Positions 1 through 64,000 of a stretch of 64,000 nucleotides of DNA are shown here, piece after piece. Under the pieces are notes generated by a model, which saw only the letters and a program-made list of their open reading frames with translations, was not told where the DNA came from and ran no database searches. Position 1 is the first letter of the stretch. Each line of letters begins with the position of its first letter. The translations under genes and the position numbers were made by a program. Source of the DNA: Vulcanimicrobiota bacterium (lineage in GTDB: Bacteria; Vulcanimicrobiota; Xenobia; Xenobiales; JADMJV01); the NCBI GenBank assembly GCA_050250895.1, contig JBFWNU010000002.1:599659-663658 (forward strand), in the 5' to 3' direction.

Positions 1-16
1 CGTCGAAGGCGGCTGG

Positions 17-454
17 ATGGCAACCTCAGACTGGAAATTCCACGTTTCGCTCAACGTCACCGACCTGCCCCGGTCGCTGGCGTTTTACCGGGCTTTGACC
101 GGACTCGAACCGAGCAAGCACAAGCCTGACTATGCCAGGTTCGAGCTGACCGAGCCGCCGGTAGTGTTGACCCTCGGGCCCGGTCCGGTGGGCCTCGGGC
201 ACCTCAATCATATCGGCTTTCGTTGCGCCACCTCGGTCGAGCTGGTCGAAATCCAGCGGCGCCTTGAAGAAGCGGGCGTTACCACCATCCGGGAAGAGGG
301 GGTCGAATGCTGCTATGCCTTGCAGACCAAGTTCTGGGCCCACGACCCCGACGGATTACCCTGGGAGTTCTATGTCTTCACGGCCGACCTCGAACACGCT
401 GGCGACGGCCGCGTGCCCGAGGCCGCCTCGAGCGGCGGCTGTTGCCCGGGCTAG
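17..454 (+). CDS. VOC/glyoxalase family protein, ArsI/CadI-like
   Basis: FHVSLNV N-terminus, LNHIGF, vicinal-Cys ECCYA-QTKFW-DPDG-WE motif and a C-terminal CC, typical of ArsI/CadI. Confidence 0.85.
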   Translation: MATSDWKFHVSLNVTDLPRSLAFYRALTGLEPSKHKPDYARFELTEPPVVLTLGPGPVGLGHLNHIGFRCATSVELVEIQRRLEEAGVTTIREEGVECCYALQTKFWAHDPDGLPWEFYVFTADLEHAGDGRVPEAASSGGCCPG

Positions 455-458
455 CCGA

Positions 459-1079
459 CTATCGTCTGACTGCCTCCGGGTCGAGAATGCCGCTGAGTAA
501 GTCGGCCAGGATAGCCCGCAGCTCGCGCTCGAGGTCGCGCGAAAGGTCGCCCAGACCGTCGACGAGCTTGTCGCGGACCACCCGCAGGGTGGTGTCGCGC
601 AGGTCGTTGAAGTCGCGGATCTCGCTGGGCTTTTGCTCGACGAAGCGTTGGTAATAGACGCTCTGACCGCTCTTGAGCCGCCCATAGACCTGTTCGGTGC
701 TTTTGGCTTTGACCCGAATCGGCAAGAAGGGGTGGTCGACTTCGAAGTGGCCACCGTCGGAATCGGCGATGGTTTGCAGGGTCTCGAGGTAGCGAACGGC
801 TCGCTGCTCGGCTCGGGTAGTGGGAGCGGGTACGGTGGGCTCGGGCGGATTGGTGATGGCGATGGTGCCGATGACTCCTACCGCCAGGCCGAGTCCGACC
901 AACAGCGCGGTCTTGCCCAGGCCGCGCGAACGGGTAGGGGCAGCCGCCGCGAGCGGCAGTTCGAGGCTCGGCTCGAAGCTCTCGACGGGAGGGGCTTGAG
1001 GTTTGGCGGCCGGAGGGGCCGAGCGAGCTAGAGGGCGTGAGAATGTCAGGCGGGGACCGATGGTCTGAAGCTGGGCCAT
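459..1079 (-). CDS. hypothetical protein with a Pro/Ala-rich N-terminal leader and one TM segment
   Basis: 206-aa ORF; hydrophobic stretch ALLVGLGLAVGVIGTIAI; GGAAGG upstream. Confidence 0.65.
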   Translation of the reverse strand: MAQLQTIGPRLTFSRPLARSAPPAAKPQAPPVESFEPSLELPLAAAAPTRSRGLGKTALLVGLGLAVGVIGTIAITNPPEPTVPAPTTRAEQRAVRYLETLQTIADSDGGHFEVDHPFLPIRVKAKSTEQVYGRLKSGQSVYYQRFVEQKPSEIRDFNDLRDTTLRVVRDKLVDGLGDLSRDLERELRAILADLLSGILDPEAVRR

Positions 1080-1146
1080 AGGAACCTTCCAATCCGGAGT
1101 TGTTCCCAGACTAGTGGGCCGGCCTCAGCTAGAGATTTCAGGAAAG

Positions 1147-1542
1147 TTAAATTGTCTCCCAGGCGGCAGCGGCGTCGAGAGCCCCTAACAGAGCGAAGGC
1201 GCGGGCCGCTTTGAGTGCCTCTTCGCGATTGACGATGGCCTTGGCCGGGCAATTCTTGGGCTGGCCAGCCATGATGATCTGATCGTCGCCCTCGATTTCG
1301 GGATGGACCATGGCCACAAAGTCGCCCCAGTCGAAAGTGGCCTGGACAGTGTAGCGGCCGTTAGCTCCGCCACCGATGGCCATGTAACTGTGCTCGGGGG
1401 TATCGAGGGTGAGGAGGGTATGTTCGTGGCCGTCAAGTCGGGTGATGGCGTCGACGATTTCGGGCCAGTCTGGGCTGAGAGTGGATCGGCTCCAGTGCTT
1501 GGATCCTTCTCGCTCGCTTTCGGTCAGAGTCGTGATGACCAC
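1147..1542 (-). CDS. Imm1-family immunity protein
   Basis: LDG..TLLTL..MAIGGG.GRY pattern and a C-terminal A..AA..F...G.L....W, resembling Imm1. Confidence 0.6.
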   Translation of the reverse strand: MVITTLTESEREGSKHWSRSTLSPDWPEIVDAITRLDGHEHTLLTLDTPEHSYMAIGGGANGRYTVQATFDWGDFVAMVHPEIEGDDQIIMAGQPKNCPAKAIVNREEALKAARAFALLGALDAAAAWETI

Positions 1543-1647
1543 CTGGACCTCCTAGAATAAACTAGTTCTATTTTACAGTATCGCTGAGAGGGTGTCAAAG
1601 GACATTCGTACCATGGCGGGGCGAACGTTTTTTCGTTCTTCGGGAGG

Positions 1648-1659
1648 GAACGCATGTTC
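1648..1659. promoter_or_regulatory. putative LexA (Cheo-type) box GAACGCATGTTC
   Basis: GAAC-N4-GTTC with an RNRY spacer, 39 nt upstream of the mreB start. Confidence 0.4.
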
Positions 1660-1698
1660 TTGAATTAAATTCCAGACGATGGGACAGGGAGGGAATTT

Positions 1699-2664
1699 AT
1701 GCGATTGGGACTTGACCTGGGTACCACCGTGGTGCGTGTGGCCAGGGACAAAAAAGGTGTAATTCTCCAAGAGGCGAGCGTCATCGCTGACGATCCGACT
1801 CTGCCGGAGGTCTATACTGTGGGCAATGAGGCCCGAGCGATGGAGGGGCGGACCCCCGACCACGTCAGGGCGCTCAGGCCCCTGCAGGCCGGATGTGTGG
1901 CCGCCCCGCTGGCTGCCCGTGAAATGCTGCGTCTGCTGCTGGGCCGCGCCCTGGGTTGGCGTAAGAAACTCAAGCCTTTTGTGCGCGTGGCCGTGCCGGT
2001 CACCGTGACCAGGTTTGAGCAAGAGGCCCTGGTCGAGGCCCTGACCTACGCCGGGGCCGGCAAGGTGGAACCCGTGCCCAAGCCAATTGCAGCTGCCTTC
2101 GGCATCGACGCTGAAGTGGGCGCCCCGCTGGCCGCCATGGTGGTGGATCTGGGTGGGGGCACCAGCGAGGTGGCTGCCATCTCTCCGGGCATCGTCGTCT
2201 GTGATGCCATCGGCGTGGGAGGGGTCGACCTGGATCGGGCCATCACGGCGCACCTGCGCATCGCTCACGGTCTCGAGATCTCCCCCGAGATGGCCGAAAA
2301 GATCAAGCTTGGCGTAGGCTCCGCCTGGCCCGGCGAGGGTCCTGAGACCTTCCAGGCGGCCGGCCGCGAATTACGCACGCTGTTGCCGCTGCGGGTCGAG
2401 GTTACGTCTGTCGAAATCCGGACAGCCATGCAGGCTCCCCTGGAGCGCATCTTCGACCTGGTTCGTCGCACCCTGGATCGGACTCCCCCGTCCCTGTCTG
2501 AGGATGTGCTGCGGCGCGGAGTGGTGCTCACGGGGGGCGGCGCTCAGTTGCGGGGAATGGCCCGCTTTCTCAGCGAGCGACTGGGACTGGAAGTGAAGAT
2601 CGCTCCCGACCCCACCGGGTGTGTGGCCCGGGGACTATTGCTGGCCCGTCTGGGCATCAACTAA
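1699..2664 (+). CDS. mreB: rod shape-determining protein MreB-like (divergent)
   Basis: GLDLGT, VVDLGGGTSEV, AEKIK and LTGGGAQL actin-fold motifs; first gene of the mre/mrd operon. Confidence 0.85.
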   Translation: MRLGLDLGTTVVRVARDKKGVILQEASVIADDPTLPEVYTVGNEARAMEGRTPDHVRALRPLQAGCVAAPLAAREMLRLLLGRALGWRKKLKPFVRVAVPVTVTRFEQEALVEALTYAGAGKVEPVPKPIAAAFGIDAEVGAPLAAMVVDLGGGTSEVAAISPGIVVCDAIGVGGVDLDRAITAHLRIAHGLEISPEMAEKIKLGVGSAWPGEGPETFQAAGRELRTLLPLRVEVTSVEIRTAMQAPLERIFDLVRRTLDRTPPSLSEDVLRRGVVLTGGGAQLRGMARFLSERLGLEVKIAPDPTGCVARGLLLARLGIN

Positions 2665-2673
2665 GGAGGACGC

Positions 2674-4536
2674 ATGCTGTATACCGAGAGCATGGAGGGG
2701 CCCTCGCCGTTGTTGGCCGAGAAGCCCAAGCAAAACGCCACTCTGGGAGATTCCCTGGCCAATCGCGTAGCCCGTCCTCGCGTGGACGTGGGGGTGTGTC
2801 TGGGTACTTCTCAGGTGCGCCTGACGGTGGGCACCCGCGAAGTCGCCTCGCCCAGTTGCGTGGCCGTCGACTCGGCCAAAGGCAAGGTGCTGGCCCTGGG
2901 CGAGAAGGCTTTTCAGATGGAAGGGCGCGAGCCTCAGGGCGTTTCGATCGTGCGCCCCCTACGTCACGGCGTGGTGGTCGACTATGAGCGGGCTCGCAGC
3001 CTGCTCGGCTCGGCGCTGGAAGCGTCTAAGCACGGCGTGCTGTTTGGCCCGCGGGTGGCGGTGGCCGTGGCCGCCGACCTCTCCAGCGTGGAGTTGAAGG
3101 CTCTCGAGTCGACCGTCCGTGGGGCCGGCGCCCGCGAGGTCTATCTGGTCGACAAAGTGTTGGCTTGCGCGGCCGGAGTGGGTGAAGACGTGCTGGCCCC
3201 CCGCGCTCGGTTGGTGATTCAGTTGGGGGCGGGCACCACCCAGATGGGTGTGATTTCTTTGGGCAATCCGGTCGAATCCAGAGTGATGCGCCGGGGCGGC
3301 CATTCGATGAATGAACTGATCGCCGAACACGTGCGCCGCCAGCACCAGATTCGCATCGACGAGCACACGGCCGATCGCATCAAATGCCAGTTGGGATGTG
3401 CGCTGCCCCTGGCCGAAGAACGCACCCTCGAGATTTCGGGCCGCGGCACCCAGGACGGAAAGCCGGTTTCGGTTACCCTCAATTCGACCGAGGTGGGCCG
3501 GGTCATCCAGCCCGTGCTCGACGCTATCGCCGAAGAAGTGCGGGCGCTGGTGGCCAGCATGTCGTGCCAGTTGCTCACCGACGTGATGGAGGATGGAGCC
3601 ATCTTGACCGGCGGCGGTTCGATGCTACGCCGCCTGGACGAGTTCCTGGAACAAGAGACCCGGTTGCGTTTTCGCCTGCCCACCGGCCACGACCAGGCGG
3701 CCGCCTATGGCATGCGGCGCCTGCTCAACGACCGGCTGCTGCGCCAGCGGGTGTTGGCCCCCAAAGGGCGCGGGGTCGCAAGCCAACCGGGCCGCCCTCG
3801 CAACTGGCTGGTGGCCTCCCTGCTGCTCTCCACCTCGCTGTTGGTGACGGTGACTTTCGCCCGTGATATGCAGATGGGCGGGGGAGGGCTCGACGGCATC
3901 ATGAACACGGTCTTGCAGCCCGCTTACTCAGCGGCCGCACCCGAGCAGAACTGGGACATGACCGAGCGCCTGATGCTCGACGAGAAGGACCGTCGCCTCG
4001 AATCGCTGCGCCAGGAGAACCAGCGCCTGCGAGCGTTGTTGGGCACTCCGGACGGCAGGGTTCCCGAGGGCGCTCGAGTGGCTACGGTGCTGGCTCGCGA
4101 CCCTAAGGGATGGTTGAGCTTCATGCGGCTTGACCTGGGTCGCAAGCACGGCGTCAAGGTCGGCCAGGTGGTCTCCGACGGCAAGAGCCTGGTGGGTAAG
4201 GTCGACTCGGTCAGCGACGAGAGTTGCCGCGTGCGTCTGTTCGTCGATCAGTCCTCGGTGGTAGCCGGCAAAGTGCGCGACACGGCCGGAGTGGTGGTGG
4301 GAAGCACCGACCGCCAGGTTCGGATGCGTTACCTCGACCCCGACGCCCGGGTCAAACCCGGTGACAAGGTCTATACCTCGGGGCTGGACGGCGAATACCC
4401 GAAGGGATTGCTGGTGGGTCGCGTGGTGCGGGTCGACCGGCTCGAGGACGCCAATTTTCAAACGGTGACCGTCGAGCCGACCGCCGACTTCGATCGCTTG
4501 TTTGAAGTCTTGATTCTGGGAGCGCAGGGCTCTTGA
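2674..4536 (+). CDS. mreC: MreB-like/MreC fusion protein
   Basis: N-terminal ~350 aa actin-like (RPLRHGVV.DY, LTGGGSML), one TM helix, coiled coil (LRQENQRLRALL), then MreC beta domain (DLG..HGVKVG, LVGKV, VYTSGLDG.YPKGL.VG); one uninterrupted ORF. Confidence 0.85.
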   Translation: MLYTESMEGPSPLLAEKPKQNATLGDSLANRVARPRVDVGVCLGTSQVRLTVGTREVASPSCVAVDSAKGKVLALGEKAFQMEGREPQGVSIVRPLRHGVVVDYERARSLLGSALEASKHGVLFGPRVAVAVAADLSSVELKALESTVRGAGAREVYLVDKVLACAAGVGEDVLAPRARLVIQLGAGTTQMGVISLGNPVESRVMRRGGHSMNELIAEHVRRQHQIRIDEHTADRIKCQLGCALPLAEERTLEISGRGTQDGKPVSVTLNSTEVGRVIQPVLDAIAEEVRALVASMSCQLLTDVMEDGAILTGGGSMLRRLDEFLEQETRLRFRLPTGHDQAAAYGMRRLLNDRLLRQRVLAPKGRGVASQPGRPRNWLVASLLLSTSLLVTVTFARDMQMGGGGLDGIMNTVLQPAYSAAAPEQNWDMTERLMLDEKDRRLESLRQENQRLRALLGTPDGRVPEGARVATVLARDPKGWLSFMRLDLGRKHGVKVGQVVSDGKSLVGKVDSVSDESCRVRLFVDQSSVVAGKVRDTAGVVVGSTDRQVRMRYLDPDARVKPGDKVYTSGLDGEYPKGLLVGRVVRVDRLEDANFQTVTVEPTADFDRLFEVLILGAQGS

Positions 4537-4979
4537 TCGGCTGGCTCGGGACGGCGGTCCTGATACTGCTGGCCACGGTGCTGCAGAGCACGCACCTGCA
4601 TGGCCTGGGACCAGGCGGGACCACCCCGGACCTGGTTCTTTTGATCGTGCTGGCCGCCGGCCGCCACGGCGGCGAAACGGCCGGCAGTTGGGCCGGCTTT
4701 TGGGGTGGCCTGCTGATCGGGGCCGTGCGTGGGGGTCTGGAAGGGCCGATGGCGGTGCTCTACGTGCTGGCCGGCTGGCTGGCCGGCGCCCATCAAGAGT
4801 CAAGCCTCTTCGAGATGGTGCTGGTCGGTTGTCTGGCCACCGTCTTGATGGTGCTGGGCGAAACGGCCATCATCGCCTTTCTGGGCCTGGCCGGCTCGCT
4901 GACTCTGGCGGGGGTGGTCGGGTTGGCTCTGTTGCACGGGCTTTGTCTGGCCCCCCTGGCGGTGCGGAGCGAAAACTAG
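4533..4979 (+). CDS. mreD: rod shape-determining protein MreD-like membrane protein
   Basis: multi-TM protein with PDLVL and GF.GGLL motifs; lies between mreC and mrdA. Confidence 0.7.
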   Translation: MIGWLGTAVLILLATVLQSTHLHGLGPGGTTPDLVLLIVLAAGRHGGETAGSWAGFWGGLLIGAVRGGLEGPMAVLYVLAGWLAGAHQESSLFEMVLVGCLATVLMVLGETAIIAFLGLAGSLTLAGVVGLALLHGLCLAPLAVRSEN

Positions 4980-6794
4980 GTGGAAGACGAACCGATTCGA
5001 TTGCCTTCGAGCGGTCGCTTTCGGCTTCGATTGGCGGCCATGCTTGGCACCGTGCTGGTGACGATGCTGGCCGCTCGACTTCACCAACTGCAGGTGCTCG
5101 AGCACGAGCTTTATCAGAAGAAGGCCGACCGCAACACCGTCGCCGTCGAACTGGTCTCGCCTCCTCGCGGACGCATCTACGATCACAGCGGCCGGGTGCT
5201 GGTCAGTAACCAGCCACGCTTTGTGGTTAACTGCGTGCCCGCCGAGCTAAAAGACCGCCAGGCCGTCTGCCAGGCTCTGGGCCAGGCCCTGGGCAAGCCG
5301 GCCAGGCCGCTTTTCGACAAAGTTTGCCAGGCCTATCACGAGGCTCCGCTAGAAAGACTGGAACTCGAGACCCGCCTCGACCAGGCCCAGTTGGTGAGGG
5401 TCACGGCTCTGGCTCGGGCCACCCGAGGTCTCTTCGTCGAGTCCCAGTCCATTCGCCGTTACCCGTTTGGCCAGAGGGCCTCGCACCTGTTGGGCACCGT
5501 GGGCGAGATCGACGCCGACGAACTCAAGGAACTGCAAGGCCAGGGCTACCGCGCCCGGGACATCATTGGGAAACGCGGGCTGGAAAAACAGTATGACCGC
5601 TATCTCAAGGGCCACCGCGGAGTGCGCCACCTCAACATCGACGTGCTGGGCCGGACGATTCGCGAGTCGCAAGAGCGCCGTCCCATCATCGGCTGTGACC
5701 TGCATTTGAGCCTGGATTTTGAACTGCAGGGCGTAGCTGAAGCCGCGCTGGCCGAGAAACTGGCCGAACTCAAGCAACTCAATGGTGAAGATTCGGCCGG
5801 AGCGGTGGTGGCCCTCGAGGCTCAGACGGGGCGGGTGCTAGCCCTGGCCAGTCTGCCCCAGTTCGACCCCCGGCCCTTCGCGCGAGGCATCGAGCCCAAA
5901 GAATACAACCGGCTGCTGGCAGACCCCAACTATCCCCTGCTCAGCCGCGCCTTCGGCTCGGCCTTTTCGCCGGGCTCGACCTTCAAGTTGGTCACCAGCA
6001 GCGCCGCTCTGCAGCAAAAGCTCTGCACCGGGGGCTCGGTGTTCTACTGCGGGGGCAGCTATCTCGGGGCCAGTTGCTTCGTGCGCTCGGGCCACGGCAG
6101 TATCAACTTCGAGGATTCGATCGCCCATTCGTGCGATGTGGTCTACTACCGCCTGGGGGCAGAGATGGGCATCGGCAACCTGCGCAAATTCTGTGCTCTC
6201 TATGGCCTGGGTGCTCCCACCGGCATCGACCTGCCCGGCGAAGACGGTGGCCTCTTGCCCAGTCCGGCCTGGAAAGAGAAGTGGGTGGGCGACGAGTGGT
6301 ATGTCGGCGACACCGTCAACATGTCCATCGGACAGGGATTTCTGCTGGTCACGCCCCTTCAAATGGCGGTGGTCACGGCGGCCGTAGCTAACGGCGGTAA
6401 GGTGGTCGAGCCCCACCTGGTCGACCAGATCGTCGATGCCAGCGGGCGGGTCGTCTACCAACACGAGAGCAAGCCCGTTCGCAAACTGCCCATCGATCCG
6501 AAGTATCTTCAGTCGGTTCGTAACGGGATGCGGGGTGCGGTGGCCTATGGAACCTCGGTGGCCGCCGATTCGCCCCTGGCCAGGGTGGGGGGCAAGACGG
6601 GCACGGTCGAAAACTCGCCCAGCGTCTCTAACCACCACGGGCGCAACCACACCTGGTTCGTGTCGTTTGCACCCATCGACAAGCCGCAAATCGTGGTGGT
6701 GGCTTTTCTCGAGAAGTCTGGCGGTTACGGCGGCGGCAATGCCGCCCCGGTGGTGCGCAAGGTGATTGACCACTATTTTGGAGCCCCGCGATGA
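4980..6794 (+). CDS. mrdA: penicillin-binding protein 2
   Basis: PRGRIYD, PGSTFK (SxxK), SCD (SxD) and KTGT motifs; N-terminal TM. Confidence 0.93.
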   Translation: MEDEPIRLPSSGRFRLRLAAMLGTVLVTMLAARLHQLQVLEHELYQKKADRNTVAVELVSPPRGRIYDHSGRVLVSNQPRFVVNCVPAELKDRQAVCQALGQALGKPARPLFDKVCQAYHEAPLERLELETRLDQAQLVRVTALARATRGLFVESQSIRRYPFGQRASHLLGTVGEIDADELKELQGQGYRARDIIGKRGLEKQYDRYLKGHRGVRHLNIDVLGRTIRESQERRPIIGCDLHLSLDFELQGVAEAALAEKLAELKQLNGEDSAGAVVALEAQTGRVLALASLPQFDPRPFARGIEPKEYNRLLADPNYPLLSRAFGSAFSPGSTFKLVTSSAALQQKLCTGGSVFYCGGSYLGASCFVRSGHGSINFEDSIAHSCDVVYYRLGAEMGIGNLRKFCALYGLGAPTGIDLPGEDGGLLPSPAWKEKWVGDEWYVGDTVNMSIGQGFLLVTPLQMAVVTAAVANGGKVVEPHLVDQIVDASGRVVYQHESKPVRKLPIDPKYLQSVRNGMRGAVAYGTSVAADSPLARVGGKTGTVENSPSVSNHHGRNHTWFVSFAPIDKPQIVVVAFLEKSGGYGGGNAAPVVRKVIDHYFGAPR

Positions 6795-7912
6795 AAAGAC
6801 GACTGCTGCCGGTGCTGCTGTGCCAGGACTATCCCCTTTACACCTGCGCCCTGGGGGTGAGCGCCCTGGGTTGGCTGGCGCTGGTGTCGGCCACGCGCTG
6901 GACGGGGGCCGAGGCCGAGCCCAGTCGGCAGGGCCTCTTTCTCTTCATCGGCTGGACCCTGGCCTGGCTGTTGGGCTGCTTGGATTATGACTGGCTACGG
7001 AAGTTGAGCCTTCCCGCCTATCTGGTATGTCTGGGCTCACTGGTAGCCGTGATGGTGCCCGGCATCGGGCAGAGCGCCAAGGGAGCCCAACGCTGGATCG
7101 CCCTGGGCCCCCTGGGCGCCGTTCAGCCTTCCGAGTTCGCCAAGCTGGTCGTGGTCATCGTATTGGCTGCCCTGCTAGCCTGGCGCTCTGACCAGGAGGG
7201 CAAGCCGGCTGCTTCTCTCAAGACTCTGATACTCACCTTTATCGCCATGGGCATACCCTTCGTGCTCATCGCGGCTCAGCCCGATCTTGGCACTGCTCTA
7301 GTCCTGGTGGCCGTCTGCCTGGTCATGGTCTTCGTGGCCGGAGCTTCCCCGGTGGTGCTGGGGGCCTTGATCGCTTCTGGGATAGCCGCCCTGCCCCATG
7401 TGCTCAAGGAATACCAGAAGGACCGGCTAATGATCTATCGCCACCCTGAGCACGATCCGATGGGAATGGGCTACAGCCTGGTCCAGTCGAAAACGGCGAT
7501 CGGATCCGGGGGCATCTTCGGCAAAGGCTTGTTTGCCGGGCACATGACCCAACATGGGTTCGTGCCCGAGAACTGGACCGACTTCATCTTCACCGTGCTG
7601 GGCGAAGAGCTGGGGTTGATCGGCTGTCTCGGCTTTCTAGCTCTGTTCGCCATGCTGCTGATCTGCACCATCCGGGCCGCGCATCTGGCCCACGACCTTT
7701 TCGGCGCGCTGCTGTGCACGGGAGTAGCCACTTTGCTGGCCTTTCAACTGGTGGTCAACGTGGCCATGACCATCGGGTTGGCTCCGGTGGTAGGTCTGCC
7801 GCTGCCGCTGGCGAGCTACGGGGGTAGCGCGCTTTTGACCAACCTTTGTGCGGTAGGAGTGGTGGCTTCGGTGACGGCCACCTCGCGCCGGCGGCAAACG
7901 GCAGAGGAATAG
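6791..7912 (+). CDS. rodA: SEDS glycosyltransferase RodA
   Basis: GAQRWI, QPSEFAK, QPDLGT, PE..TDFIF and SYGGS motifs; follows mrdA. Confidence 0.93.
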   Translation: MKRRLLPVLLCQDYPLYTCALGVSALGWLALVSATRWTGAEAEPSRQGLFLFIGWTLAWLLGCLDYDWLRKLSLPAYLVCLGSLVAVMVPGIGQSAKGAQRWIALGPLGAVQPSEFAKLVVVIVLAALLAWRSDQEGKPAASLKTLILTFIAMGIPFVLIAAQPDLGTALVLVAVCLVMVFVAGASPVVLGALIASGIAALPHVLKEYQKDRLMIYRHPEHDPMGMGYSLVQSKTAIGSGGIFGKGLFAGHMTQHGFVPENWTDFIFTVLGEELGLIGCLGFLALFAMLLICTIRAAHLAHDLFGALLCTGVATLLAFQLVVNVAMTIGLAPVVGLPLPLASYGGSALLTNLCAVGVVASVTATSRRRQTAEE

Positions 7913-7938
7913 CGGGTGGCAAGGTATAACGAGCGCCC

Positions 7939-8682
7939 ATGCGCCGACTGTTCATTCTTCTCCTATTGTTGCTCGCCCCCGCCTGGTCCCAGACCATCCA
8001 CGAGGCCGTCCGAGACGACGACATCAAGGCCGTCACCGAGATGCTCGAGACTCACCCCGACCTGGTCAAGCTTGCTCAGGATGGAGTCAGTCCGCTGCAT
8101 GTGGCCTGCTTTCACGGCCACGCCGCCATGGCCAATCTCTTGCTCGAGAAGGGAGCCGACCTCGAGGCTGTCGACCGCCTGGGCGCCTCGCCCCTGATTC
8201 GGGCTCTGGCCGAGGGTCACTCGACCCTGGCCGTGGCCCTCATCGAGCGGGGAGCCAACGTCAACCGGGCCACCAAACTCGGCGAGACCCCGTTGATGAT
8301 GGCCGCTCGCGAGGGCAATCGGGCCGCCATCGACGCCCTGCTGGCCAAAGGAGCCCAACTCGAGGCTGTTGATGGTCGCAAACGGACGCCCTTACACCAT
8401 GCCGTAGAAGCCGCCAACATGGCGAACATCCAGCGATTACTCGAGGCCGGGGCTAATCTCGAGGCTCTCGACAAGAACGGCCAGTCGGTGCTGCACAAGG
8501 CCTCGTTCATGAGCCAGTCCGAAATCGTGCTGACCTTGCTTCGGGCTGGTGCCAACCGTGAACTGCGTGACTCCCGTGGTCGCACCCCTCAGCGCATCGC
8601 CCTCGAGCGCCGCGACCCTGATCTGGCCCGTCTACTCGAGCCCGGCGCGCCCATTCCTGAAACGAAACCGCAACATCCTTAA
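7939..8682 (+). CDS. secreted ankyrin-repeat protein
   Basis: Sec signal (MRRLFILLLLLLAPAWS) followed by several G.TPL..A ankyrin repeats. Confidence 0.9.
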   Translation: MRRLFILLLLLLAPAWSQTIHEAVRDDDIKAVTEMLETHPDLVKLAQDGVSPLHVACFHGHAAMANLLLEKGADLEAVDRLGASPLIRALAEGHSTLAVALIERGANVNRATKLGETPLMMAAREGNRAAIDALLAKGAQLEAVDGRKRTPLHHAVEAANMANIQRLLEAGANLEALDKNGQSVLHKASFMSQSEIVLTLLRAGANRELRDSRGRTPQRIALERRDPDLARLLEPGAPIPETKPQHP

Positions 8683-8788
8683 CATCGGTAACAAACTGTT
8701 AGCCACTCGGTCGCTAGATGGTCGCTCGCGATCGGTGAGTCTAGAAGCAAGACTATACTATCTTGCGAGGTGCGCGGTGAATTTCGGA

Positions 8789-9475
8789 ATGAATTTTCAG
8801 CTCGGCCTGGGAGTGCCCCAGGCCGGTTATTCAGGCTACTCATGCGGTGGTGGCCAAAACCCCCTGACCGGACTCTTCCAACTCATTCTGGGCCTGATGA
8901 TGGGCCTGCTCGGGGGCGATGTCTGCTCGAACCTGCTGGGTGGTGATTCGCGAGGCCACTGCTTTAGCCCCAACAATCCGAGCTTCGGTACCGGCTTCAA
9001 CCCCGGTCGATCCTTTGGCGCCCCTCTGGGGGGCTTTCTGGGCGCCCCCAACGGCGGCGACACCTTCTCGGCCGGAAATGCTCCTTCGGTCGACCTCGGC
9101 TCGATTCAGGGCGGAACACCCTGGGGGCGCTCGCTGGCCTCCGACGCCGCCCGCAACGCCAACGGACCGGGCGGCTGGTGCTACAAATGGGTAGCCAATG
9201 CCCTGGGCCGCCACGGCGTCAATGTGCACGGAGCCAGTGCCTACATGGCCGCCGACCAGCTGGCCGGCAATCCCAAGTTTCGCGAAGTACGGGTCCCGGC
9301 CAACCAGTTGCGCAACCTGCCTCCCGGTGCGGTCGTGGTCTGGAATCGCGGCGCCGGTCACCCCCACGGCCACATCTCGATCGCTTTAGGCGACGGCCGC
9401 GAGGCCAGCGACAAGATTCGCAATCAAATCACCAACTACGGTACCTCCTTCCGAGTCTTTCTGCCGAACCAATGA
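8789..9475 (+). CDS. Gly-rich N-terminus plus C-terminal CHAP/NlpC-P60-like amidase domain
   Basis: GWCYKWV (Cys), GAVVVW and HGHISI (His) motifs; start taken at ATG 8789 because the longer ORF overlaps the ankyrin gene. Confidence 0.65.
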   Translation: MNFQLGLGVPQAGYSGYSCGGGQNPLTGLFQLILGLMMGLLGGDVCSNLLGGDSRGHCFSPNNPSFGTGFNPGRSFGAPLGGFLGAPNGGDTFSAGNAPSVDLGSIQGGTPWGRSLASDAARNANGPGGWCYKWVANALGRHGVNVHGASAYMAADQLAGNPKFREVRVPANQLRNLPPGAVVVWNRGAGHPHGHISIALGDGREASDKIRNQITNYGTSFRVFLPNQ

Positions 9476-9849
9476 AAGCCGAAAGCAGAGCAATCCTGGA
9501 AGAACTCTCCTTTCCCGCCCTGGTGCCGAATTGGCTTCCCGACGGCCTGGGCGAGCCCAGCCTGCGCTGCGACTCGGACAGCTATCTGTTGAGCTGGTCG
9601 GGCCCCGGCCTGGCCGTCAAAGTTCAGGGCACCTGTGGGGGGGTCGGCGACTTTCCCCCGGGTGAGCGCCGCTTCACTTTCTCGAGCGCCCTTTTCGGCG
9701 AGGCCGTACTCGAGATCGACGACAACGAGATCACCACCCAGTGGCTCTCTGAGGTCGAAGGCGAGTTCCCGGCCTACAACGTCTCGGCCATCGGCCTCTC
9801 GCCCGACCAGGTGATCTCGGTGGTGAACTCCCTGGCTGCGCTCGGGTAA
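9472..9849 (+). CDS. small acidic hypothetical protein
   Basis: ATGA overlap with the upstream stop codon; 125 aa from [12 protein letters not shown]. Confidence 0.6.
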
Positions 9850-9991
9850 GGAGCGCTCGCGGAAAGGAGCGGCCCTGCGGGCGAGGAGCGCTCGCTTCGC
9901 TCACGGGAGAAGGAGCGGCCTTCGGCCGGGATAAGGAGCGCCGGCTCCTTTCTCGGCGGCACGCCGCTCCCTGTCGACGCGATAGCGTCGA
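9850..9991. repeat. mini copy of the bipolar GCTCC/GNA-hairpin element
   Basis: contains GCTCGCTTCGCTCACGGGAGAAGGAGC, GGCC-TTC-GGCC-GGGATAA and GCTCCCTG-TCGACGC-GATA-GCGTCGA, as in the 53-57 kb arrays. Confidence 0.8.
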
Positions 9992-10028
9992 AGAAGGGGT
10001 CGGTCCCGGCGGGGTAAAAGGCTGGCCG

Positions 10029-11516
10029 ATGAGTTTCATCCTGGCCCTCGATCAGGGCACCACCAGCAGTCGAGCGATTCTTTTCGACCACTCCGGCAAG
10101 GTTTGCGGAGTGGCTCAGAAAGAGTTCGAGCAGATCTTTCCCAAACCGGGCTGGGTCGAGCATCGGCCCGACGAGATCTGGTCATCGCAGCTGCAGGTGG
10201 CGATTGCCGTGCTTGCCCAGAACGATGTCGACCCGAAGGCGGTCAAGGCCATCGGCATCACCAACCAGCGCGAGACCACCGTGGTCTGGGACCGGCGTAG
10301 CGGCAAGGCTTTGACTAACGCTATCGTGTGGCAGGATCGGCGCACCTCCGAGTTCTGCGACAAGCTGCGGGCTGACGGTCGGGCCGAGGATATTCGGGCA
10401 CGGACCGGGCTCGAGATCGATGCCTATTTCTCGGGCAGCAAGCTGGCTTGGATCCTGGCTAACGTCGAGGGGGCCCGGCGTTTGGCCGAGGCCGGCCATC
10501 TGGCTTTCGGCACGGTCGATAGCTGGCTGGTCTACAAGTTGACGGCGGGCCGGGTGCATGTGACCGATGTCAGCAATGCCTCGCGCACCATGCTCTATAA
10601 TCTGGCCGAAGGCCGCTGGGATCCGACTCTGCTCGAGTTGTTCGACATCCCCGAGAGTGTCTTGCCCGAGGTCAGGGCCTCGAGCGAGGTCTATGGCGAA
10701 ACCGACAGCGGTATCTTTCCCCGCTCGATTCCGCTGGCCGGCATCGCCGGCGATCAGCAGGCGGCCCTGTTCGGGCAGCTTTGCACCCGTCGAGGCCTTT
10801 CCAAGAATACCTACGGCACCGGTTGCTTTATGCTCCTCAACGTGGGAGACGAGCCGGTCCCCTCCAAGCATCGCCTGCTGACGACGGCCGCCTGGCGGCT
10901 GGGCGAGCGCACCGAGTATGCCCTCGAAGGCAGCGTCTTTGTGGCCGGAGCCGTGGTCCAGTGGTTGCGAGACGGGCTGGGCCTCATCCGCTCGGCAGGC
11001 GAGGTCGAAGAGTTGGCCGGGCGGGTCGAGTCGACTGATGGGGTCTTTCTGGTGCCGGCCTTCGCCGGCCTGGGGGCTCCTCACTGGGACCAGTACGCCA
11101 GGGGCACCCTGGTGGGAATGACGCGCGGGACCACCGGCGCTCATATCGCTCGGGCTGCCCTCGAGGGGATCGCCTTTCAGGTGGCCGACGTGCTCGAGGC
11201 CATGCGAGCCGACTCGGGGCTCGACCTGGTCGAACTGCGCGTCGACGGTGGAGCCTCGGCCAACAATCTGCTGATGCAGATTCAGGCCGACCTTTTGGGC
11301 GTGCCCACGGTGCGACCCAAAGTCACCGAAACCACCGCCCTGGGAGCGGCCTACCTGGCCGGTCTGGCGGTCGATTTCTGGAAGAGCACCGACGAGCTGA
11401 CCGACCAGTGGCAGGTCGACCGGCGCTTTGAACCCCGCCTTTCGGCCGATGAGGTGAGCGCACGACGGGCCCGCTGGGCCCGGGCGCTCGAGCGGGCCAA
11501 GAGCTGGGAACAATGA
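10029..11516 (+). CDS. glpK: glycerol kinase
   Basis: [34 protein letters not shown] and KNTYGTG motifs. Confidence 0.97.
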
Positions 11517-13045
11517 AGCGCGAGAGCTTGCTGGCACGCCTTGGCTCGACCCCCGTCTGGGACATGATCTTCATCGGCGGGGGAGCCACCGGGGTGGGAG
11601 CGGCCGTGGATGCGGCCGCCCGCGGCTATACGGTGCTTTTGCTCGAACAGTCGGACTTCGGCAAAGGCACCAGCAGCCGCAGCACCAAGCTGGTGCATGG
11701 TGGCGTGCGCTACCTCGAGCAGGGCAACGTCAGCCTGGTGATGGAGGCGCTGCGCGAGCGCGGGCTCTTGCTTAAGAACGCACCCCATCTGGTGGGAGAC
11801 CTGCAGTTCGTGGTGCCCAACTATACCTGGTGGGAAGGGCCCTATTTCGGTCTCGGGCTCAAGGTCTATGACCTGCTCTCGGGCCGCCACAGCTTCGGAG
11901 CCAGTCGTTGGCTGGGCAAGGCCGACACCATGGCCCACCTGCCCACCATCAAGACCGAAGGTCTGCGCGGCGGGGTGCTCTATCACGATGGCCAGTTCAA
12001 CGACTCGCGCCTGTTGGTGAACCTGGTCCAAACCGGGCTCGAAAAACAGGCGGTGACCCTCAACTACTGCCGGGTGACCGCGTTGCTCAAAGACGCCCAG
12101 GGTCTGGTCGAGGGCGTCACAGCGATCGACCTGGAAAACGACGCCTCCTTTCAGGCTCGGGCCCGGGTAGTGATCAACTGCACCGGACCCTTTACCGACG
12201 AGCTCCGTCAACTGGACCAGCCCGAGTCGCGTCCCATCATCTCGCCCAGCACCGGGGTCCATGTGGTTCTCGACCGTCGCTTTCTGCCCACCGAGACGGG
12301 CTTGATGGTGCCCCGCACCAAAGACGGTCGGGTGTTGTTCGCCATCCCCTGGAACAACTCGGCTCTGTTGGGCACCACCGATCAAGCCGTCGATGCGGCC
12401 AAGCTCGAGCCCGAAGTGACCCGGGCCGAGGTCGACTTCATTCTCGAGACGGCCCGCGGGTATCTAGCCGAGCCGCCCGGTCTCGAGGATGTCCGGAGTG
12501 TCTTCAGCGGCATCCGTCCCCTGGTCAAGGCCGACAAGGAGTCCACTTCGGCCCTTTCTCGTGATCACACGATCGCTATTTCCAAGAGCGGGCTCATCAC
12601 CATCTGCGGCGGCAAGTGGACTACCTATCGCAAGATGGCCGAAGACGTCGTCGACCGGGCCGAGCTGGTGGGCGGATTTGCTCATCGGCCATGCGTGACC
12701 GAGAACTTGATGGTGCACGGTGGAGGTCGCTCGGATACCGTTTATGGCAGCGATCAAGCACTGATCGATGAGCTAGGGCTGGGCGAGCAGCTCCACCCCA
12801 AGCTCGATCTTACTGCTGGCCAGGTGGTCTGGGCCGTCCGTCACGAACTGGCCCGGACCGTCGAAGACGTGTTGTCGCGGCGGGTGCGCGCGCTTTTGTT
12901 CGACGCCGCCGCGGCCGTCGAGGCGGCCCCGCGGGTGGCCGAGCTGATGGCCGACGAGTTGGGCTTTGACCAGTCCTGGCGTGAGCGGCAGTGCCGCCAG
13001 TTCCAAGAGTTGGCCAGAGGCTATCAGGCGGCCTCGCTCTATTGA
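11513..13045 (+). CDS. glpD: FAD-dependent glycerol-3-phosphate dehydrogenase
   Basis: [23 protein letters not shown] and GGKWTTYR motifs; coupled to glpK. Confidence 0.95.
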
Positions 13046-13050
13046 GAGTT

Positions 13051-13067
13051 GTAACAGGCTATTAACA
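13051..13067 (+). promoter_or_regulatory. 11-bp-period box GTAACA-N5-TTAACA
   Basis: AT-rich tandem half-sites 54 nt upstream of ATG 13122; same pattern recurs at other loci. Confidence 0.5.
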
Positions 13068-13121
13068 TCCCGCCGGCTGTGTCCAAGGCCAACCAAAAAG
13101 TGAGTATGGCATGCTGAGGCT

Positions 13122-14156
13122 ATGCTCAGTCCATTAGGCGGTATCGACCGCGCTCAGTTCAACAACCTCGGTTTTTCCGGGGTCCCCAATCCGGGAGCAG
13201 GACCCGGTGGCATTCCCGACCTCTCTAGCCTTTCCCCTGAAGCCCTCAACGGTGGGGCAGGCGACGCCGAGCTGCTGCAGCAGCTTATGCAAGCGTTCGG
13301 GCAACAACCCCAGGACCCGGTCCAGCAGCTCCAGCAAGAGATTGCCAGGACCGAGCAGCAACTCCAGCAAGCGCAGGCTGCAGGCGATCAACAAGCAGTA
13401 ACTCAACTAACTCAGAAGCTCGAGCAACTCAAGGCCCAACTGGCTCAGCTTACTGGCCAGGGACAGGATCAGGGCGGCGGTTCTCCCGAGGCTGGTGGGG
13501 CGCCCGCGGGCGGTGCTCCGTCGGGTGGTTCTCCCTCGCCCTCGGGTGGCGCGCCCAGTGGAGGGTCGCCCGCTGGGGGCTCGCCTTCGGGAGGAGCACC
13601 CTCGGGAGGGGCCCCCTCGGGTGGCTCTCCGGCCGGCAGGGCGTCTTCCGCCACACCCAGCGGTCAGAGCGGCCCAACTCCTGACATTCCGCAGGTCCCC
13701 CCCGAGCTGGCCGGCGACGACAAGAAGCTGGCCGAGTTCATCGAAGGCAAACTGGCGGGCTCACCCCTGGCCGGGCGAGGTCTGGGGTCCCATTTCGTAG
13801 CCGCCGGCCGCCAGCACGATGTGGATCCCCTGGTGTTGATGGCCATCAGTCGCCACGAGACGAACTTCGGTCGTCTCGGCGTGGGCGTCAACAAGCACAT
13901 GGGGGTGGGAGCCTACGACAGCAGTCCCAACGCCCCCCGACGCTGGGATGGGGCGGTCAACCAGATCTACTCGGGAGCCCGGACGTTCGCTAACCTGAGG
14001 CGTCGTTTCGGTTCGAACTCGAGGGCCCCCCTGGCCCAGCAACTGGCCGCCGTCAACGGCGGCGGGCGCGGCTGGGCCACCGACCGAGGCTGGCATCGCA
14101 AGGTGGCCGGCACCTACTCCAATCTGGCCGGCGGCAGCAACCGGCGCTACGCCTAG
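13122..14156 (+). CDS. harpin-like Gln/Gly-rich protein with a C-terminal lysozyme-like (glucosaminidase-type) domain
   Basis: Q-rich coiled coil, (GGAPS/GGSPA)n linker, then VDP.VLMAISRHETNFG and WATD..W. Confidence 0.65.
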   Translation: MLSPLGGIDRAQFNNLGFSGVPNPGAGPGGIPDLSSLSPEALNGGAGDAELLQQLMQAFGQQPQDPVQQLQQEIARTEQQLQQAQAAGDQQAVTQLTQKLEQLKAQLAQLTGQGQDQGGGSPEAGGAPAGGAPSGGSPSPSGGAPSGGSPAGGSPSGGAPSGGAPSGGSPAGRASSATPSGQSGPTPDIPQVPPELAGDDKKLAEFIEGKLAGSPLAGRGLGSHFVAAGRQHDVDPLVLMAISRHETNFGRLGVGVNKHMGVGAYDSSPNAPRRWDGAVNQIYSGARTFANLRRRFGSNSRAPLAQQLAAVNGGGRGWATDRGWHRKVAGTYSNLAGGSNRRYA

Positions 14157-14202
14157 CAGGGAGCGTCGACCGGGTCGGCGAGAAGGAACTCTGGTTCGCT
14201 CC

Positions 14203-15600
14203 TCACTCGTCGAGAGGCGGAAGTTCGCGGCGAGGGGGCGGGGTGGGAAAGGCCGATCGCAGGCGCTGCCCGTCGAGTGGCCGACTGGCGGGTGGTGGTG
14301 GCGGCGCTGGTGGGGGCGGAGGCGTCGGTGGCGGCGGGGGAGCCAGTTCGGGTTCTGGAGCGCGCGAGCGAGGGGCCGGGAGGTCCAACTCGAGATTCAG
14401 CTCAGGCACATTCCTGGGGGGCGGCGGCAAAGGCCGTCCCTGGGGTGACTGGGTGGGCTCGCTCGGTCTTGCGATGCGACGATCGGCTAGAGAGCCTCGG
14501 CCTGGCGGCGAAGGCAAGCTGAACTCTGGTGTCTCGGGAGCCGGCTCGCGGGCGGGGGGAGCAGGTAACTCGTCAAGTTCTGGCACCGGCGGTGGGGGAG
14601 GAGCCGCCTTGGGGGGGGCCGGGGGAGGGCTGGCCGGCGGTGGCGGTGCTGAAGTTGCGCTCGGCGGACGACCGATCTGGGGTCGAGCGGGCTTGGGCGG
14701 AGCGACCGGAGGCGACTCTTGAGGTGCAGGCTGGGATCGTTGGGGGCGGTTGGCGAGGGTGGGCGCGTTGGCTGCCGGAGGGGGGGCCAGGTACTCCTCT
14801 TCCAGTTCTTGCATCTGGTCGGCTACCTCTTCGGGGGCGAACTTCTCTTTCTTGTCCTCTTCAGCCATGTGCTCGAGGCTGGAGCCGACCTTCAGCTCTT
14901 CATAGCGCTGGCGCAGCTTCTTGCGCTCGGCTTCGTAGTCGTATTTGATCAGTTTCTCGATGAAGGGCTTCAGGCGTGTGTTTTTGGCAAAGTCGGCAAA
15001 GCTGACGGCAAACTGCATGAAACTCAGATGGAAGGACTGCCGCGATTCCTTCCTGCCCTCGTGATTGGCCAGGATCTCTCTCCACTTGGCGTCGGCGTCG
15101 TCTTCCAGGCGCCGCGCCAGCCGGCAGAGATCGAGGTGGAGTTCGTCGCTCATCACCGGTTTGTGGTCAGATAAGACCACGGCCCGCTGTCCCAGTTCTT
15201 TGGAAAGCTCCTGCACCTCGACCTTGAAGCCCGAGAGGTTGCGGTTGACGATCATTTTGAAGATCTGCTTCTTGAGTCCGAATTCGGCTTTCTTGCTGGC
15301 CTTGGTGAGCTTGGACTTGACCTTCTGTTTGCCTTCGCCCTCGGGTGGGGCCAAGAGTTCGTTTTCTTCGCCAAAGGTCTCGCGTCGAAGATCGTCCTCC
15401 ATGGCCAGACGGGCTTCGCGGGCCTGCTTGAAAGTGTCAGAAATGCGGCGGCAGATTTCGAGGGTGGACTCGTCAGCGATTTTGCCCTTGGAAAACCCCT
15501 GGTAGACCTGCTTGCCAATGCGCGCCAGGGTCTTCTCGTGCTCGCTGGTCAGACAGATCCACTCGTTAAAGAGTATGGTTGAGACCCGGGATTCTTTCAT
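14203..15600 (-). CDS. hypothetical protein, helical N-terminus and long Pro-rich C-terminus
   Basis: 465-aa ORF; coiled-coil-like charged N-half and poly-Pro tail. Confidence 0.75.
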   Translation of the reverse strand: MKESRVSTILFNEWICLTSEHEKTLARIGKQVYQGFSKGKIADESTLEICRRISDTFKQAREARLAMEDDLRRETFGEENELLAPPEGEGKQKVKSKLTKASKKAEFGLKKQIFKMIVNRNLSGFKVEVQELSKELGQRAVVLSDHKPVMSDELHLDLCRLARRLEDDADAKWREILANHEGRKESRQSFHLSFMQFAVSFADFAKNTRLKPFIEKLIKYDYEAERKKLRQRYEELKVGSSLEHMAEEDKKEKFAPEEVADQMQELEEEYLAPPPAANAPTLANRPQRSQPAPQESPPVAPPKPARPQIGRPPSATSAPPPPASPPPAPPKAAPPPPPVPELDELPAPPAREPAPETPEFSLPSPPGRGSLADRRIARPSEPTQSPQGRPLPPPPRNVPELNLELDLPAPRSRAPEPELAPPPPPTPPPPPAPPPPPASRPLDGQRLRSAFPTPPPRRELPPLDE

Positions 15601-15674
15601 GCCGTTCCCATAGACTTTCTCTCCGCGAAATAACCCCCCTGCTATTATGCCCCGGGGTCGCTGGGGTGGGTCAC

Positions 15675-17630
15675 TCAGGCCTTGACTTCGACACCGCCGA
15701 ACAACTGCCCTAGAGCAGTTCTAAAAGCGCTCAGAGTGAACGGCTTGAAGACGACCGCATCCACGCTGGGGCTCTGCGATTCGGATCCGAAGCCGCAGAG
15801 CAGGAGAATGGAAGTGTCCGGATATTGGGCTTTGACTCGCTCGGCCAGCAGTTCTCCGCCGGTGTCTGGCAGGATCGACGAGAGCACCACCAGGTCGAAG
15901 CCCTCGGGTAAGAGTTGCAAGGCTTGCGAACCTTTGTCGGCCGTGAGCACGACATGGCCGTCACCCTGCAGATAGGTGCTGAGGACCTTGCGCACCAGCG
16001 GTTCTTCCTCCACCACCAGCACCTTGAGTGGCCGTTGCTCGAACTGGGCCTCGGCGGCCGGGTCGCATTCCTGGCTAGGAGCCACGTACTCTTTGGGAAA
16101 AGAGAGTAAAAAGGTCGTGCCTTCTCCGTAGCGGCTGTCGATGGTGACCTCTCCGAGGTGTCGTCGAATAATCCCGTAGACCATCGACAGGCCCATGCCG
16201 GTGCCCTTTTGACCTTTGGTGGTGAAGAAGGGCTCGAGGCAACGCTGACGGGTTTCTTCGCTCATTCCGGTGCCGGTGTCGCCCACCCGCAGTACTACCC
16301 GGTCCTCTTCGAGGCTGGTCTGGAAGGTCAGGGTGCCTCCCTCGGGCATGGCGTCGACGGCGTTGAAGGTGAGATTGGTCAGAGCCTGACGCAATTCGGC
16401 CTCGTCTCCAAAGATGAAGCTGTCTTCGGCCAGTTCGGTGTTGATCTGGATCACTCTGCCGTCGGCTCGAGCCTGACCCTTCCACTTGGGCTGGGTCAAG
16501 GAAATGGTCTGCTCCACCACCCGGGCCAGGTTGACCTGGGCGAAAGCTTCGTTCTTCTCGCGGTTGCGATAGAACTCTCCGAGGCGCTCGACAATCCCGC
16601 CGGCATCCTGGGCGGCGGTGTTGATCATCTGCAGAAACTCGACAGTCTGCTCGCGGTCTTCGAGTAGATCGGGATACATCAGCAGCGTCTCGGAGAAGCC
16701 CAGGATTGAAGACAGCGCGTTGTTGAAGTCGTGGACGATGCCGCTAGCCATCTCGCCCAGCGCCCTCAAGCGCTCTTGACGCACCACCTGAGCCTGAGTC
16801 TGGCGAAGCTCGTCGAGGGCGTTTTCCAGGCGAACGTTGGACTGGCGCAGGGCCTCCTCGGCCAGTTGTCGCTCGGTGACATCGCGGCTGTTGACCACCA
16901 CCCCGGTCCCGAAGGCGTCCAGCCGCTTGCCCATGGCTTCGAGCACCCGCCAGCGACCGTCGAGGTGGCGGTGACGAAAGGAGACCGTCTTGGACAGTCC
17001 CGGGGTGGTGAACATCTCTTCGCCCAATTGCCGCAGTCGCGGTCGGTCTTCTTCGTGGACAAATTCGAGAAAGGACTTCCCGAGGGAACTCTCGGGCGAG
17101 TAGCCGAGCACGGTTCTCAGGGATGGGCTGACGTAGACGATGTTGAGGTCCTGGTCGATGACGGTGATGATGTCGAGGGCGTTCTCGATGAGGGCTCGAA
17201 AACGGCGCTCGTTTTCGGCTACCAGTTGTTCGGCCTGGCGGCGGGCTTGACGTCCTTCATACTCACGAAGCTCACGTCGGATGGCGGGAACCAGACGACT
17301 ATAGTTGCCTTTGACCAGAAAGTCATGGGCGCCGGCCCGCATGGCGGCCACGGCCGTGTCCTCGCCAACCGTTCCACTAACGATGAGGAAAGGAAGGTCG
17401 CAGCCGAGTTCTTTGTAGATTTCCAGCGCGGCCGGAGCGCTAAAGGCAGGCATGCGATAGTCAGACACGATCAGTTGCCAAGCGCCGTGGGTTAGCTCTC
17501 GGCGCATAGCCTCGCCCGTCTCGATGCGCGTGTGCTGGACCTTGAAGCCGCCCTTCTTGAGCTCGCGCAACAGCAGGAACTCGTCTTCGGGCGAGTCTTC
17601 CAGCAGCAACAGCCGAAGGACCTCGCTCAT
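15675..17630 (-). CDS. hybrid sensor histidine kinase (REC-PAS-HisKA-HATPase-REC)
   Basis: IVSDYRMP receiver, PAS, HDFNN H-box, NAVDAM, DTGTGM and GTGMGL motifs. Confidence 0.93.
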   Translation of the reverse strand: MSEVLRLLLLEDSPEDEFLLLRELKKGGFKVQHTRIETGEAMRRELTHGAWQLIVSDYRMPAFSAPAALEIYKELGCDLPFLIVSGTVGEDTAVAAMRAGAHDFLVKGNYSRLVPAIRRELREYEGRQARRQAEQLVAENERRFRALIENALDIITVIDQDLNIVYVSPSLRTVLGYSPESSLGKSFLEFVHEEDRPRLRQLGEEMFTTPGLSKTVSFRHRHLDGRWRVLEAMGKRLDAFGTGVVVNSRDVTERQLAEEALRQSNVRLENALDELRQTQAQVVRQERLRALGEMASGIVHDFNNALSSILGFSETLLMYPDLLEDREQTVEFLQMINTAAQDAGGIVERLGEFYRNREKNEAFAQVNLARVVEQTISLTQPKWKGQARADGRVIQINTELAEDSFIFGDEAELRQALTNLTFNAVDAMPEGGTLTFQTSLEEDRVVLRVGDTGTGMSEETRQRCLEPFFTTKGQKGTGMGLSMVYGIIRRHLGEVTIDSRYGEGTTFLLSFPKEYVAPSQECDPAAEAQFEQRPLKVLVVEEEPLVRKVLSTYLQGDGHVVLTADKGSQALQLLPEGFDLVVLSSILPDTGGELLAERVKAQYPDTSILLLCGFGSESQSPSVDAVVFKPFTLSAFRTALGQLFGGVEVKA

Positions 17631-17632
17631 TG

Positions 17633-18055
17633 CTAGGGCTTCCTCGGCGGTGGTTGGTTGGTGTCCAGCCAGTACTCTCCTAGTTGACGGATCACCTCGG
17701 CGAACTCACGAAAGTCGATGGGCTTAGCGATGTAGCTGTTGCATCCCAGGCTGTAGCCCTCGGCCAGGTCGCGGTCTTGTTTGGAAGAGGTGAGGATCAC
17801 GACCGGAATCAGGCGGGTGCGCTCCTCGGCGCGGATGCGCTTGAGCACTTCAAAGCCATTGAGCTTGGGGAGCTTGAGGTCGAGCAGGATCAGATTGGGA
17901 GACAACTCACCATCAAACAAGACATGGCAGGCTTCCTCGCCATCTCGGGCCACCTCGACGCGGCTGCGCGGAACACCCTTCTTGAGGGCCCGCCTGGCCA
18001 GAGCTTCGTCGTCGGGATTGTCCTCGACCAGCAGGATCAGTCTCTCATCTGACAC
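17633..18055 (-). CDS. single-domain response regulator (Rcp1-like)
   Basis: LLVEDNPDD, LLDLKLPK, LTSS and NSYIAKP motifs. Confidence 0.93.
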   Translation of the reverse strand: MSDERLILLVEDNPDDEALARRALKKGVPRSRVEVARDGEEACHVLFDGELSPNLILLDLKLPKLNGFEVLKRIRAEERTRLIPVVILTSSKQDRDLAEGYSLGCNSYIAKPIDFREFAEVIRQLGEYWLDTNQPPPRKP

Positions 18056-18070
18056 ACCTGAGAGCTTCCT

Positions 18071-19279
18071 TCAAGGCGTGGGAGATTTCCTCTGTGCTTG
18101 GAGTTCTTTTTCCAGCAGAAGTTGATTTTCGCGCGCCGCTTCGAGGTCCTGGCGAGAGAGACCACCCATCTCATAGAGATTTTCCAGGGTTTTGAGTCGT
18201 TGCCTGCCCTGGCTTACATCACTTTCGAGGGCTGCCAGCCTGTCTCGCCGCGTCTGGCCGTTCTCTTTCTTGTATTTCTCGACGGCGGTCTTGAGCGAGG
18301 AGTCTTTGGCCACCCAGCGATTAACAAAAGCGTCGACATCCTTCCAGCTATAGCCTTCGCGTCGGGCCAGCCCTTCCAGGGACTGCAAGCGACTGGCGGC
18401 GGCCGATTTCTGCTGCTGCAGGCGCTTGAGAGCAGAGGGATCGGCCTTCTTGAGCAGGCGCATCCGCTCTTTGGCGTCGGCCAGTTCCTGGTGTGTCTCT
18501 TCTACCTTGCGCCGTGAGACCAGGCCACGCTGCTCGTAATCGGTCATCAGCTTGAGAGCCTCTTCCAGGCTCGGGATCTTGCGCTTGAGCTGTTCGCTTT
18601 CGAGCTTGTTGCGGGCAATCAGGCTCTGGTGTTGCCAGATGTCTTGCTCGACCATCTCGACGCTGTTCTTGGCCACCAGCCAGCTCACCAGGATCGACTC
18701 GCGGCCGGCCGGTGCCCAGCTCGGGACTCCGTCGCTTTGACCTTCGCCGAAGGGCACGTAGCGACCGGTAGCGTCTTGCATCTTGACATCGACATGGTCT
18801 CGCACTACCAGTCCAACGGTTTCTCCGACCTCGATGGTAGTGCCCACCGAGACGGTGGGGTCGAGGTGGCCATAGGTGACGCTGGTGCCGTCCGGAGAGG
18901 TGACGGTGACGCCGTACTCGGGCCCAGACCAGTTGGCCACCGAGCTCACCCTGCCGCCCCAACCGGCCGCCACCGGCGTTCCCGCTGGGAGCGCGATGTC
19001 ATAACCCAGGTGGAGTCCGGCCGCGCGCCGGTAGATCGAGGTGGTGCGCCAGTCATAGAAGGTGCCCGAGACCCAGGCCTGGGGCCAATGGCGCCGCTGC
19101 AGAGCGACGAGTTCGGGCAAGCCGATGTTCTGGTTGGGCTGAACCACCCCGTAGACCTGCTTGAGTTGCTCGACCACAGCCGGGACGCTACTGGTGGTCA
19201 CCTCGGCCGCGACGGGGGCGGCCAGGGCCGCCAGCAAACCTAGAGCTATGAGCCTTTGTCTATACACGTAATCGATCAA
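18071..19279 (-). CDS. secreted M23-family metallopeptidase with a coiled-coil C-terminus
   Basis: signal peptide; HLGYD and YGHL motifs; second Zn motif reads HVD; exact start uncertain. Confidence 0.75.
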   Translation of the reverse strand: MIDYVYRQRLIALGLLAALAAPVAAEVTTSSVPAVVEQLKQVYGVVQPNQNIGLPELVALQRRHWPQAWVSGTFYDWRTTSIYRRAAGLHLGYDIALPAGTPVAAGWGGRVSSVANWSGPEYGVTVTSPDGTSVTYGHLDPTVSVGTTIEVGETVGLVVRDHVDVKMQDATGRYVPFGEGQSDGVPSWAPAGRESILVSWLVAKNSVEMVEQDIWQHQSLIARNKLESEQLKRKIPSLEEALKLMTDYEQRGLVSRRKVEETHQELADAKERMRLLKKADPSALKRLQQQKSAAASRLQSLEGLARREGYSWKDVDAFVNRWVAKDSSLKTAVEKYKKENGQTRRDRLAALESDVSQGRQRLKTLENLYEMGGLSRQDLEAARENQLLLEKELQAQRKSPTP

Positions 19280-19426
19280 TCGGCCGGGAGGCAGAAAAGT
19301 TTCTTTAAGGACCTAAGTAATTCTGGAGGAGGGCACCCTTTTCCCTGCCGGCAGGTCTGAACTTGCCTCCCAACGAAAGCGCGCTCACCAGAATATTCAC
19401 CGCCCAGGCGGTTTACGGAGAATCTA

Positions 19427-20026
19427 ATGTATCGCAATACACTCGTGCCAATGGTCGTAGAGCAGACCGCCAGGGGAGAGCGCGCCTACGACATCTACTC
19501 GCGTCTTTTGAAGAATCGGATCATCTTCGTGGGTGAAGCGATCGAGGATTCGGTAGCCAACCTGGTAATCGCCCAGTTGCTCTACCTCGAGCAAGAAGAC
19601 CCCGACAAGGACATTGACCTGTATATCAATAGTCCGGGTGGGTCGGTCACGGCGGGTCTCGCCATGTACGATTGTATGCAACTGGTCAAGCCTGACGTTT
19701 CTTGCATCTGTATGGGCATGGCCGCCAGCGCCGCGGCCGTGCTGTTGGCCGGCGGCGCCGCCGGCAAGCGCTACGCCCTGCCATACAGTCGCATCATGAT
19801 CCACCAGCCCTGGATCGGCAGCATCGGCGGTCAAGCCACCGACATCGATATCCACGCCCGTCAGATTCTCAAGACCCGCGAGACCCTCAACAAGATTCTG
19901 GCCGACCATACCGGCCAGGAGCTGGCCAAGGTCGAGCGCGACACCGAGCGCGACTATTACATGACCGCCGAAGAAGCCAAAGAGTACGGTATCATCGACG
20001 AGGTCATCACCTCTGAATCCCGCTAG
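19427..20026 (+). CDS. clpP: ATP-dependent Clp protease proteolytic subunit
   Basis: [18 protein letters not shown] and IMIHQP motifs. Confidence 0.97.
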
Positions 20027-21048
20027 TGGCTGACTCGGTTTTTCTCAAAGCATGTAGGGGAGAGCCGGTTCCACATACCCCGATCTGGCTGATGCGTCAG
20101 GCCGGGAGATACATGAAAGAATACCGCGAACTGCGTTCGCGGGTTTCTTTTTTGGAGCTATGCAGCCGCCCCGAATTAGCCGCCGAGGTCACGGTGCACG
20201 CCTGTCAGGTGCTGGGCACCGACGCGGCCATCCTCTTTGCGGACATCTTGCTGGTGGTCGAGAGCCTGGGTCTGGGGCTCGATTTCGTCAAGGGCGACGG
20301 GCCCCAGATCACTCCCGCCGTGCGCGATGCGGCTGCCATCGATAGCTTGCGCGAGGCCGACCCCGACGAGTTGTCCCACGTCTACGAGGCGGTTCGTCTG
20401 ATCCGCGCCGAACTGCCGGCCGAGACCGCGCTGATCGGTTTTGCGGGAGCCCCCTTCACGGTTGCTTCCTACATGATCGAAGGCGGACCCTCGCGCGACT
20501 TCGAGCACACCAAGCGCATCATGTATGGCGATGAGGGCGCCTGGCGAGCCCTGATGGAGAAGATTGCCAGGGCTACCTCGGCCTATATCAATCGTCAGAT
20601 CGAAGCCGGAGCCGACGCGGTGCAACTGTTCGACTCGTGGGTGGGATGCCTTGATCCCTACGACTATCGACGCTACGTGATGCCCTACAGCAAGCAGGTC
20701 CTCGACGCCTTGCCGGCCGGCGTTCCTCGCATTCACTTTGGCAAAGGCACGGGCCTGTTGCTCGACGAGATTCGCGAGGCGGGGGGTACGGTGGTCGGCA
20801 TCGATTACATGACCCCGCTTGACCGCGCCCGCCAACAACTGGGCGACACTCCGGTGCAAGGCAACCTCGACCCGGTGCTGCTCTTGACCGATCGCAAGAT
20901 CATCGAAGAAAAAGCTCGCAAGGTGCTCGAGCAGGCTGGTCCGGTGGGCCACATCTTCAATCTAGGGCACGGCATTTTGCCCCCGACCCCGGTCGACAAC
21001 GTCAAGTTTCTGGTCGACCTGGTGCACGAGGTCAGCGCGTGCGGCTAG
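20026..21048 (+). CDS. hemE: uroporphyrinogen decarboxylase
   Basis: PIWLMRQAGRY, GFAGAPFT, QGNLDP and NLGHGI motifs. Confidence 0.97.
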   Translation: MADSVFLKACRGEPVPHTPIWLMRQAGRYMKEYRELRSRVSFLELCSRPELAAEVTVHACQVLGTDAAILFADILLVVESLGLGLDFVKGDGPQITPAVRDAAAIDSLREADPDELSHVYEAVRLIRAELPAETALIGFAGAPFTVASYMIEGGPSRDFEHTKRIMYGDEGAWRALMEKIARATSAYINRQIEAGADAVQLFDSWVGCLDPYDYRRYVMPYSKQVLDALPAGVPRIHFGKGTGLLLDEIREAGGTVVGIDYMTPLDRARQQLGDTPVQGNLDPVLLLTDRKIIEEKARKVLEQAGPVGHIFNLGHGILPPTPVDNVKFLVDLVHEVSACG

Positions 21049-22388
21049 CCATCGTGGGCGGGGGAATCACCGGCCTGGCAGCCGCCTTCGAGGCTCACCA
21101 GGCCGGAGTCGACTTTCATCTGTTCGAGGCCGGCGACCGCTTTGGCGGAGCCATCCAGACCATCGAGCACGAGGGTGCCATCATGGAGGCCGGGCCCGAC
21201 TCGATCCTCAAGAGCAAGCCGTGGGCCTATGACTTAGTTCGCGAACTCGACATGGTGTCCGAGGTGGTGACCACCCAGGACCAGCCCAACGGTTCGTTCA
21301 TCGTGCGCGACCGCGAACTGCATCCCATCCCCCAGGGCTTTCGCTTGATGGCCCCCACGGCCTGGCTGCAGTTTCTACGCTCGCCCATCGTGAGTTGGCC
21401 CGGCAAATTTCGAGTTTTACTCGAGCCCTTCATCCCCGCTCGCCAGGCGGCCGGGGACGAGTCCCTGACGGGTTTTGTCACCCGTCGTCTCGGCCGCGAG
21501 GTGCTCGAACGCCTGGCCCAGCCGATGGTCAGCGGCATCTACTCCGCCGACCCCGACCGCCTCAGCCTCGAGGCCACCATGCCGATTTTCCTTCGGCTCG
21601 AACGCGAGCACGGCAGCATCATCCGCGGCCTGCGGGCCACCGGCGAAGGGGCCAAAGCTTCGGGTGCTCAATACAACCTCTTCTTTAACCTCAAGGGTGG
21701 CTCGCAACGTTTGGTAGAGGCCCTGGTCGACCACCTGCCCGCCGACCGCCTGCACCTCAACTCGCCGGTGTCCAAGCTTGCTCCCGGCTGGAGCTTCCAG
21801 GCCGGTGACGAATCGCATCAAGCCGAGGCCGTGCTGGTCGGCCTGCCCGGGCCCCAGGCGGCCCAATTACTCGCTTTCGATTCCGATCTCTCCGGCCTTT
21901 TCTCGCGAGTTCGCTATAGTTCGGCCGCCCTGGTCAACCTGGTCTATGACCTCGACGACCTGGCCGACCTGCCGCCAGGCTACGGCTTCGTCGTGCCCGC
22001 CATCGAGCACATGCACCTGCTCGCCTGCACCTTTTCTCACCTCAAGTGGCCGGGACGCAACCCGGGCCACCTGGGCCACATCCGAGCTTACTTCGGGGGG
22101 GCGCATAATCAAGCCGTGCTCGAGCGGCCCGACCACGACCTGGTGGCTCTGGCTCGTTCTGACCTGGCCCGACTGACCGCGCTCGAAGCCGAGCCCGTGG
22201 CCACTTTCGTCCATCACCACCGCAACGGTCTGCCCGAGTATTCGGTCGGCCATCGCGAGTGGCAGATCAAGGTCGAAGCTCGGGCCGCCACCCACCCCGG
22301 TCTCGGCCTGGCGGGCAACGCCTTCGACGGCGTCGGCATCCCCGACTGCGTCCGCCGCGGCCGCGAAACCGCCCGCCGCCTCTTCTAG
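21039..22388 (+). CDS. hemG: protoporphyrinogen/coproporphyrinogen oxidase (HemY-type)
   Basis: GGGITGL, EAGPDS, GIY and GVGIPDCV motifs; follows hemE. Confidence 0.92.
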   Translation: MRLAIVGGGITGLAAAFEAHQAGVDFHLFEAGDRFGGAIQTIEHEGAIMEAGPDSILKSKPWAYDLVRELDMVSEVVTTQDQPNGSFIVRDRELHPIPQGFRLMAPTAWLQFLRSPIVSWPGKFRVLLEPFIPARQAAGDESLTGFVTRRLGREVLERLAQPMVSGIYSADPDRLSLEATMPIFLRLEREHGSIIRGLRATGEGAKASGAQYNLFFNLKGGSQRLVEALVDHLPADRLHLNSPVSKLAPGWSFQAGDESHQAEAVLVGLPGPQAAQLLAFDSDLSGLFSRVRYSSAALVNLVYDLDDLADLPPGYGFVVPAIEHMHLLACTFSHLKWPGRNPGHLGHIRAYFGGAHNQAVLERPDHDLVALARSDLARLTALEAEPVATFVHHHRNGLPEYSVGHREWQIKVEARAATHPGLGLAGNAFDGVGIPDCVRRGRETARRLF

Positions 22389-22428
22389 CCTGAGCTTGGC
22401 GGGGCTCGGCGGGTGTTGGCTGGCGAGT

Positions 22429-22510
22429 TGTGCGCCGCACAGTAAGGATCTGTAAGTGTACGGCGCAAGTGTGCGCCGCACAGTGGGCAGGCTGGTGTGT
22501 GCGGCGCACA
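22429..22510. repeat. cluster of 13-bp palindromes TGTGCG[C/G]CGCACA
   Basis: copies at 22429-22441, 22470-22482 and 22498-22510, plus a degenerate copy near 22457, between convergent genes. Confidence 0.7.
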
Positions 22511-22580
22511 CCGGGCTGGCCCCGGCCAAGTCGGCAGCCCCGGCCCCGCTCGGCAAGCCCCGGCAAGGCAGGCCAGGGGG

Positions 22581-23132
22581 TTAGAAAGTGTGGCCGCCCA
22601 TGGTGAGGGTGGTGGGGACGGGTTTAGGTTTCTGGCCGGGATTGGGTTCTTGGGCCGGGGGTTCGGTGGGGCTGGGCTTGGCCAACTGGGCTTCCCAGTA
22701 TTTGATGCGCCGGTCGACATGGGTGATGCCGCGATAGGCGTGAGTGACGGCGTCGGCGGCGTAGGCGAAGCCCATCAGGGCCGAGCCGGTCTTGGCGTAT
22801 TGGGGCAGGGCCAGCATGGCCACGCCGCCGGCCAGACCGACCAGGTCGGTGCACACCCGAGCGACATCCATGATTTTGTCCATGCGAGTGCTGGTGGGAT
22901 CGTGCAGGGTCTGACCGCAACGATGCACGTCGAGAGCCAGCAAGCCAGCGCGCACTACCGGTACGATGCTCTGTTGGTAGCCGAGGCGGACCGAATCGTC
23001 AACGCCCTTCAGCAGGGTGTCGGTGAGGACGGTGGCCGATGTCCGCAAAGCCAGGGCAGGGTCGTTCTTAGCCGCCTCGCTGGCTTCGCGGGCAACGAAA
23101 AATAGTGAGTTACCCATGGTTTTGATGCTCAT
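22581..23132 (-). CDS. hypothetical membrane-associated protein
   Basis: ORF from MSIKTMG; Gly/Ala hydrophobic helices and a Pro-rich tail. Confidence 0.65.
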   Translation of the reverse strand: MSIKTMGNSLFFVAREASEAAKNDPALALRTSATVLTDTLLKGVDDSVRLGYQQSIVPVVRAGLLALDVHRCGQTLHDPTSTRMDKIMDVARVCTDLVGLAGGVAMLALPQYAKTGSALMGFAYAADAVTHAYRGITHVDRRIKYWEAQLAKPSPTEPPAQEPNPGQKPKPVPTTLTMGGHTF

Positions 23133-23211
23133 GTTGGACCTTCTTTGCTTCTCCGCAAGGTGAAGGTACGTGCCAGGACCGGCCAGCATGTGAAAGTTTG
23201 GTGAACAGATG

Positions 23212-24750
23212 TCAAACAGCGGGCAAGTCGACCTGGAAAACGGTCCATTCGGGACCGCTGTGGGCGGTCACGGTGCCGCCGTGCTCGGTGACGATGCGGT
23301 GCACGATGGACAGACCCAACCCGGTGCCCTGATCGCGGGTGGTGAAGAAGGGTTCGAATAGGCGATCCATGTGTTCAGGGGCGATGCCCCGTCCATTGTC
23401 GTGGATGCGTAGACGGACGATGCCTGACCGCGAAGTGCCTTCGATAGTGACCCGGGCCCCGGGGGTGCCCTCGCATGCCTCGCAAGCGTTGGAAAGAAGG
23501 TTGACCAGCACCTGCCGCAACTGGTCGGCGTTGCCGTGCACCAGCGGCAGGTCGGGGGCGAACTGATGAACCAGATCGACCTTGCGCTCGCGAAAGTCGA
23601 CCTTGAGCAGGGGAAGAGTCGACTCGAGCAACTGCTGGAGCGAGAGGTCTTCGTAGGGAGTCTTCTCTCCTCGGGCCGTGCGTAGAAGATCGCGCACCAG
23701 ACTCGCGCAGCGGTCAGCCTGGCTGATGACGGTGTCGGTCTGCTCGAGGCTAGCGCCCTGGCGGGTCAGGATCTGGCCGGCCGAGCGGATGGCCATGAGG
23801 GGGTTGAGTAGCTCGTGGGCCAGCCCGGCGACCAGGCGACCCAGGGCTCCCATCTTTTCGTTGCGGAGCATCGTGGAAAAATACAAGGCCCGGTCGATGG
23901 CCGCCGCCGACAGCGCGGCCACGATCTTGGCCAGGGCCAGGTCGGCTTCTGAGAAGACTCCGGCTTTCATGGCATTATCGAGATAGACCAGTCCGCGGGT
24001 GTTGCGGCTGCGCAGGGGAACACAGATGACCGAGCGGGTGCCCAGCAATTGGACGCTTTCGCTCGAGCGAAAGCGAGGGTCGATGACGGCGTCGACTGAC
24101 AGGATGCCCTCGCCTTCCACCATGACTGCCTCGACCACCCGGGTGCTGTACCAGACCTCGCCGCGATGGACCGCCTCGAGGTCGAGGCCGCGGGCGGCAG
24201 CCACTTCGGGAACGGCCGCCCCCCGGTCGAGCATCACGAAACCTCGTTCAGCTCCCAGGGCTTCAACCACCACGTCGATGACGTTCTGCAAGACATCTTC
24301 GATGTCGACCGACTCGTTGAGCATCTCGCTGACCAGCACCAGCACTCGCATCCGCTCGACCTGCTCCGGAGTGAGCGTGCGCAGGGTATTGGTCCCGGCC
24401 CGCAGGCTCTCGATCTGAGAAGCCTTGGTGCGAACTTTCGTGACGGCTTGCAGCAGGCGTTCTTCGGAGCCGGGGTCGAGTTCGGTGAAGCGAAAGCCCA
24501 GCTGATACATGTCGGGACTGGCCAATTCAGAGGTCCACATGACCCTGGCTCGCCCCCGCAGGGGTGGGCCGTCGCGATCCAGGCGCAGGGTCATGGCGCA
24601 GTCGGTGTCTTTGGGCAAGAAGAGTTCGCCAGTGGCTCGAAATCCCGAGCTGCTGATGTCGATTACGAACAGACGGGAGGCGGGAAAATCCCCCTCCACT
24701 TCGGCCGTCATTACCTGGTGCAGACGGGTGTGACGGCGCCGGTCCTCCAT
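23212..24750 (-). CDS. PilZ-GAF-histidine kinase
   Basis: RRRHTR (RxxxR) and DISSSG (DxSxxG) PilZ motifs, GAF domain, [14 protein letters not shown] and GTGLGL. Confidence 0.88.
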
Positions 24751-24808
24751 GTTCTCTGACTTCGGCAACAAGAGGAGGAACTTCGCAAAAGAGGCAACGG
24801 CTTCCTTG

Positions 24809-25669
24809 TCAACTGGCAATCTGGGGTAAGCGAACCTGCAACGCCCCCGGCAGGCAGACGAACTCGGCTTGCTTTACCGGGCCGGTGACGACAGCGTCGA
24901 TGCGTATGGGTTGAGGTTGGCTCGGCCTTACGACCACGCGGTGGGCCTTGAATTCGATCACCTCGTGCTCACCGGCCAGGGCGGCCGGCAGCGTCTTCAC
25001 CAACTCGAGCCGGCTACATTCGGGCACCACACAGATGTCGAGATGTCCGTCGCTGGGGCGGGCCTGCGGGGCCAGCCGGAGGTTGGTGCCCAGCAGCGGC
25101 AGGTTGGCGATGGTGAGGTCGGCGGCTTCGAATTGGTAGACGAGCCCGTCCACTTCCAACTCGAAGCGGGTGGGGGAGTATTCGAACAAGGCGGTGGCCG
25201 CCGCCACTCCGCCCTGAACCCAACGCTTGAGACCGTGTTCCTCGGGGCCCTGGGCAGCCCGCTCGAAAACGTCGGTCACGAACCCCATTCCGGCACTCTC
25301 GATGAAGAGATGGCAGCCGTTGTACAGTCCCAGGTCGATGCGGTCAAGGCGTCCGTGAATGGCCACTTCGAGCGCCTCCAGCGGATCGACCGGCAGCCCC
25401 AGGCTCTGGGCCACATTGTTGAAAGTGCCCACGGGCACGATGCCCAGGCTGGTGCGCTCGAGGTCGATCCCGGCCAGCACCTCGCGCAGGGTGTCGTCGC
25501 CGCCGGCTACGATCAGATGATCAGGTTGGATTTGCCGGGCTAGCTCGGTGGCCTGGGAGGGGCCGGTGGTGGCCCGATACTCTCCGCCGTGAGCCTGGAT
25601 GGCGGCGCTTAGCCGGCTGCCGAATTCGGCGTCTTGGAATCCCGAGACGGGATTGTGGATCAAGAGCAT
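24809..25669 (-). CDS. diacylglycerol/lipid kinase family protein (YegS-like)
   Basis: NPVSG, GGDDT (variant of GGDGT), P.GTFN, D.G and SDG.LD motifs. Confidence 0.85.
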   Translation of the reverse strand: MLLIHNPVSGFQDAEFGSRLSAAIQAHGGEYRATTGPSQATELARQIQPDHLIVAGGDDTLREVLAGIDLERTSLGIVPVGTFNNVAQSLGLPVDPLEALEVAIHGRLDRIDLGLYNGCHLFIESAGMGFVTDVFERAAQGPEEHGLKRWVQGGVAAATALFEYSPTRFELEVDGLVYQFEAADLTIANLPLLGTNLRLAPQARPSDGHLDICVVPECSRLELVKTLPAALAGEHEVIEFKAHRVVVRPSQPQPIRIDAVVTGPVKQAEFVCLPGALQVRLPQIAS

Positions 25670-26184
25670 GGTGTCTCCAGCCAGCGCAACAGTTTGATTT
25701 CCAGCCAGCGGACCGGGATCATCCAGAACTGCTCGCGGGTGGAAATGCGGGTCACCAGCACCGTGGTGATGCCCAAACGATTGCCTGCCCAGACATCGGT
25801 GAACAGTTGGTCGCCCACGATGGCCGTGTTATGGGGCTGGCCTCCCAACTTTTGCATGGCCTTGCGCAGGGCTCGGCGACTGGGCTTGCCGGCCCGCGAG
25901 AAGCATTCGATGCCGAGCCGGTCGGCGTGGCGTTGCAAGCGGCGACGCGAGGCGTTCGAGACCAGGCAAAGCGAAAAGCCGGCCGACCGCATGCGGGCGC
26001 ACCAGTCGAGCAGAGGCTGAGCCAACTCTTCAGCCCGCCACTCGGCTAGAGTATTGTCGAAGTCGAGCAACAGAAAGCTCAGGCGCCGCTCGGCCAGTAG
26101 CTCGGCCGAGAGCGCCTGAACCGAAGCCAGTCGCAGGTCTGGCAAGAAGACGGCCAGATGATGGCGCAGCCAGGCTTTTAACAT
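25660..26184 (-). CDS. YqeG-family HAD IIIA phosphatase
   Basis: DFDNTL, VSN, AGKP and VGDQLFTDV..GNRLG motifs. Confidence 0.9.
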   Translation of the reverse strand: MLKAWLRHHLAVFLPDLRLASVQALSAELLAERRLSFLLLDFDNTLAEWRAEELAQPLLDWCARMRSAGFSLCLVSNASRRRLQRHADRLGIECFSRAGKPSRRALRKAMQKLGGQPHNTAIVGDQLFTDVWAGNRLGITTVLVTRISTREQFWMIPVRWLEIKLLRWLETPCS

Positions 26185-26753
26185 CAGGCATTCAGGCCGT
26201 CTTCGGCCAGATAGTGGTCTAAATGATGGGCCCGGTCTTCACAGCCGTCGAGCACGTGCTCGAGCAGGCGGGCGGTGCCGAAGTCGTGGCCTTCGCGAGC
26301 GGCCGCGATGGTCGTGCGCAGCGTCTGGCACAGGACCTGTTCAGCCGCCAGGTCGTTTTTGAGCATGGTCCGTACCGGGAAATAGCCTTCGGGCTCGTGC
26401 TCGATGTAAGAATGCTTGGCCAGGGCCGTCGGGCTCGAGGTGGGGATGCCGCCGAGGAAGGTCATCCGCTCGGCCAGAGCATCGAGGTCCTTCTGGACGG
26501 CCGTGTAAGAAGCCTCGAGGTAGAGGTGCAGGTCGCGAAATTGGGGGCCTTCGACCAGCCAGTGATGTTTCTGATACTGGTGATAGAGCACGTACATGGA
26601 GCACTGGTGACGATCGAGTTCGTCGGCCAGCTGTTCCGCCAGCTTCTGATCGAGAGCGATGACGTTCTGTTCTTTGCTGTTTGGCTTCCTTTCGGGTTTC
26701 TTCTTTTCGATCTTGGGATCGATTTCTTTGAGAACTTTATCAAGCATTTGCAT
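26184..26753 (-). CDS. dps: Dps/ferritin-like DNA starvation protein (DpsA-type)
   Basis: KHHWLVEG..FRDLH and D.LAER motifs; start placed after an AAGGAG RBS. Confidence 0.88.
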   Translation of the reverse strand: MQMLDKVLKEIDPKIEKKKPERKPNSKEQNVIALDQKLAEQLADELDRHQCSMYVLYHQYQKHHWLVEGPQFRDLHLYLEASYTAVQKDLDALAERMTFLGGIPTSSPTALAKHSYIEHEPEGYFPVRTMLKNDLAAEQVLCQTLRTTIAAAREGHDFGTARLLEHVLDGCEDRAHHLDHYLAEDGLNA

Positions 26754-26928
26754 GGGGATAGTCTCCTTTCTTTGTTTCAGTCTAGACATCCAGGCCCAGG
26801 GCGGCAGCCCGCGGTGGGTTCGCTCCCCCCTATCCCAGGGTATGGGCCTGACCTCTATCCGCTGGCGGGGGCGGGGCGCGTCCTAATAGGTGTGGCCGGA
26901 TAAGCCAAGGCTGAGCAATCCTGTAGCT

Positions 26929-28614
26929 ATGAACGCAGGAAACGTTGTCCCCGGCCATTTCAAGCTTTATCGTGAGTTGCTCGAAGTGCTGGTTCGCCAC
27001 GGCGGCAAAGCCATGCTCGAGCGCACCCCCGTGCCCGATTGGGTGAACGACCGCGAGGTCGAGGCGGGGCCGGCCCGCCTGGCCGAAGACCTCGAGAAAC
27101 TGGGTCCCACCTTCGTCAAGCTGGGTCAGTTGCTGTCCACTCGATCCGACTTTCTTTCCCACGACTATCTGCGGGCCCTCGAGCGCCTGCAAGACAACGT
27201 CGAACCTCTGTCCTATGTGGAGGTGGCCACGGTGATCGAGAGCGAACTGGGTGAGCCCCCCGACCAGGTCTTCGAGCATTTCGAGCGGTTGCCGCTAGCC
27301 TCGGCTTCGCTGGGCCAGGTGCACCGGGCCCGCTTGCCCGGGGGCCACCAGGTAGTGGTCAAGATTCAACGGCCCCACATTCGCGAGCGCGTCAAGCAAG
27401 AGTTGCAGGTGCTCAGCGAGGTCAGCAGTACCCTCGATAACCACTCGCGCACGGCCCGACGCTATCAGTTGCGCCAGATGGTCGAAGAGTTGTCCACCTC
27501 GCTCACGCGCGAACTCGACTACTATCTCGAGGCCCGCAATCTCGAACACTTTCGCCTTCAGCTGAAGTCATACGAAGAGCTGATGGTCCCTCGCCCCCAT
27601 CCCGATTTCTCCACCGACCGGGTTTTGACCATGGACTATGTCGAGGGCGAGAAGCTTCCCGAAGACGCGACCTTGATCTCTTTGTCGGCAGAGCACCGCG
27701 AGAGGCTGGCGGATAGGCTCTTTCAGGCCTACCTCAACCAGGTGCTCTACCACGGCACCTACCATGCCGATCCCCACCCTGGCAACGTCTTGATCACCCC
27801 CGACGGGCGGCTCTGCCTCCTAGACCTCGGCATGGTCGGACACATGCCGGGAGGGTTGCAAGTCGTGTTGGCCAGGCTGCTGTTGGCCATCGGGGAACGC
27901 GATGGCGATACGGTGGCCGAAACGGCCCTCGACGCCAGCGGACGCGGCGAGCGCTGCGACGAAACCCGCTTTCGCCGCCGCATTGCCGAAATGGTGGCTG
28001 ACCATCATCAGCAGCCAATCGAGCGGATGCAATCTGGCCAGTTGATCCTCAACATCTGCGAGGCCGCCAGCGACAATGGGATTCAGGTTCCTTACGAGTT
28101 GACGATGCTGGCCAAGACCCTGCTCAATCTTGACGAGATCGGCCGCCGACTGGCGCCGCAATTTAATCCTTCTGACGCCCTGAGGCGGCACGCTCCCCCA
28201 ATCCTGCTCCGTCGCCTCGACTCCGAGTTCAACCAGACCCTGGTGCTCGACCAGGCGCTTGAACTGCGTAGCTTTCTCAAGGACGGGCCTCGATTGTTCA
28301 ATAACATCCTCCACGACCTCGAGCGGGGCACCTTCACGGTCCGGGTGGACGCCATCGATGAGCGCGAGTTGTTGGTGAGCTTTCAGAAGATCGCCAATCG
28401 GGTGGCCGTGGGCCTGGTCATGGGGGCCCTGATCCTGGGAGCGGCTCTGATGATGGGAGTCAAGACGGCCGGCCCCACCATCTTTGGCTATCCCTCTTTT
28501 GCCGTAGTCTGCTTTCTGGGCGCAGCCGCCAGTGGAGGCTGGCTGGTTTGGAACGTCATTCGGCAGGACCGCACCTCGGGCAAAGAGATGCATAAACCGC
28601 TGAGAAGCCGATAA
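26929..28614 (+). CDS. ABC1/UbiB-family atypical kinase
   Basis: LGPTFVKLGQ, ASASLGQVHRA, VKIQRP, HADPHPGN and LD.GM motifs; two C-terminal TMs. Confidence 0.92.
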   Translation: MNAGNVVPGHFKLYRELLEVLVRHGGKAMLERTPVPDWVNDREVEAGPARLAEDLEKLGPTFVKLGQLLSTRSDFLSHDYLRALERLQDNVEPLSYVEVATVIESELGEPPDQVFEHFERLPLASASLGQVHRARLPGGHQVVVKIQRPHIRERVKQELQVLSEVSSTLDNHSRTARRYQLRQMVEELSTSLTRELDYYLEARNLEHFRLQLKSYEELMVPRPHPDFSTDRVLTMDYVEGEKLPEDATLISLSAEHRERLADRLFQAYLNQVLYHGTYHADPHPGNVLITPDGRLCLLDLGMVGHMPGGLQVVLARLLLAIGERDGDTVAETALDASGRGERCDETRFRRRIAEMVADHHQQPIERMQSGQLILNICEAASDNGIQVPYELTMLAKTLLNLDEIGRRLAPQFNPSDALRRHAPPILLRRLDSEFNQTLVLDQALELRSFLKDGPRLFNNILHDLERGTFTVRVDAIDERELLVSFQKIANRVAVGLVMGALILGAALMMGVKTAGPTIFGYPSFAVVCFLGAAASGGWLVWNVIRQDRTSGKEMHKPLRSR

Positions 28615-28695
28615 GTTTCCTGGTCCGATCGTACTATACTCGCGCTTGACCTGACCTGCTATGTTGTTAGATGATCCTGACATCGGAGAGGTCGT

Positions 28696-29958
28696 TTGAA
28701 GCATCTAACAACTTTCTTGGCATTCTGGCTGGTCATCATCGCGGCTCTACCGGGCCTGGCCAAGCCACCACGGGCGGGGGAGAAGGTCCAAAGGGTTTTG
28801 AGCCTGTTGCGGGATCGCTCCATCCAGGCTCCCGCCTACGACGGCCTGGCGCGGGCCGCACGCGACGGCGCCGTGCGCGAATGGAAGTTGCGCGGCGGGC
28901 AGAGTGCGGACCTGACCCTCGAGCAATTGCTCGAGCAGCATCCAGAACTCGAAGAAGCCGCTTTGCGGGCGGCCGTCGAGCAGTTGCACGATCATTACAG
29001 CACCTATCTGTCGGCCGACGACTTCGCCCAGTTGCTCGAGAGTCTCGAGGCCGACAGTAGTGGGGGCGTGGGCCTTTACGTGGTCGAGGATGCCAGCGCG
29101 ACCGACGGCTTGCTGGTGTTGGATGTGGCCGAAGGGTCACCGGCCCAGAAGGCTGGCATTCTGGTCGGGGATGTCGTGCTGGCCGTCAATGGCAAAGGCT
29201 CGCCCGAACTCGGGGTCAACGCCGTCCGCTCCATGTTGGGTGGTCAGCCGGGCACGGCGGTTGCGCTGCGGATGCGCCGCCAGGAGGGGCGCCGGGAAGT
29301 GTCGCTTCAGCGCCAGCGGCTGGCGGAGTCCACCGTCAGCTATCGCCTGCTGCAAGGGGCCTCCGGCCAGAATATTGGCTACATCCGCATTCGTGTGTTC
29401 GGAAACTCCACTCCGACCGAGGTCGCCCGAGCCCTCAAGTCCCTGCGAGCCCAGAATCTGGCCGGGATGGTGCTGGACCTTCGCAATAACGGAGGCGGAT
29501 ATCTCGAGGCGGCTGTCGAGACTTGCTCTTTGCTGATGCCAGCGGGTCGGCGGGTGGTCTCGGTGGTAACCCGTGACGGCTCGGCCGTCGGCCATGACAC
29601 CCACAGCCCGCCGGGTTGGCTCTTCCAACCGCCGCCGCTAGTGGTGCTGGTCAACGAACACACGGCCAGCGCCGCCGAGATCACCACGGCGGCTTTGCGG
29701 GAGCACCGCTATTGCCAGGTGGTTGGTCACCGCAGCTTCGGCAAAGCCACGGTCCAGAATATCATCCAACTCGATGATGGCTCGGCTCTCAAGCTGACCA
29801 CGGCCCGCTACCGAACGGCGGCTGGGGCCGACATCGACGGTCGGGGCCTGGATCCCGACTTGACCGTGTCGGGCAGCCTTACCCAGCTTTGGTCCTCGAA
29901 GGACCCGCAGCTTGACCAGGCGCTTCGTTTGTTGGCGCCGAGCAGTGCTGTCCGGTAG
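28696..29958 (+). CDS. S41-family C-terminal processing peptidase with a PDZ domain
   Basis: signal peptide; GSPA..AG PDZ; LDLRNNGGG, TASAAE and FGK motifs. Confidence 0.92.
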   Translation: MKHLTTFLAFWLVIIAALPGLAKPPRAGEKVQRVLSLLRDRSIQAPAYDGLARAARDGAVREWKLRGGQSADLTLEQLLEQHPELEEAALRAAVEQLHDHYSTYLSADDFAQLLESLEADSSGGVGLYVVEDASATDGLLVLDVAEGSPAQKAGILVGDVVLAVNGKGSPELGVNAVRSMLGGQPGTAVALRMRRQEGRREVSLQRQRLAESTVSYRLLQGASGQNIGYIRIRVFGNSTPTEVARALKSLRAQNLAGMVLDLRNNGGGYLEAAVETCSLLMPAGRRVVSVVTRDGSAVGHDTHSPPGWLFQPPPLVVLVNEHTASAAEITTAALREHRYCQVVGHRSFGKATVQNIIQLDDGSALKLTTARYRTAAGADIDGRGLDPDLTVSGSLTQLWSSKDPQLDQALRLLAPSSAVR

Positions 29959-30033
29959 GATGCCCCCCCGTTTATCCTCCAGACCGTTTCGGACCATGGC
30001 TCCTCTGTGGTCTGATAGTGATCGGAGGATGAC

Positions 30034-30369
30034 ATGCAACTACTGGCTTTCGACCGCGAAACGGCTTTGAAGCGCTTTGGCTCGCGCCACGTGCTCAAAG
30101 AGGCGATTCGCGCCTTCCTCGAAGAATCGCCCAAGCTGACGGACCGCCTCGAAGCCCACGCGCTGGCGGGAGATCTCGAGCAGATGGCGGCGATGGGTCA
30201 CTGCCTAAAAGGCTCGTTGGCGATGCTCGAGGCGCGGGAGTCCGTCGACGCCGCCGACGAAATGCGGCGCTGGGCGCGCCAGGGCAACCGAGTTCAAGCC
30301 ATGGCCGCCTGGAGTCGTCTGGTGGGCGCCATCGGGCGTCTGCGACAGGAGTTGCGCCAGGCAGGTTAG
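30034..30369 (+). CDS. Hpt-domain phosphotransfer protein
   Basis: H.LKGS motif; GGAGG RBS. Confidence 0.8.
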   Translation: MQLLAFDRETALKRFGSRHVLKEAIRAFLEESPKLTDRLEAHALAGDLEQMAAMGHCLKGSLAMLEARESVDAADEMRRWARQGNRVQAMAAWSRLVGAIGRLRQELRQAG

Positions 30370-30403
30370 TTTCGTCCCGACCGGCTACGGGAACGAAATA
30401 GCG

Positions 30404-31021
30404 ATGAGAGCCCGTGCCTCCCTACGTCGTTGGACTGACCGCGCCCAGAAATGGTGGCCCGGCGAGGCACGCCCGGACACCTTGCCGTTAAAGTCTAATC
30501 CCCAGCCAGCCGAACCGAGAGACGCCCTCAGTCTGCTGGCCTTGTTCGCTCCGGCCTTGCTCTTCGGGGCGGGCCTCGGCTACTTAGGGTGGTCCGACTC
30601 GCGCTTTGACTGGGTCGGCCAACCCCAGCGCCATCCGTGGCAACTGTGGGCGCTCACGCTGTTCGGGGTGGTAGCCACTACCGGCGGCCTGGCCGATTGG
30701 TATTTCCACCGCTGCTTTGTTTCGGCAGGCCCAAAAGAGCGCCGGAGCCACCTCCTGGCTCTGGCCACCGGAGGCTTTCCCCTGGCCGTCTTGATGGGCT
30801 GGGCCTCGCTGGTTCCCGACCCTCGTTTTCTCTTGCTGCCGATTCTGGTGGTCACCCTTTACACCACCACGCTCATCTGTTATGACGAATTTGTCTTCCA
30901 TCGCAAGCGCTGCAAGCGGCTCGAGACCCTGATGCACCGGTTGCTGGTCTTCGGCAACGGCGGAGCATGGCTTGCCTGGATGCATTGGTTATTCGTCGAG
31001 GGAGGTGTCTATGGAGGCTAG
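30404..31021 (+). CDS. hypothetical membrane protein
   Basis: multiple TMs; DW.FH, DEFVFH and E...H motifs suggest a metal-binding membrane enzyme. Confidence 0.7.
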   Translation: MRARASLRRWTDRAQKWWPGEARPDTLPLKSNPQPAEPRDALSLLALFAPALLFGAGLGYLGWSDSRFDWVGQPQRHPWQLWALTLFGVVATTGGLADWYFHRCFVSAGPKERRSHLLALATGGFPLAVLMGWASLVPDPRFLLLPILVVTLYTTTLICYDEFVFHRKRCKRLETLMHRLLVFGNGGAWLAWMHWLFVEGGVYGG

Positions 31022-31544
31022 CCAACTGCTCAAGAGAGCCATGGCCATCTATGACGACCCCGCGAGCGGGCTGGCTCAGACCGCCTCTCAGGCCGGTCGC
31101 CAGGGCTTTCTTTCGGGAGCCCAATGGATGAATCAGGCCCTGGGGGTGGTCAGAGGACGTCCCACCTTGATGCGCCCCGCCAACTATCAGGGACTCGGTT
31201 TCTTCAAGTATGGCCTCGCCACGGCTGCCGCCCTGACGGCTCTCTTCGTCGCCTATCAAGTCGGGCGATGGGATTTCCTTGGTCTGGTGCCGCTGGCGTT
31301 CTATGCGGTAGAAGCCCAGTTCGTCTTTCTCTTTCCGCTGGTTCTCGATGGCTCGCCCACGCCGGTGAAAGACTCGCTGGCCCTGACGGCGCGGGCCGGA
31401 GGAACCATCCAGGTGATGGCCACGGTGGTGCCCATTGCTTGCGTGATGCTGTTTGGAGGTTTCGTGGGGCAGGGCTTCGTGCGTTGTTGGTGCGTGGGGT
31501 GTCTGGCCGTGGTGCTGTGGTATGAGGACGTGCTCGACATTTGA
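31011..31544 (+). CDS. hypothetical membrane protein
   Basis: GGAGG RBS; hydrophobic segments; overlaps its neighbours in an operon-like way. Confidence 0.7.
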   Translation: MEASQLLKRAMAIYDDPASGLAQTASQAGRQGFLSGAQWMNQALGVVRGRPTLMRPANYQGLGFFKYGLATAAALTALFVAYQVGRWDFLGLVPLAFYAVEAQFVFLFPLVLDGSPTPVKDSLALTARAGGTIQVMATVVPIACVMLFGGFVGQGFVRCWCVGCLAVVLWYEDVLDI

Positions 31545-32187
31545 GTGGGCTGCCTCGGGCCAACTGCTGGTTCGGCGTGAAAGCCTCGGGTTGGCGTTGG
31601 GTCTCGACCTGCTCTACGTCAGCGACCTGCACTTGCGGGCCGGTTTGCCGATGCGGCTCGAAGCTCAGGTGATCGAGGCGGCCCAACAGAGCCGACCCGA
31701 TCACATCCTGCTGGGGGGCGATCTGGTCGACTCCGCCTCGGGTCTGGGTCGGCTGGCCGACCTGGTCGCCAACCTGGCTCGCCTGGCCCCGGTGGGCGCG
31801 GTGGCCGGCAACCACGACCGGATGGTGGGCAAAGAGCGCGTTCGGCAGGTCGTTTGTGAGGCGGGTGCCAACTGGCTAGAGGACGGCGGCGACGGTTTGA
31901 TTTCAGGACGGCCCGAAAAGGGAGCAACCGTGCTTTGTGCCCACGACCCGGCCGTCATCGAATTCGTCCCTCCGACCACTCGACTGGTGCTGGCCGGGCA
32001 CCTTCACGGCGGCCAGATGGTGTTGGCCGAGCGAGCCGGCAAGCTCTATCCCGGGGCCTTCTTTTATCGGTGGAACGGCCTGCGTTTCGAGCGCGGACCG
32101 ACCACTATGCTAGTCAGCCGCGGGGTCACCGATACCCTGCCGCTGCGCTATAATTGTCCCCGTGAGGTATTGCTGGTGAAGCTATGA
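31522..32187 (+). CDS. metallophosphoesterase (YkuE-like)
   Basis: SDLH, GGDLVD, GNHD, AHDP, AGHLHGGQ and VSRG motifs. Confidence 0.88.
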   Translation: MRTCSTFEWAASGQLLVRRESLGLALGLDLLYVSDLHLRAGLPMRLEAQVIEAAQQSRPDHILLGGDLVDSASGLGRLADLVANLARLAPVGAVAGNHDRMVGKERVRQVVCEAGANWLEDGGDGLISGRPEKGATVLCAHDPAVIEFVPPTTRLVLAGHLHGGQMVLAERAGKLYPGAFFYRWNGLRFERGPTTMLVSRGVTDTLPLRYNCPREVLLVKL

Positions 32188-33065
32188 GAAATGCCGTTAC
32201 GATCGAGGCTCCCGGAGCCCTTCTGCAGGGCGACCTGTGGAGTCCCGAAAGCGTCCGCGGGGCGGTGGTCCTGGCCAACGCCATGGCCGTGCCGCGACGC
32301 TTCTACGCTCGCTTTGCCGAGGCCTTGAGCCAACGGGGCCTGGCCGTGCTCACCTTTGATTATCGAGGAGTGGCCGGCTCGGCCCCGGCTGATCTGCGCG
32401 GCTATCAAGCCAGCCTGCGGGATTGGGGCGAACTGGACCTGGAGGCGGCTCTGGCCTGCATGCGCGAGCGTTTTCCGGGTCTCGGCCTGGCGGTGGTGGG
32501 CCATAGCGCCGGCGGGCAACTGGTGGGTATGACCCGGACTCGGCTAGCGGGAGTGCTGACGGTGGCTTCTCAGAGCGGTTATTGGAAGCTCTTTTCGGGG
32601 CTCGAGCGCTACAAGCTCTATCTCCTCTGGCGCCTGGTCCTGCCGGCTCTGTGCCGAGTCTTCGGGTATATGCCGGCCCGTCGGCTCGGCCTGGGAGAAG
32701 ACGTGCCCCGGGGGCCGGTCCTGCAGTGGGCCGGTTGGTGCCTGACCGCCGGCTACCTCTGGTCCGAGCCCGACCTGGCCGAGCGTTATCGGCGCTTTGA
32801 CGCCCCTCTGCGCGCCTATTGGGTGAGCGATGATCACTGGGCCCCCCAGGCGGCCGTGAGGGCCCTGGTGGCCGGCTACGGTGGGGGAGAGTGTCTGGAA
32901 ATGGTGCCCTCGCGGGCCGGTCGGACGAAGTTGGGTCATTTCGGCTTCTTTCGCCTCGAGCCGGACAATCTCGCCTGGCGAGACTGCTTCGAATGGCTCG
33001 AGGGTTTACCAGGTTTCGACGGCGGCGCTGGCCCCCAGGCGAAAGGCGGGGTGGACCTCGTCTGA
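32184..33065 (+). CDS. alpha/beta hydrolase
   Basis: FDYRG, GHSAGG nucleophile elbow and GHFGFF motifs. Confidence 0.88.
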   Translation: MRNAVTIEAPGALLQGDLWSPESVRGAVVLANAMAVPRRFYARFAEALSQRGLAVLTFDYRGVAGSAPADLRGYQASLRDWGELDLEAALACMRERFPGLGLAVVGHSAGGQLVGMTRTRLAGVLTVASQSGYWKLFSGLERYKLYLLWRLVLPALCRVFGYMPARRLGLGEDVPRGPVLQWAGWCLTAGYLWSEPDLAERYRRFDAPLRAYWVSDDHWAPQAAVRALVAGYGGGECLEMVPSRAGRTKLGHFGFFRLEPDNLAWRDCFEWLEGLPGFDGGAGPQAKGGVDLV

Positions 33066-34124
33066 CTCGAGCAGATCGGCCACCAGTTCGCCCAGCACCG
33101 GCCCGAACTTGAAGGCGTGGCCGCTGCCGCAACCGGCCAGCACGATGCGCTCCGAGCCGGGCAGCCGGTCGATGAGAAAGTCGCCGCTGGCCGAGTTGGT
33201 GTAAAGGCAGATGCGACCGCTGATGGGTGCCTCGGCCAGTCCTGGCAGGTTGGCCCGGGTGAAGGCCCGGCTCTCTTCGCGAAACTCGGGGTCCTCGACC
33301 CGCTCGATATCGGGGTCCACCGTCTCTGAACGCCGGTGGAGAGCCACTTTGACGATCCCGTCAGGATTGGTCGGAAAGCCGTACCAGCCGCTATTGACGA
33401 TGTCCCACACCCAGACGGGATAATCAAAGCTACCGGGATCGGCGGGCTGATAGTGCGTGATCCGCTGGCGGCTCACCCTGATCCCCGAGGCTAGATAGGG
33501 AAAGAGCTTGCCCAACCATGGTCCGGCCGCCACTACCACCTGGTCGAATTCGTGGATGGTAGTGTCGACCCGGATAGAGGCTCCACTCGAGCTCTCATAG
33601 ACATTTTCGACCTCGGCCTTTTCATGGATGGTTACCCCCTCGGCCGCAGCACAGCGACCCAACGCCTCCACGGCGTGGGAGGCCGCCAACCAGCCGCCCC
33701 GATGGTTATGCACGGCCGCAGCCATGCCGTTCCAGTTGAATTGAGGCCAACGGCGGGCGGCCTCGGTGGCCTCGAGCACCTGGCCGGCCAGTCCCATCTC
33801 GCTCAATTGGCGCTGGCTCTCGTGCTCGAACCCGCCCGGCTCGTAGGCAGGGGAAAGAAACAACACGCCGCAGCGGTGAAAGACCGAGCTGCCGGTGTTG
33901 GCTTCGACCTCTCCCCAACGGCTGAAGGCTCGCGCCACCAGCGGGGCATAGAGGTGGGTGGTCGCTCCATACTCGAGCCGGATGGCTTTGGAGATATCGG
34001 TGCCTGAGGCGTCAGGAGCGGGGATTCGCCGCCGCTCGAACAGCGTGACTTGATGTCCCCGACGAGCGAGTTCCCAGGCGGACGAAAGGCCAAAGACCCC
34101 ACCTCCGACGACGCCGATTCTCAT
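33006..34124 (-). CDS. FAD-dependent oxidoreductase (sarcosine/fructosyl-amine oxidase-like)
   Basis: GGGVFG, C.YT, F.ID and GSGHAFKF motifs. Confidence 0.88.
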   Translation of the reverse strand: MRIGVVGGGVFGLSSAWELARRGHQVTLFERRRIPAPDASGTDISKAIRLEYGATTHLYAPLVARAFSRWGEVEANTGSSVFHRCGVLFLSPAYEPGGFEHESQRQLSEMGLAGQVLEATEAARRWPQFNWNGMAAAVHNHRGGWLAASHAVEALGRCAAAEGVTIHEKAEVENVYESSSGASIRVDTTIHEFDQVVVAAGPWLGKLFPYLASGIRVSRQRITHYQPADPGSFDYPVWVWDIVNSGWYGFPTNPDGIVKVALHRRSETVDPDIERVEDPEFREESRAFTRANLPGLAEAPISGRICLYTNSASGDFLIDRLPGSERIVLAGCGSGHAFKFGPVLGELVADLLESDEVHPAFRLGASAAVETW

Positions 34125-35839
34125 CGCTCCACCCTCGAGGCAGCCACCAGACCCACCAGCGGCGCGCAGGTCAAGCCTGGGACCAGGGCTTCACCGGCAG
34201 GTTGGCCGGCCACCTGCATCAACAGGTCGAGACTACCGGCCGAGACGAGCCCACAGCAGACGGCCAGGACGACGTGGTAAATCAGGCGTCCCGCTACCGA
34301 ACCGGGGCCCAGGGCGGTCCAAGCACGGTTGACGGGCCGCCAGAACAAAAGCCACGGCAGGGCCGAGGCCAGGCCCACGAACCCCACCAGCAGCACCAGA
34401 ATGTAGCAGGTCTCGTCATCGAAGTGATCGATCACGTTGGCCAGGGTCGGCGTGCACGCAGCTGCCGCTGGCACCCAGAAGAGAAAGCCGGGCTTCCAGA
34501 AGCTGGCCGCTGCCTGTTCGACATAGCCAACCCAGCGAGAAGTCTGGGTGTTAGGCTGCACCCCCGTCCAGGTATCGGCCAGCTGTTTGAGCATTACCGT
34601 GCGCAGCCAGAGACCGGCGGCACAAGCGGTTACTACCAGCGAGGCCAGAGGCGCGTAGATCAGAAAGAAGTCTTCCCAACGACGGCCCCCGCCCCACCAC
34701 TGATAGGTGGTGATGGCCAGCCCACCCCAGAGGGTGGCGGCGGTGCCGAAGAAGGCAACCCACCCGGTGAGCAGGCGCAGGCCCGACCGCACCCGGTCGC
34801 TGGCCCTGGCCGACGCCCATAGCCCTAATTCGGCGCCCAACCGGGGAGCCAGCCCCAGGGCGGCCCAGGCCAGGGGAGTGTAGGCGTCAAAGTCGCTGGT
34901 GAGAAGCATCAGACCGGCCAGGCCGGCCGCCACCAGTCCGGGCACTTCAGCCAGCGCGACCCAACCGCGATAGAACTCGAGGTGGGTCATTCCCGTTCCC
35001 ACCAGCAGGTCGAGGCTGCGCTTTTCGCGTTCGCCGGCCAGGGCTGCCGAGGTTCGCAGCGAGCTGATGCAGACGAGGTAGACCGCAGCCAGAATGGCCG
35101 TTCCCGAGCCGGGCTGATAGCCGAGCAAAAGCACCGGAACGCAGTAGGGAAGGAAGTGGTAGGCGCGGGTTCGGCCCATTTCGCGACTGATTACCAGATT
35201 GTCGAAACGGCCGTCGAGCCAGGTCCCCCGCGCCCTTCGCTCGGGCTCGGTCTCGAGCACGCGCGCGGCGGCATAGCGCCAGTGTAAAAGCCCGGCCAGC
35301 ATCAGGAAGGTCATGGGTGGCAAGCCCAGGGGGCTCAGCCAGAAGCCCACCACCATCAGCCCCAGCCCGGGCAGGTAAGCGGCCGGGCGCCCAGCCCCGG
35401 CAAAGAAGAAGGCGGGTGCGGCCGCGGCGGCTGCGATAGCCGTGCACAACAGCACCATCAGCGCGGGCGAAAGAGCGGCCTGGCCGTGGCTCAGGGGCCA
35501 CAGCAGCAGCAGAACGGGCAGGGCCTTGGGTAGCGACCGTAGCGGCTTGAGGGCCACTTCGTCCACCAACTGCGAGGCCCGGATGCCGGTGGTCCACAGT
35601 TCTTCGAGACAGCCCCCCTGGCGCAGCGCGTGCAGGCGATCCAAGCCTTGCTTGACCAGCAACAGACTGACCACGGCCATCGATAGCAGGATGTAGCCGG
35701 TGATGAACTCGGGTCGATTCCAACGTTCGAATGCGATCTGGGCGAACACGGTGCCGGCCAGTTGGGCGGCGCCCACCGCCAGCCAGAAGGTCCACTCGGG
35801 GGGTTGGTTTTGACCATCGAGATGTTTGAGTATCTGCAT
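34121..35839 (-). CDS. polytopic membrane protein (ABC-2 permease-like)
   Basis: many TMs; ERE..SLDLL motif. Confidence 0.65.
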   Translation of the reverse strand: MQILKHLDGQNQPPEWTFWLAVGAAQLAGTVFAQIAFERWNRPEFITGYILLSMAVVSLLLVKQGLDRLHALRQGGCLEELWTTGIRASQLVDEVALKPLRSLPKALPVLLLLWPLSHGQAALSPALMVLLCTAIAAAAAAPAFFFAGAGRPAAYLPGLGLMVVGFWLSPLGLPPMTFLMLAGLLHWRYAAARVLETEPERRARGTWLDGRFDNLVISREMGRTRAYHFLPYCVPVLLLGYQPGSGTAILAAVYLVCISSLRTSAALAGEREKRSLDLLVGTGMTHLEFYRGWVALAEVPGLVAAGLAGLMLLTSDFDAYTPLAWAALGLAPRLGAELGLWASARASDRVRSGLRLLTGWVAFFGTAATLWGGLAITTYQWWGGGRRWEDFFLIYAPLASLVVTACAAGLWLRTVMLKQLADTWTGVQPNTQTSRWVGYVEQAAASFWKPGFLFWVPAAAACTPTLANVIDHFDDETCYILVLLVGFVGLASALPWLLFWRPVNRAWTALGPGSVAGRLIYHVVLAVCCGLVSAGSLDLLMQVAGQPAGEALVPGLTCAPLVGLVAASRVER

Positions 35840-35925
35840 GTGTCCTGGGTCGCCTCTCGGTGGAACTTATTGCACCAAATGAATTGGGCACGCCGAGGCG
35901 TGCCCGCTACCGCTGGCCAAAACGC

Positions 35926-36324
35926 TTAGCGTTCGGTCAGACGGGTCAGTGCCGCGATGGTGCCACCGAACAAGGCGGCCGGGAAGGTTAGTCCCAGGCC
36001 CAGGGTGGCGTACCAAGCAGGGGCTCCCTGCAGGTCGCCAACCATCATGATCGAGGCCATTAGCGACAGGACGCCGACCGCGGCAGCATGGGTCGCTTCA
36101 CGGCCAGGGGCCATGCGAGCTGCCACAAAACCACCAATCGCGGTCAGGCCAAGTCCGATCACTAGAGAGATTGCATCGATCCAGATGGTGCCGTCCAGCC
36201 GCGAAGCAAGGTTCATGCTCGTGCTGCCCGGATCCAGTAGAACGATGACCAAAGCGGCGCTGAAAAGAAAGGTCGAGCCCAGGTCCGCCAGGAACCCGGT
36301 CAACACTGCCCTGAGATTCAGCAT
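35926..36324 (-). CDS. 4-TM hypothetical membrane protein
   Basis: GGF.AAR.A motif; GAGGAG RBS before ATG 36324. Confidence 0.7.
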   Translation of the reverse strand: MLNLRAVLTGFLADLGSTFLFSAALVIVLLDPGSTSMNLASRLDGTIWIDAISLVIGLGLTAIGGFVAARMAPGREATHAAAVGVLSLMASIMMVGDLQGAPAWYATLGLGLTFPAALFGGTIAALTRLTER

Positions 36325-36390
36325 AGTCTCACTCTCCTCTGATAGCTCATTCGACATTCAACCGCCGAACCCCTCAGATGTCTCGCTATT

Positions 36391-37395
36391 TTAGTGAACC
36401 AGGGCCGCGGCAGTGGCTAGCGCCACCTCGCTCATCCGCCGATAGTTGAGGCTGGCCGGCAGATCGCTGGGTTTATGGTAGTGAGGATTGCGAAAGTCAG
36501 CCGTGTCGGTGACCATCAGGGCCGGCAGTCCAGCCTCCCAGAAGGCCAGGTGATCGCTGCGTCCGAAACTTCGCACCAATTGTTCGAATTCGGCCGACGG
36601 TCGTCGCATCACCTCGAGCGGATCCCGCATCATCAAGACCGCTTCGATGCCGCCCTGCCAGGCCAGGCCCTCGGCCAGGCGGCGGGTGGCCTCGAGCGCT
36701 CCCTGGCGATAGACCAGCAGGGTGAAGTCGCCGCGAAACTCGTTCTCTCGTAGCTTCTCGAACTGGCCCGGAAAGAGGGGGGCCAGCTGTTGAGGCGCTC
36801 TTTGCGAGCGGGGCTGGCAGTCGAGATAGCCGACACTCTCGAGCACGATGGCCACCTCGGGCGGGTGGTCCAGGTTTTGCACGAAGTGGCGGGCTCCCAA
36901 CAGATTCCATTCTTCCATGTCAAAACAGACCAGGCTGAGAGGGGCTTCTGGCTTGAGTGAAGCCACTTCTAGTATCACGGCCAGGGCCGAGGCGTTGTCG
37001 TCGGCTCCGGGCGAACCATGAAGAGAATCGTAGTGGGCCGCCAGGATTCGATTGGCGCCGCGCCCCGGACGCCGGGCAATCAGGTTGACTCCTTCCAGTC
37101 CCACCAGGTCTTTCCAGTCGGCCCCGGGGGGCAGGTTGGTGGCCAGGCGAGCCATCTCCTGAGTGACCTTGAAGGTTTGCCGCTGGACCTCCCAGCCGAA
37201 GACGGTCAGAATCTGCTCCAGAAAGCGCTGGACTTCGAACTGGGCGGCGCGACCCGTCATGCGGTTGCGCGGACGGGCCATCTGGTCGACCCAGGTCCGT
37301 AACCGCTCGGGCCGCGACGGATCGCGCCAGGCGGTCAGTTTGGCCTCGACCTCTGAAGACAGATTGCGCAGGCTTGGCTCGGCCAGTCCCTTCAT
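36391..37395 (-). CDS. M28-family peptidase
   Basis: AHYDS, PGADDNAS, D.EE, SDH..F and YH...D motifs. Confidence 0.88.
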   Translation of the reverse strand: MKGLAEPSLRNLSSEVEAKLTAWRDPSRPERLRTWVDQMARPRNRMTGRAAQFEVQRFLEQILTVFGWEVQRQTFKVTQEMARLATNLPPGADWKDLVGLEGVNLIARRPGRGANRILAAHYDSLHGSPGADDNASALAVILEVASLKPEAPLSLVCFDMEEWNLLGARHFVQNLDHPPEVAIVLESVGYLDCQPRSQRAPQQLAPLFPGQFEKLRENEFRGDFTLLVYRQGALEATRRLAEGLAWQGGIEAVLMMRDPLEVMRRPSAEFEQLVRSFGRSDHLAFWEAGLPALMVTDTADFRNPHYHKPSDLPASLNYRRMSEVALATAAALVH

Positions 37396-38318
37396 GTCAG
37401 GGGCACCTCCAAGACGCCGGCGACCCGCTGGGCCAACCGTTGTAGCGGCCGCTCGGGTAGGGGGAAGGGTCCGAACTGTAGCTGCCGGCCCTGGCCCACC
37501 AGGCAGACCCGACCTTTTTCGGTCTTCACAGCGGTAATCCCAGGCTGGCTTTCGCGCGACAGCAAACGGGGGCGGCGCAGGGCTCGCCAGTAGAGAACGC
37601 TTAAGACGACCAGACCCCAAATGGCGCCCCACTTTAGGGCCTGGAGCGGGGTCAATCCGTCGCTATCGCTGGTCAGCACCACAATCAAGAATAAGATGGC
37701 CGCGCTGGCCAGCAGTAGTTGATGGAGGAAAGCTCCGCGGGGCCGGAAGATCAGCCGCTCGCCCTGGTCTATGACGCCCACCTCGCCCCACTCCTCTCCC
37801 AACAGTCCCGTCTCTTGTCCGCTCAAGTTTTCGGCCTTTTTATACAAAGCGTAATAGTGGGCCTGGCGCCAGAAAAAGCCAAACGGCAGCGCGACGATGA
37901 AAGCCTCGATGATCCATAGCCTGAAAAGTTCTCGCCCCAGGGGCTGATCAAGACTCTTGACCAGGGCGCTCTGCGAAGGAGCTACTGGATTGTAATAGAC
38001 GAGATTGGCGCTCAGCAGTTCGGCCTTGAGGTGAGTCGCCTCGTCGAGGGTGAGGTTCAGGTCGGGGGTCTTCCCTCCCGGAAACAGGGCCGTGCTCTGC
38101 CGGTTGTCGCCTGGCGGATGAAAGCTGTAGTGCGGTTCCAGGCGATAGTGGGTTTCGTCCTCGGGCACGATCTCGATGGTCAGCTGATCAGGCTGCGCCG
38201 CCTCCCAATAGGTGGCTCGTTGGAGGTCGAGCAGATGACCGAAGCTGCCGAAGGCAGCCATGGCCACCGCGAAAAACAGGGCGACGGCGCCGAGACAGCC
38301 GGGATGCTTGGGTCGCAT
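37392..38318 (-). CDS. hypothetical membrane protein (DUF3592-like)
   Basis: TM, then a soluble loop with VYYNP..P.QSAL, then further TMs. Confidence 0.6.
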   Translation of the reverse strand: MRPKHPGCLGAVALFFAVAMAAFGSFGHLLDLQRATYWEAAQPDQLTIEIVPEDETHYRLEPHYSFHPPGDNRQSTALFPGGKTPDLNLTLDEATHLKAELLSANLVYYNPVAPSQSALVKSLDQPLGRELFRLWIIEAFIVALPFGFFWRQAHYYALYKKAENLSGQETGLLGEEWGEVGVIDQGERLIFRPRGAFLHQLLLASAAILFLIVVLTSDSDGLTPLQALKWGAIWGLVVLSVLYWRALRRPRLLSRESQPGITAVKTEKGRVCLVGQGRQLQFGPFPLPERPLQRLAQRVAGVLEVPLT

Positions 38319-38349
38319 ACCCCCTACTTCACCGGCACCGCGCGCCTTC

Positions 38350-39321
38350 CTACAGGTCGACGATGCGCAAGCCGAAGCGCTCGTCTCCCTCTTTGCCCGG
38401 TGAGATGGTCAAATAGGCCAGCGATTTGCCGTCGGGCGAGAACGACGGGGCGTGCTCGATGGTGGCGGGAGTGGTGGTCAATCGCTTGACCCCGTGACCG
38501 TTCTTGTCCATGACGTAGAGGTCATAGTCGAGTCCGCCGTTTTCGTTGGCGATGAAGGCGATCTTTTGCCCGTCGGGACTCCACACGGCGTCCAGGGCCA
38601 GGCCCATCGGGTTGTAGAGCAGTTTTTCTTGCTTGGAGACCGGGTCGACCAGCCACAATTCATCCAGGGGCAGCTTCTTGTGGTGGCGTTCGTACAGCAC
38701 GGACCGACCATCGGGGGCGAACTCGGGGTGGCGATCCCAATACTGGCCGAACTGTCCTTCGGTCAACCAGTGGTCATTGTCGCCGCTGACATCGGTCAGA
38801 CGGATCTGCTGACCGTCTTCGGTGAGCGACTCATAGGCGAGTTGCTGGCTGTCGGGGCTCCAGCAGAAATGTTTTTGATAGGCGCCCTTCTTGGACACGG
38901 TGTGCTCGTTGAAGCCGTTCGCGTCCATAATAGCGACCCGGTCCTTGCGTAGATCGTGATATCCCTGAAAGGCGATCTTGCTGCCGTCGGGGCTAAACTG
39001 CGGCTTGCGGCCGTTATGGGTGAGGGCCACCGGGTCGCTGCCATCGGCGTCGCAGACGTAGACGCCCCAAGAAGGCAAGGGTTTGTCCTCGGGGGTGGTG
39101 TAGCAGCCATAGGCGATCTGGCTGCCGTCAGGGCTGAATTGGGGGGTGCCCACCCAGCGGTCGTCGGGTCCCAGGCGCGCCAGCAGTTCGTTGTCGCGGC
39201 TGACCACCACCGCGTCGCGACCGACTTCGGCGGTGATCTTCTGCCCGTCCGGGGACCATGAGGGACGGGCATCGGTGTTTTCGTAAGAGCTTGGCCGGAC
39301 CGGAGGGCTGGTGACTAGCAT
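38350..39321 (-). CDS. TolB-like PD40 beta-propeller protein, no signal peptide
   Basis: about seven P.[WF]SPDG..IA repeats. Confidence 0.88.
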   Translation of the reverse strand: MLVTSPPVRPSSYENTDARPSWSPDGQKITAEVGRDAVVVSRDNELLARLGPDDRWVGTPQFSPDGSQIAYGCYTTPEDKPLPSWGVYVCDADGSDPVALTHNGRKPQFSPDGSKIAFQGYHDLRKDRVAIMDANGFNEHTVSKKGAYQKHFCWSPDSQQLAYESLTEDGQQIRLTDVSGDNDHWLTEGQFGQYWDRHPEFAPDGRSVLYERHHKKLPLDELWLVDPVSKQEKLLYNPMGLALDAVWSPDGQKIAFIANENGGLDYDLYVMDKNGHGVKRLTTTPATIEHAPSFSPDGKSLAYLTISPGKEGDERFGLRIVDL

Positions 39322-39396
39322 GACGCTCTCCTGTCGGTGTATGTGACCCCTAATCTAACCTCACTCGAGGGCCTCGAAGGCAACCGGATGTTAACA

Positions 39397-40197
39397 TCAC
39401 GCGAAGTGGCGGCGGAGTTGATGGACCAGAGTCAAGGGATCGGGCGGCGCCTGACCTAGTCTGGCCACCCGCTCCTGGAAGGGGGGATGACTGGACAGGT
39501 CGAGGGGATTGTGACTCAGCGCCTTCGGCGAGACGTGACGATAGGCTTCTTCCAACAGAGCCAGGGCCTCGGTCCCCACCTCGGCGCCTAGCTCCAGGCG
39601 AGCGAGCATCTCGACGGCGCCAGCATCGGCTTCGTATTCCTCCTGGTGGCGCGTCGCCGCCAGGGCGGCGAACTCGAGCATCTGGCGCTCTTCGGGCGAG
39701 CGCGTGAAACCCACCTGCCGACGTACCTCTTCGAAACGCGCCTGACGAGTGGCGTAGTGGCGACGTTCGGTGTGAGTCAGCTCGTGAGCGGCAAAGAAAC
39801 AAAGGTGACGGTCCTCGACCAGCGTCGCCAACAGACCGCGGGTAAAGAAGACCGTTCCGTTAGGGCAGGCCGAGGCGAAGGCGAGCTCGGTGTCGAGCAG
39901 GGCGAACGCATAGTCCACGTCGTCTCGGGTCACCAGCGGGAGTAGCCGTTCGGCCAGGCGCTCGAGGCGGGCCTGGGCGGCCTCGTCCTCCCACTCGCCG
40001 TACTTTTCGGCCAGGTCTTGTTCGTGGCGCTCGCCGATTTCTTTTTCTTCGGGTGCGCTCAGGCCGGGGCTCTCGACTCCGCCTGCATAGGCTTCAGACT
40101 TCGCGGGCTTGGGAGCTTCCTGGGCTGGCGCTTGAGCGGACGCGGGGGCATTCGGCACGAACCAGTTGCCCTGGATGGAGCGGATTGGGTCGCACAT
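39397..40197 (-). CDS. M48-family metalloprotease
   Basis: HELTH, E.EAD and SHP...ER motifs; start placed at MCDPIRS. Confidence 0.85.
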   Translation of the reverse strand: MCDPIRSIQGNWFVPNAPASAQAPAQEAPKPAKSEAYAGGVESPGLSAPEEKEIGERHEQDLAEKYGEWEDEAAQARLERLAERLLPLVTRDDVDYAFALLDTELAFASACPNGTVFFTRGLLATLVEDRHLCFFAAHELTHTERRHYATRQARFEEVRRQVGFTRSPEERQMLEFAALAATRHQEEYEADAGAVEMLARLELGAEVGTEALALLEEAYRHVSPKALSHNPLDLSSHPPFQERVARLGQAPPDPLTLVHQLRRHFA

Positions 40198-40468
40198 TCT
40201 GATTAGTTCTCGTCGGATCGGCCGGGAGCCTCTCCAGCGGCAGAAGCCGGTGGGCCTTGTGGCAACGGGGAAAACAGGCTGAGGGTTTGCGTTTGCGGTC
40301 GAGCATGGCTCCATGCTAGCGCAGGTCTGTGGAACGGCTTTTGCCGAGATGTTCCCAGATCATTGCCCCTGGATGACCATTGTATGAACAGCGAACGGTC
40401 GCTTGTTCGCCAACGAACGATGACCCTGGTCATTTGCCTGCCCACCTCCGACAGGCTAGGCTCAGAGC

Positions 40469-41767
40469 ATGCGAAAACGAGTCTTGATCATGGGAGCGGC
40501 CGGCCGCGACTTCCACAACTTCAACATGGTGTATCGAGATCGGCCGGAATACGAGGTGGTGGCCTTCACGGCCACTCAGATTCCCGGCATCGAGGGGCGG
40601 CGCTACCCCCCTGGCCTGGCCGGTGACCTCTATCCCCAGGGCATTCCCATCGAGCCCGAATCAGAGTTAGCCAGGCTGGCCCAAACGGTCGATGAGGTGG
40701 TCTTCTCCTATTCGGACGTCAATTACCCGTATCTGATGGAACGAGCGTCCACCGCCCTGGCGGCGGGGGCCGATTTTCGGCTGTTGGGCATGGGTTCGAC
40801 CTGTCTCAAGAGCAAGTTACCGGTGGTGGCTGTCTGCGCGGTCCGGACCGGTGTCGGCAAGAGCCAGACCTCGCGCAAGTTGACGGCCCTGCTCAAAGCA
40901 GCTGGCAAGAAGGTGGCCGTGCTGCGCCATCCGATGCCGTATGGTAATCTCGAGGCCCAGGCGGTGCAGCGTTTTGCCACCCTGGCGGACCTCGATCGGC
41001 ATCGGTGCACCATCGAAGAGCGCGAGGAGTACGCGCCTCATCTCGAAGAGGGTCATCTGGTCTTTGCCGGGGTCGACTATGCTCAAATCCTCGAACAGGC
41101 TGAAGCCGAGGCCGAAGTGATCCTGTGGGACGGAGGCAACAACGACCTGCCCTTCCTGGTCCCCGACCTTCATCTCACCCTGGTCGACCCCCATCGACCA
41201 GGCCACGAGCTGAGCTATTATCCCGGCCAAGCTAACCTGCGGGCGGCCGACGTCGTGGTGATCAACAAGGTGGATTCGGCCGAGCCTGCGGCCCTGGCTC
41301 ATGTGCGGGCCAACCTGGCTCGGGTCAACCCCTCGGCGCGAGTGATCGAGGCCGCCTCGGTGATCGAGGTCGATGAGGCGGTGGCCGGCCGGCCCGTGGT
41401 GGTGATTGAGGACGGTCCCACCCTCACTCACGGTGAGATGGGCTACGGGGCGGGGCTGCTAGCCGCCCGCCGCCTGGGGTGCGAGGTGATCGACCCCCGT
41501 CCTCATGCCGTGGGCTCGCTTTTGGAAGTGTTCGCAAAGTGGAGCCATCTGGGCCCCGTGTTGCCGGCCATGGGTTATTCGCAGGAGCAATGCGAGGAAT
41601 TGCGCCAGACTATCGCCGCCACTCCGGCCGAGGCCATTCTGGTGGGCACTCCCATCGACCTGAGTCTGGTGATCGACCTCGACAAGCCGGCCTATCGGGT
41701 GCGTTACAACTTGCAAGAGCGAGTCGGCAGCTTACAAGCGGAATTGTCTCGCTTCGGCCTGCTCTAG
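40469..41767 (+). CDS. cyclic 2,3-diphosphoglycerate synthetase-like P-loop GTPase
   Basis: GAAGRDFHNFN, RTGVGKS, RHPMPYG, WDGGNND and EDGPTLTHG motifs. Confidence 0.88.
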   Translation: MRKRVLIMGAAGRDFHNFNMVYRDRPEYEVVAFTATQIPGIEGRRYPPGLAGDLYPQGIPIEPESELARLAQTVDEVVFSYSDVNYPYLMERASTALAAGADFRLLGMGSTCLKSKLPVVAVCAVRTGVGKSQTSRKLTALLKAAGKKVAVLRHPMPYGNLEAQAVQRFATLADLDRHRCTIEEREEYAPHLEEGHLVFAGVDYAQILEQAEAEAEVILWDGGNNDLPFLVPDLHLTLVDPHRPGHELSYYPGQANLRAADVVVINKVDSAEPAALAHVRANLARVNPSARVIEAASVIEVDEAVAGRPVVVIEDGPTLTHGEMGYGAGLLAARRLGCEVIDPRPHAVGSLLEVFAKWSHLGPVLPAMGYSQEQCEELRQTIAATPAEAILVGTPIDLSLVIDLDKPAYRVRYNLQERVGSLQAELSRFGLL

Positions 41768-41836
41768 CGCCCCTACGTTCGAGAGGATGTTCGACTGACC
41801 CGCGCCGAAATTGAATAAAGCTCAAGGGGGACGGCG

Positions 41837-43051
41837 ATGCAGTCGAATCGATCAAAGCAACCAGAGACCTGGATAGGCTCCCGGGTGAGCCTCAGGGCCG
41901 AACGCGTAGAGGCGGTGGTCTGGCTCGAAGCCGGGCAGGGGCTGGTGCGAACCATCGATCTGGTGCCGCCCGAGGCCGAGCTTACTTCTTTTTCGGCCAG
42001 CCTGCTGGCGGCCGCGGCGGCAAGCGAGCAGGCGCGTCCGGGCAAGCTGATGGTGGACCGGCCCGAGTTGTTCCAGGCGATCGAGAAGGTGGCCCAAGAG
42101 TTGGGCATCGAGGTCGAACTCGACGCCGGGGTGGGCCACACCGTGCGCGCGTTTCTCGGTCACAGCCAGCTCGACTATAGCTACCTGGGTCACGGTGATG
42201 TCTCGACCGAGCAGGTCGCCGAGTTCTTTCAGTGGGCGGCCGATTACTTCGAGCTAGAGCCGTGGGAGATGCTCGAGGGCGAAGACCAGATCGTGGTCGA
42301 GGGGCTGACCCAGGACCCACTGACCTGCACCTTTCTCTCTCATTTGCAGGTTCATCTCTCGCCCGATCAGGTCTTCTCGTTGCGAGCGGCTTGCCCCGAG
42401 GGAGCCCTCAAACTCGAACTCGCGCGCTATGGCTGGCCAATCCACGCGGCCGGGGCGCCGGTGCTGGTGCGAGAGGATCGGCCCGAACGGCCCAACCCGA
42501 CCGCCGCCGAACTCGAGTTGATGACCACTCTCCTGTCGGCCATGGTCGCCTTCTTGCTGGTCCGAGAAGACGAACTCGAACTGGTCAGCCCAGAGGGCCG
42601 GCAGGTGAGGGTTCGTTGGCACGAGACCAGCGAGTCGACCAACCAGCCCATGAGCGAAGCAGAACTCGACCGGCGCATTCAACACTTCTGGGATGCCGGC
42701 CAACCTCATCAGGCCATCGGCGTGGCCTCGCGAGCTTGCCGAGAAGAGCCGGTGCTCAGCAAGCTCGAACGTCTGGCCGAACTTTACTTTCGGCTGGGGT
42801 TATACGAGCAAGCCCACGAGCTGTGGAGCAACTTTCGCGACGACAGCTCGGCCGATTGGTTGGCTGTGGCCGCCCTGTGCGAGCATCGCCTCGGGCGTGA
42901 ACCGGCATTCTATCGGCGGCTGCATCGCGCGCAGGCCAAAAATCCCGGACTCGGGGGACGCCTGCTCGGCGGTCGCGACGGTTTTAGCCGCCGTTGGAGC
43001 GTGCACTGGCAGCGCTGTCCCGAGGCGCTAGCCCAGCTCGCCAACTCGTAA
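41837..43051 (+). CDS. hypothetical protein with C-terminal TPR-like helices
   Basis: 404-aa ORF; A..YF...PW motif; helical C-terminus. Confidence 0.65.
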   Translation: MQSNRSKQPETWIGSRVSLRAERVEAVVWLEAGQGLVRTIDLVPPEAELTSFSASLLAAAAASEQARPGKLMVDRPELFQAIEKVAQELGIEVELDAGVGHTVRAFLGHSQLDYSYLGHGDVSTEQVAEFFQWAADYFELEPWEMLEGEDQIVVEGLTQDPLTCTFLSHLQVHLSPDQVFSLRAACPEGALKLELARYGWPIHAAGAPVLVREDRPERPNPTAAELELMTTLLSAMVAFLLVREDELELVSPEGRQVRVRWHETSESTNQPMSEAELDRRIQHFWDAGQPHQAIGVASRACREEPVLSKLERLAELYFRLGLYEQAHELWSNFRDDSSADWLAVAALCEHRLGREPAFYRRLHRAQAKNPGLGGRLLGGRDGFSRRWSVHWQRCPEALAQLANS

Positions 43052-43064
43052 CAACCTGGTTACA
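43048..43064 (+). promoter_or_regulatory. box GTAACA-N5-GTTACA
   Basis: tandem and palindromic half-sites 35 nt upstream of ATG 43100. Confidence 0.5.
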
Positions 43065-43099
43065 GTCGGCCAGCCCCGGTGCAGTAGAGTGGCCAGGCA

Positions 43100-44569
43100 A
43101 TGCAAAGTCTCACCATCAACCGTCCCCGGTTGGAGTATCCCCGTCCCGGCCAACCCCAGGCCCGCAACGGCCGTCCCGTGCTGTTGTTGCACGGCACTCT
43201 GGTGGGCGAAGAGGGTATCGAGGCCTACAAGGACTATGCCCTCGAACGTGGCTTTGCGGTCGACAACCACACCCATGAAGGCGTTCGGGACGGGCATCCC
43301 ATCGAAGAATCCGCCCAGCAAGTCTCGCGCGAGGTCAACTTCGCCAGACTCGAGATTGCTCGCCAGAACCTCGGCCAGTTGCTGGGCTGCGACCGCCAGG
43401 GTCTAAAAGACTTTTTTAAACTCAACCACAACCTCTATCAAAGCCACGACGACTCGGCCGAGGTGGTGCTCGACCTGCTCCCCACCGTGCTGCGCCGTTT
43501 CGAGATGCTGGTGAGCCAGCCTGAAGACAAGCTGGCCGATAGCTTCAGCGGCAAGCTCGAGCGCCTCGAGGGGGAACTTGCCCATCAGCTCGAGAGCTAT
43601 GGCGCCGGCGAACCCGAGCGTTGCGCCAGGATGGCCGCCGAGATTGTCGACAGCGTCGCGCCCAAGGCCGTGCTGGTGGGCCACTCGGCCGGGGGCTTCG
43701 TGGGTTATACCCTGGCCCTGAATCCAGAGACCAGACCCGACAACGATCCCTTTACCTATGACGGTGGGAACGGGGTGGGCGAAGTGGTAGTGCTATCGTC
43801 GCCCATCGGCAAGGGAATGTCGGTGCCGGCCCCGCCCGGGGTGGCCGAGATGCCGTTCTACCTGGTCGATAGCGCCGTCTTGCGACCGGTCGAAGAGTTG
43901 CCGGTCTCGCAGTTGATGCGTTTGAACCCGCTGGTCGACCTGGCCTATAGCGGCACCAAAGAGCTGGCTCGCCTCTCGTTCAATTTGGCCACTCTGGCTT
44001 CGGTAGGCCTGACCAGCCCACTCACCTATGCGGTGCGCCCCGGCTACGAGCAGGTGATGGCCAACTCTGACTTCTTCAAGAACTACGTCGAGGGTAAGCC
44101 CATCCCCGACGGGGTCACCGTGCTGGCCGTCACCAGCCCGCTCGATCGGATGAGTCTCGAAGCTCGCTCGCAGGTCGACCAGCGCCAGGCCAACGCCCAC
44201 AATCTGTCGGTCGACATGCAGCTCGATCCAGAGCAAATTCAGCGCGAGCGCCCCACCTGGACCCACGTCAAAATGACCGAGATGCCCGAGACTTTCCGGC
44301 AGCAATTTGCGGCCCGCCTGCTCGAGCAACCCGATGAGACGGCCAGGTTGCTCGATGCCAGCAATAATGACGGAGTACGCTACGATACTCTGGTGCTGCT
44401 CGAGCAGCAACTCGAGGGCATCTCTGACTGGGCTCGGCAGGAGCGCTTCGCGGGCCTCAAAGAGGCCCTGCAGAAGGTGGCCGACGAGCGTCTGCCCTTT
44501 GAGGACTCGCCGTCGTTTGTGGCCTATCGCGTGCTGCGCTCGAGTAATCCGTCGAAGTCTACGTCGTAA
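43100..44569 (+). CDS. lipase/esterase-like alpha/beta hydrolase with helical inserts
   Basis: PVLLLHG, VGHSAGG, V.LSSP, D and H motifs. Confidence 0.75.
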   Translation: MQSLTINRPRLEYPRPGQPQARNGRPVLLLHGTLVGEEGIEAYKDYALERGFAVDNHTHEGVRDGHPIEESAQQVSREVNFARLEIARQNLGQLLGCDRQGLKDFFKLNHNLYQSHDDSAEVVLDLLPTVLRRFEMLVSQPEDKLADSFSGKLERLEGELAHQLESYGAGEPERCARMAAEIVDSVAPKAVLVGHSAGGFVGYTLALNPETRPDNDPFTYDGGNGVGEVVVLSSPIGKGMSVPAPPGVAEMPFYLVDSAVLRPVEELPVSQLMRLNPLVDLAYSGTKELARLSFNLATLASVGLTSPLTYAVRPGYEQVMANSDFFKNYVEGKPIPDGVTVLAVTSPLDRMSLEARSQVDQRQANAHNLSVDMQLDPEQIQRERPTWTHVKMTEMPETFRQQFAARLLEQPDETARLLDASNNDGVRYDTLVLLEQQLEGISDWARQERFAGLKEALQKVADERLPFEDSPSFVAYRVLRSSNPSKSTS

Positions 44570-45171
44570 AACAGGTGGTCACCGTGGCCCGAAAAGGCCA
44601 TGTGCACCCCATAGTCAAGCCGCCGCAAGATGCCCCGAACCCTGGCGATCGACTCCAGTTTGTGCTCGATCGACACAAAGGCGTTGCAGTCGCGCAGGTC
44701 GCCCAACACCCAATCCCCGGCGATCACCGCCCCTCGAAAAAAGACCAGGTGGTCGGTATAGGAGTGCTTAGGAGCATAGATAACGTGCAGCGGCTCACCC
44801 CCCAGGTGGCTCGACCAGAGCCCTTCGTCGAAAACCTCGTCGAGATAGTCCGGCGGACCGAACCAGCGCTGCATCGAGGGAGAGTGTGCGACCGAGCGGT
44901 GGGCTACGAAGGTGGCCCGAGGAAAGGCCCGACGAAAGTGCAGCAGGCTGGCGCAATGATCGTAGTGGGCGTGGGTGATCAGGGCGTACTTGACCTGCAG
45001 CTTCTGGCGCCGGGTGAAAGACTCTACCCGCACGTGTGGGGGCCGCTCTCGAGCCAGATAGGGAGGCATCTCGACCACCGCTGCCTGGCCGTTGGCGCTG
45101 AGCAGCCAGCAGCCGTTCTTGTAGGGACCATAGCGCTTGAGCAGTGTGATGCCCGGGGCTAAGTGTTTCAC
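44524..45171 (-). CDS. MBL-fold metallo-hydrolase
   Basis: THAHYDH, KHS..DH, AGD and GHG motifs; GTG start overlapping the upstream stop. Confidence 0.85.
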   Translation of the reverse strand: MKHLAPGITLLKRYGPYKNGCWLLSANGQAAVVEMPPYLARERPPHVRVESFTRRQKLQVKYALITHAHYDHCASLLHFRRAFPRATFVAHRSVAHSPSMQRWFGPPDYLDEVFDEGLWSSHLGGEPLHVIYAPKHSYTDHLVFFRGAVIAGDWVLGDLRDCNAFVSIEHKLESIARVRGILRRLDYGVHMAFSGHGDHLFYDVDFDGLLERSTR

Positions 45172-45779
45172 CTGAGCTTGTAGTCGACCAACTCGGTCGT
45201 CGTCGCCATGGCTCCGGTGGTGGTGATCTTCACGGCTCCGATGTGGTTGACGTACCACTGGGTCATGTCGTACTCGTTGCCGCCTTGATTGGCGTGGGTC
45301 TCGACCACCATGGCATCGAACTCGCCGGCCGGCACTTTGACCTTCTCGGCGCGGGTAACCTTGCTCGACTCGATGATGTCATAGCCGCCGGCCTTGCCTT
45401 TGTATTCCCAGGTCTGACCCACTTTGAGCGGGTTCATCAGCTCTTTCTTGGGGCCGGCGTATTCCATGGTGTAATTGTTGGTGGCCATCACCGTCTTGTG
45501 GAGCAGCACCCAGCCGTTGCCTTTGGTGTAATCCATGTGGGTCACGTCGGGAGTCATGGCATCCACCTGCACGGCATAGGTGCCGTCCGCTTGCTTTTTC
45601 ACGTCGACGACCTTGCGGGTCATGTCCATCTCGGTGTTCATCGAGGTGGTGGTGTGGTATTGCCAGGTGGCGCCCATCGGCACCGGAAAGTAGTCGGGCG
45701 GGGGCGTCTTGGGCTGGGCCATCAGGGCGCCCGAGGCGACCCCGGCCAGCACGAAGACAGAAAGGATTCGCTTGTTCAT
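45168..45779 (-). CDS. secreted beta-rich protein (DUF3108/TapB-like)
   Basis: Sec signal MNKRILSV; YFP...G..W.Y, V.VPAG.F and WY...IG.VK motifs. Confidence 0.75.
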   Translation of the reverse strand: MNKRILSVFVLAGVASGALMAQPKTPPPDYFPVPMGATWQYHTTTSMNTEMDMTRKVVDVKKQADGTYAVQVDAMTPDVTHMDYTKGNGWVLLHKTVMATNNYTMEYAGPKKELMNPLKVGQTWEYKGKAGGYDIIESSKVTRAEKVKVPAGEFDAMVVETHANQGGNEYDMTQWYVNHIGAVKITTTGAMATTTELVDYKLR

Positions 45780-45942
45780 GGGCCGCTCGTTCGCGGCTCT
45801 AGCAGGCTCTTCCTTGCAGCCTGATCCTGTTGGACCTCGATCTGCCGCGCCAAACGGTTTTGAAGGCTGGCCGAGATCTCTGTTTCGACATTGCCCGGCT
45901 GGCCAGCTAAGGCTCGGGAGGGGGAGCGTCGAAAGCTCGGGC

Positions 45943-46482
45943 GTGAGCAACTTTGTGCTGATGATCGAGGCCGAGCCGGCCAGGTTAGACTTTCTGGCGA
46001 TGCACCCCCAGCAAGTGGGCGCCTGGAGCAGGTTCGAGCCGGCTGGTCCCCTCGACCCGCTGCAGCTTCGCTATCAGGCCATAGCCGCCGCCTGCTGCTA
46101 CCCGCCCCGGGTGGCCCTTGGCCCGGCCACCCTCGTGACCACCGCCGCGCTGGCCAGCCGGCGTCTGGGCTGTCGAGCCGTGGCCTGGTGGCAGGCGCAT
46201 GACTTTAGCGGGGGCGCTCTGCTCGACTCGGGCAAGGTGCTGGTCAGTCATCACGATTGGCCCGTCCATCGCGACCTTTCTGGCCGGCTGGAAGAATGCT
46301 TTTCGGTGTCGGGTCCACCTCTGCCGGTGGGCAAGTTCTGCGGTGACTACAAAGCCCGCGAAGAAGGGCGGGCCACTTATAGCTATCGCCCGGGAGAAGC
46401 CGATAGCATCGAACTGAGCGCCAGCGATGACCCGATCGATTTCAAGCTGGAGTATTTCTTGGCGGCGGCAGCGCTCGGTTAA
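45943..46482 (+). CDS. hypothetical protein
   Basis: GTG start downstream of GGGAGGGGAG; fills the gap between genes; start uncertain. Confidence 0.45.
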   Translation: MSNFVLMIEAEPARLDFLAMHPQQVGAWSRFEPAGPLDPLQLRYQAIAAACCYPPRVALGPATLVTTAALASRRLGCRAVAWWQAHDFSGGALLDSGKVLVSHHDWPVHRDLSGRLEECFSVSGPPLPVGKFCGDYKAREEGRATYSYRPGEADSIELSASDDPIDFKLEYFLAAAALG

Positions 46483-46529
46483 CAAGAGGTCACACTTTGT
46501 TAACCCGGGTAACAAAAAGTCAATTTCAA

Positions 46530-46641
46530 AAGACCCTCAGAACCGCTCGAATCTCCTATGATTGGGGCACAACAAAATAACCCAAGTCACCAGGTCCAAC
46601 CTCTCTCCGCGTGCTAACCTAAACCTGGTGGCTTTTTTTTT
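46530..46641 (+). ncRNA. candidate small RNA
   Basis: AT-rich intergenic stretch after TAAC boxes, ending in a 12-bp stem with a C-rich loop and a T9 tract; 5' end is a guess. Confidence 0.35.
46584..46641 (+). terminator. intrinsic terminator
   Basis: AAGTCACCAGGT pairs with ACCTGGTGGCTT (one G-U) and is followed by a T-run. Confidence 0.7.
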
Positions 46642-48298
46642 ATCCCACCGGAGTGGTCTTGCGGGGGGATTGGGGCACGGCTCGCAGCCGTTCACCACTG
46701 GCGTAAAGCGGTCGATAGGCCTCGCTGACCTCGCCCATCTCGGCCTTGACTCGCAGGCGCCACTCTCGCGAGGGGCCATAGTCGGCGTCAAGCTCCAGGG
46801 CCCGGTCAAACCAGTGCAGCGCCTCTTCGAGTTCGCGCATGTAGTAATAGCAGAGTCCCACGTTGTGGACGGTCATCTTGTGATAGCCGAACATGTCCAG
46901 CGATACCCGGTAGAACTTGACCGCATCCAGATAGTGGTCGAGGCGATAGAAAATGCGCGCAATCTCGAAGGGCACGTCGATTTCGTCACCGATCGAGTAA
47001 AAGTTGTCCCACACCCGTAGCAGAGCGATGCGCACCTCACGCTGGACGTCGGGGTCGGCGTGTTCGACCCGTTCTAACAGCGCTTCGCTAAAGTCGTAGA
47101 GGGTCTGCGGATCCCAGCGGCTCAAGCGCAGCAGGTCGATGGCCAGGCGTAAAGAGGGCTCTTTGATCTCGCTTTGAAGGCACTCTTTGACACTGAAGAA
47201 GTCGATCGGCCCGAAGTCTTCGATCGCTTTCTCGAAGGCTAGCCCGCTCTCGGGAAAGTCTTCTAGCCCGGGCTCGAGCACGAAGGCCGAGGCTTCGAGC
47301 ACCGCGTCGCGCAGGGTCGAGTGCAGGGCCAGGCCCCCCAGTTTGTTCAGATAGACATCGAGGGCGTGGAAGTTCACCGTCATCGAGAAACCTCCGCCGT
47401 GCAGCACCGGATCGGGATCGTCGAGTCCGACCAGGTCGGCGATGCGGCTCCAGGCTTTGTCAGCTGTCAAGAACAACAAACGGCCGCCGGCCACCCGGCC
47501 CAGATTGGCCAGGCAGTTAAGGGGGCCCACCGGAAAACTAAAAGCGGTGTCGCCCAGCCTGTCTCGATACTCCTCGAGAATGGCGTTCCAGGTTTCGTCT
47601 TCATAGTAGTCGGGGTCGACCTCATGGTAGTCGTATTTGACCCTGATCTTCTTGAGCAGCTTGGGGTCGTCCATATCGATGTCGGCCGGCGCCACCAGTC
47701 GGGGAAGGCACTCCTTGAGTTCGCCGCTCTCGACTCGAAACGCATCCTGCGAGAGACTGTCGAGTAGATAGTTGGCCACGAAGATCATCGGGTTCTTCAA
47801 CTCGCCGGCGCGCAGGGTGGTGCCTGAGTACTGCAGTTCGAGCATCTCGTCTTGCTCGGCGTTAAAGCAGGCGAAGTCGAGCCGACCCGCCTCCAGATAC
47901 GTCTCGAAGCGCGGATGGGAGCGATAGAAGTCTAGATTGCGCTGGGAAAGGTCGGCCAGCACCAGGCAGATCTTGAGGTTGCGCAGCGGGTGGGCTTGAG
48001 CCAGCTCTGCGAGGGCCCGCAGCAACAGAAAGCCGTGGCGGCCCGAGCCCGAGCCGAGTTCCACCATGTACACCGGCGCCTCGAAGTCGAGCAGCTCGGC
48101 CTGGGCCAGATCGCGCAGATAACCGACGGCCACATCGGCCCAGGCGGCTGCCAGGCGAGGAGTGTTAGTGATATAAAAAGGAATCGAGCCGCTATTCCAG
48201 GCGGTCAATCCACTGCGGTCGTAGTAGTCGCGCAGGATCGACCAGAGCATCGATTCCGAGAGTCTCTTGCCCTCTTCGAGGATATTTTCTTCTGACAC
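46640..48298 (-). CDS. MidA/NDUFAF7-like SAM-dependent methyltransferase with C-terminal TPR
   Basis: ELGSGSG and ANY.LDSL motifs; C-terminal TPRs. Confidence 0.8.
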   Translation of the reverse strand: MSEENILEEGKRLSESMLWSILRDYYDRSGLTAWNSGSIPFYITNTPRLAAAWADVAVGYLRDLAQAELLDFEAPVYMVELGSGSGRHGFLLLRALAELAQAHPLRNLKICLVLADLSQRNLDFYRSHPRFETYLEAGRLDFACFNAEQDEMLELQYSGTTLRAGELKNPMIFVANYLLDSLSQDAFRVESGELKECLPRLVAPADIDMDDPKLLKKIRVKYDYHEVDPDYYEDETWNAILEEYRDRLGDTAFSFPVGPLNCLANLGRVAGGRLLFLTADKAWSRIADLVGLDDPDPVLHGGGFSMTVNFHALDVYLNKLGGLALHSTLRDAVLEASAFVLEPGLEDFPESGLAFEKAIEDFGPIDFFSVKECLQSEIKEPSLRLAIDLLRLSRWDPQTLYDFSEALLERVEHADPDVQREVRIALLRVWDNFYSIGDEIDVPFEIARIFYRLDHYLDAVKFYRVSLDMFGYHKMTVHNVGLCYYYMRELEEALHWFDRALELDADYGPSREWRLRVKAEMGEVSEAYRPLYASGERLRAVPQSPRKTTPVG

Positions 48299-48379
48299 GG
48301 CCCTGGGCTTTCCATACTCGTCGGGCGAAACCTGCGCAATTTCAGGGTTCTTTCAAACGCTTGAAATAATCTGAGCTTA

Positions 48380-49984
48380 ATGAGCCAGACTGCCCAAACG
48401 CTGTGCGCGCCGACCGGAGCCCCGGTCTATCTAGACGAGTTGCTGGCTCGTCTGGTGGCCCGCACCCAGGCCGGTGACTCGCTCGAGGCCCGCGAGGCCT
48501 TTCGCGACACGGTCGGCTTTCTGACCCGCTATTTCGGCACCGTGGCGGCGGCCGCTCGGGGCGGGCTCGATACGGCCGTGCTGCGCCAGTGGCTCTCGGG
48601 CAAGACCACCATCGATTTTCGCGACGAGATTCTGGCTGCGATCGATTCGCTGGCCGTGCCCGACCAACCAGTCTACGCGGGCCTGCGCCTGGTCTTTCTG
48701 CCCCAGGAGTGGGGCGAGACCTATGCCCACACTCAGTGGATGCGCGGCCGCTGGTTGTTGCCCTCCGACCCTGGCTGGATCGAGCCTGCGCTCGAAATGC
48801 TGGCCATCTGGCTCGAAGCCAGCCGGCCCTTTTTCGAACACTGCCAGCATCGCTACGAAACTCTGGGTAGCAAGGTCGAGCTGGCCACCGAGTACCAGGG
48901 AGAATGGGTTCGCACCGGCTTTCCCATGCGGGGACGCGACCTCATGCGGGCTCCCTGGCGCCTGGATGGAGCCGACGCCACCTATCGCCCGCGGCTGGTG
49001 GTGCCCATCGACACCAGTGGCCTGTCCGAGCTGGTCGCCGAGCTGGCCTCGCGCCAGGAACAGCCGGCCACACTGGCTCCCGAGGCCCAGCCGGAGCCGG
49101 CTGAGCTCACCTTTCAAGTCATCGACCCGCGCATCGCCACCAACAAGTTCGGCGCTCCCTGCTATCGGGGCACTCTCAAGATCGTAGAGACACTGGCCCG
49201 GGATGTCTCGGTTCGGCTGATCTCGGGCCATCTGGGCCTGCGCTTCGAGCGTAACAGTTTTCAGGGGCCGCTGGGCCTGATCAACTATAGCCTTGACCCG
49301 GGCTTTGACGAAGACGAACTCGAGCAGCTCGAACTGGTGGCCATGGTAGGCCAGCAGAGTTTTCGCCTGCCCATGGCTCGCCTGCTGCCGCCGACGCCCA
49401 TGTCCGAACTGAGCCCCTCGAAGGCCAGTCTGGCTGTGCTGGCCCCTGGTTTGCTGGCTCTCATGTATCTGCTGGTTTTGCATACGGTTACGGTTCTTCG
49501 AATCGAGCATCTGTTAGGGCCGGAAGTGCTAGCCCAAACGGGTCGTCTGACCACCGGAGCCGAACTCACCATGGTCGAACTCAAGGCTTTGCCGGCCGCC
49601 CAGGTCTGCACGTTCCTTTTCTTCCTGGCTGCGGTCATGGCGCCCTTATTGTCGACCAAGATCTTCGCCCGCGTTCCCGAGCGTCTGAGGTCCCGAGTCG
49701 GCATCCTCTATCCGGTGGCCATGTTGCTGCCCACCGCCGGCTTGCTGGCGATGCGTAGTCTGGGCTTGATGGTCACCGAGTTGACCACCCATCCCGAGTT
49801 TCACGGCCTGGATTTCGCCTGGCTGCTGCCCTGGTTCGCCAGCTTCAATCTGGTCGCCGGCGCCTATCTGTTCTGCTCGCAGGAGAAGCTGCTCGACCGC
49901 TGGCTCAGTCCCGAGGTGCGGGTCCTGGCCCCCCTCGGTCTGATGGGTCTATTCTTGCTCTGGATTGGAACTCTGGCCTTCTAG
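48380..49984 (+). CDS. hypothetical protein with a C-terminal multi-TM domain
   Basis: 534-aa ORF; about five hydrophobic helices in the C-terminal third. Confidence 0.7.
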   Translation: MSQTAQTLCAPTGAPVYLDELLARLVARTQAGDSLEAREAFRDTVGFLTRYFGTVAAAARGGLDTAVLRQWLSGKTTIDFRDEILAAIDSLAVPDQPVYAGLRLVFLPQEWGETYAHTQWMRGRWLLPSDPGWIEPALEMLAIWLEASRPFFEHCQHRYETLGSKVELATEYQGEWVRTGFPMRGRDLMRAPWRLDGADATYRPRLVVPIDTSGLSELVAELASRQEQPATLAPEAQPEPAELTFQVIDPRIATNKFGAPCYRGTLKIVETLARDVSVRLISGHLGLRFERNSFQGPLGLINYSLDPGFDEDELEQLELVAMVGQQSFRLPMARLLPPTPMSELSPSKASLAVLAPGLLALMYLLVLHTVTVLRIEHLLGPEVLAQTGRLTTGAELTMVELKALPAAQVCTFLFFLAAVMAPLLSTKIFARVPERLRSRVGILYPVAMLLPTAGLLAMRSLGLMVTELTTHPEFHGLDFAWLLPWFASFNLVAGAYLFCSQEKLLDRWLSPEVRVLAPLGLMGLFLLWIGTLAF

Positions 49985-49987
49985 ACA

Positions 49988-50950
49988 ATGCGAGAACTCT
50001 CGCTCGAGGACCTGAGCCGAGAGCATGCTCGGTTCGACCAGGCGGCTCTGGCTACTCCCGAAATCGATGCCTTCTGCTCATCGACGGCCTGGATCTTGCC
50101 CGCCGATCGGGCCTTCTCGCCCGGTCGCGATCCCTTTCTGTTCGAGACCGACGCCGGCTACATCGCCTTCATGCGCTCACGCGACCCGCGGGGTTGGGAT
50201 GTGCTCAACCCTTTGGAGTCATCCTGGCTGCTGGCCACGCCGCTGGTCGGCGGCGACCCTCAGGCCTTGTTCGCCCGCTTTGCGCGAATCGTGCCCCAGG
50301 CGGTGACCATGGTCTGTCTGTCGGGCGTGGCCCCCGACGGCATCCTGGCTAAAGCCCTGCAGGAGCAGAACCGCTTTTCGATCCACCCCGGCCCGCCCAC
50401 GGTTCGCCACCTTTTCTCGCTCGAAGACGGTCTGGAAGGCTTCTTGGCACGGCGCTCAGCCCAGTTTCGGTCGCGCTTGCGACGAGCCCGAAAACGGTTC
50501 GCGCGAGAAGGCTTCGATTGGGAATCGTTTGATCCGTCTCTGACCCCCGCCGCCCTCTACGAGCGCATCATCGCCATCGAACGCACCAGCTGGAAGGGTC
50601 TGCGCCGGGTGGGCATCGACAGCGGAGACATGAATCGCTTCTATCGCCTGATGGTTGCGCGACTCATGGCCGACAATCACTTGCGGCTGCTGTTTCTCAC
50701 TCGCGAGGGAGAGGATGTCGCTTATATTCTCGGCGGCGTGCTCGGCGCGACCTTTCGGGGGCTGCAGTTCAGCTTTCGCCATGACCTCGAGGACTACAGC
50801 CTGGGCAACGTCAGCCAGAGCCTGATGGTCGAGCAGCTGTGCCAGGAGGGCCTCCGCTATTATGACCTCGGCACCGATATCGCCTATAAGCGGCGCTGGG
50901 CCGACTATCAGCAGGTGACGCTGACCTATCTTCTGGTCACAAATCGTTAA
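49988..50950 (+). CDS. GNAT-family protein (CelD/BcsL-like)
   Basis: S.G....and YDLG....YK..W motifs. Confidence 0.8.
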   Translation: MRELSLEDLSREHARFDQAALATPEIDAFCSSTAWILPADRAFSPGRDPFLFETDAGYIAFMRSRDPRGWDVLNPLESSWLLATPLVGGDPQALFARFARIVPQAVTMVCLSGVAPDGILAKALQEQNRFSIHPGPPTVRHLFSLEDGLEGFLARRSAQFRSRLRRARKRFAREGFDWESFDPSLTPAALYERIIAIERTSWKGLRRVGIDSGDMNRFYRLMVARLMADNHLRLLFLTREGEDVAYILGGVLGATFRGLQFSFRHDLEDYSLGNVSQSLMVEQLCQEGLRYYDLGTDIAYKRRWADYQQVTLTYLLVTNR

Positions 50951-50974
50951 AATCTTGTTTACGTAAGGTTAACA
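50947..50974 (+). promoter_or_regulatory. triple 11-bp-period box TTAAAA-N5-TTTACG-N5-TTAACA
   Basis: 57 nt upstream of the PilZ gene start. Confidence 0.5.
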
Positions 50975-51031
50975 AAAATCGCCTAGATGGTCCGTTCCTG
51001 CGCGGGATACTCAACTTGGAGGAACTGTGCC

Positions 51032-51370
51032 GTGACCAATGCTCTCAATCGCCGCTCCAGTCCACGCCTCGACCGAGTGGTTCCCGTTCACTATCGCTCC
51101 AATACCAACTCTCTAGCCTACACCCGCAGCTTTGCCCTCGACCTTTCGGCCGATGGTGCCCGCATTGTCACCCACGAAGACGAAGACCCGGGCATCTGTT
51201 TCAAGATGACCCTCACCCTGGGAGACGGCCAGACCCTGACCGTCGAGGGAGAACGCGTCTGGGAACGTCCTATTGACAACGGCCGATGCAAACTCGTAGG
51301 CGTAGCCTTCCTCTCCACGGGCCTGGGTGGGCACACCGCTCTTTCCCGGTGGATTACGGCCAATTCTTAG
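51032..51370 (+). CDS. single-domain PilZ protein
   Basis: RRSSPR and DLSADG motifs; GGAGG RBS before GTG 51032. Confidence 0.85.
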   Translation: MTNALNRRSSPRLDRVVPVHYRSNTNSLAYTRSFALDLSADGARIVTHEDEDPGICFKMTLTLGDGQTLTVEGERVWERPIDNGRCKLVGVAFLSTGLGGHTALSRWITANS

Positions 51371-51411
51371 GGTTCGCAGGTTCTTGAGGCCCCGGTAAGG
51401 AACCGGGGCCT

Positions 51412-53037
51412 ATGTCTCAGAAACCGAACTACACAGACGTCGTTCATGACCTCGTTCGCCAGGCTGAGGAACCCCTCAAACTCGACGAGATGATCGCGGC
51501 TCTCGAAGCCGACAAAGACTTCGACTCCAAGAATCCGCGTTCGACCGTTCGTTCCATCGTTCGCACCAGCGGATTGATTCGGTCCGTAGGAGGCAGTCGC
51601 TTTGGCTGGTTGCCTCATCTGATTCGCGGGGCTCGACTTCGTCACGTGTTGTCCTTTCACGACTTCGAAGTGCGGGCCCTGACCTGGGACTATGACCTGC
51701 AGATGGCCCTGTGGCCGGCTATTCACGAGCCCGAGAAGCGCCGCGACGACGGCCCCATCAAACTCGCCCTCGAAAACGGACCCGAACTCGAGGTGCCCGC
51801 CGAAGAGGTCGATAAGAGCCTGCGCAGCCCGCTGGGACCAGAGTTCTGGGCCTGGCTCTCGGAAAACCGGGCCGAGCCCGGCGACCATCTCATCGTCACT
51901 GTCGAAGAGCCCGCCGAGAAGCTCTTTCGAGTGGCCCATCGGGCCCGGGCCAAGCGCAATCTCGACCTGATCCAAGAGCGCAACCGCGCTGCCAAGCGCG
52001 AAATCAACAAGTATCTGGGCACTCGTCGCGGCAAGACCGCCCCTCCCCTCGAGGTGGCCGGGGCCCTGCTGGCGCTGGGCTTTTACAACGATTCCACCCC
52101 TCCCTTCGGTCTGTCCAACCTGCTGCCCGAAAATTTGATGGAGGAGTACGGCCCGGCCGTACCCCTCGAAGGCGAAGACTACGAGACGCGCTCGAACGTC
52201 ATTCCCTTTCCCAACCGCGGCCGCCAACTCGATGACGAAGAGGACGAATCCGAGAACGGCCACGACCCCCATCCCTCGTTCGAGATCCACGTGCCCGCCC
52301 ACACCGGCCTCGAGTTACCCGACACCGAGAGCTACCAAAAGGCTCTCAACAGTCTGGCCGACTGCGAAGAGGTCTCTCCGGCCCTGGCCCTGCACACCCT
52401 CGAACTCTCGCGCGTGTGCTCGCCGGCCTACGCGCTACTCTCGCGCACGTCCGACTACGAGAACGAGTCGCTCGAACTGGCCGGCCAGGCCGTGGTGGCC
52501 GCCGAGCGCCGCCTGGCTCATACCATCATCGAGGCCGTCGTCTCGGGGGCCGAGATCAACATCGAAGAACCGATGGACCACTATCTCGAGGCCCGCAGCT
52601 TCCTAGCTCGAGCCCTGTGGATGGCCCAGGAAGACGACGCCGCCGTCGAACAGGCCGTGCACTGCTTCGAACTGGCCCCCGACGACCCCGGCATCCGCGA
52701 GGACCTGTTCGTCATGCTGCTCGACACCGACCGCGGCGAACTCGTGCTGGACCTGCTCGAACGTTTCCCCTCGCAGAGCGTGACCGAGAATCTCTACCAT
52801 CCGGCCCTGGTGAAACTGCTGGTCGACCCGGCCGACAAAGAGGCCGTTAAGTTCTTGCGCAAAGCCATCAAACACAACCCCTATCTGGCCAGCCTGCTGC
52901 TCGGCGAAGAGCCGAAGAAGGCCAAGAAATCGCAGGTCGACGAGGCGGAAGCCTACGAAGCCGCCTACGGCCACCTCTGGCGCCGCGAAGACGCCATTTT
53001 CGACACGCTGGAAGAGACGCTTTTGGCCCGCCGGTAA
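51412..53037 (+). CDS. hypothetical protein with a wHTH-like N-terminus and TPR-like C-terminus
   Basis: 541-aa ORF with strong coding bias; acidic linker; helical repeats. Confidence 0.75.
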   Translation: MSQKPNYTDVVHDLVRQAEEPLKLDEMIAALEADKDFDSKNPRSTVRSIVRTSGLIRSVGGSRFGWLPHLIRGARLRHVLSFHDFEVRALTWDYDLQMALWPAIHEPEKRRDDGPIKLALENGPELEVPAEEVDKSLRSPLGPEFWAWLSENRAEPGDHLIVTVEEPAEKLFRVAHRARAKRNLDLIQERNRAAKREINKYLGTRRGKTAPPLEVAGALLALGFYNDSTPPFGLSNLLPENLMEEYGPAVPLEGEDYETRSNVIPFPNRGRQLDDEEDESENGHDPHPSFEIHVPAHTGLELPDTESYQKALNSLADCEEVSPALALHTLELSRVCSPAYALLSRTSDYENESLELAGQAVVAAERRLAHTIIEAVVSGAEINIEEPMDHYLEARSFLARALWMAQEDDAAVEQAVHCFELAPDDPGIREDLFVMLLDTDRGELVLDLLERFPSQSVTENLYHPALVKLLVDPADKEAVKFLRKAIKHNPYLASLLLGEEPKKAKKSQVDEAEAYEAAYGHLWRREDAIFDTLEETLLARR

Positions 53038-53340
53038 GCTCGCTTCGCTCACGGGGAGCGCACGCTTCGCTCACGGGGAGCGCTCGCTTCGCTCACGGGA
53101 GAAGGAGCTCTCGCTTCGCTTGAGGGAAAAGGAGCGGCCCTTCGGGCCGGGATAAGAAGCGTCGGTCGCTACCGCTCCCTCCGAGATATGTGTTTCTACG
53201 CTCTCCTTGTCGACGCGCAGCGTCGAGGTCTCCGCGCGAAGCGCTCGGCTCCTTTTCCCGCCGACGCAGTCGGCGCTCCCTGTCGACGCGCAGCGTCGAG
53301 AACTCCGCGAAGCGTCTCCCTGTCGGCCAACGGCCGACCT
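53038..53340. repeat. bipolar hairpin repeat element, copy A
   Basis: left arm of 22-27-bp GCTCGCTTCGCTCACGGGGAGC units, 50-bp core at 53149-53198, about 1.5 right-arm 73-bp units. Confidence 0.92.
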
Positions 53341-53723
53341 CAACGAGACGCCGCTCCCTCATTTCGCAGGCGTCTTACCAGGCCATTGAGGAGCCTCCGA
53401 ACCTCGGCCATGCAACCCACTGTCGGGCCCAGTTCTCGGCGCTCGAGGTAGCCCAGGCGTATGGCCAGGTCGAGTAGAGTGTCGACCTCGGCCAAGCTCC
53501 CGAGTGCAATGTTCAAATGGAAGGCGAAGGCGCCTGAGGAGTTTCGAGCTTGGCCTTCAGCGATGTTGGCGGCTATGGACACACTGGCCCGCTGAATCTG
53601 AGAGGTGAGACCGAACATCTCGCTTCTGGGAAAGCGTTCGGACAAGCGGTAAATCAAAGGAGCTAGCTCCATGGCCCGTTGCCAGACCGCAAGTTTCTTA
53701 TAAGGTAAAGATTGCCTCCCCAC
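53340..53723 (-). CDS. four-helix-bundle protein (TIGR02436 / 23S-rRNA-IVP / Avd-like)
   Basis: YKKL.VWQ.A, FP..E.FGLTSQ..RA.VSI.ANIAEG..R and A.GSL.E motifs; start placed at GTG 53723. Confidence 0.92.
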   Translation of the reverse strand: MGRQSLPYKKLAVWQRAMELAPLIYRLSERFPRSEMFGLTSQIQRASVSIAANIAEGQARNSSGAFAFHLNIALGSLAEVDTLLDLAIRLGYLERRELGPTVGCMAEVRRLLNGLVRRLRNEGAASR

Positions 53724-53767
53724 TTCTTCGACACCCTGAGATCGCGTCCCGTCGAACGTCTGTCCAG

Positions 53768-54426
53768 GCGCTCGCTTCGCTCGCGGGAAAGGAGCGCTCG
53801 CTGCGCTCACGGGAAAAGGAGCTCTCGCTTCGCTTGAGGGAAAAGGAGCGGCCCTTTGGGCCGGGATAAGAAGCGTCGGTCGCTACCGCTCCCTCCGAGA
53901 TAGGTGTTTCTAGCGGCGTCAGCTGCTCTCCCTGTCGACGCGCAGCGTCGAGAACTCCGCGCGAAGCACTCGGCTCCTTTTCCCGCCGACGCAGTCGGCG
54001 CTCCCTGTCGACGCGCAGCGTCGAGGTCTCCGCGCGAAGCGCTCGGCTCCTTTTCCCGCCGACGCAGTCGGCGCTCCCTGTCGACGCGCAGCGTCGAGGT
54101 CTCCGCGCGAAGCGCTCGGCTCCTTTTCCCGCCGACGCAGTCGGCGCTCCCCGTCGACGCGCAGCGTCGAGGTCTCCGCGCGAAGCGCTCGGCTCCTTTT
54201 CCCGCCGACGCAGTCGGCGCTCCTCGCCGACGCGACAGCGTCGAGAACTCCGCGCGAAGCGCTCGGCTCCTTTTCCCGCCGACGCAGTCAGCGCTCCTCG
54301 CCGACGCGACAGCGTCGAGAACTCCGGGCGAAGCCCACGGCTCCTTTTCCCGCCGACGCAGTCGGCGCTCCCTGTCGATGCGGAGCGGCGAAATCTCAGC
54401 CGCAGGCTGCTCCCTGTCAGGCCGAC
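53768..54426. repeat. bipolar hairpin repeat element, copy B
   Basis: left arm, core at 53863-53912, right-arm units starting at 53928, 54001, 54074, 54147, 54220, 54294 and 54368 (73-74-bp period). Confidence 0.95.
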
Positions 54427-56835
54427 CTACCAGAGCTGCGCGCGCTGCTCTTCGGGAAGGGTCATCGGCTCGTTCGAGTCGACGCCGAAGGCAGCCGCGA
54501 AGGCCGGGGTGTTCTTCAGGGTCTGGTTGACGCGGAAGGGGGCGACCGGGTGGGGATCGGTCTGGACCTGCTGGCGCACGTATTCGGGACGAGCGTTGGT
54601 GGCCCAGATCTGGCCGAAGCCCTGGAAGAAGCGTTGCTCGGGGGTAAAGCCCTCGACTTTGGCGTCGAAGCTCGAGCCGGCCAGCGAGTTTTGCAGCGCC
54701 GTCAGGCTCAGATTTACGCCACCCAGGTCAGCCAGCGACTCGCCCAGCACCAGGTCGCCGTTGAGGTGCAGGCCGGGTTCGACCTCGTAGTTGTTGGCCT
54801 GGGTCTTGATCACACCGGCGCGCTCTTCGAACTTGGCCAGGTCTTCTTCGGTCCACCAGTTGCGCAGGTTGCCCTGGGCATCGAACTGGGCTCCGCTATC
54901 GTCGAAGCCGTGGGTGAATTCGTGGCCGATGACCACGCCGATGCCGCCGTAGTTGATGGGGTCGTCGGCGTTGGCGTCGAAGAAGGGCGGTTGCAGGATC
55001 GCGGCCGGGAAGACGATCTCGTTGGCCAGCGGGTTGTAGTAGGCGTTGACCATGGCCGGGCTCATGTGCCACTCGCTGCGGTCGACCGGCTTGCCGATCT
55101 TCTCGAGGTCTTCGTGGGCGCCGAAGGCACGGCTGCGGAGCACGTTGTTGGCATAGGCGCTACGGTCGACGGCCAGTCCGTCGTAGGTGGGCCACTCGTC
55201 AGGATAGCCGACTTTAACGGCCACCGTCGACAGCTTTTCGAGGGCCTGCTTCTTGGTCTCGTCGCTCATCCAGTCGAGCGAGCGAATGTGCTGGCCGATG
55301 GCCCCGCGAATGTTTTCGATCATCTCCTCGGCGCGGGCTTTGGCTTCGGGCGGGAAGGCGCGCTCGACGTAGGCTTTGCCCAGGGCCATGCCGAGGGTGC
55401 CGGCGGTGGCCTCCGAGATGCGCTTCCAGCGAGGCGGGCGCTGCTCGACGCCGCGCAGGGTCTTGCCGTAGAAGTCGAAGTCTTGCTCGTCGAACCGGGC
55501 CGGCAGGGCGCTGGCGGTCGAGTTGAGGACGTTCCACTGCAGGTAAGCTTTCCAGTCGTCGACGGGGGTGTCGACCAGGGCCGTGTCGAGAGCCTGGAAG
55601 AAGCGAGGTGTGCCCATGTTGAGGGTTTCGAGACTGTCTAGTCCGCGCGTTCCGAGATAGTTGTTCCAGTTGAAATTGGGGGTCAGCGCGTTGAGTTCGT
55701 CGCGGTTCATGATGTGATAGGTGGCGTCGGGATCGCGCATCTCGGCGCGGTCGAGCGACGCTTCGGCCAGGCGAGTCTCGATGGCCATCACCTTCTCGGC
55801 TTTGGTGGCGGCGGTTTGCTGGTCGTCACCCATCAGTTCGAACATCTTGCCGATGTGAGCCTGGTAGGCCTGGCGGATGCTGATCGACTTCTCGTCTTGC
55901 TTGGTGTAATAGGCTTTTCCGGGCAGGCCCAGCCCGCCCTGGTAAGCGGCGGCGATGGTCTGGGTGCTGTTCTTGTAGTCTTCGGTCGAGCCGAACTCGA
56001 AAAAGCCCGGCATGCCCTGGTTGTGGAAGTCGGCGATGGCGGTCTGCAGCGAGGCGGCGTCGGTGATCGAGGCGATGCGATCGAGCATCGGCTGGACCGG
56101 GGTCAAGCCGGCGGCCTCGATGGTGGCGGTGTCCATTCCGCTGTAGTAGAAGTCGCCCAGCTTCTGCTCGACCGAGCCCTGGGTGAAGTCGTCACGCGAG
56201 GCGTACTCTTCGAGGATCTCTTTTTGGATGGCCGTGCTGGCGTCGCGCAGTTCGTTGAAGCGGCCCCAGCGGGACTGGTCCGAAGGGATGGGATTGTTGG
56301 CCAACCAGCCTCCGTTGACGTGCTGATAGAAGTCGTCCTGGGCGCGGGTGTTGGTGTCACGATTGCCCAGGTCAAAGCCGGTGCCGGGCACCGACTGGGC
56401 GCCGGTCATGGCGATGTCGCGCAGGGTGGTCAGGTAGGCGGCGCCGGCGCCGCTACCGTGGGAAGAGCTGATATCGAGAATCTCCTGAGCTTTGGAAGCC
56501 GCCTGAGGATCAAACGTCTGGCCGGCCAGGGCCTGCAGATAGACCTTGCCGACGGTGGCGCGGCTGGCGGGAGTGTCCTTTTGTTCGACCGAGCGCACGC
56601 CCTGCTGGGCCAGCACGACCGCTAAGGGACCCTGCAGCCCGCTCGAGAGGGCGACTTTGACGGCGGTTTGCTGGGCGGTGTCGGCCAGCGAAGCGGCCGG
56701 GGTCGAAGGAGGGGCCTGACTCTTTGAGGCTTCGAAGCTGTCGGCCGCCGGGGCCGCTTCGGGCTGGGCTTGGGCGGCGGGTGCCGCGGCTGCTCGGGTA
56801 GTAGGGACGTAGGTGTTCAGGCCAATGATTTTCAC
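54427..56835 (-). CDS. M13-family (neprilysin/PepO-like) metallopeptidase with an N-terminal extension
   Basis: DDFY..VNG.W, VNAYY, FPAAILQPPFF, HEFTH, GE..AD.GG and DPH motifs; GGAGG RBS before GTG 56835. Confidence 0.93.
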   Translation of the reverse strand: MKIIGLNTYVPTTRAAAAPAAQAQPEAAPAADSFEASKSQAPPSTPAASLADTAQQTAVKVALSSGLQGPLAVVLAQQGVRSVEQKDTPASRATVGKVYLQALAGQTFDPQAASKAQEILDISSSHGSGAGAAYLTTLRDIAMTGAQSVPGTGFDLGNRDTNTRAQDDFYQHVNGGWLANNPIPSDQSRWGRFNELRDASTAIQKEILEEYASRDDFTQGSVEQKLGDFYYSGMDTATIEAAGLTPVQPMLDRIASITDAASLQTAIADFHNQGMPGFFEFGSTEDYKNSTQTIAAAYQGGLGLPGKAYYTKQDEKSISIRQAYQAHIGKMFELMGDDQQTAATKAEKVMAIETRLAEASLDRAEMRDPDATYHIMNRDELNALTPNFNWNNYLGTRGLDSLETLNMGTPRFFQALDTALVDTPVDDWKAYLQWNVLNSTASALPARFDEQDFDFYGKTLRGVEQRPPRWKRISEATAGTLGMALGKAYVERAFPPEAKARAEEMIENIRGAIGQHIRSLDWMSDETKKQALEKLSTVAVKVGYPDEWPTYDGLAVDRSAYANNVLRSRAFGAHEDLEKIGKPVDRSEWHMSPAMVNAYYNPLANEIVFPAAILQPPFFDANADDPINYGGIGVVIGHEFTHGFDDSGAQFDAQGNLRNWWTEEDLAKFEERAGVIKTQANNYEVEPGLHLNGDLVLGESLADLGGVNLSLTALQNSLAGSSFDAKVEGFTPEQRFFQGFGQIWATNARPEYVRQQVQTDPHPVAPFRVNQTLKNTPAFAAAFGVDSNEPMTLPEEQRAQLW

Positions 56836-56890
56836 TGCTTCCTCCAGTAGACTTCTGTGGGCCCACCGTATGACGCTGGAGGATGCTTTT

Positions 56891-56918
56891 CGTTGCCTTC
56901 TTGTTACAACTATGTCAG
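56891..56918 (-). promoter_or_regulatory. triple 11-bp-period box CTGACA-N5-GTAACA-N5-GCAACG
   Basis: 55 nt upstream of the M13 start on the minus strand. Confidence 0.5.
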
Positions 56919-56922
56919 GGTT

Positions 56923-57594
56923 GCTCGCTGCGCTCGCCGGGGAGCGCTCGCTTCGCTCACGGGGAGCGCTCGCTTCGCTCACGGGGAGCGCTCGCTTCGC
57001 TCACGGGAGAAGGAGCTCTCGCTTCGCTCGAGGGAAAGGAGCGGCACTTCGGGCCGGGATAAGAAGCGTCGGTCGCTACCGCTCCCTCCGAGATATGTGT
57101 TTCTAGCGGCGTCAGCCGCTCTCCCTGTCGACGCGCAGCGTCGCGAACTCCGCGCGAAGCGCCCGGCTCCTTCTCCCGCCGACGCAGTCGGCGCTCCCTG
57201 TCGACGCGAAAGCGTCGAGGTCTCTGCGAAGCGGCTCCTTTTCCCGCCGACGCAGTCGGCGCTCCCTGTCGACGCGAAAGCGTCGAGGTCTCTGCGAAGC
57301 GGCTCCTTTTCCCGCCGACGCAGTCGGCGCTCCCTGTCGACGCGCAGCGTCGAGAACTCCGCGCGAAGCGCCCGGCTCCTTTTCCCGCCGACGCAGTCGG
57401 CGCTCCCTGTCGACGCGCAGCGTCGAGAACTCCGCGCGAAGCGCCCGGCTCCTTCTCCCGCCGACGCAGTCGGCGCTCCCTGTCGACGCGCAGCGTCGAG
57501 AACTCCGCGCGAAGCGCCCGGCTCCTTCTCCCGCCGACGCAGTCGGCGCTCCCTGTCGACGCGACAGCGTCGAGAGCTCCGCGACGCGGCTCCC
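56923..57594. repeat. bipolar hairpin repeat element, copy C
   Basis: five left-arm units, core at 57056-57105, right-arm units at 57121, 57194, 57262, 57330, 57403, 57476 and 57549 (68-73 bp). Confidence 0.95.
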
Positions 57595-57705
57595 CTAGAG
57601 AAGCCAGTAGTCGAATTGAGAGAAGATAAAGTCGATCCCGGCCAGGCTGGCCAGGGCCACCACGCAAAAACAGATATGAAGGTCGAGGAAACGTTTCTGT
57701 AGCAT
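57595..57705 (-). CDS. putative 36-aa single-TM peptide
   Basis: hand translation MLQKRFLDLHICFCVVALASLAGIDFIFSQFDYWLL*; the stop abuts the end of repeat C; not in the ORF track. Confidence 0.45.
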   Translation of the reverse strand: MLQKRFLDLHICFCVVALASLAGIDFIFSQFDYWLL

Positions 57706-57723
57706 CTTGAATTTCGTTCAACT

Positions 57724-57737
57724 AGAACATTTGTTCT
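57724..57737. promoter_or_regulatory. putative LexA box AGAACATTTGTTCT
   Basis: AGAAC-N4-GTTCT inverted repeat in a divergent intergenic region. Confidence 0.45.
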
Positions 57738-57788
57738 CCTCCCGGGCCGGGTGAAGGGGACTGAAACGCCCGTCCGGAATGGTGGGGG

Positions 57789-58037
57789 ATGAGCCGCCGA
57801 ACCTTCTACGGAAAAGTCCGAAGCATCCAAACTTATCGTCAAGACGAAGCCGTCTTGCGCCGGGTCTTCGTCAGTACCGGGCATCCCCGGGCCACTGCCG
57901 ACGCTACCCTCGAGATTCTCGAGCCCGACGGACTCGGGTCCGAGTTTCTGGCGGAACTCAAGCGCGCCCAGAATCACGGCTTTTCGGTTTCGGTGACCCT
58001 CGAAGGGTCGCAGATCGTAGACCTGCATGTCGACTGA
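57789..58037 (+). CDS. small hypothetical protein
   Basis: 82 aa; GGTGGGGG RBS; overlaps the next start codon. Confidence 0.6.
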   Translation: MSRRTFYGKVRSIQTYRQDEAVLRRVFVSTGHPRATADATLEILEPDGLGSEFLAELKRAQNHGFSVSVTLEGSQIVDLHVD

Positions 58038-60201
58038 ATCGACGATCGCGTTCAAGGCGACGACCCTCGAGCGGGGTGGCGTGCTCGTCGAGTGGGGCGA
58101 GTTTCGGGCCCAGATCGGCGCCTATCCCGAGACCATCAAAGACACGATCGTCTCGAGCGAGGGCGTTCCCCAGATTTTCATCCTGCCCGAGCGACTGTTC
58201 GATATCCAGCAGGGTGTGACCATGGCCGAATTGGAGTTTCCGGTCTACTTCAACTTCTACGTCAAGCAACGAACGACTCGATTCGTTTGCCGGCAAGAGC
58301 AGCTCGGACCGATACTTCAGGTGCTCAAAGAATCGGTTTTCGGCCCCGCCGAACTAGACTATGCCCACGAGTATCATCGTGGCCGTGACTCGTTTGGCTT
58401 TCCCGACCTGGCCGACGAGATGAGCTATTTCAAGGAGGGTCCCGACGGCCGCAAGCTGCAACTCAACGACATGGTCACTCCGCGCGCCTTCGACCGCGAC
58501 GGGGTGGCCGAGATCGACGGAGTTGTCATCGAGGCGCTACCGCGCGACCACTATCGTTTCCGTCGGGGTAGCGAGCAACACGAGGTAGCCTTTTCACCTC
58601 TTCCCTTCGAATCGCTCAGTCTCGAAGGTCAGCGCTACACACCGCCAGTTTTTGGAGTCACCGTCATTGGCAGCGGGCACGGTTTCGACGCCAAGAGTTC
58701 GACTTCGGGTTTTCTCATCTGGCTCAACGGGCGCGGGGTTCTGGTCGACCCGCCGGTGCACTCCACCGACTGGCTGCGCCGCAGCGGAATCGACACCCGA
58801 CTGGTCGAGGATATCATCCTGACCCATTGTCACGCCGATCATGATTCAGGCACTCTGCAAAAGGTGCTCCAGGAGGGTCGGGTGGTGTTGCACACCACCC
58901 CCACCGTGCTCGAGAGTTTCATGCGAAAATACGGTGGCGTCACCGGCCTCACCTCAACGCAGTTTCGCAGTCTTTTCGATTTTCAGACCGTGACGGTGGG
59001 CGAGCCGATGCATATCGCCGGGGGGCGCTTCTGTTTCAAGTATACCTTCCACCCCATTCCCACCCTGGGGTTTGATCTCGAGTTCGGTGGCAAACGGTTC
59101 GCCTATTCCTGCGATACGCTCTATGAACCGACCATGCTCGGGCAGTTGGCCGACAGCGGCCGGCTCTCGCAGGATCGAGTCAAAGACCTGCTCGATTTCC
59201 CCTTTGATGCCGACCTGGTCTTTCATGAGGCCGGCGTCCCACCAATTCACACGCCCACCAGTGTGCTGGCCGAGCTGCCTGAGGAGAAGCGTCGCAATCT
59301 CTATTTGACGCACGTCTCGGACTCGGCCGTGCCCAGCACCTTGCGGCTTGCTCCCACCGGGGTCGAGAACACCCTGACGATCAAACTCGACGAGTTGCCC
59401 GACGTGACCCAGGCCCAGAAGATGCTCGAGGTGCTGGCCCACATCGAGATCTTTCAGGAGTTTCGTATCCGTAAGGCCCTCGAGTTTCTCTCGATTGCCG
59501 ACTACATGAATGTCGAGCCGGGCACCGTATTGATTCGCACCGGCGAGCCCGGCGACAAGTTCTTCGTGATCATTTCGGGCGATGCCCAGGTGATTAAGGA
59601 TGGCGAGGTGATCAAGGTGGCCAGCCGCTTCGACTATTTTGGCGAGATGGCTCTGGTCTTGAGCCAGCCGCGCTATGCCGATGTGGTGGCGCTGACCGCC
59701 ATGGAAGTGTTGGCCATCGGCCGTCGCGAGTTCTTGAACTTCATCGAGGGCACCGGGTTGCACGAGGTCCTGGAACGGGTCTCGGCCAACAAGATGCAGG
59801 GCTCCTGGCCCGTGCTGGGCGAGAACCGACTGCTCGGACCGCTCACCACCTATCAGAAGACCCAGTTGCTGGCCTTTATGGAGCTGACCCGCTTTGAGGC
59901 GGGCGAGGTGCTCTTTTCGGTCGGGCAAGCGGTGGACCGGTGTTTTCTCATCGACGAAGGCAAGGTCCGCCTGACCCACCCCGACGGAGACTCGGTCAGC
60001 CTGGGGCGAGGCGCCTTTCTCGCGGGATTGACCGACCGGAAAGAAGAGTCGATCTATCGAGTCAACGCCGGGGCCGTCGAGCCGACCATGGCCTACGTCA
60101 TGCCGGCAGGTCAGGTGCGGGCGTTCTTCGGAGCCAATCCTGGGACCTACGTGCGTCTATTGGCGGGACTTCATCACAACAAGTTCTGTTACTTGCCGTA
60201 G
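58027..60201 (+). CDS. MBL-fold hydrolase with two cyclic-nucleotide-binding domains (putative cNMP phosphodiesterase)
   Basis: THCHADHD, H..PT and HE.G motifs; cNMP domain G..FGE.AL....R.A.V.A; second cNMP domain degenerate. Confidence 0.85.
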   Translation: MSTESTIAFKATTLERGGVLVEWGEFRAQIGAYPETIKDTIVSSEGVPQIFILPERLFDIQQGVTMAELEFPVYFNFYVKQRTTRFVCRQEQLGPILQVLKESVFGPAELDYAHEYHRGRDSFGFPDLADEMSYFKEGPDGRKLQLNDMVTPRAFDRDGVAEIDGVVIEALPRDHYRFRRGSEQHEVAFSPLPFESLSLEGQRYTPPVFGVTVIGSGHGFDAKSSTSGFLIWLNGRGVLVDPPVHSTDWLRRSGIDTRLVEDIILTHCHADHDSGTLQKVLQEGRVVLHTTPTVLESFMRKYGGVTGLTSTQFRSLFDFQTVTVGEPMHIAGGRFCFKYTFHPIPTLGFDLEFGGKRFAYSCDTLYEPTMLGQLADSGRLSQDRVKDLLDFPFDADLVFHEAGVPPIHTPTSVLAELPEEKRRNLYLTHVSDSAVPSTLRLAPTGVENTLTIKLDELPDVTQAQKMLEVLAHIEIFQEFRIRKALEFLSIADYMNVEPGTVLIRTGEPGDKFFVIISGDAQVIKDGEVIKVASRFDYFGEMALVLSQPRYADVVALTAMEVLAIGRREFLNFIEGTGLHEVLERVSANKMQGSWPVLGENRLLGPLTTYQKTQLLAFMELTRFEAGEVLFSVGQAVDRCFLIDEGKVRLTHPDGDSVSLGRGAFLAGLTDRKEESIYRVNAGAVEPTMAYVMPAGQVRAFFGANPGTYVRLLAGLHHNKFCYLP

Positions 60202-60205
60202 GCCC

Positions 60206-60958
60206 TTAGTCGCTGGAAGGGCCGTTGAACCCGGCGATGGCACCCATGCTGAAGTGGTCGCGGCTATTTCTGAGGGTGAAGTTGATGGCGTCCTGGGGGC
60301 TGCCACTGGTGTCCATCCTCACATAGTCCCGACCGATGGCCGTCATATGATCGTTGAACATTTTCTCGACCGCCTGGCTGCCGTGCTCAGCGGCAAGCCC
60401 GGCCAGGCCGTCCTTGCCCTGGACCAGGTCTTTGGTTTCGGGTGTGAAGCCGGCCGCGGGCATTCCGTACTGCCCCTCGCCGGGCATCACCGACTGGCTG
60501 AGACGGTTGAACAGCTCGCCTCGGCGCAGGTCCTCGGGAGTCTTCAGCTCGGAGCCGGCCTGAATTCTGTCGATGCTGGGAAGGTTGTTGCTTTCTTTGA
60601 AAGCTTGATTGGCCTGTTGCACCTGGGTCTGGCTCGGGTTGGCAAAACCTGCCGCCTCCAGCGCCCTTTCGGATTCACGGGTCAGGTTGCTACCGGCCTC
60701 GACCTTCTTTGTGGGCTTGACCCCACCGTCAGGGAGCGGCTCGGTTTTGCCGAGGCCGCGGGTTGTTCCACCCCACGATTTGAGTCCCTGAGCCACGGTG
60801 CTGCCTGCTTTGCTAGGTGACTCCGGGCGTTTGGGCGCAGCGGCGGGTCCGGCCGGCCGGGCTGGGGTGCTGCGAGCTGCGGCCGGGGCCGCTTTCTTGG
60901 CCGGCGCGGCTTTGCGGGCCGGCGCCGGGGGTTTTGCTGTCGTACTTCTTACTGCCAT
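60206..60958 (-). CDS. Ala/Pro/Lys-rich protein with a LysM-like domain
   Basis: VEAGSNLT...N.L..IDRIQAG.ELKTP pattern; GGAGG/GGAG upstream. Confidence 0.6.
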   Translation of the reverse strand: MAVRSTTAKPPAPARKAAPAKKAAPAAARSTPARPAGPAAAPKRPESPSKAGSTVAQGLKSWGGTTRGLGKTEPLPDGGVKPTKKVEAGSNLTRESERALEAAGFANPSQTQVQQANQAFKESNNLPSIDRIQAGSELKTPEDLRRGELFNRLSQSVMPGEGQYGMPAAGFTPETKDLVQGKDGLAGLAAEHGSQAVEKMFNDHMTAIGRDYVRMDTSGSPQDAINFTLRNSRDHFSMGAIAGFNGPSSD

Positions 60959-61031
60959 CTCTCCACACTACCTCCTCGCATGACAATAGGTTGCCGAGTT
61001 GGTACAGGACCTTGGAAAATTGTTGGAAAAG

Positions 61032-61048
61032 TGTTACAGGGTTGTAAA
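61032..61048 (-). promoter_or_regulatory. box TTTACA-N5-GTAACA (TGTTAC-N5-TGTAAA on the + strand)
   Basis: 73 nt upstream of the 60958 start; fits the WalR-type TGTWAH-N5-TGTWAH pattern. Confidence 0.5.
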
Positions 61049-61624
61049 GGAGTTGTTTCTAGACATCGGCGTCCGGGCTCGAAAGGCCTTGACCTTGGCT
61101 AGTAGACGTTGCATGGTAGGCTCGCTGGCGAGCTGGGTGGCCTCTTCCAGGGAAAACCAGCCGAGGTCTTTGGACTCTTCGGTCTTCACCAGCTCGACCC
61201 GTGGGCTGGTGAAGAGGTAGCGCAGGTCGTAATGCCAGTGAAAGGGTACATCCGGCCGGGCCGGCACGGGTAGCACATCGACGTCGAACGGGACCGGTTC
61301 GAGCAGTTCGAGACAGGTGAGCCCGGCCTCTTCGGCCGCCTCGCGGCGGGCCACCTCGAGGGGGTCGGGATGACCGTCGCAGTGACCCCCCAGCTGGATC
61401 CACATGGCGAGCTTGGCGTGATGGGTAAGGGCGAGGTAGGAAAGGGTGGGATCGAGTACGACAGCGGAAGCCGTCAGGTGTCCCGGGGGGTGGCGGTGGA
61501 AGCATTCGGGAGTGGCTTCTACGAACTCCAGTATCTGGTGGAGGCGCTGGCTGTCGTCATACTGGTAGCCCGGACGGGTGGGTCGGTAGCGGGCCAGTTG
61601 CTCTAGCAGAAGGCGGCGATGCAA
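61034..61624 (-). CDS. NUDIX hydrolase
   Basis: GHLTASA, W.QLGGH.D......A.REA.EE.G and H.HYDLRY motifs. Confidence 0.9.
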   Translation of the reverse strand: MHRRLLLEQLARYRPTRPGYQYDDSQRLHQILEFVEATPECFHRHPPGHLTASAVVLDPTLSYLALTHHAKLAMWIQLGGHCDGHPDPLEVARREAAEEAGLTCLELLEPVPFDVDVLPVPARPDVPFHWHYDLRYLFTSPRVELVKTEESKDLGWFSLEEATQLASEPTMQRLLAKVKAFRARTPMSRNNSFTTL

Positions 61625-61627
61625 AAG

Positions 61628-62197
61628 CTAGCCCACCTCCTCCATCTCCCAGGAGAGGATTCGGATCATCCGTTGGAGGGTCCGCTCGAGACAACCTTGC
61701 CGGTTGGGTATGACATAGTCATAAAAGGGTGTGAACTCGAGGGCCTGGCGTGCGTTTTCAACCCTTTCGGCGATCTGGGCATGGCTGTGCGCCCCCCGGG
61801 CTTTGAGGCGCGACTCGAGTTCGTCGGGAGGCGTGATCAGGAAGAAGGCCACACTGGCTGGCCAACATTTGCGAGCCATGCCCACCGTACCCAGATCGAT
61901 CATGGCCAGGGCGTGTTGGCCGTCGTGGACCCTTGCGTCGACAGGCTGGCGCGGTAGGGCGTAACTCATGCCGAATTCGAACTTGCGATAGGCCGCGAAT
62001 TCGCCCCGGGCTAATCGGGCCTCGAAGTCGTGGGCGTCGATGAATTGATAGTCGCTGCCCGATTCGCCGTCGCGCCGAGACCGGGTGGTAACCCGCTGGC
62101 AGAAGCCCAGTCGCTCTCCGAAGTGCTCTAGAAGAGCTTGTGTGATGGTTGTTTTACCCGCCCCCGAAGGACCGTCGAGAAGAAAGATGCCGGCCAT
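61628..62197 (-). CDS. guanylate kinase-like (Gmk/PhnN family)
   Basis: GPSGAGKT, TTR..R.GE..DY.F and L..RL..RG motifs. Confidence 0.8.
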   Translation of the reverse strand: MAGIFLLDGPSGAGKTTITQALLEHFGERLGFCQRVTTRSRRDGESGSDYQFIDAHDFEARLARGEFAAYRKFEFGMSYALPRQPVDARVHDGQHALAMIDLGTVGMARKCWPASVAFFLITPPDELESRLKARGAHSHAQIAERVENARQALEFTPFYDYVIPNRQGCLERTLQRMIRILSWEMEEVG

Positions 62198-62244
62198 CCC
62201 CGTTGCTTCGCAGGACCGGCGCGAAATCCCGCCAAGGCGCGCTT

Positions 62245-62799
62245 ATGGATCGCTTACTGGAGCACACCCGGCGCGAGGCCCGCTATCTGGGCGAAGGCAT
62301 CGTCCTGGTGGATAGTTTTCTCAATCATCAGGTCGAGCCCGAGTTGATGAGCCTGATGGGACGGCTGCTGGCCCTCGGCTTCGAAGGGGTCGACCGCGTG
62401 CTGACGGCCGAGACCAGCGGCCTGCTGCCTGCCTTTGCGGCCGCTCAGGCGCTGGGGGTACCCATGGTGTTCGCCCGCAAGCGCCGGCTCAAGAACCTGA
62501 CCGACGAGGTGCTGGGAGTCGACGTTCTCAGTCGCACCGCGGGAGAGACCTTTCGACTTTCGGTGTCCCGTCGTTATCTGCCTGAGGGCGAGCGGGTGTT
62601 GGTGGTGGATGACTTCCTGGCCCGGGGCAACACCCTGGTGGGCCTGCTCGAACTGTGCCACCAGGCCCGGGTCGAGGTGGCCGGCCTGGCGGTGGTGTTC
62701 GAGAAGCCCTTCGAAGGCGGCCGCGAGAAGCTGGGAGGTGTCGAGGTGCGCTCGCTGATCACGATCGAGCTCGACGGCGACGAGGTCGTGTTTCGGTAG
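62245..62799 (+). CDS. xpt: xanthine phosphoribosyltransferase
   Basis: VDSFLNHQ, T.E.SG, FARK, VDDFLA.G and EK.F..G motifs. Confidence 0.88.
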   Translation: MDRLLEHTRREARYLGEGIVLVDSFLNHQVEPELMSLMGRLLALGFEGVDRVLTAETSGLLPAFAAAQALGVPMVFARKRRLKNLTDEVLGVDVLSRTAGETFRLSVSRRYLPEGERVLVVDDFLARGNTLVGLLELCHQARVEVAGLAVVFEKPFEGGREKLGGVEVRSLITIELDGDEVVFR

Positions 62800-62851
62800 G
62801 AACCCACCTGGAATGCCTCGTATTAGTGGCAAACTCTTCAAGGGGGGTTTC

Positions 62852-63454
62852 GTGACCACAACCCAACGACTGGCAGACTTCGTTCGCCCTACCGTTTTCG
62901 GCAGGTTTCGCATGGTGAGCTATAACCATGGCGGAAATTTCGCCTTCGCGGCCATTCAGGGCGAACTACCGGTGGATCATCTGCCGGTGCGGGTCCAGTC
63001 GGCCTGTCTGTTTGGCGAGTCGTTGGGGGTCAATTCGTGTGATTGCGCTGCCCAACTTCACGAGGCGATGCGTCTGGCTGCCCAGGCCCCCCATTTTCTG
63101 GTCATTCATCTACCCGGCCATGAGGGACGGGGATTGGGCATGTTCCAGAAGATCAAGGCGGTCGAGGAAGAGGCCGTGGCCGGCGTGGACATGATCGAGG
63201 CGTTTCATCGCCTGGGCCTGCCTCTGGATTTGCGCGACTACAAAGTGGCTGCCGACATCATCCGCGATCTCAACGGCGAGCGACCCATTCGGCTGTACAC
63301 CAACAATCCCAAGAAGGTTCACGGCCTCGAAGAGCACGGGTTGACCATTAGCGAGCGGGTGCCGCTGCTGGTCGAGCCGCCCAACGACGAGTGCCGGCGC
63401 TATCTCAACAGCAAGCGTGAAGGAATGGGGCACCTGCTTCCCCAGCTTGGCTGA
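62852..63454 (+). CDS. ribA: GTP cyclohydrolase II-like protein (variant)
   Basis: VRVQSACL...CDC, EGRGLG, RDY and TNNPKK motifs; start could instead be 62813. Confidence 0.82.
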   Translation: MTTTQRLADFVRPTVFGRFRMVSYNHGGNFAFAAIQGELPVDHLPVRVQSACLFGESLGVNSCDCAAQLHEAMRLAAQAPHFLVIHLPGHEGRGLGMFQKIKAVEEEAVAGVDMIEAFHRLGLPLDLRDYKVAADIIRDLNGERPIRLYTNNPKKVHGLEEHGLTISERVPLLVEPPNDECRRYLNSKREGMGHLLPQLG

Positions 63455-63459
63455 AGGCC

Positions 63460-64000
63460 TTGCCAGGCCCTGAAACCAGTCAGCTACGCACCATCCTGAC
63501 TGCCGACCTGGCCGGCTTCTCGAGCCGCCTTTCCACCGACGAAGCCGCTATCATCCGCTTGCTGGTCGACTCTTATTATCGGCTGGCGGAACGGGCTGTC
63601 GACTCCAACGGCGGAGAGCTCTTTCGTAAGGAGGGCGACGCTGTCTGGTGCAGTTTCTCCAGTGCCCGGGGGGCGGTGCAGGCGGCCATCGAGCTGCAAA
63701 TGGGTGCGCTGACCCACAATCGCGGCCGCGGAGCCGACAATCCCATGCACCTGAGGGTAGGCGTTCATCTGGGCGAGGTGGTGGTCACACCGGACGGCGA
63801 GATTCTGGGTCACACGCTTTCAGTGGCCAAACGACTCGAGACGGCTTGCGAGGTCGACGCCGTCCATCTTTCCGAGTCGGTGTACGCGCAGCTGGCGGGT
63901 TTGGACCTGGCTTTCGACTTCGAAGATCAGGGCGTGATCGACCTCAAGGGTGTGGGTCCTATCCGTACTTTTCTGGGTCGACCCAAGCACCGAACGACAG
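63460..64000 (+). CDS. class III nucleotidyl cyclase domain protein (runs off the window)
   Basis: hand translation TILTADLAGFS...RKEGDA...LRVGVHLGEV...ILGHTLSVAKRLE...LKG; absent from the ORF track because there is no stop in the window. Confidence 0.85.
   Translation, partial: MPGPETSQLRTILTADLAGFSSRLSTDEAAIIRLLVDSYYRLAERAVDSNGGELFRKEGDAVWCSFSSARGAVQAAIELQMGALTHNRGRGADNPMHLRVGVHLGEVVVTPDGEILGHTLSVAKRLETACEVDAVHLSESVYAQLAGLDLAFDFEDQGVIDLKGVGPIRTFLGRPKHRTT

Follow-up and report, generated by a model that had tools for sequence, protein, structure and literature searches.

The 64,000-nucleotide stretch of Vulcanimicrobiota DNA analysed here (the window) contains, at 2674..4536 on the forward strand, a genuine and selectively maintained gene fusion in which an MreB-derived actin-fold domain is joined in one reading frame to MreC. 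Full-text literature searches returned no description of a natural MreB-MreC fusion; the matches to "MreC fusion" refer, according to the search listings, to fluorescent-protein tags. Our best reading, to which we give somewhat better than even odds (about 0.55), is that the product is a membrane-anchored pseudo-MreB which docks or seeds filaments of free MreB onto MreC-PBP2 in a RodZ-like manner.

Organization of the fused gene and its operon

The gene order in the window is free mreB - fusion - mreD - pbp2 - rodA, with all genes on the forward strand:

1699..2664 (+), free mreB, 321 aa (Pfam PF06723, 292.4 bits)
2663..2669 (+), Shine-Dalgarno sequence AAGGAGG of the fused gene, read from the sequence
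2674..4536 (+), fused mreB'::mreC gene, ATG start, 620 codons in one frame with no internal stop (ORF listing and translation)
4533..4979 (+), mreD, 148 aa, TTG start (TIGR03426, 45.3 bits; cut-off 34.85)
4980..6794 (+), pbp2 / mrdA, 604 aa (TIGR03423, 582.1 bits; cut-off 455; Pfam PBP_dimer and Transpeptidase)
6791..7912 (+), rodA, 373 aa (TIGR02210, 363.8 bits; cut-off 336.7)

The AAGGAGG sequence overlaps the TAA stop codon of the free mreB and is situated 4 nt upstream of the fused-gene ATG, while the TTG start of mreD overlaps the fused-gene stop. The operon context of an MreC, with mreD and the PBP2-RodA synthase, is present, and related loci keep the order. An earlier note on this DNA had described a single 620-codon ORF with MreB and MreC domains, preceded by a gene for a free MreB; the ORF, its translation and the Pfam results all agree, and the free gene lies directly 5' of the fusion. 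It had also described a junction lacking a stop or an evident internal ribosome binding site. This too is correct, there being no stop in frame and, on direct reading of 3640-3820, no GGAG-type Shine-Dalgarno sequence or well-placed start. A promoter and terminator scan of 1000-9000 gave counts at the level of shuffled sequence, and no terminator-like site convincingly splits the operon. The predicted full-length product is approximately 67 kDa. The same genome possesses a second operon, an unfused mreB-mreC-mreD-pbp2 in which mreB and mreC overlap by ATGA only; consequently, the main elongasome may be encoded elsewhere than in the fused operon.

Domain layout and predicted topology

Profile matches, hydrophobicity and an AlphaFold2 model (mean pLDDT 79.2, with both domains at approximately 85-93) divide the protein into the following segments:

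2674..2715 (+), N-terminal motif MLYTESME..SPLL, residues 1-14 (alignment of relatives; disordered in the model)
2785..3732 (+), MreB-like actin-fold domain, residues 38-353 (Pfam MreB_Mbl, PF06723)
3757..3804 (+), basic disordered linker, residues 362-377, net charge +4 (AlphaFold2 model disordered at 365-377)
3805..3861 (+), single predicted TM helix, residues 378-396, WLVASLLLSTSLLVTVTFA (hydrophobicity and model)
3889..4041 (+), two predicted periplasmic helices, residues 406-421 and 427-456 (AlphaFold2 model)
4087..4518 (+), MreC beta-barrel core domain, residues 472-615 (Pfam MreC, PF04085)

The actin-fold domain matches PF06723 with 251.8 bits against a cut-off of 27, over profile positions 3-321 of 327, and the predicted model has the four-subdomain fold of actin and MreB. 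Foldseek superimposes it on Caulobacter crescentus MreB (4czj_B) with a TM score of 0.93 and an rmsd of 1.9 Å, and on 1jcf with a TM score of 0.91. The stricter NCBIfam MreB cut-offs are missed (NF010539, 250.3 versus 293; TIGR00904, 223.6 versus 365.75). In the N-terminal motif M1 and T4 are nearly invariant and E8 is invariant among the relatives aligned; the pLDDT of the motif is 29-34. An N-terminal amphipathic membrane helix, as in Gram-negative MreB, was also considered and rejected: none of the 16 fused proteins had, in the 16 residues before the actin core, a hydrophobic moment above that of the shuffles (lowest count, 45 of 500 shuffles).

The hydrophobic 19-mer at 378-396 has a Kyte-Doolittle mean of 1.92 and corresponds to modelled helices 377-394 and 396-399. 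Beyond it, the long helix 427-456 matches the coiled-coil segment of MreC, and the NCBIfam MreC models align from residue 387-435 on. The beta domain (468-614) is modelled confidently, with a core pLDDT of 81-92; it matches PF04085 with 135.5 bits against a cut-off of 28 (profile positions 1-146 of 147), and the fused protein exceeds the cut-off of the mreC equivalog TIGR00219 (108 versus 92.75 bits). It also matches the MreC chains 2j5u, 7eft, 6zlv and 9dvb of the PDB at 4e-18 to 4e-8. The predicted topology has the bitopic layout of MreC: one TM helix, periplasmic helices and a beta core. The fused protein is thus predicted to be a bitopic inner-membrane protein, with the MreB-derived domain and linker in the cytoplasm and a complete MreC in the periplasm, and the earlier suggestion that such a fusion is topologically coherent agrees with this prediction.

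Conservation, distribution and origin

The full fused frame is present in 13 of 14 related species genomes, the fourteenth being interrupted by a contig start, and the 13 loci with the full ORF all have a free mreB immediately upstream. Downstream, mreD is found in 12, pbp2 in 13 and rodA in 11 of the 14, most of the misses being contig ends. Two genomes (G110 and G096) have duplicated operons, again with a free mreB directly ahead of the fusion. As judged from these sequences the fusion appears always to be located directly 3' of a second, free mreB and 5' of mreD-pbp2-rodA.

A search across genomes for the combined MreB_Mbl and MreC architecture, as had been proposed, showed that it recurs. 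Of 201 genomes sampled from the phylum, 21 gave stop-free full-length profile matches, and these belong to three families only: the window's own family (16/16 sampled genomes), f3 (4/5) and f5 (1/1). The 178 matches of a protein search included 16 fused clusters at 40-92% identity, and among 1.84 billion clustered proteins there are 22 full-length and 4 partial fused representatives. Source databases label such fused proteins simply "MreB" or "MreC", which makes them an annotation problem.

A lost stop codon or frameshift, introduced by sequencing or assembly, could in principle join two ordinary genes. The linker varies among relatives from 14 to 24 residues, with a net charge of 0 to +6, and yet the junction frame is intact in every relative examined; since the frame is kept despite these indels, chance or sequencing error is excluded. 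Many studies have furthermore contributed independent assemblies with the fusion, at 35-92% identity and with linkers of differing length, and in each of them it is in frame. No close relative examined has the stop or frameshift that would return two separate genes, and the artefact reading, the probability of which is practically nil, is refuted by this conservation. Two apparent anomalies were discarded. Triple-length frames of 914 aa at loci L018 and L020 are stop-to-stop frames that extend, in a different frame, across the free mreB upstream, and not a larger fusion; a flag for one internal TGA in G068 and G074 refers to the terminal stop, the fused ORFs of 621 and 619 aa being intact. Public runs matching the window were four wastewater-metagenome contig runs from two studies, which contain 5-6% of the sampled words, and no RNA runs were among them; within 2400-4800 their pieces fall in scattered bins, and none bridges 3700-3800.

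In phylogenetic trees all 17 fused actin domains form one clade (support 92/93) within the separate MreBs encoded next to mreC (98/98). The free upstream MreBs, including that of the window, constitute a different clade (99/99). A wider tree places 31 of 33 fused domains in one clade (SH-aLRT 99), and the branches within the fused clade are long. According to these trees the fusion had a single origin, or two at the most, in the mreB that stood next to mreC in this lineage. With relatives reaching down to about 35-40% identity, it has been maintained for a long time.

The nucleotide site of the fused domain

Active-site positions were assigned by alignment to Thermotoga maritima MreB (1jce). 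In the window's fused protein C42 occupies the position of the phosphate-1 Asp, Q183 that of the phosphate-2 Asp, and Q190 that of the Glu which follows GGGTT (the acid of T-X-[D/E]), so that both Asp and the T-X-[D/E] acid are changed among the hydrolysis residues conserved in MreB/Mbl proteins. The catalytic E140, T188 and the GGG adenosine motif are retained. None of the 32 fused rows from the window's clade has either Mg-binding Asp, whereas 104 of 104 MreBs from other phyla have both. The window's free MreB has all four catalytic positions, with canonical DLGT and DLGGGTSE, and is without the N-terminal extension. In the wider set of 22 fused representatives, 10 have the phosphate-2 Asp and a single one, P0138, has both residues; degeneracy is therefore no condition of fusion.

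A study of Spiroplasma MreBs (PMC9597168) states that the E...T-X-[D/E] motif matters for Pi release, that this release became at least 5.6-fold slower when the acidic residue of the motif was changed in SpeMreB5, and that MreB3, which is without the motif, still makes filaments. In the window's clade the fused domain keeps the MreB fold and has lost both Mg-coordinating Asp. From these substitutions we infer that it is a poor or dead ATPase, a "pseudo-MreB".

Modelled contact between the fused domain and the free MreB

A complex model of the free MreB with residues 1-362 of the fused protein scored 0.83, as against 0.00 for the best of three controls. The mark that it reached was attained by 116 of 157 solved complexes and by 2 of 215 mismatched pairs, these counts being rough since they derive from our own alignments. 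The runs share at least 60% of contacts, and the pLDDT of the partner is 84. The modelled interface sets residues 32-56, 193-198 and 221-232 of the free MreB against 176-200, 290-306 and 329-331 of the fused domain, leaving the N-terminal motif outside; we take it to be the IB/IIB-on-IIA/IA longitudinal protofilament contact of MreB. The score may reflect memory of, or likeness to, solved MreB filaments and not binding by the present copy. Conservation of the two modelled filament faces, compared with a view to telling a cap from an internal subunit, is 0.70 and 0.71 versus a domain mean of 0.66. Of 2000 residue sets drawn at random, 299 and 285 reach these values, so neither face stands out in conservation from the domain as a whole. 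The filament-face residues GREP and GR..GKP are invariant in the alignment of relatives.

Proposed function and alternative explanations

For a membrane-anchored pseudo-MreB the mechanism would be as follows. The fused actin domain, with poor or no ATPase, would still offer normal filament contact faces and would bind to the filament of free MreB, in which it would be a fixed subunit, a seed or an end-piece. The filament would thereby be tied covalently to MreC and, via MreC, to PBP2-RodA. The protein would work like RodZ, combining a cytoplasmic MreB binder, a TM helix and a periplasmic link to MreC/PBP2. That the actin module is in this way coupled to PBP2 activation we can only infer. A more specific version, which we regard as possible but less likely than not, makes the fused protein a bacterial counterpart of an actin-related nucleator and starts from the fact that MreC dimerises in the periplasm. 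An MreC dimer would set two ATPase-dead MreB-like domains next to each other at the membrane, with the same two-fold symmetry as a single rung of the antiparallel double filament of MreB. The pair would seed filaments of the free MreB, which is without an N-terminal membrane helix, and would remain bound to them, so that every filament would start at a single MreC-PBP2-RodA synthase and stay mechanically locked to it.

The earlier note had proposed that the anchored module nucleates or co-polymerises with the free MreB. The filament-type contact in the complex model, possibly a memory of solved filaments, favours part of this proposal; the loss of the Asp pair and the missed NCBIfam MreB cut-offs go against an ordinary ATP-turning subunit. 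A fully competent subunit that turns over ATP while anchored in the membrane would fit the intact modelled fold, the retained E140 and GGG motif, the filament-type contact of the complex model with its score far above the controls, and the distant fused representatives that keep one or both Asp. We consider it unlikely, because both Asp are lost (in every fused row of the clade and in none of the ordinary MreBs), the T-X-[D/E] acid is Gln, and the domain falls below the NCBIfam cut-offs; the effect on Pi release reported for SpeMreB5 (PMC9597168) points the same way. An ATPase-poor anchor, seed or cap seems more likely. The domain could alternatively have left filaments altogether and become a cytoplasmic regulator or scaffold of MreC, with the free MreBs acting independently; precursor-synthesis enzymes, the loops of MreD/RodA or a small ligand would be examples of its partners. 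The degenerate nucleotide site and the long branches of the fused clade are in keeping with such a change, as are the conserved, disordered MLYTESME motif lying away from the modelled MreB contact and the filament faces without special conservation. This is nevertheless improbable in our view, given that a free mreB is directly upstream in 13 of 14 loci (the fourteenth at a contig start) and likewise in both genomes with duplicated operons, that the complex model passes its controls, and that GREP and GR..GKP are invariant.

Finally, the fusion could serve co-production only, with cleavage in the linker or an internal MreC start yielding separate MreB' and MreC. The linker is indeed disordered at 365-377 and variable, and since the genes of the sister operon overlap by ATGA, a one-base change separates the fused and unfused states. 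We know of no cleavage motif. The stretch 3640-3820 contains no Shine-Dalgarno-like site or well-placed start, though the operon uses strong ones, and in all relatives the frame has survived numerous linker indels, which co-expression alone would not need. We regard co-production as very unlikely.

Comparison with known systems

The canonical arrangement is an MreB (T. maritima 1jce/1jcf, C. crescentus 4czj) with a separate MreC in mreBCD-mrdAB. The fusion shares with it the fold, the Pfam family and the partners mreD, pbp2 and rodA; its MreC part is complete and above the equivalog cut-off, and in the complex model the fusion meets the free MreB through a protofilament-type contact. Unlike canonical MreB, the fused actin domain is covalently attached to MreC by a linker and the TM helix of MreC itself, is without both phosphate-loop Asp, falls below the NCBIfam MreB cut-offs, carries a conserved 37-residue N-terminal extension, and always has a free MreB of a different clade encoded upstream.

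In overall layout the fusion agrees with RodZ (MreB-RodZ complex, 2wus): an expected MreB binder on the cytoplasmic side, a single TM helix and, in the periplasm, a part that acts on MreC/PBP2. RodZ is reported to touch MreB on the cytoplasmic side of the membrane and MreC on the periplasmic side (bioRxiv 10.64898/2026.01.05.697639), and these two contacts would be hard-wired in the fusion. There is no kinship of sequence or fold: the fusion has an actin fold instead of an HTH, and its periplasmic part is MreC itself. A Pfam scan of the fused protein returned actin-type and MreC families only, and not the HTH and RodZ_C (PF13464) that accompany the TM helix of RodZ, so the protein is no member of the RodZ family. 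RodZ_C has no match in the window's own genome (99.64% complete) and none in the 68 sampled genomes of families f1-f14 and f16-f19, 19 f2 genomes with separate mreB and mreC among them; these absences are to be read with the sensitivity of the model, which detected RodZ_C in just 5 of 14 control genomes. Since RodZ_C absence is far wider than the fusion, the fusion can be called a replacement of RodZ only by functional analogy.

Spiroplasma MreB3 (7e1c/7e1g), as described in PMC9597168, is likewise an MreB paralogue with a partly lost catalytic centre beside normal paralogues, releases Pi slowly and forms filaments. It is among the sequence and fold matches of the fused domain, with no special relatedness. 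MreB3 differs in being soluble, in belonging to a wall-less bacterium in which it has a swimming role, and in being unfused to MreC; it has D/K/S at E140/T167/E169, whereas in the fused domain both Asp and E169 are changed.

Among eukaryotic-type actin-related proteins, those of the Arp2/3 type are divergent actin-fold subunits of a complex which template or anchor filaments of a true polymerising actin. The likeness is one of analogy only: fold matches are weak (Foldseek TM scores of 0.53-0.61), the partners differ, there is no specific homology beyond the actin superfamily, and nucleation by the fusion is hypothetical.

Significance

The physical and functional coupling of MreB filaments to RodA-PBP2 is still debated, with RodZ, MreC/MreD or direct contacts as candidates. 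In this lineage the link between MreB and the synthase has been made covalent and kept lineage-wide, with the ATPase site of the tethered copy apparently switched off and a canonical free MreB alongside. If MreC dimers do seed filaments with their paired actin domains, cytoskeleton and wall synthesis would be coupled independently of RodZ, and the organisms would provide a natural experiment on whether MreB must exchange freely with the synthase. The fusion offers a handle on whether elongation can be organised by an MreB-like subunit that never detaches, on which MreB faces are needed for this, and on what may substitute for RodZ where it is absent.

The fused gene and its operon

The elongation operon of the window comprises the following genes:

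1699..2664, + strand, free mreB (292.4 bits)
2674..4536, + strand, fused mreB'::mreC (620 codons, ATG to TGA, no internal stop in translation)
4533..4979, + strand, mreD, downstream of the fused gene
4980..6794, + strand, pbp2, after mreD
6791..7912, + strand, rodA, after pbp2
7939..8682, + strand, ankyrin-repeat protein gene (247 aa), 26 nt past rodA

The ankyrin-repeat gene has no homologue at related loci within the flanking sequence examined.

The earlier note had described 2674..4536 as one ORF joining an actin-like domain to MreC, with neither a stop nor an obvious ribosome-binding site at the junction, and the ORF, Pfam matches and junction sequence agree with it on every point readable from sequence. 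The MreB_Mbl domain is complete at residues 38-353 (Pfam, 251.8 bits, profile 3-321 of 327), as is the MreC core at residues 472-615 (135.5 bits, profile 1-146 of 147). Inspection of the junction stretch (3640-3820) revealed no GGAG-type ribosome-binding site; ahead of the fused gene's own ATG lies an AAGGAGG, overlapping with the upstream stop codon. The 16-residue linker (net charge +4) is followed by a hydrophobic 19-residue stretch (residues 378-396, Kyte-Doolittle mean 1.92).

An AlphaFold2 model based on an alignment of 15 fused proteins (mean pLDDT 79.2) has a confident actin domain, a disordered segment (365-377), helices 377-394 and 396-399 spanning the hydrophobic stretch, predicted periplasmic helices (406-421 and 427-456) and a confident beta domain (468-614). 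With Foldseek the actin part aligns to Caulobacter crescentus MreB (4czj_B) with a TM score of 0.93 and an rmsd of 1.9 Å. Score and fold both place the protein in the Pfam families MreB_Mbl and MreC. Its MreC part exceeds the NCBIfam equivalog cut-off TIGR00219 (108 bits vs 92.75) and its MreB part lies below the MreB subfamily cut-offs (250.3 vs 293; 223.6 vs 365.75); as read from the sequence, it falls outside MreB as defined by these stricter thresholds and by catalytic residues.

Ahead of the actin core is a motif, MLYTESME..SPLL (window 2674-2715; columns 1-20 of A1, the alignment of fused proteins), in which E8 is invariant. Since MLYTESME is disordered in the model and lies outside the modelled MreB interface, it probably serves as a short docking site for some partner. 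The second-copy fusions of genus g3 lack it.

Conservation of the fusion

A word-index protein search returned 16 clusters in which a single protein has both Pfam domains (40-92% identical to the query), and HMMER, run exhaustively on 1.84 billion cluster representatives, found 22 full-length and four partial fused proteins. Among 14 related loci in species-representative genomes the fused frame is complete in 13 (590-642 aa), all with a free mreB directly upstream; at the fourteenth the contig start cuts the frame, the remainder of which still reads from the MreB C-terminus into MreC. Downstream are mreD (12/14), pbp2 (13/14) and rodA (11/14), most misses being contig ends. A fusion profile was searched against 201 genomes from the window's GTDB phylum (including G127 and G177, flagged as unpublished, neither with a fusion), of which 21 gave a stop-free match across both domains: all 16 of the window's family, four of five in family f3 and the single genome of family f5, whose match a contig end truncates. 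In two matches an inner TGA had been flagged; it proved to be the terminal stop, and the ORFs are intact.

A stop or frameshift in relatives would have meant separate genes; instead the linkers, 14 to 24 residues long, are always in frame and lead into a hydrophobic helix. Public reads gave four metagenome contig runs sharing only 5-6% of words, and no piece spans the junction. The notion that assembly or sequencing error joined two genes is hardly tenable, given the same fusion in relatives with varied but always in-frame linkers. This conservation shows the fusion to be real, old and under selection.

Origin and paralogues

In a careful tree of 51 MreB domains all 17 fused domains group in a single clade (support 92/93). 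It is nested in a larger clade (98/98) that also takes in the phylum's separate, mreC-adjacent MreBs; a clade of their own (99/99) unites the free upstream MreBs with the fourth paralogue of the window's genome. This placement makes the fused actin domain a descendant of the resident mreB usually found ahead of mreC, and the free upstream mreB a distinct, older paralogue, not a recent tandem copy. When wider representatives were added, 31 of 33 fused domains fell in one clade (SH-aLRT 99). The other two, of cluster representatives P0138 and P0139, stood apart on an unresolved fork, so that all fused domains may still have a single origin.

Besides the fused operon, the window's genome has an elongation operon of unfused genes on a different contig (L010, G000 contig C6, 134-3399): mreB (345 aa) and mreC (249 aa), which overlap by ATGA, followed by mreD (138 aa) and pbp2. 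Its fourth MreB paralogue (L002, G000 contig C1, 1498-2451; 317 aa) is very divergent; this 9.5-Mb genome totals four MreB-type domains and two MreC. The same arrangement is seen in family f3 (G058). The separate type alone is present in f2, a small-genome family of the same order. Two genomes of genus g3 (G110, G096) carry two complete fused operons each. The second copies (L027, 454-4800; L028, 2-4247) comprise free mreB, fused mreB'::mreC (631 or 602 aa), mreD and pbp2, and their halves branch within the respective fused and free clades.

Loci L011, L014, L017, L021 and L015 come from assemblies titled 'uncultured Burkholderiales' (four) or 'Selenomonadaceae' (one); these are probably wrong labels, because in the tree the operons group with records that bear the titles Vulcanimicrobiota, Candidatus Xenobia or Eremiobacteraeota. 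Of odd MreB architectures without MreC among the cluster representatives, P0141 (1010 aa) has two tandem MreB domains after an N-terminal part of ~330 residues, and P0145 and P0146 (~490 aa) one and a half MreB domains each. The MreB-MreC profile at E 1e-20 had zero matches in three genomes of family f4 in the same class (G040, G102, G108; 61-100% complete), a family that may have no Rod system at all.

The nucleotide site

Catalytic positions were read by alignment to Thermotoga maritima MreB (1jce). In the window's fused domain Cys42 replaces the phosphate-1 Asp, Gln183 the phosphate-2 Asp and Gln190 the Glu after GGGTT; the catalytic Glu (E140) is retained. Both Asp are missing in 32/32 fused rows (some proteins entering twice, as locus and as database entry), the phosphate-2 Asp mostly as His, and both are kept in 104/104 MreBs of other phyla. 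Wider fused representatives keep the phosphate-1 Asp in only one of 18 alignable rows (P0138) and the phosphate-2 Asp in 10 of 22; this partial retention argues that the site decayed after fusion, most completely in the window's subclade.

All four positions are intact in the window's free MreB, alone among the free upstream MreBs compared. Those of relatives are not all canonical (e.g. L012 4985-5998, L017 3933-5141, L020 5920-6951): at 8 of 16 related loci the catalytic Glu is replaced by Q, H, V or A, at 5 of 16 the phosphate-2 Asp by E, G or V, and GGG often reads GAE or GAS.

According to PMC9597168, the E...T-X-[D/E] motif matters for Pi release; Spiroplasma MreB3 has no such motif, and its Pi release is very slow, yet it still forms filaments. 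These findings support our reading of the degenerate site of the fused domain.

Modelled contact with the free MreB and proposed role

The earlier note suggested that the anchored actin module might nucleate or co-polymerise with the upstream MreB. The complex of free MreB and fused residues 1-362 was modelled from alignments of 13 and 15 proteins, respectively. All three runs scored 0.83, the best of three controls 0.00; this mark is reached by 116/157 solved complexes and 2/215 mismatched pairs, a rough guide only, as our own alignments were used. The runs share at least 60% of contacts (partner pLDDT 84), placing free-MreB residues 32-56, 193-198 and 221-232 on fused-domain residues 176-200, 290-306 and 329-331, which we take to be the longitudinal protofilament contact of MreB (IB/IIB on IIA/IA). 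Because MreB filament structures are already solved, the score may reflect memory of them; the model speaks for likeness to the filament contact, not for binding. Conservation does not tell the two modelled filament faces apart.

What the relatives share is a conserved MreB'::MreC protein, predicted to be bitopic, whose nucleotide site is degenerate and whose gene always accompanies a free mreB and the mreD-pbp2-rodA genes. We favour, at a probability of roughly 0.55, a tethered pseudo-MreB that would use ordinary filament contacts to bind the filament of free MreB and fix it to MreC, and hence to PBP2-RodA, acting as an anchor, seed or end-piece and not as a turning-over subunit. A fully active co-polymerising subunit would fit the filament-type contact, and with both Asp lost we think it improbable. 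Equally improbable is a domain that no longer takes part in filament biology and instead regulates MreC. Processing of the polypeptide into two proteins, conceivable at the disordered segment before the hydrophobic helix, seems still less likely with linkers kept in frame throughout.

The layout of the fused protein resembles that of RodZ, to which it is not related. No RodZ_C domain was found in the window's genome (99.64% complete). In the phylum sample RodZ_C occurs in 131/132 genomes of families f15, f20 and f21 and in none of the 68 genomes of other families, fusion carriers and non-carriers alike; the likeness is therefore one of layout, and RodZ loss has no specific tie to the fusion.

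Full-text literature searches turned up no account of a natural MreB-MreC fusion, and source databases annotate these proteins only as MreB or MreC. Known here from sequence and models, the fusion is of real interest to the cell-shape field.
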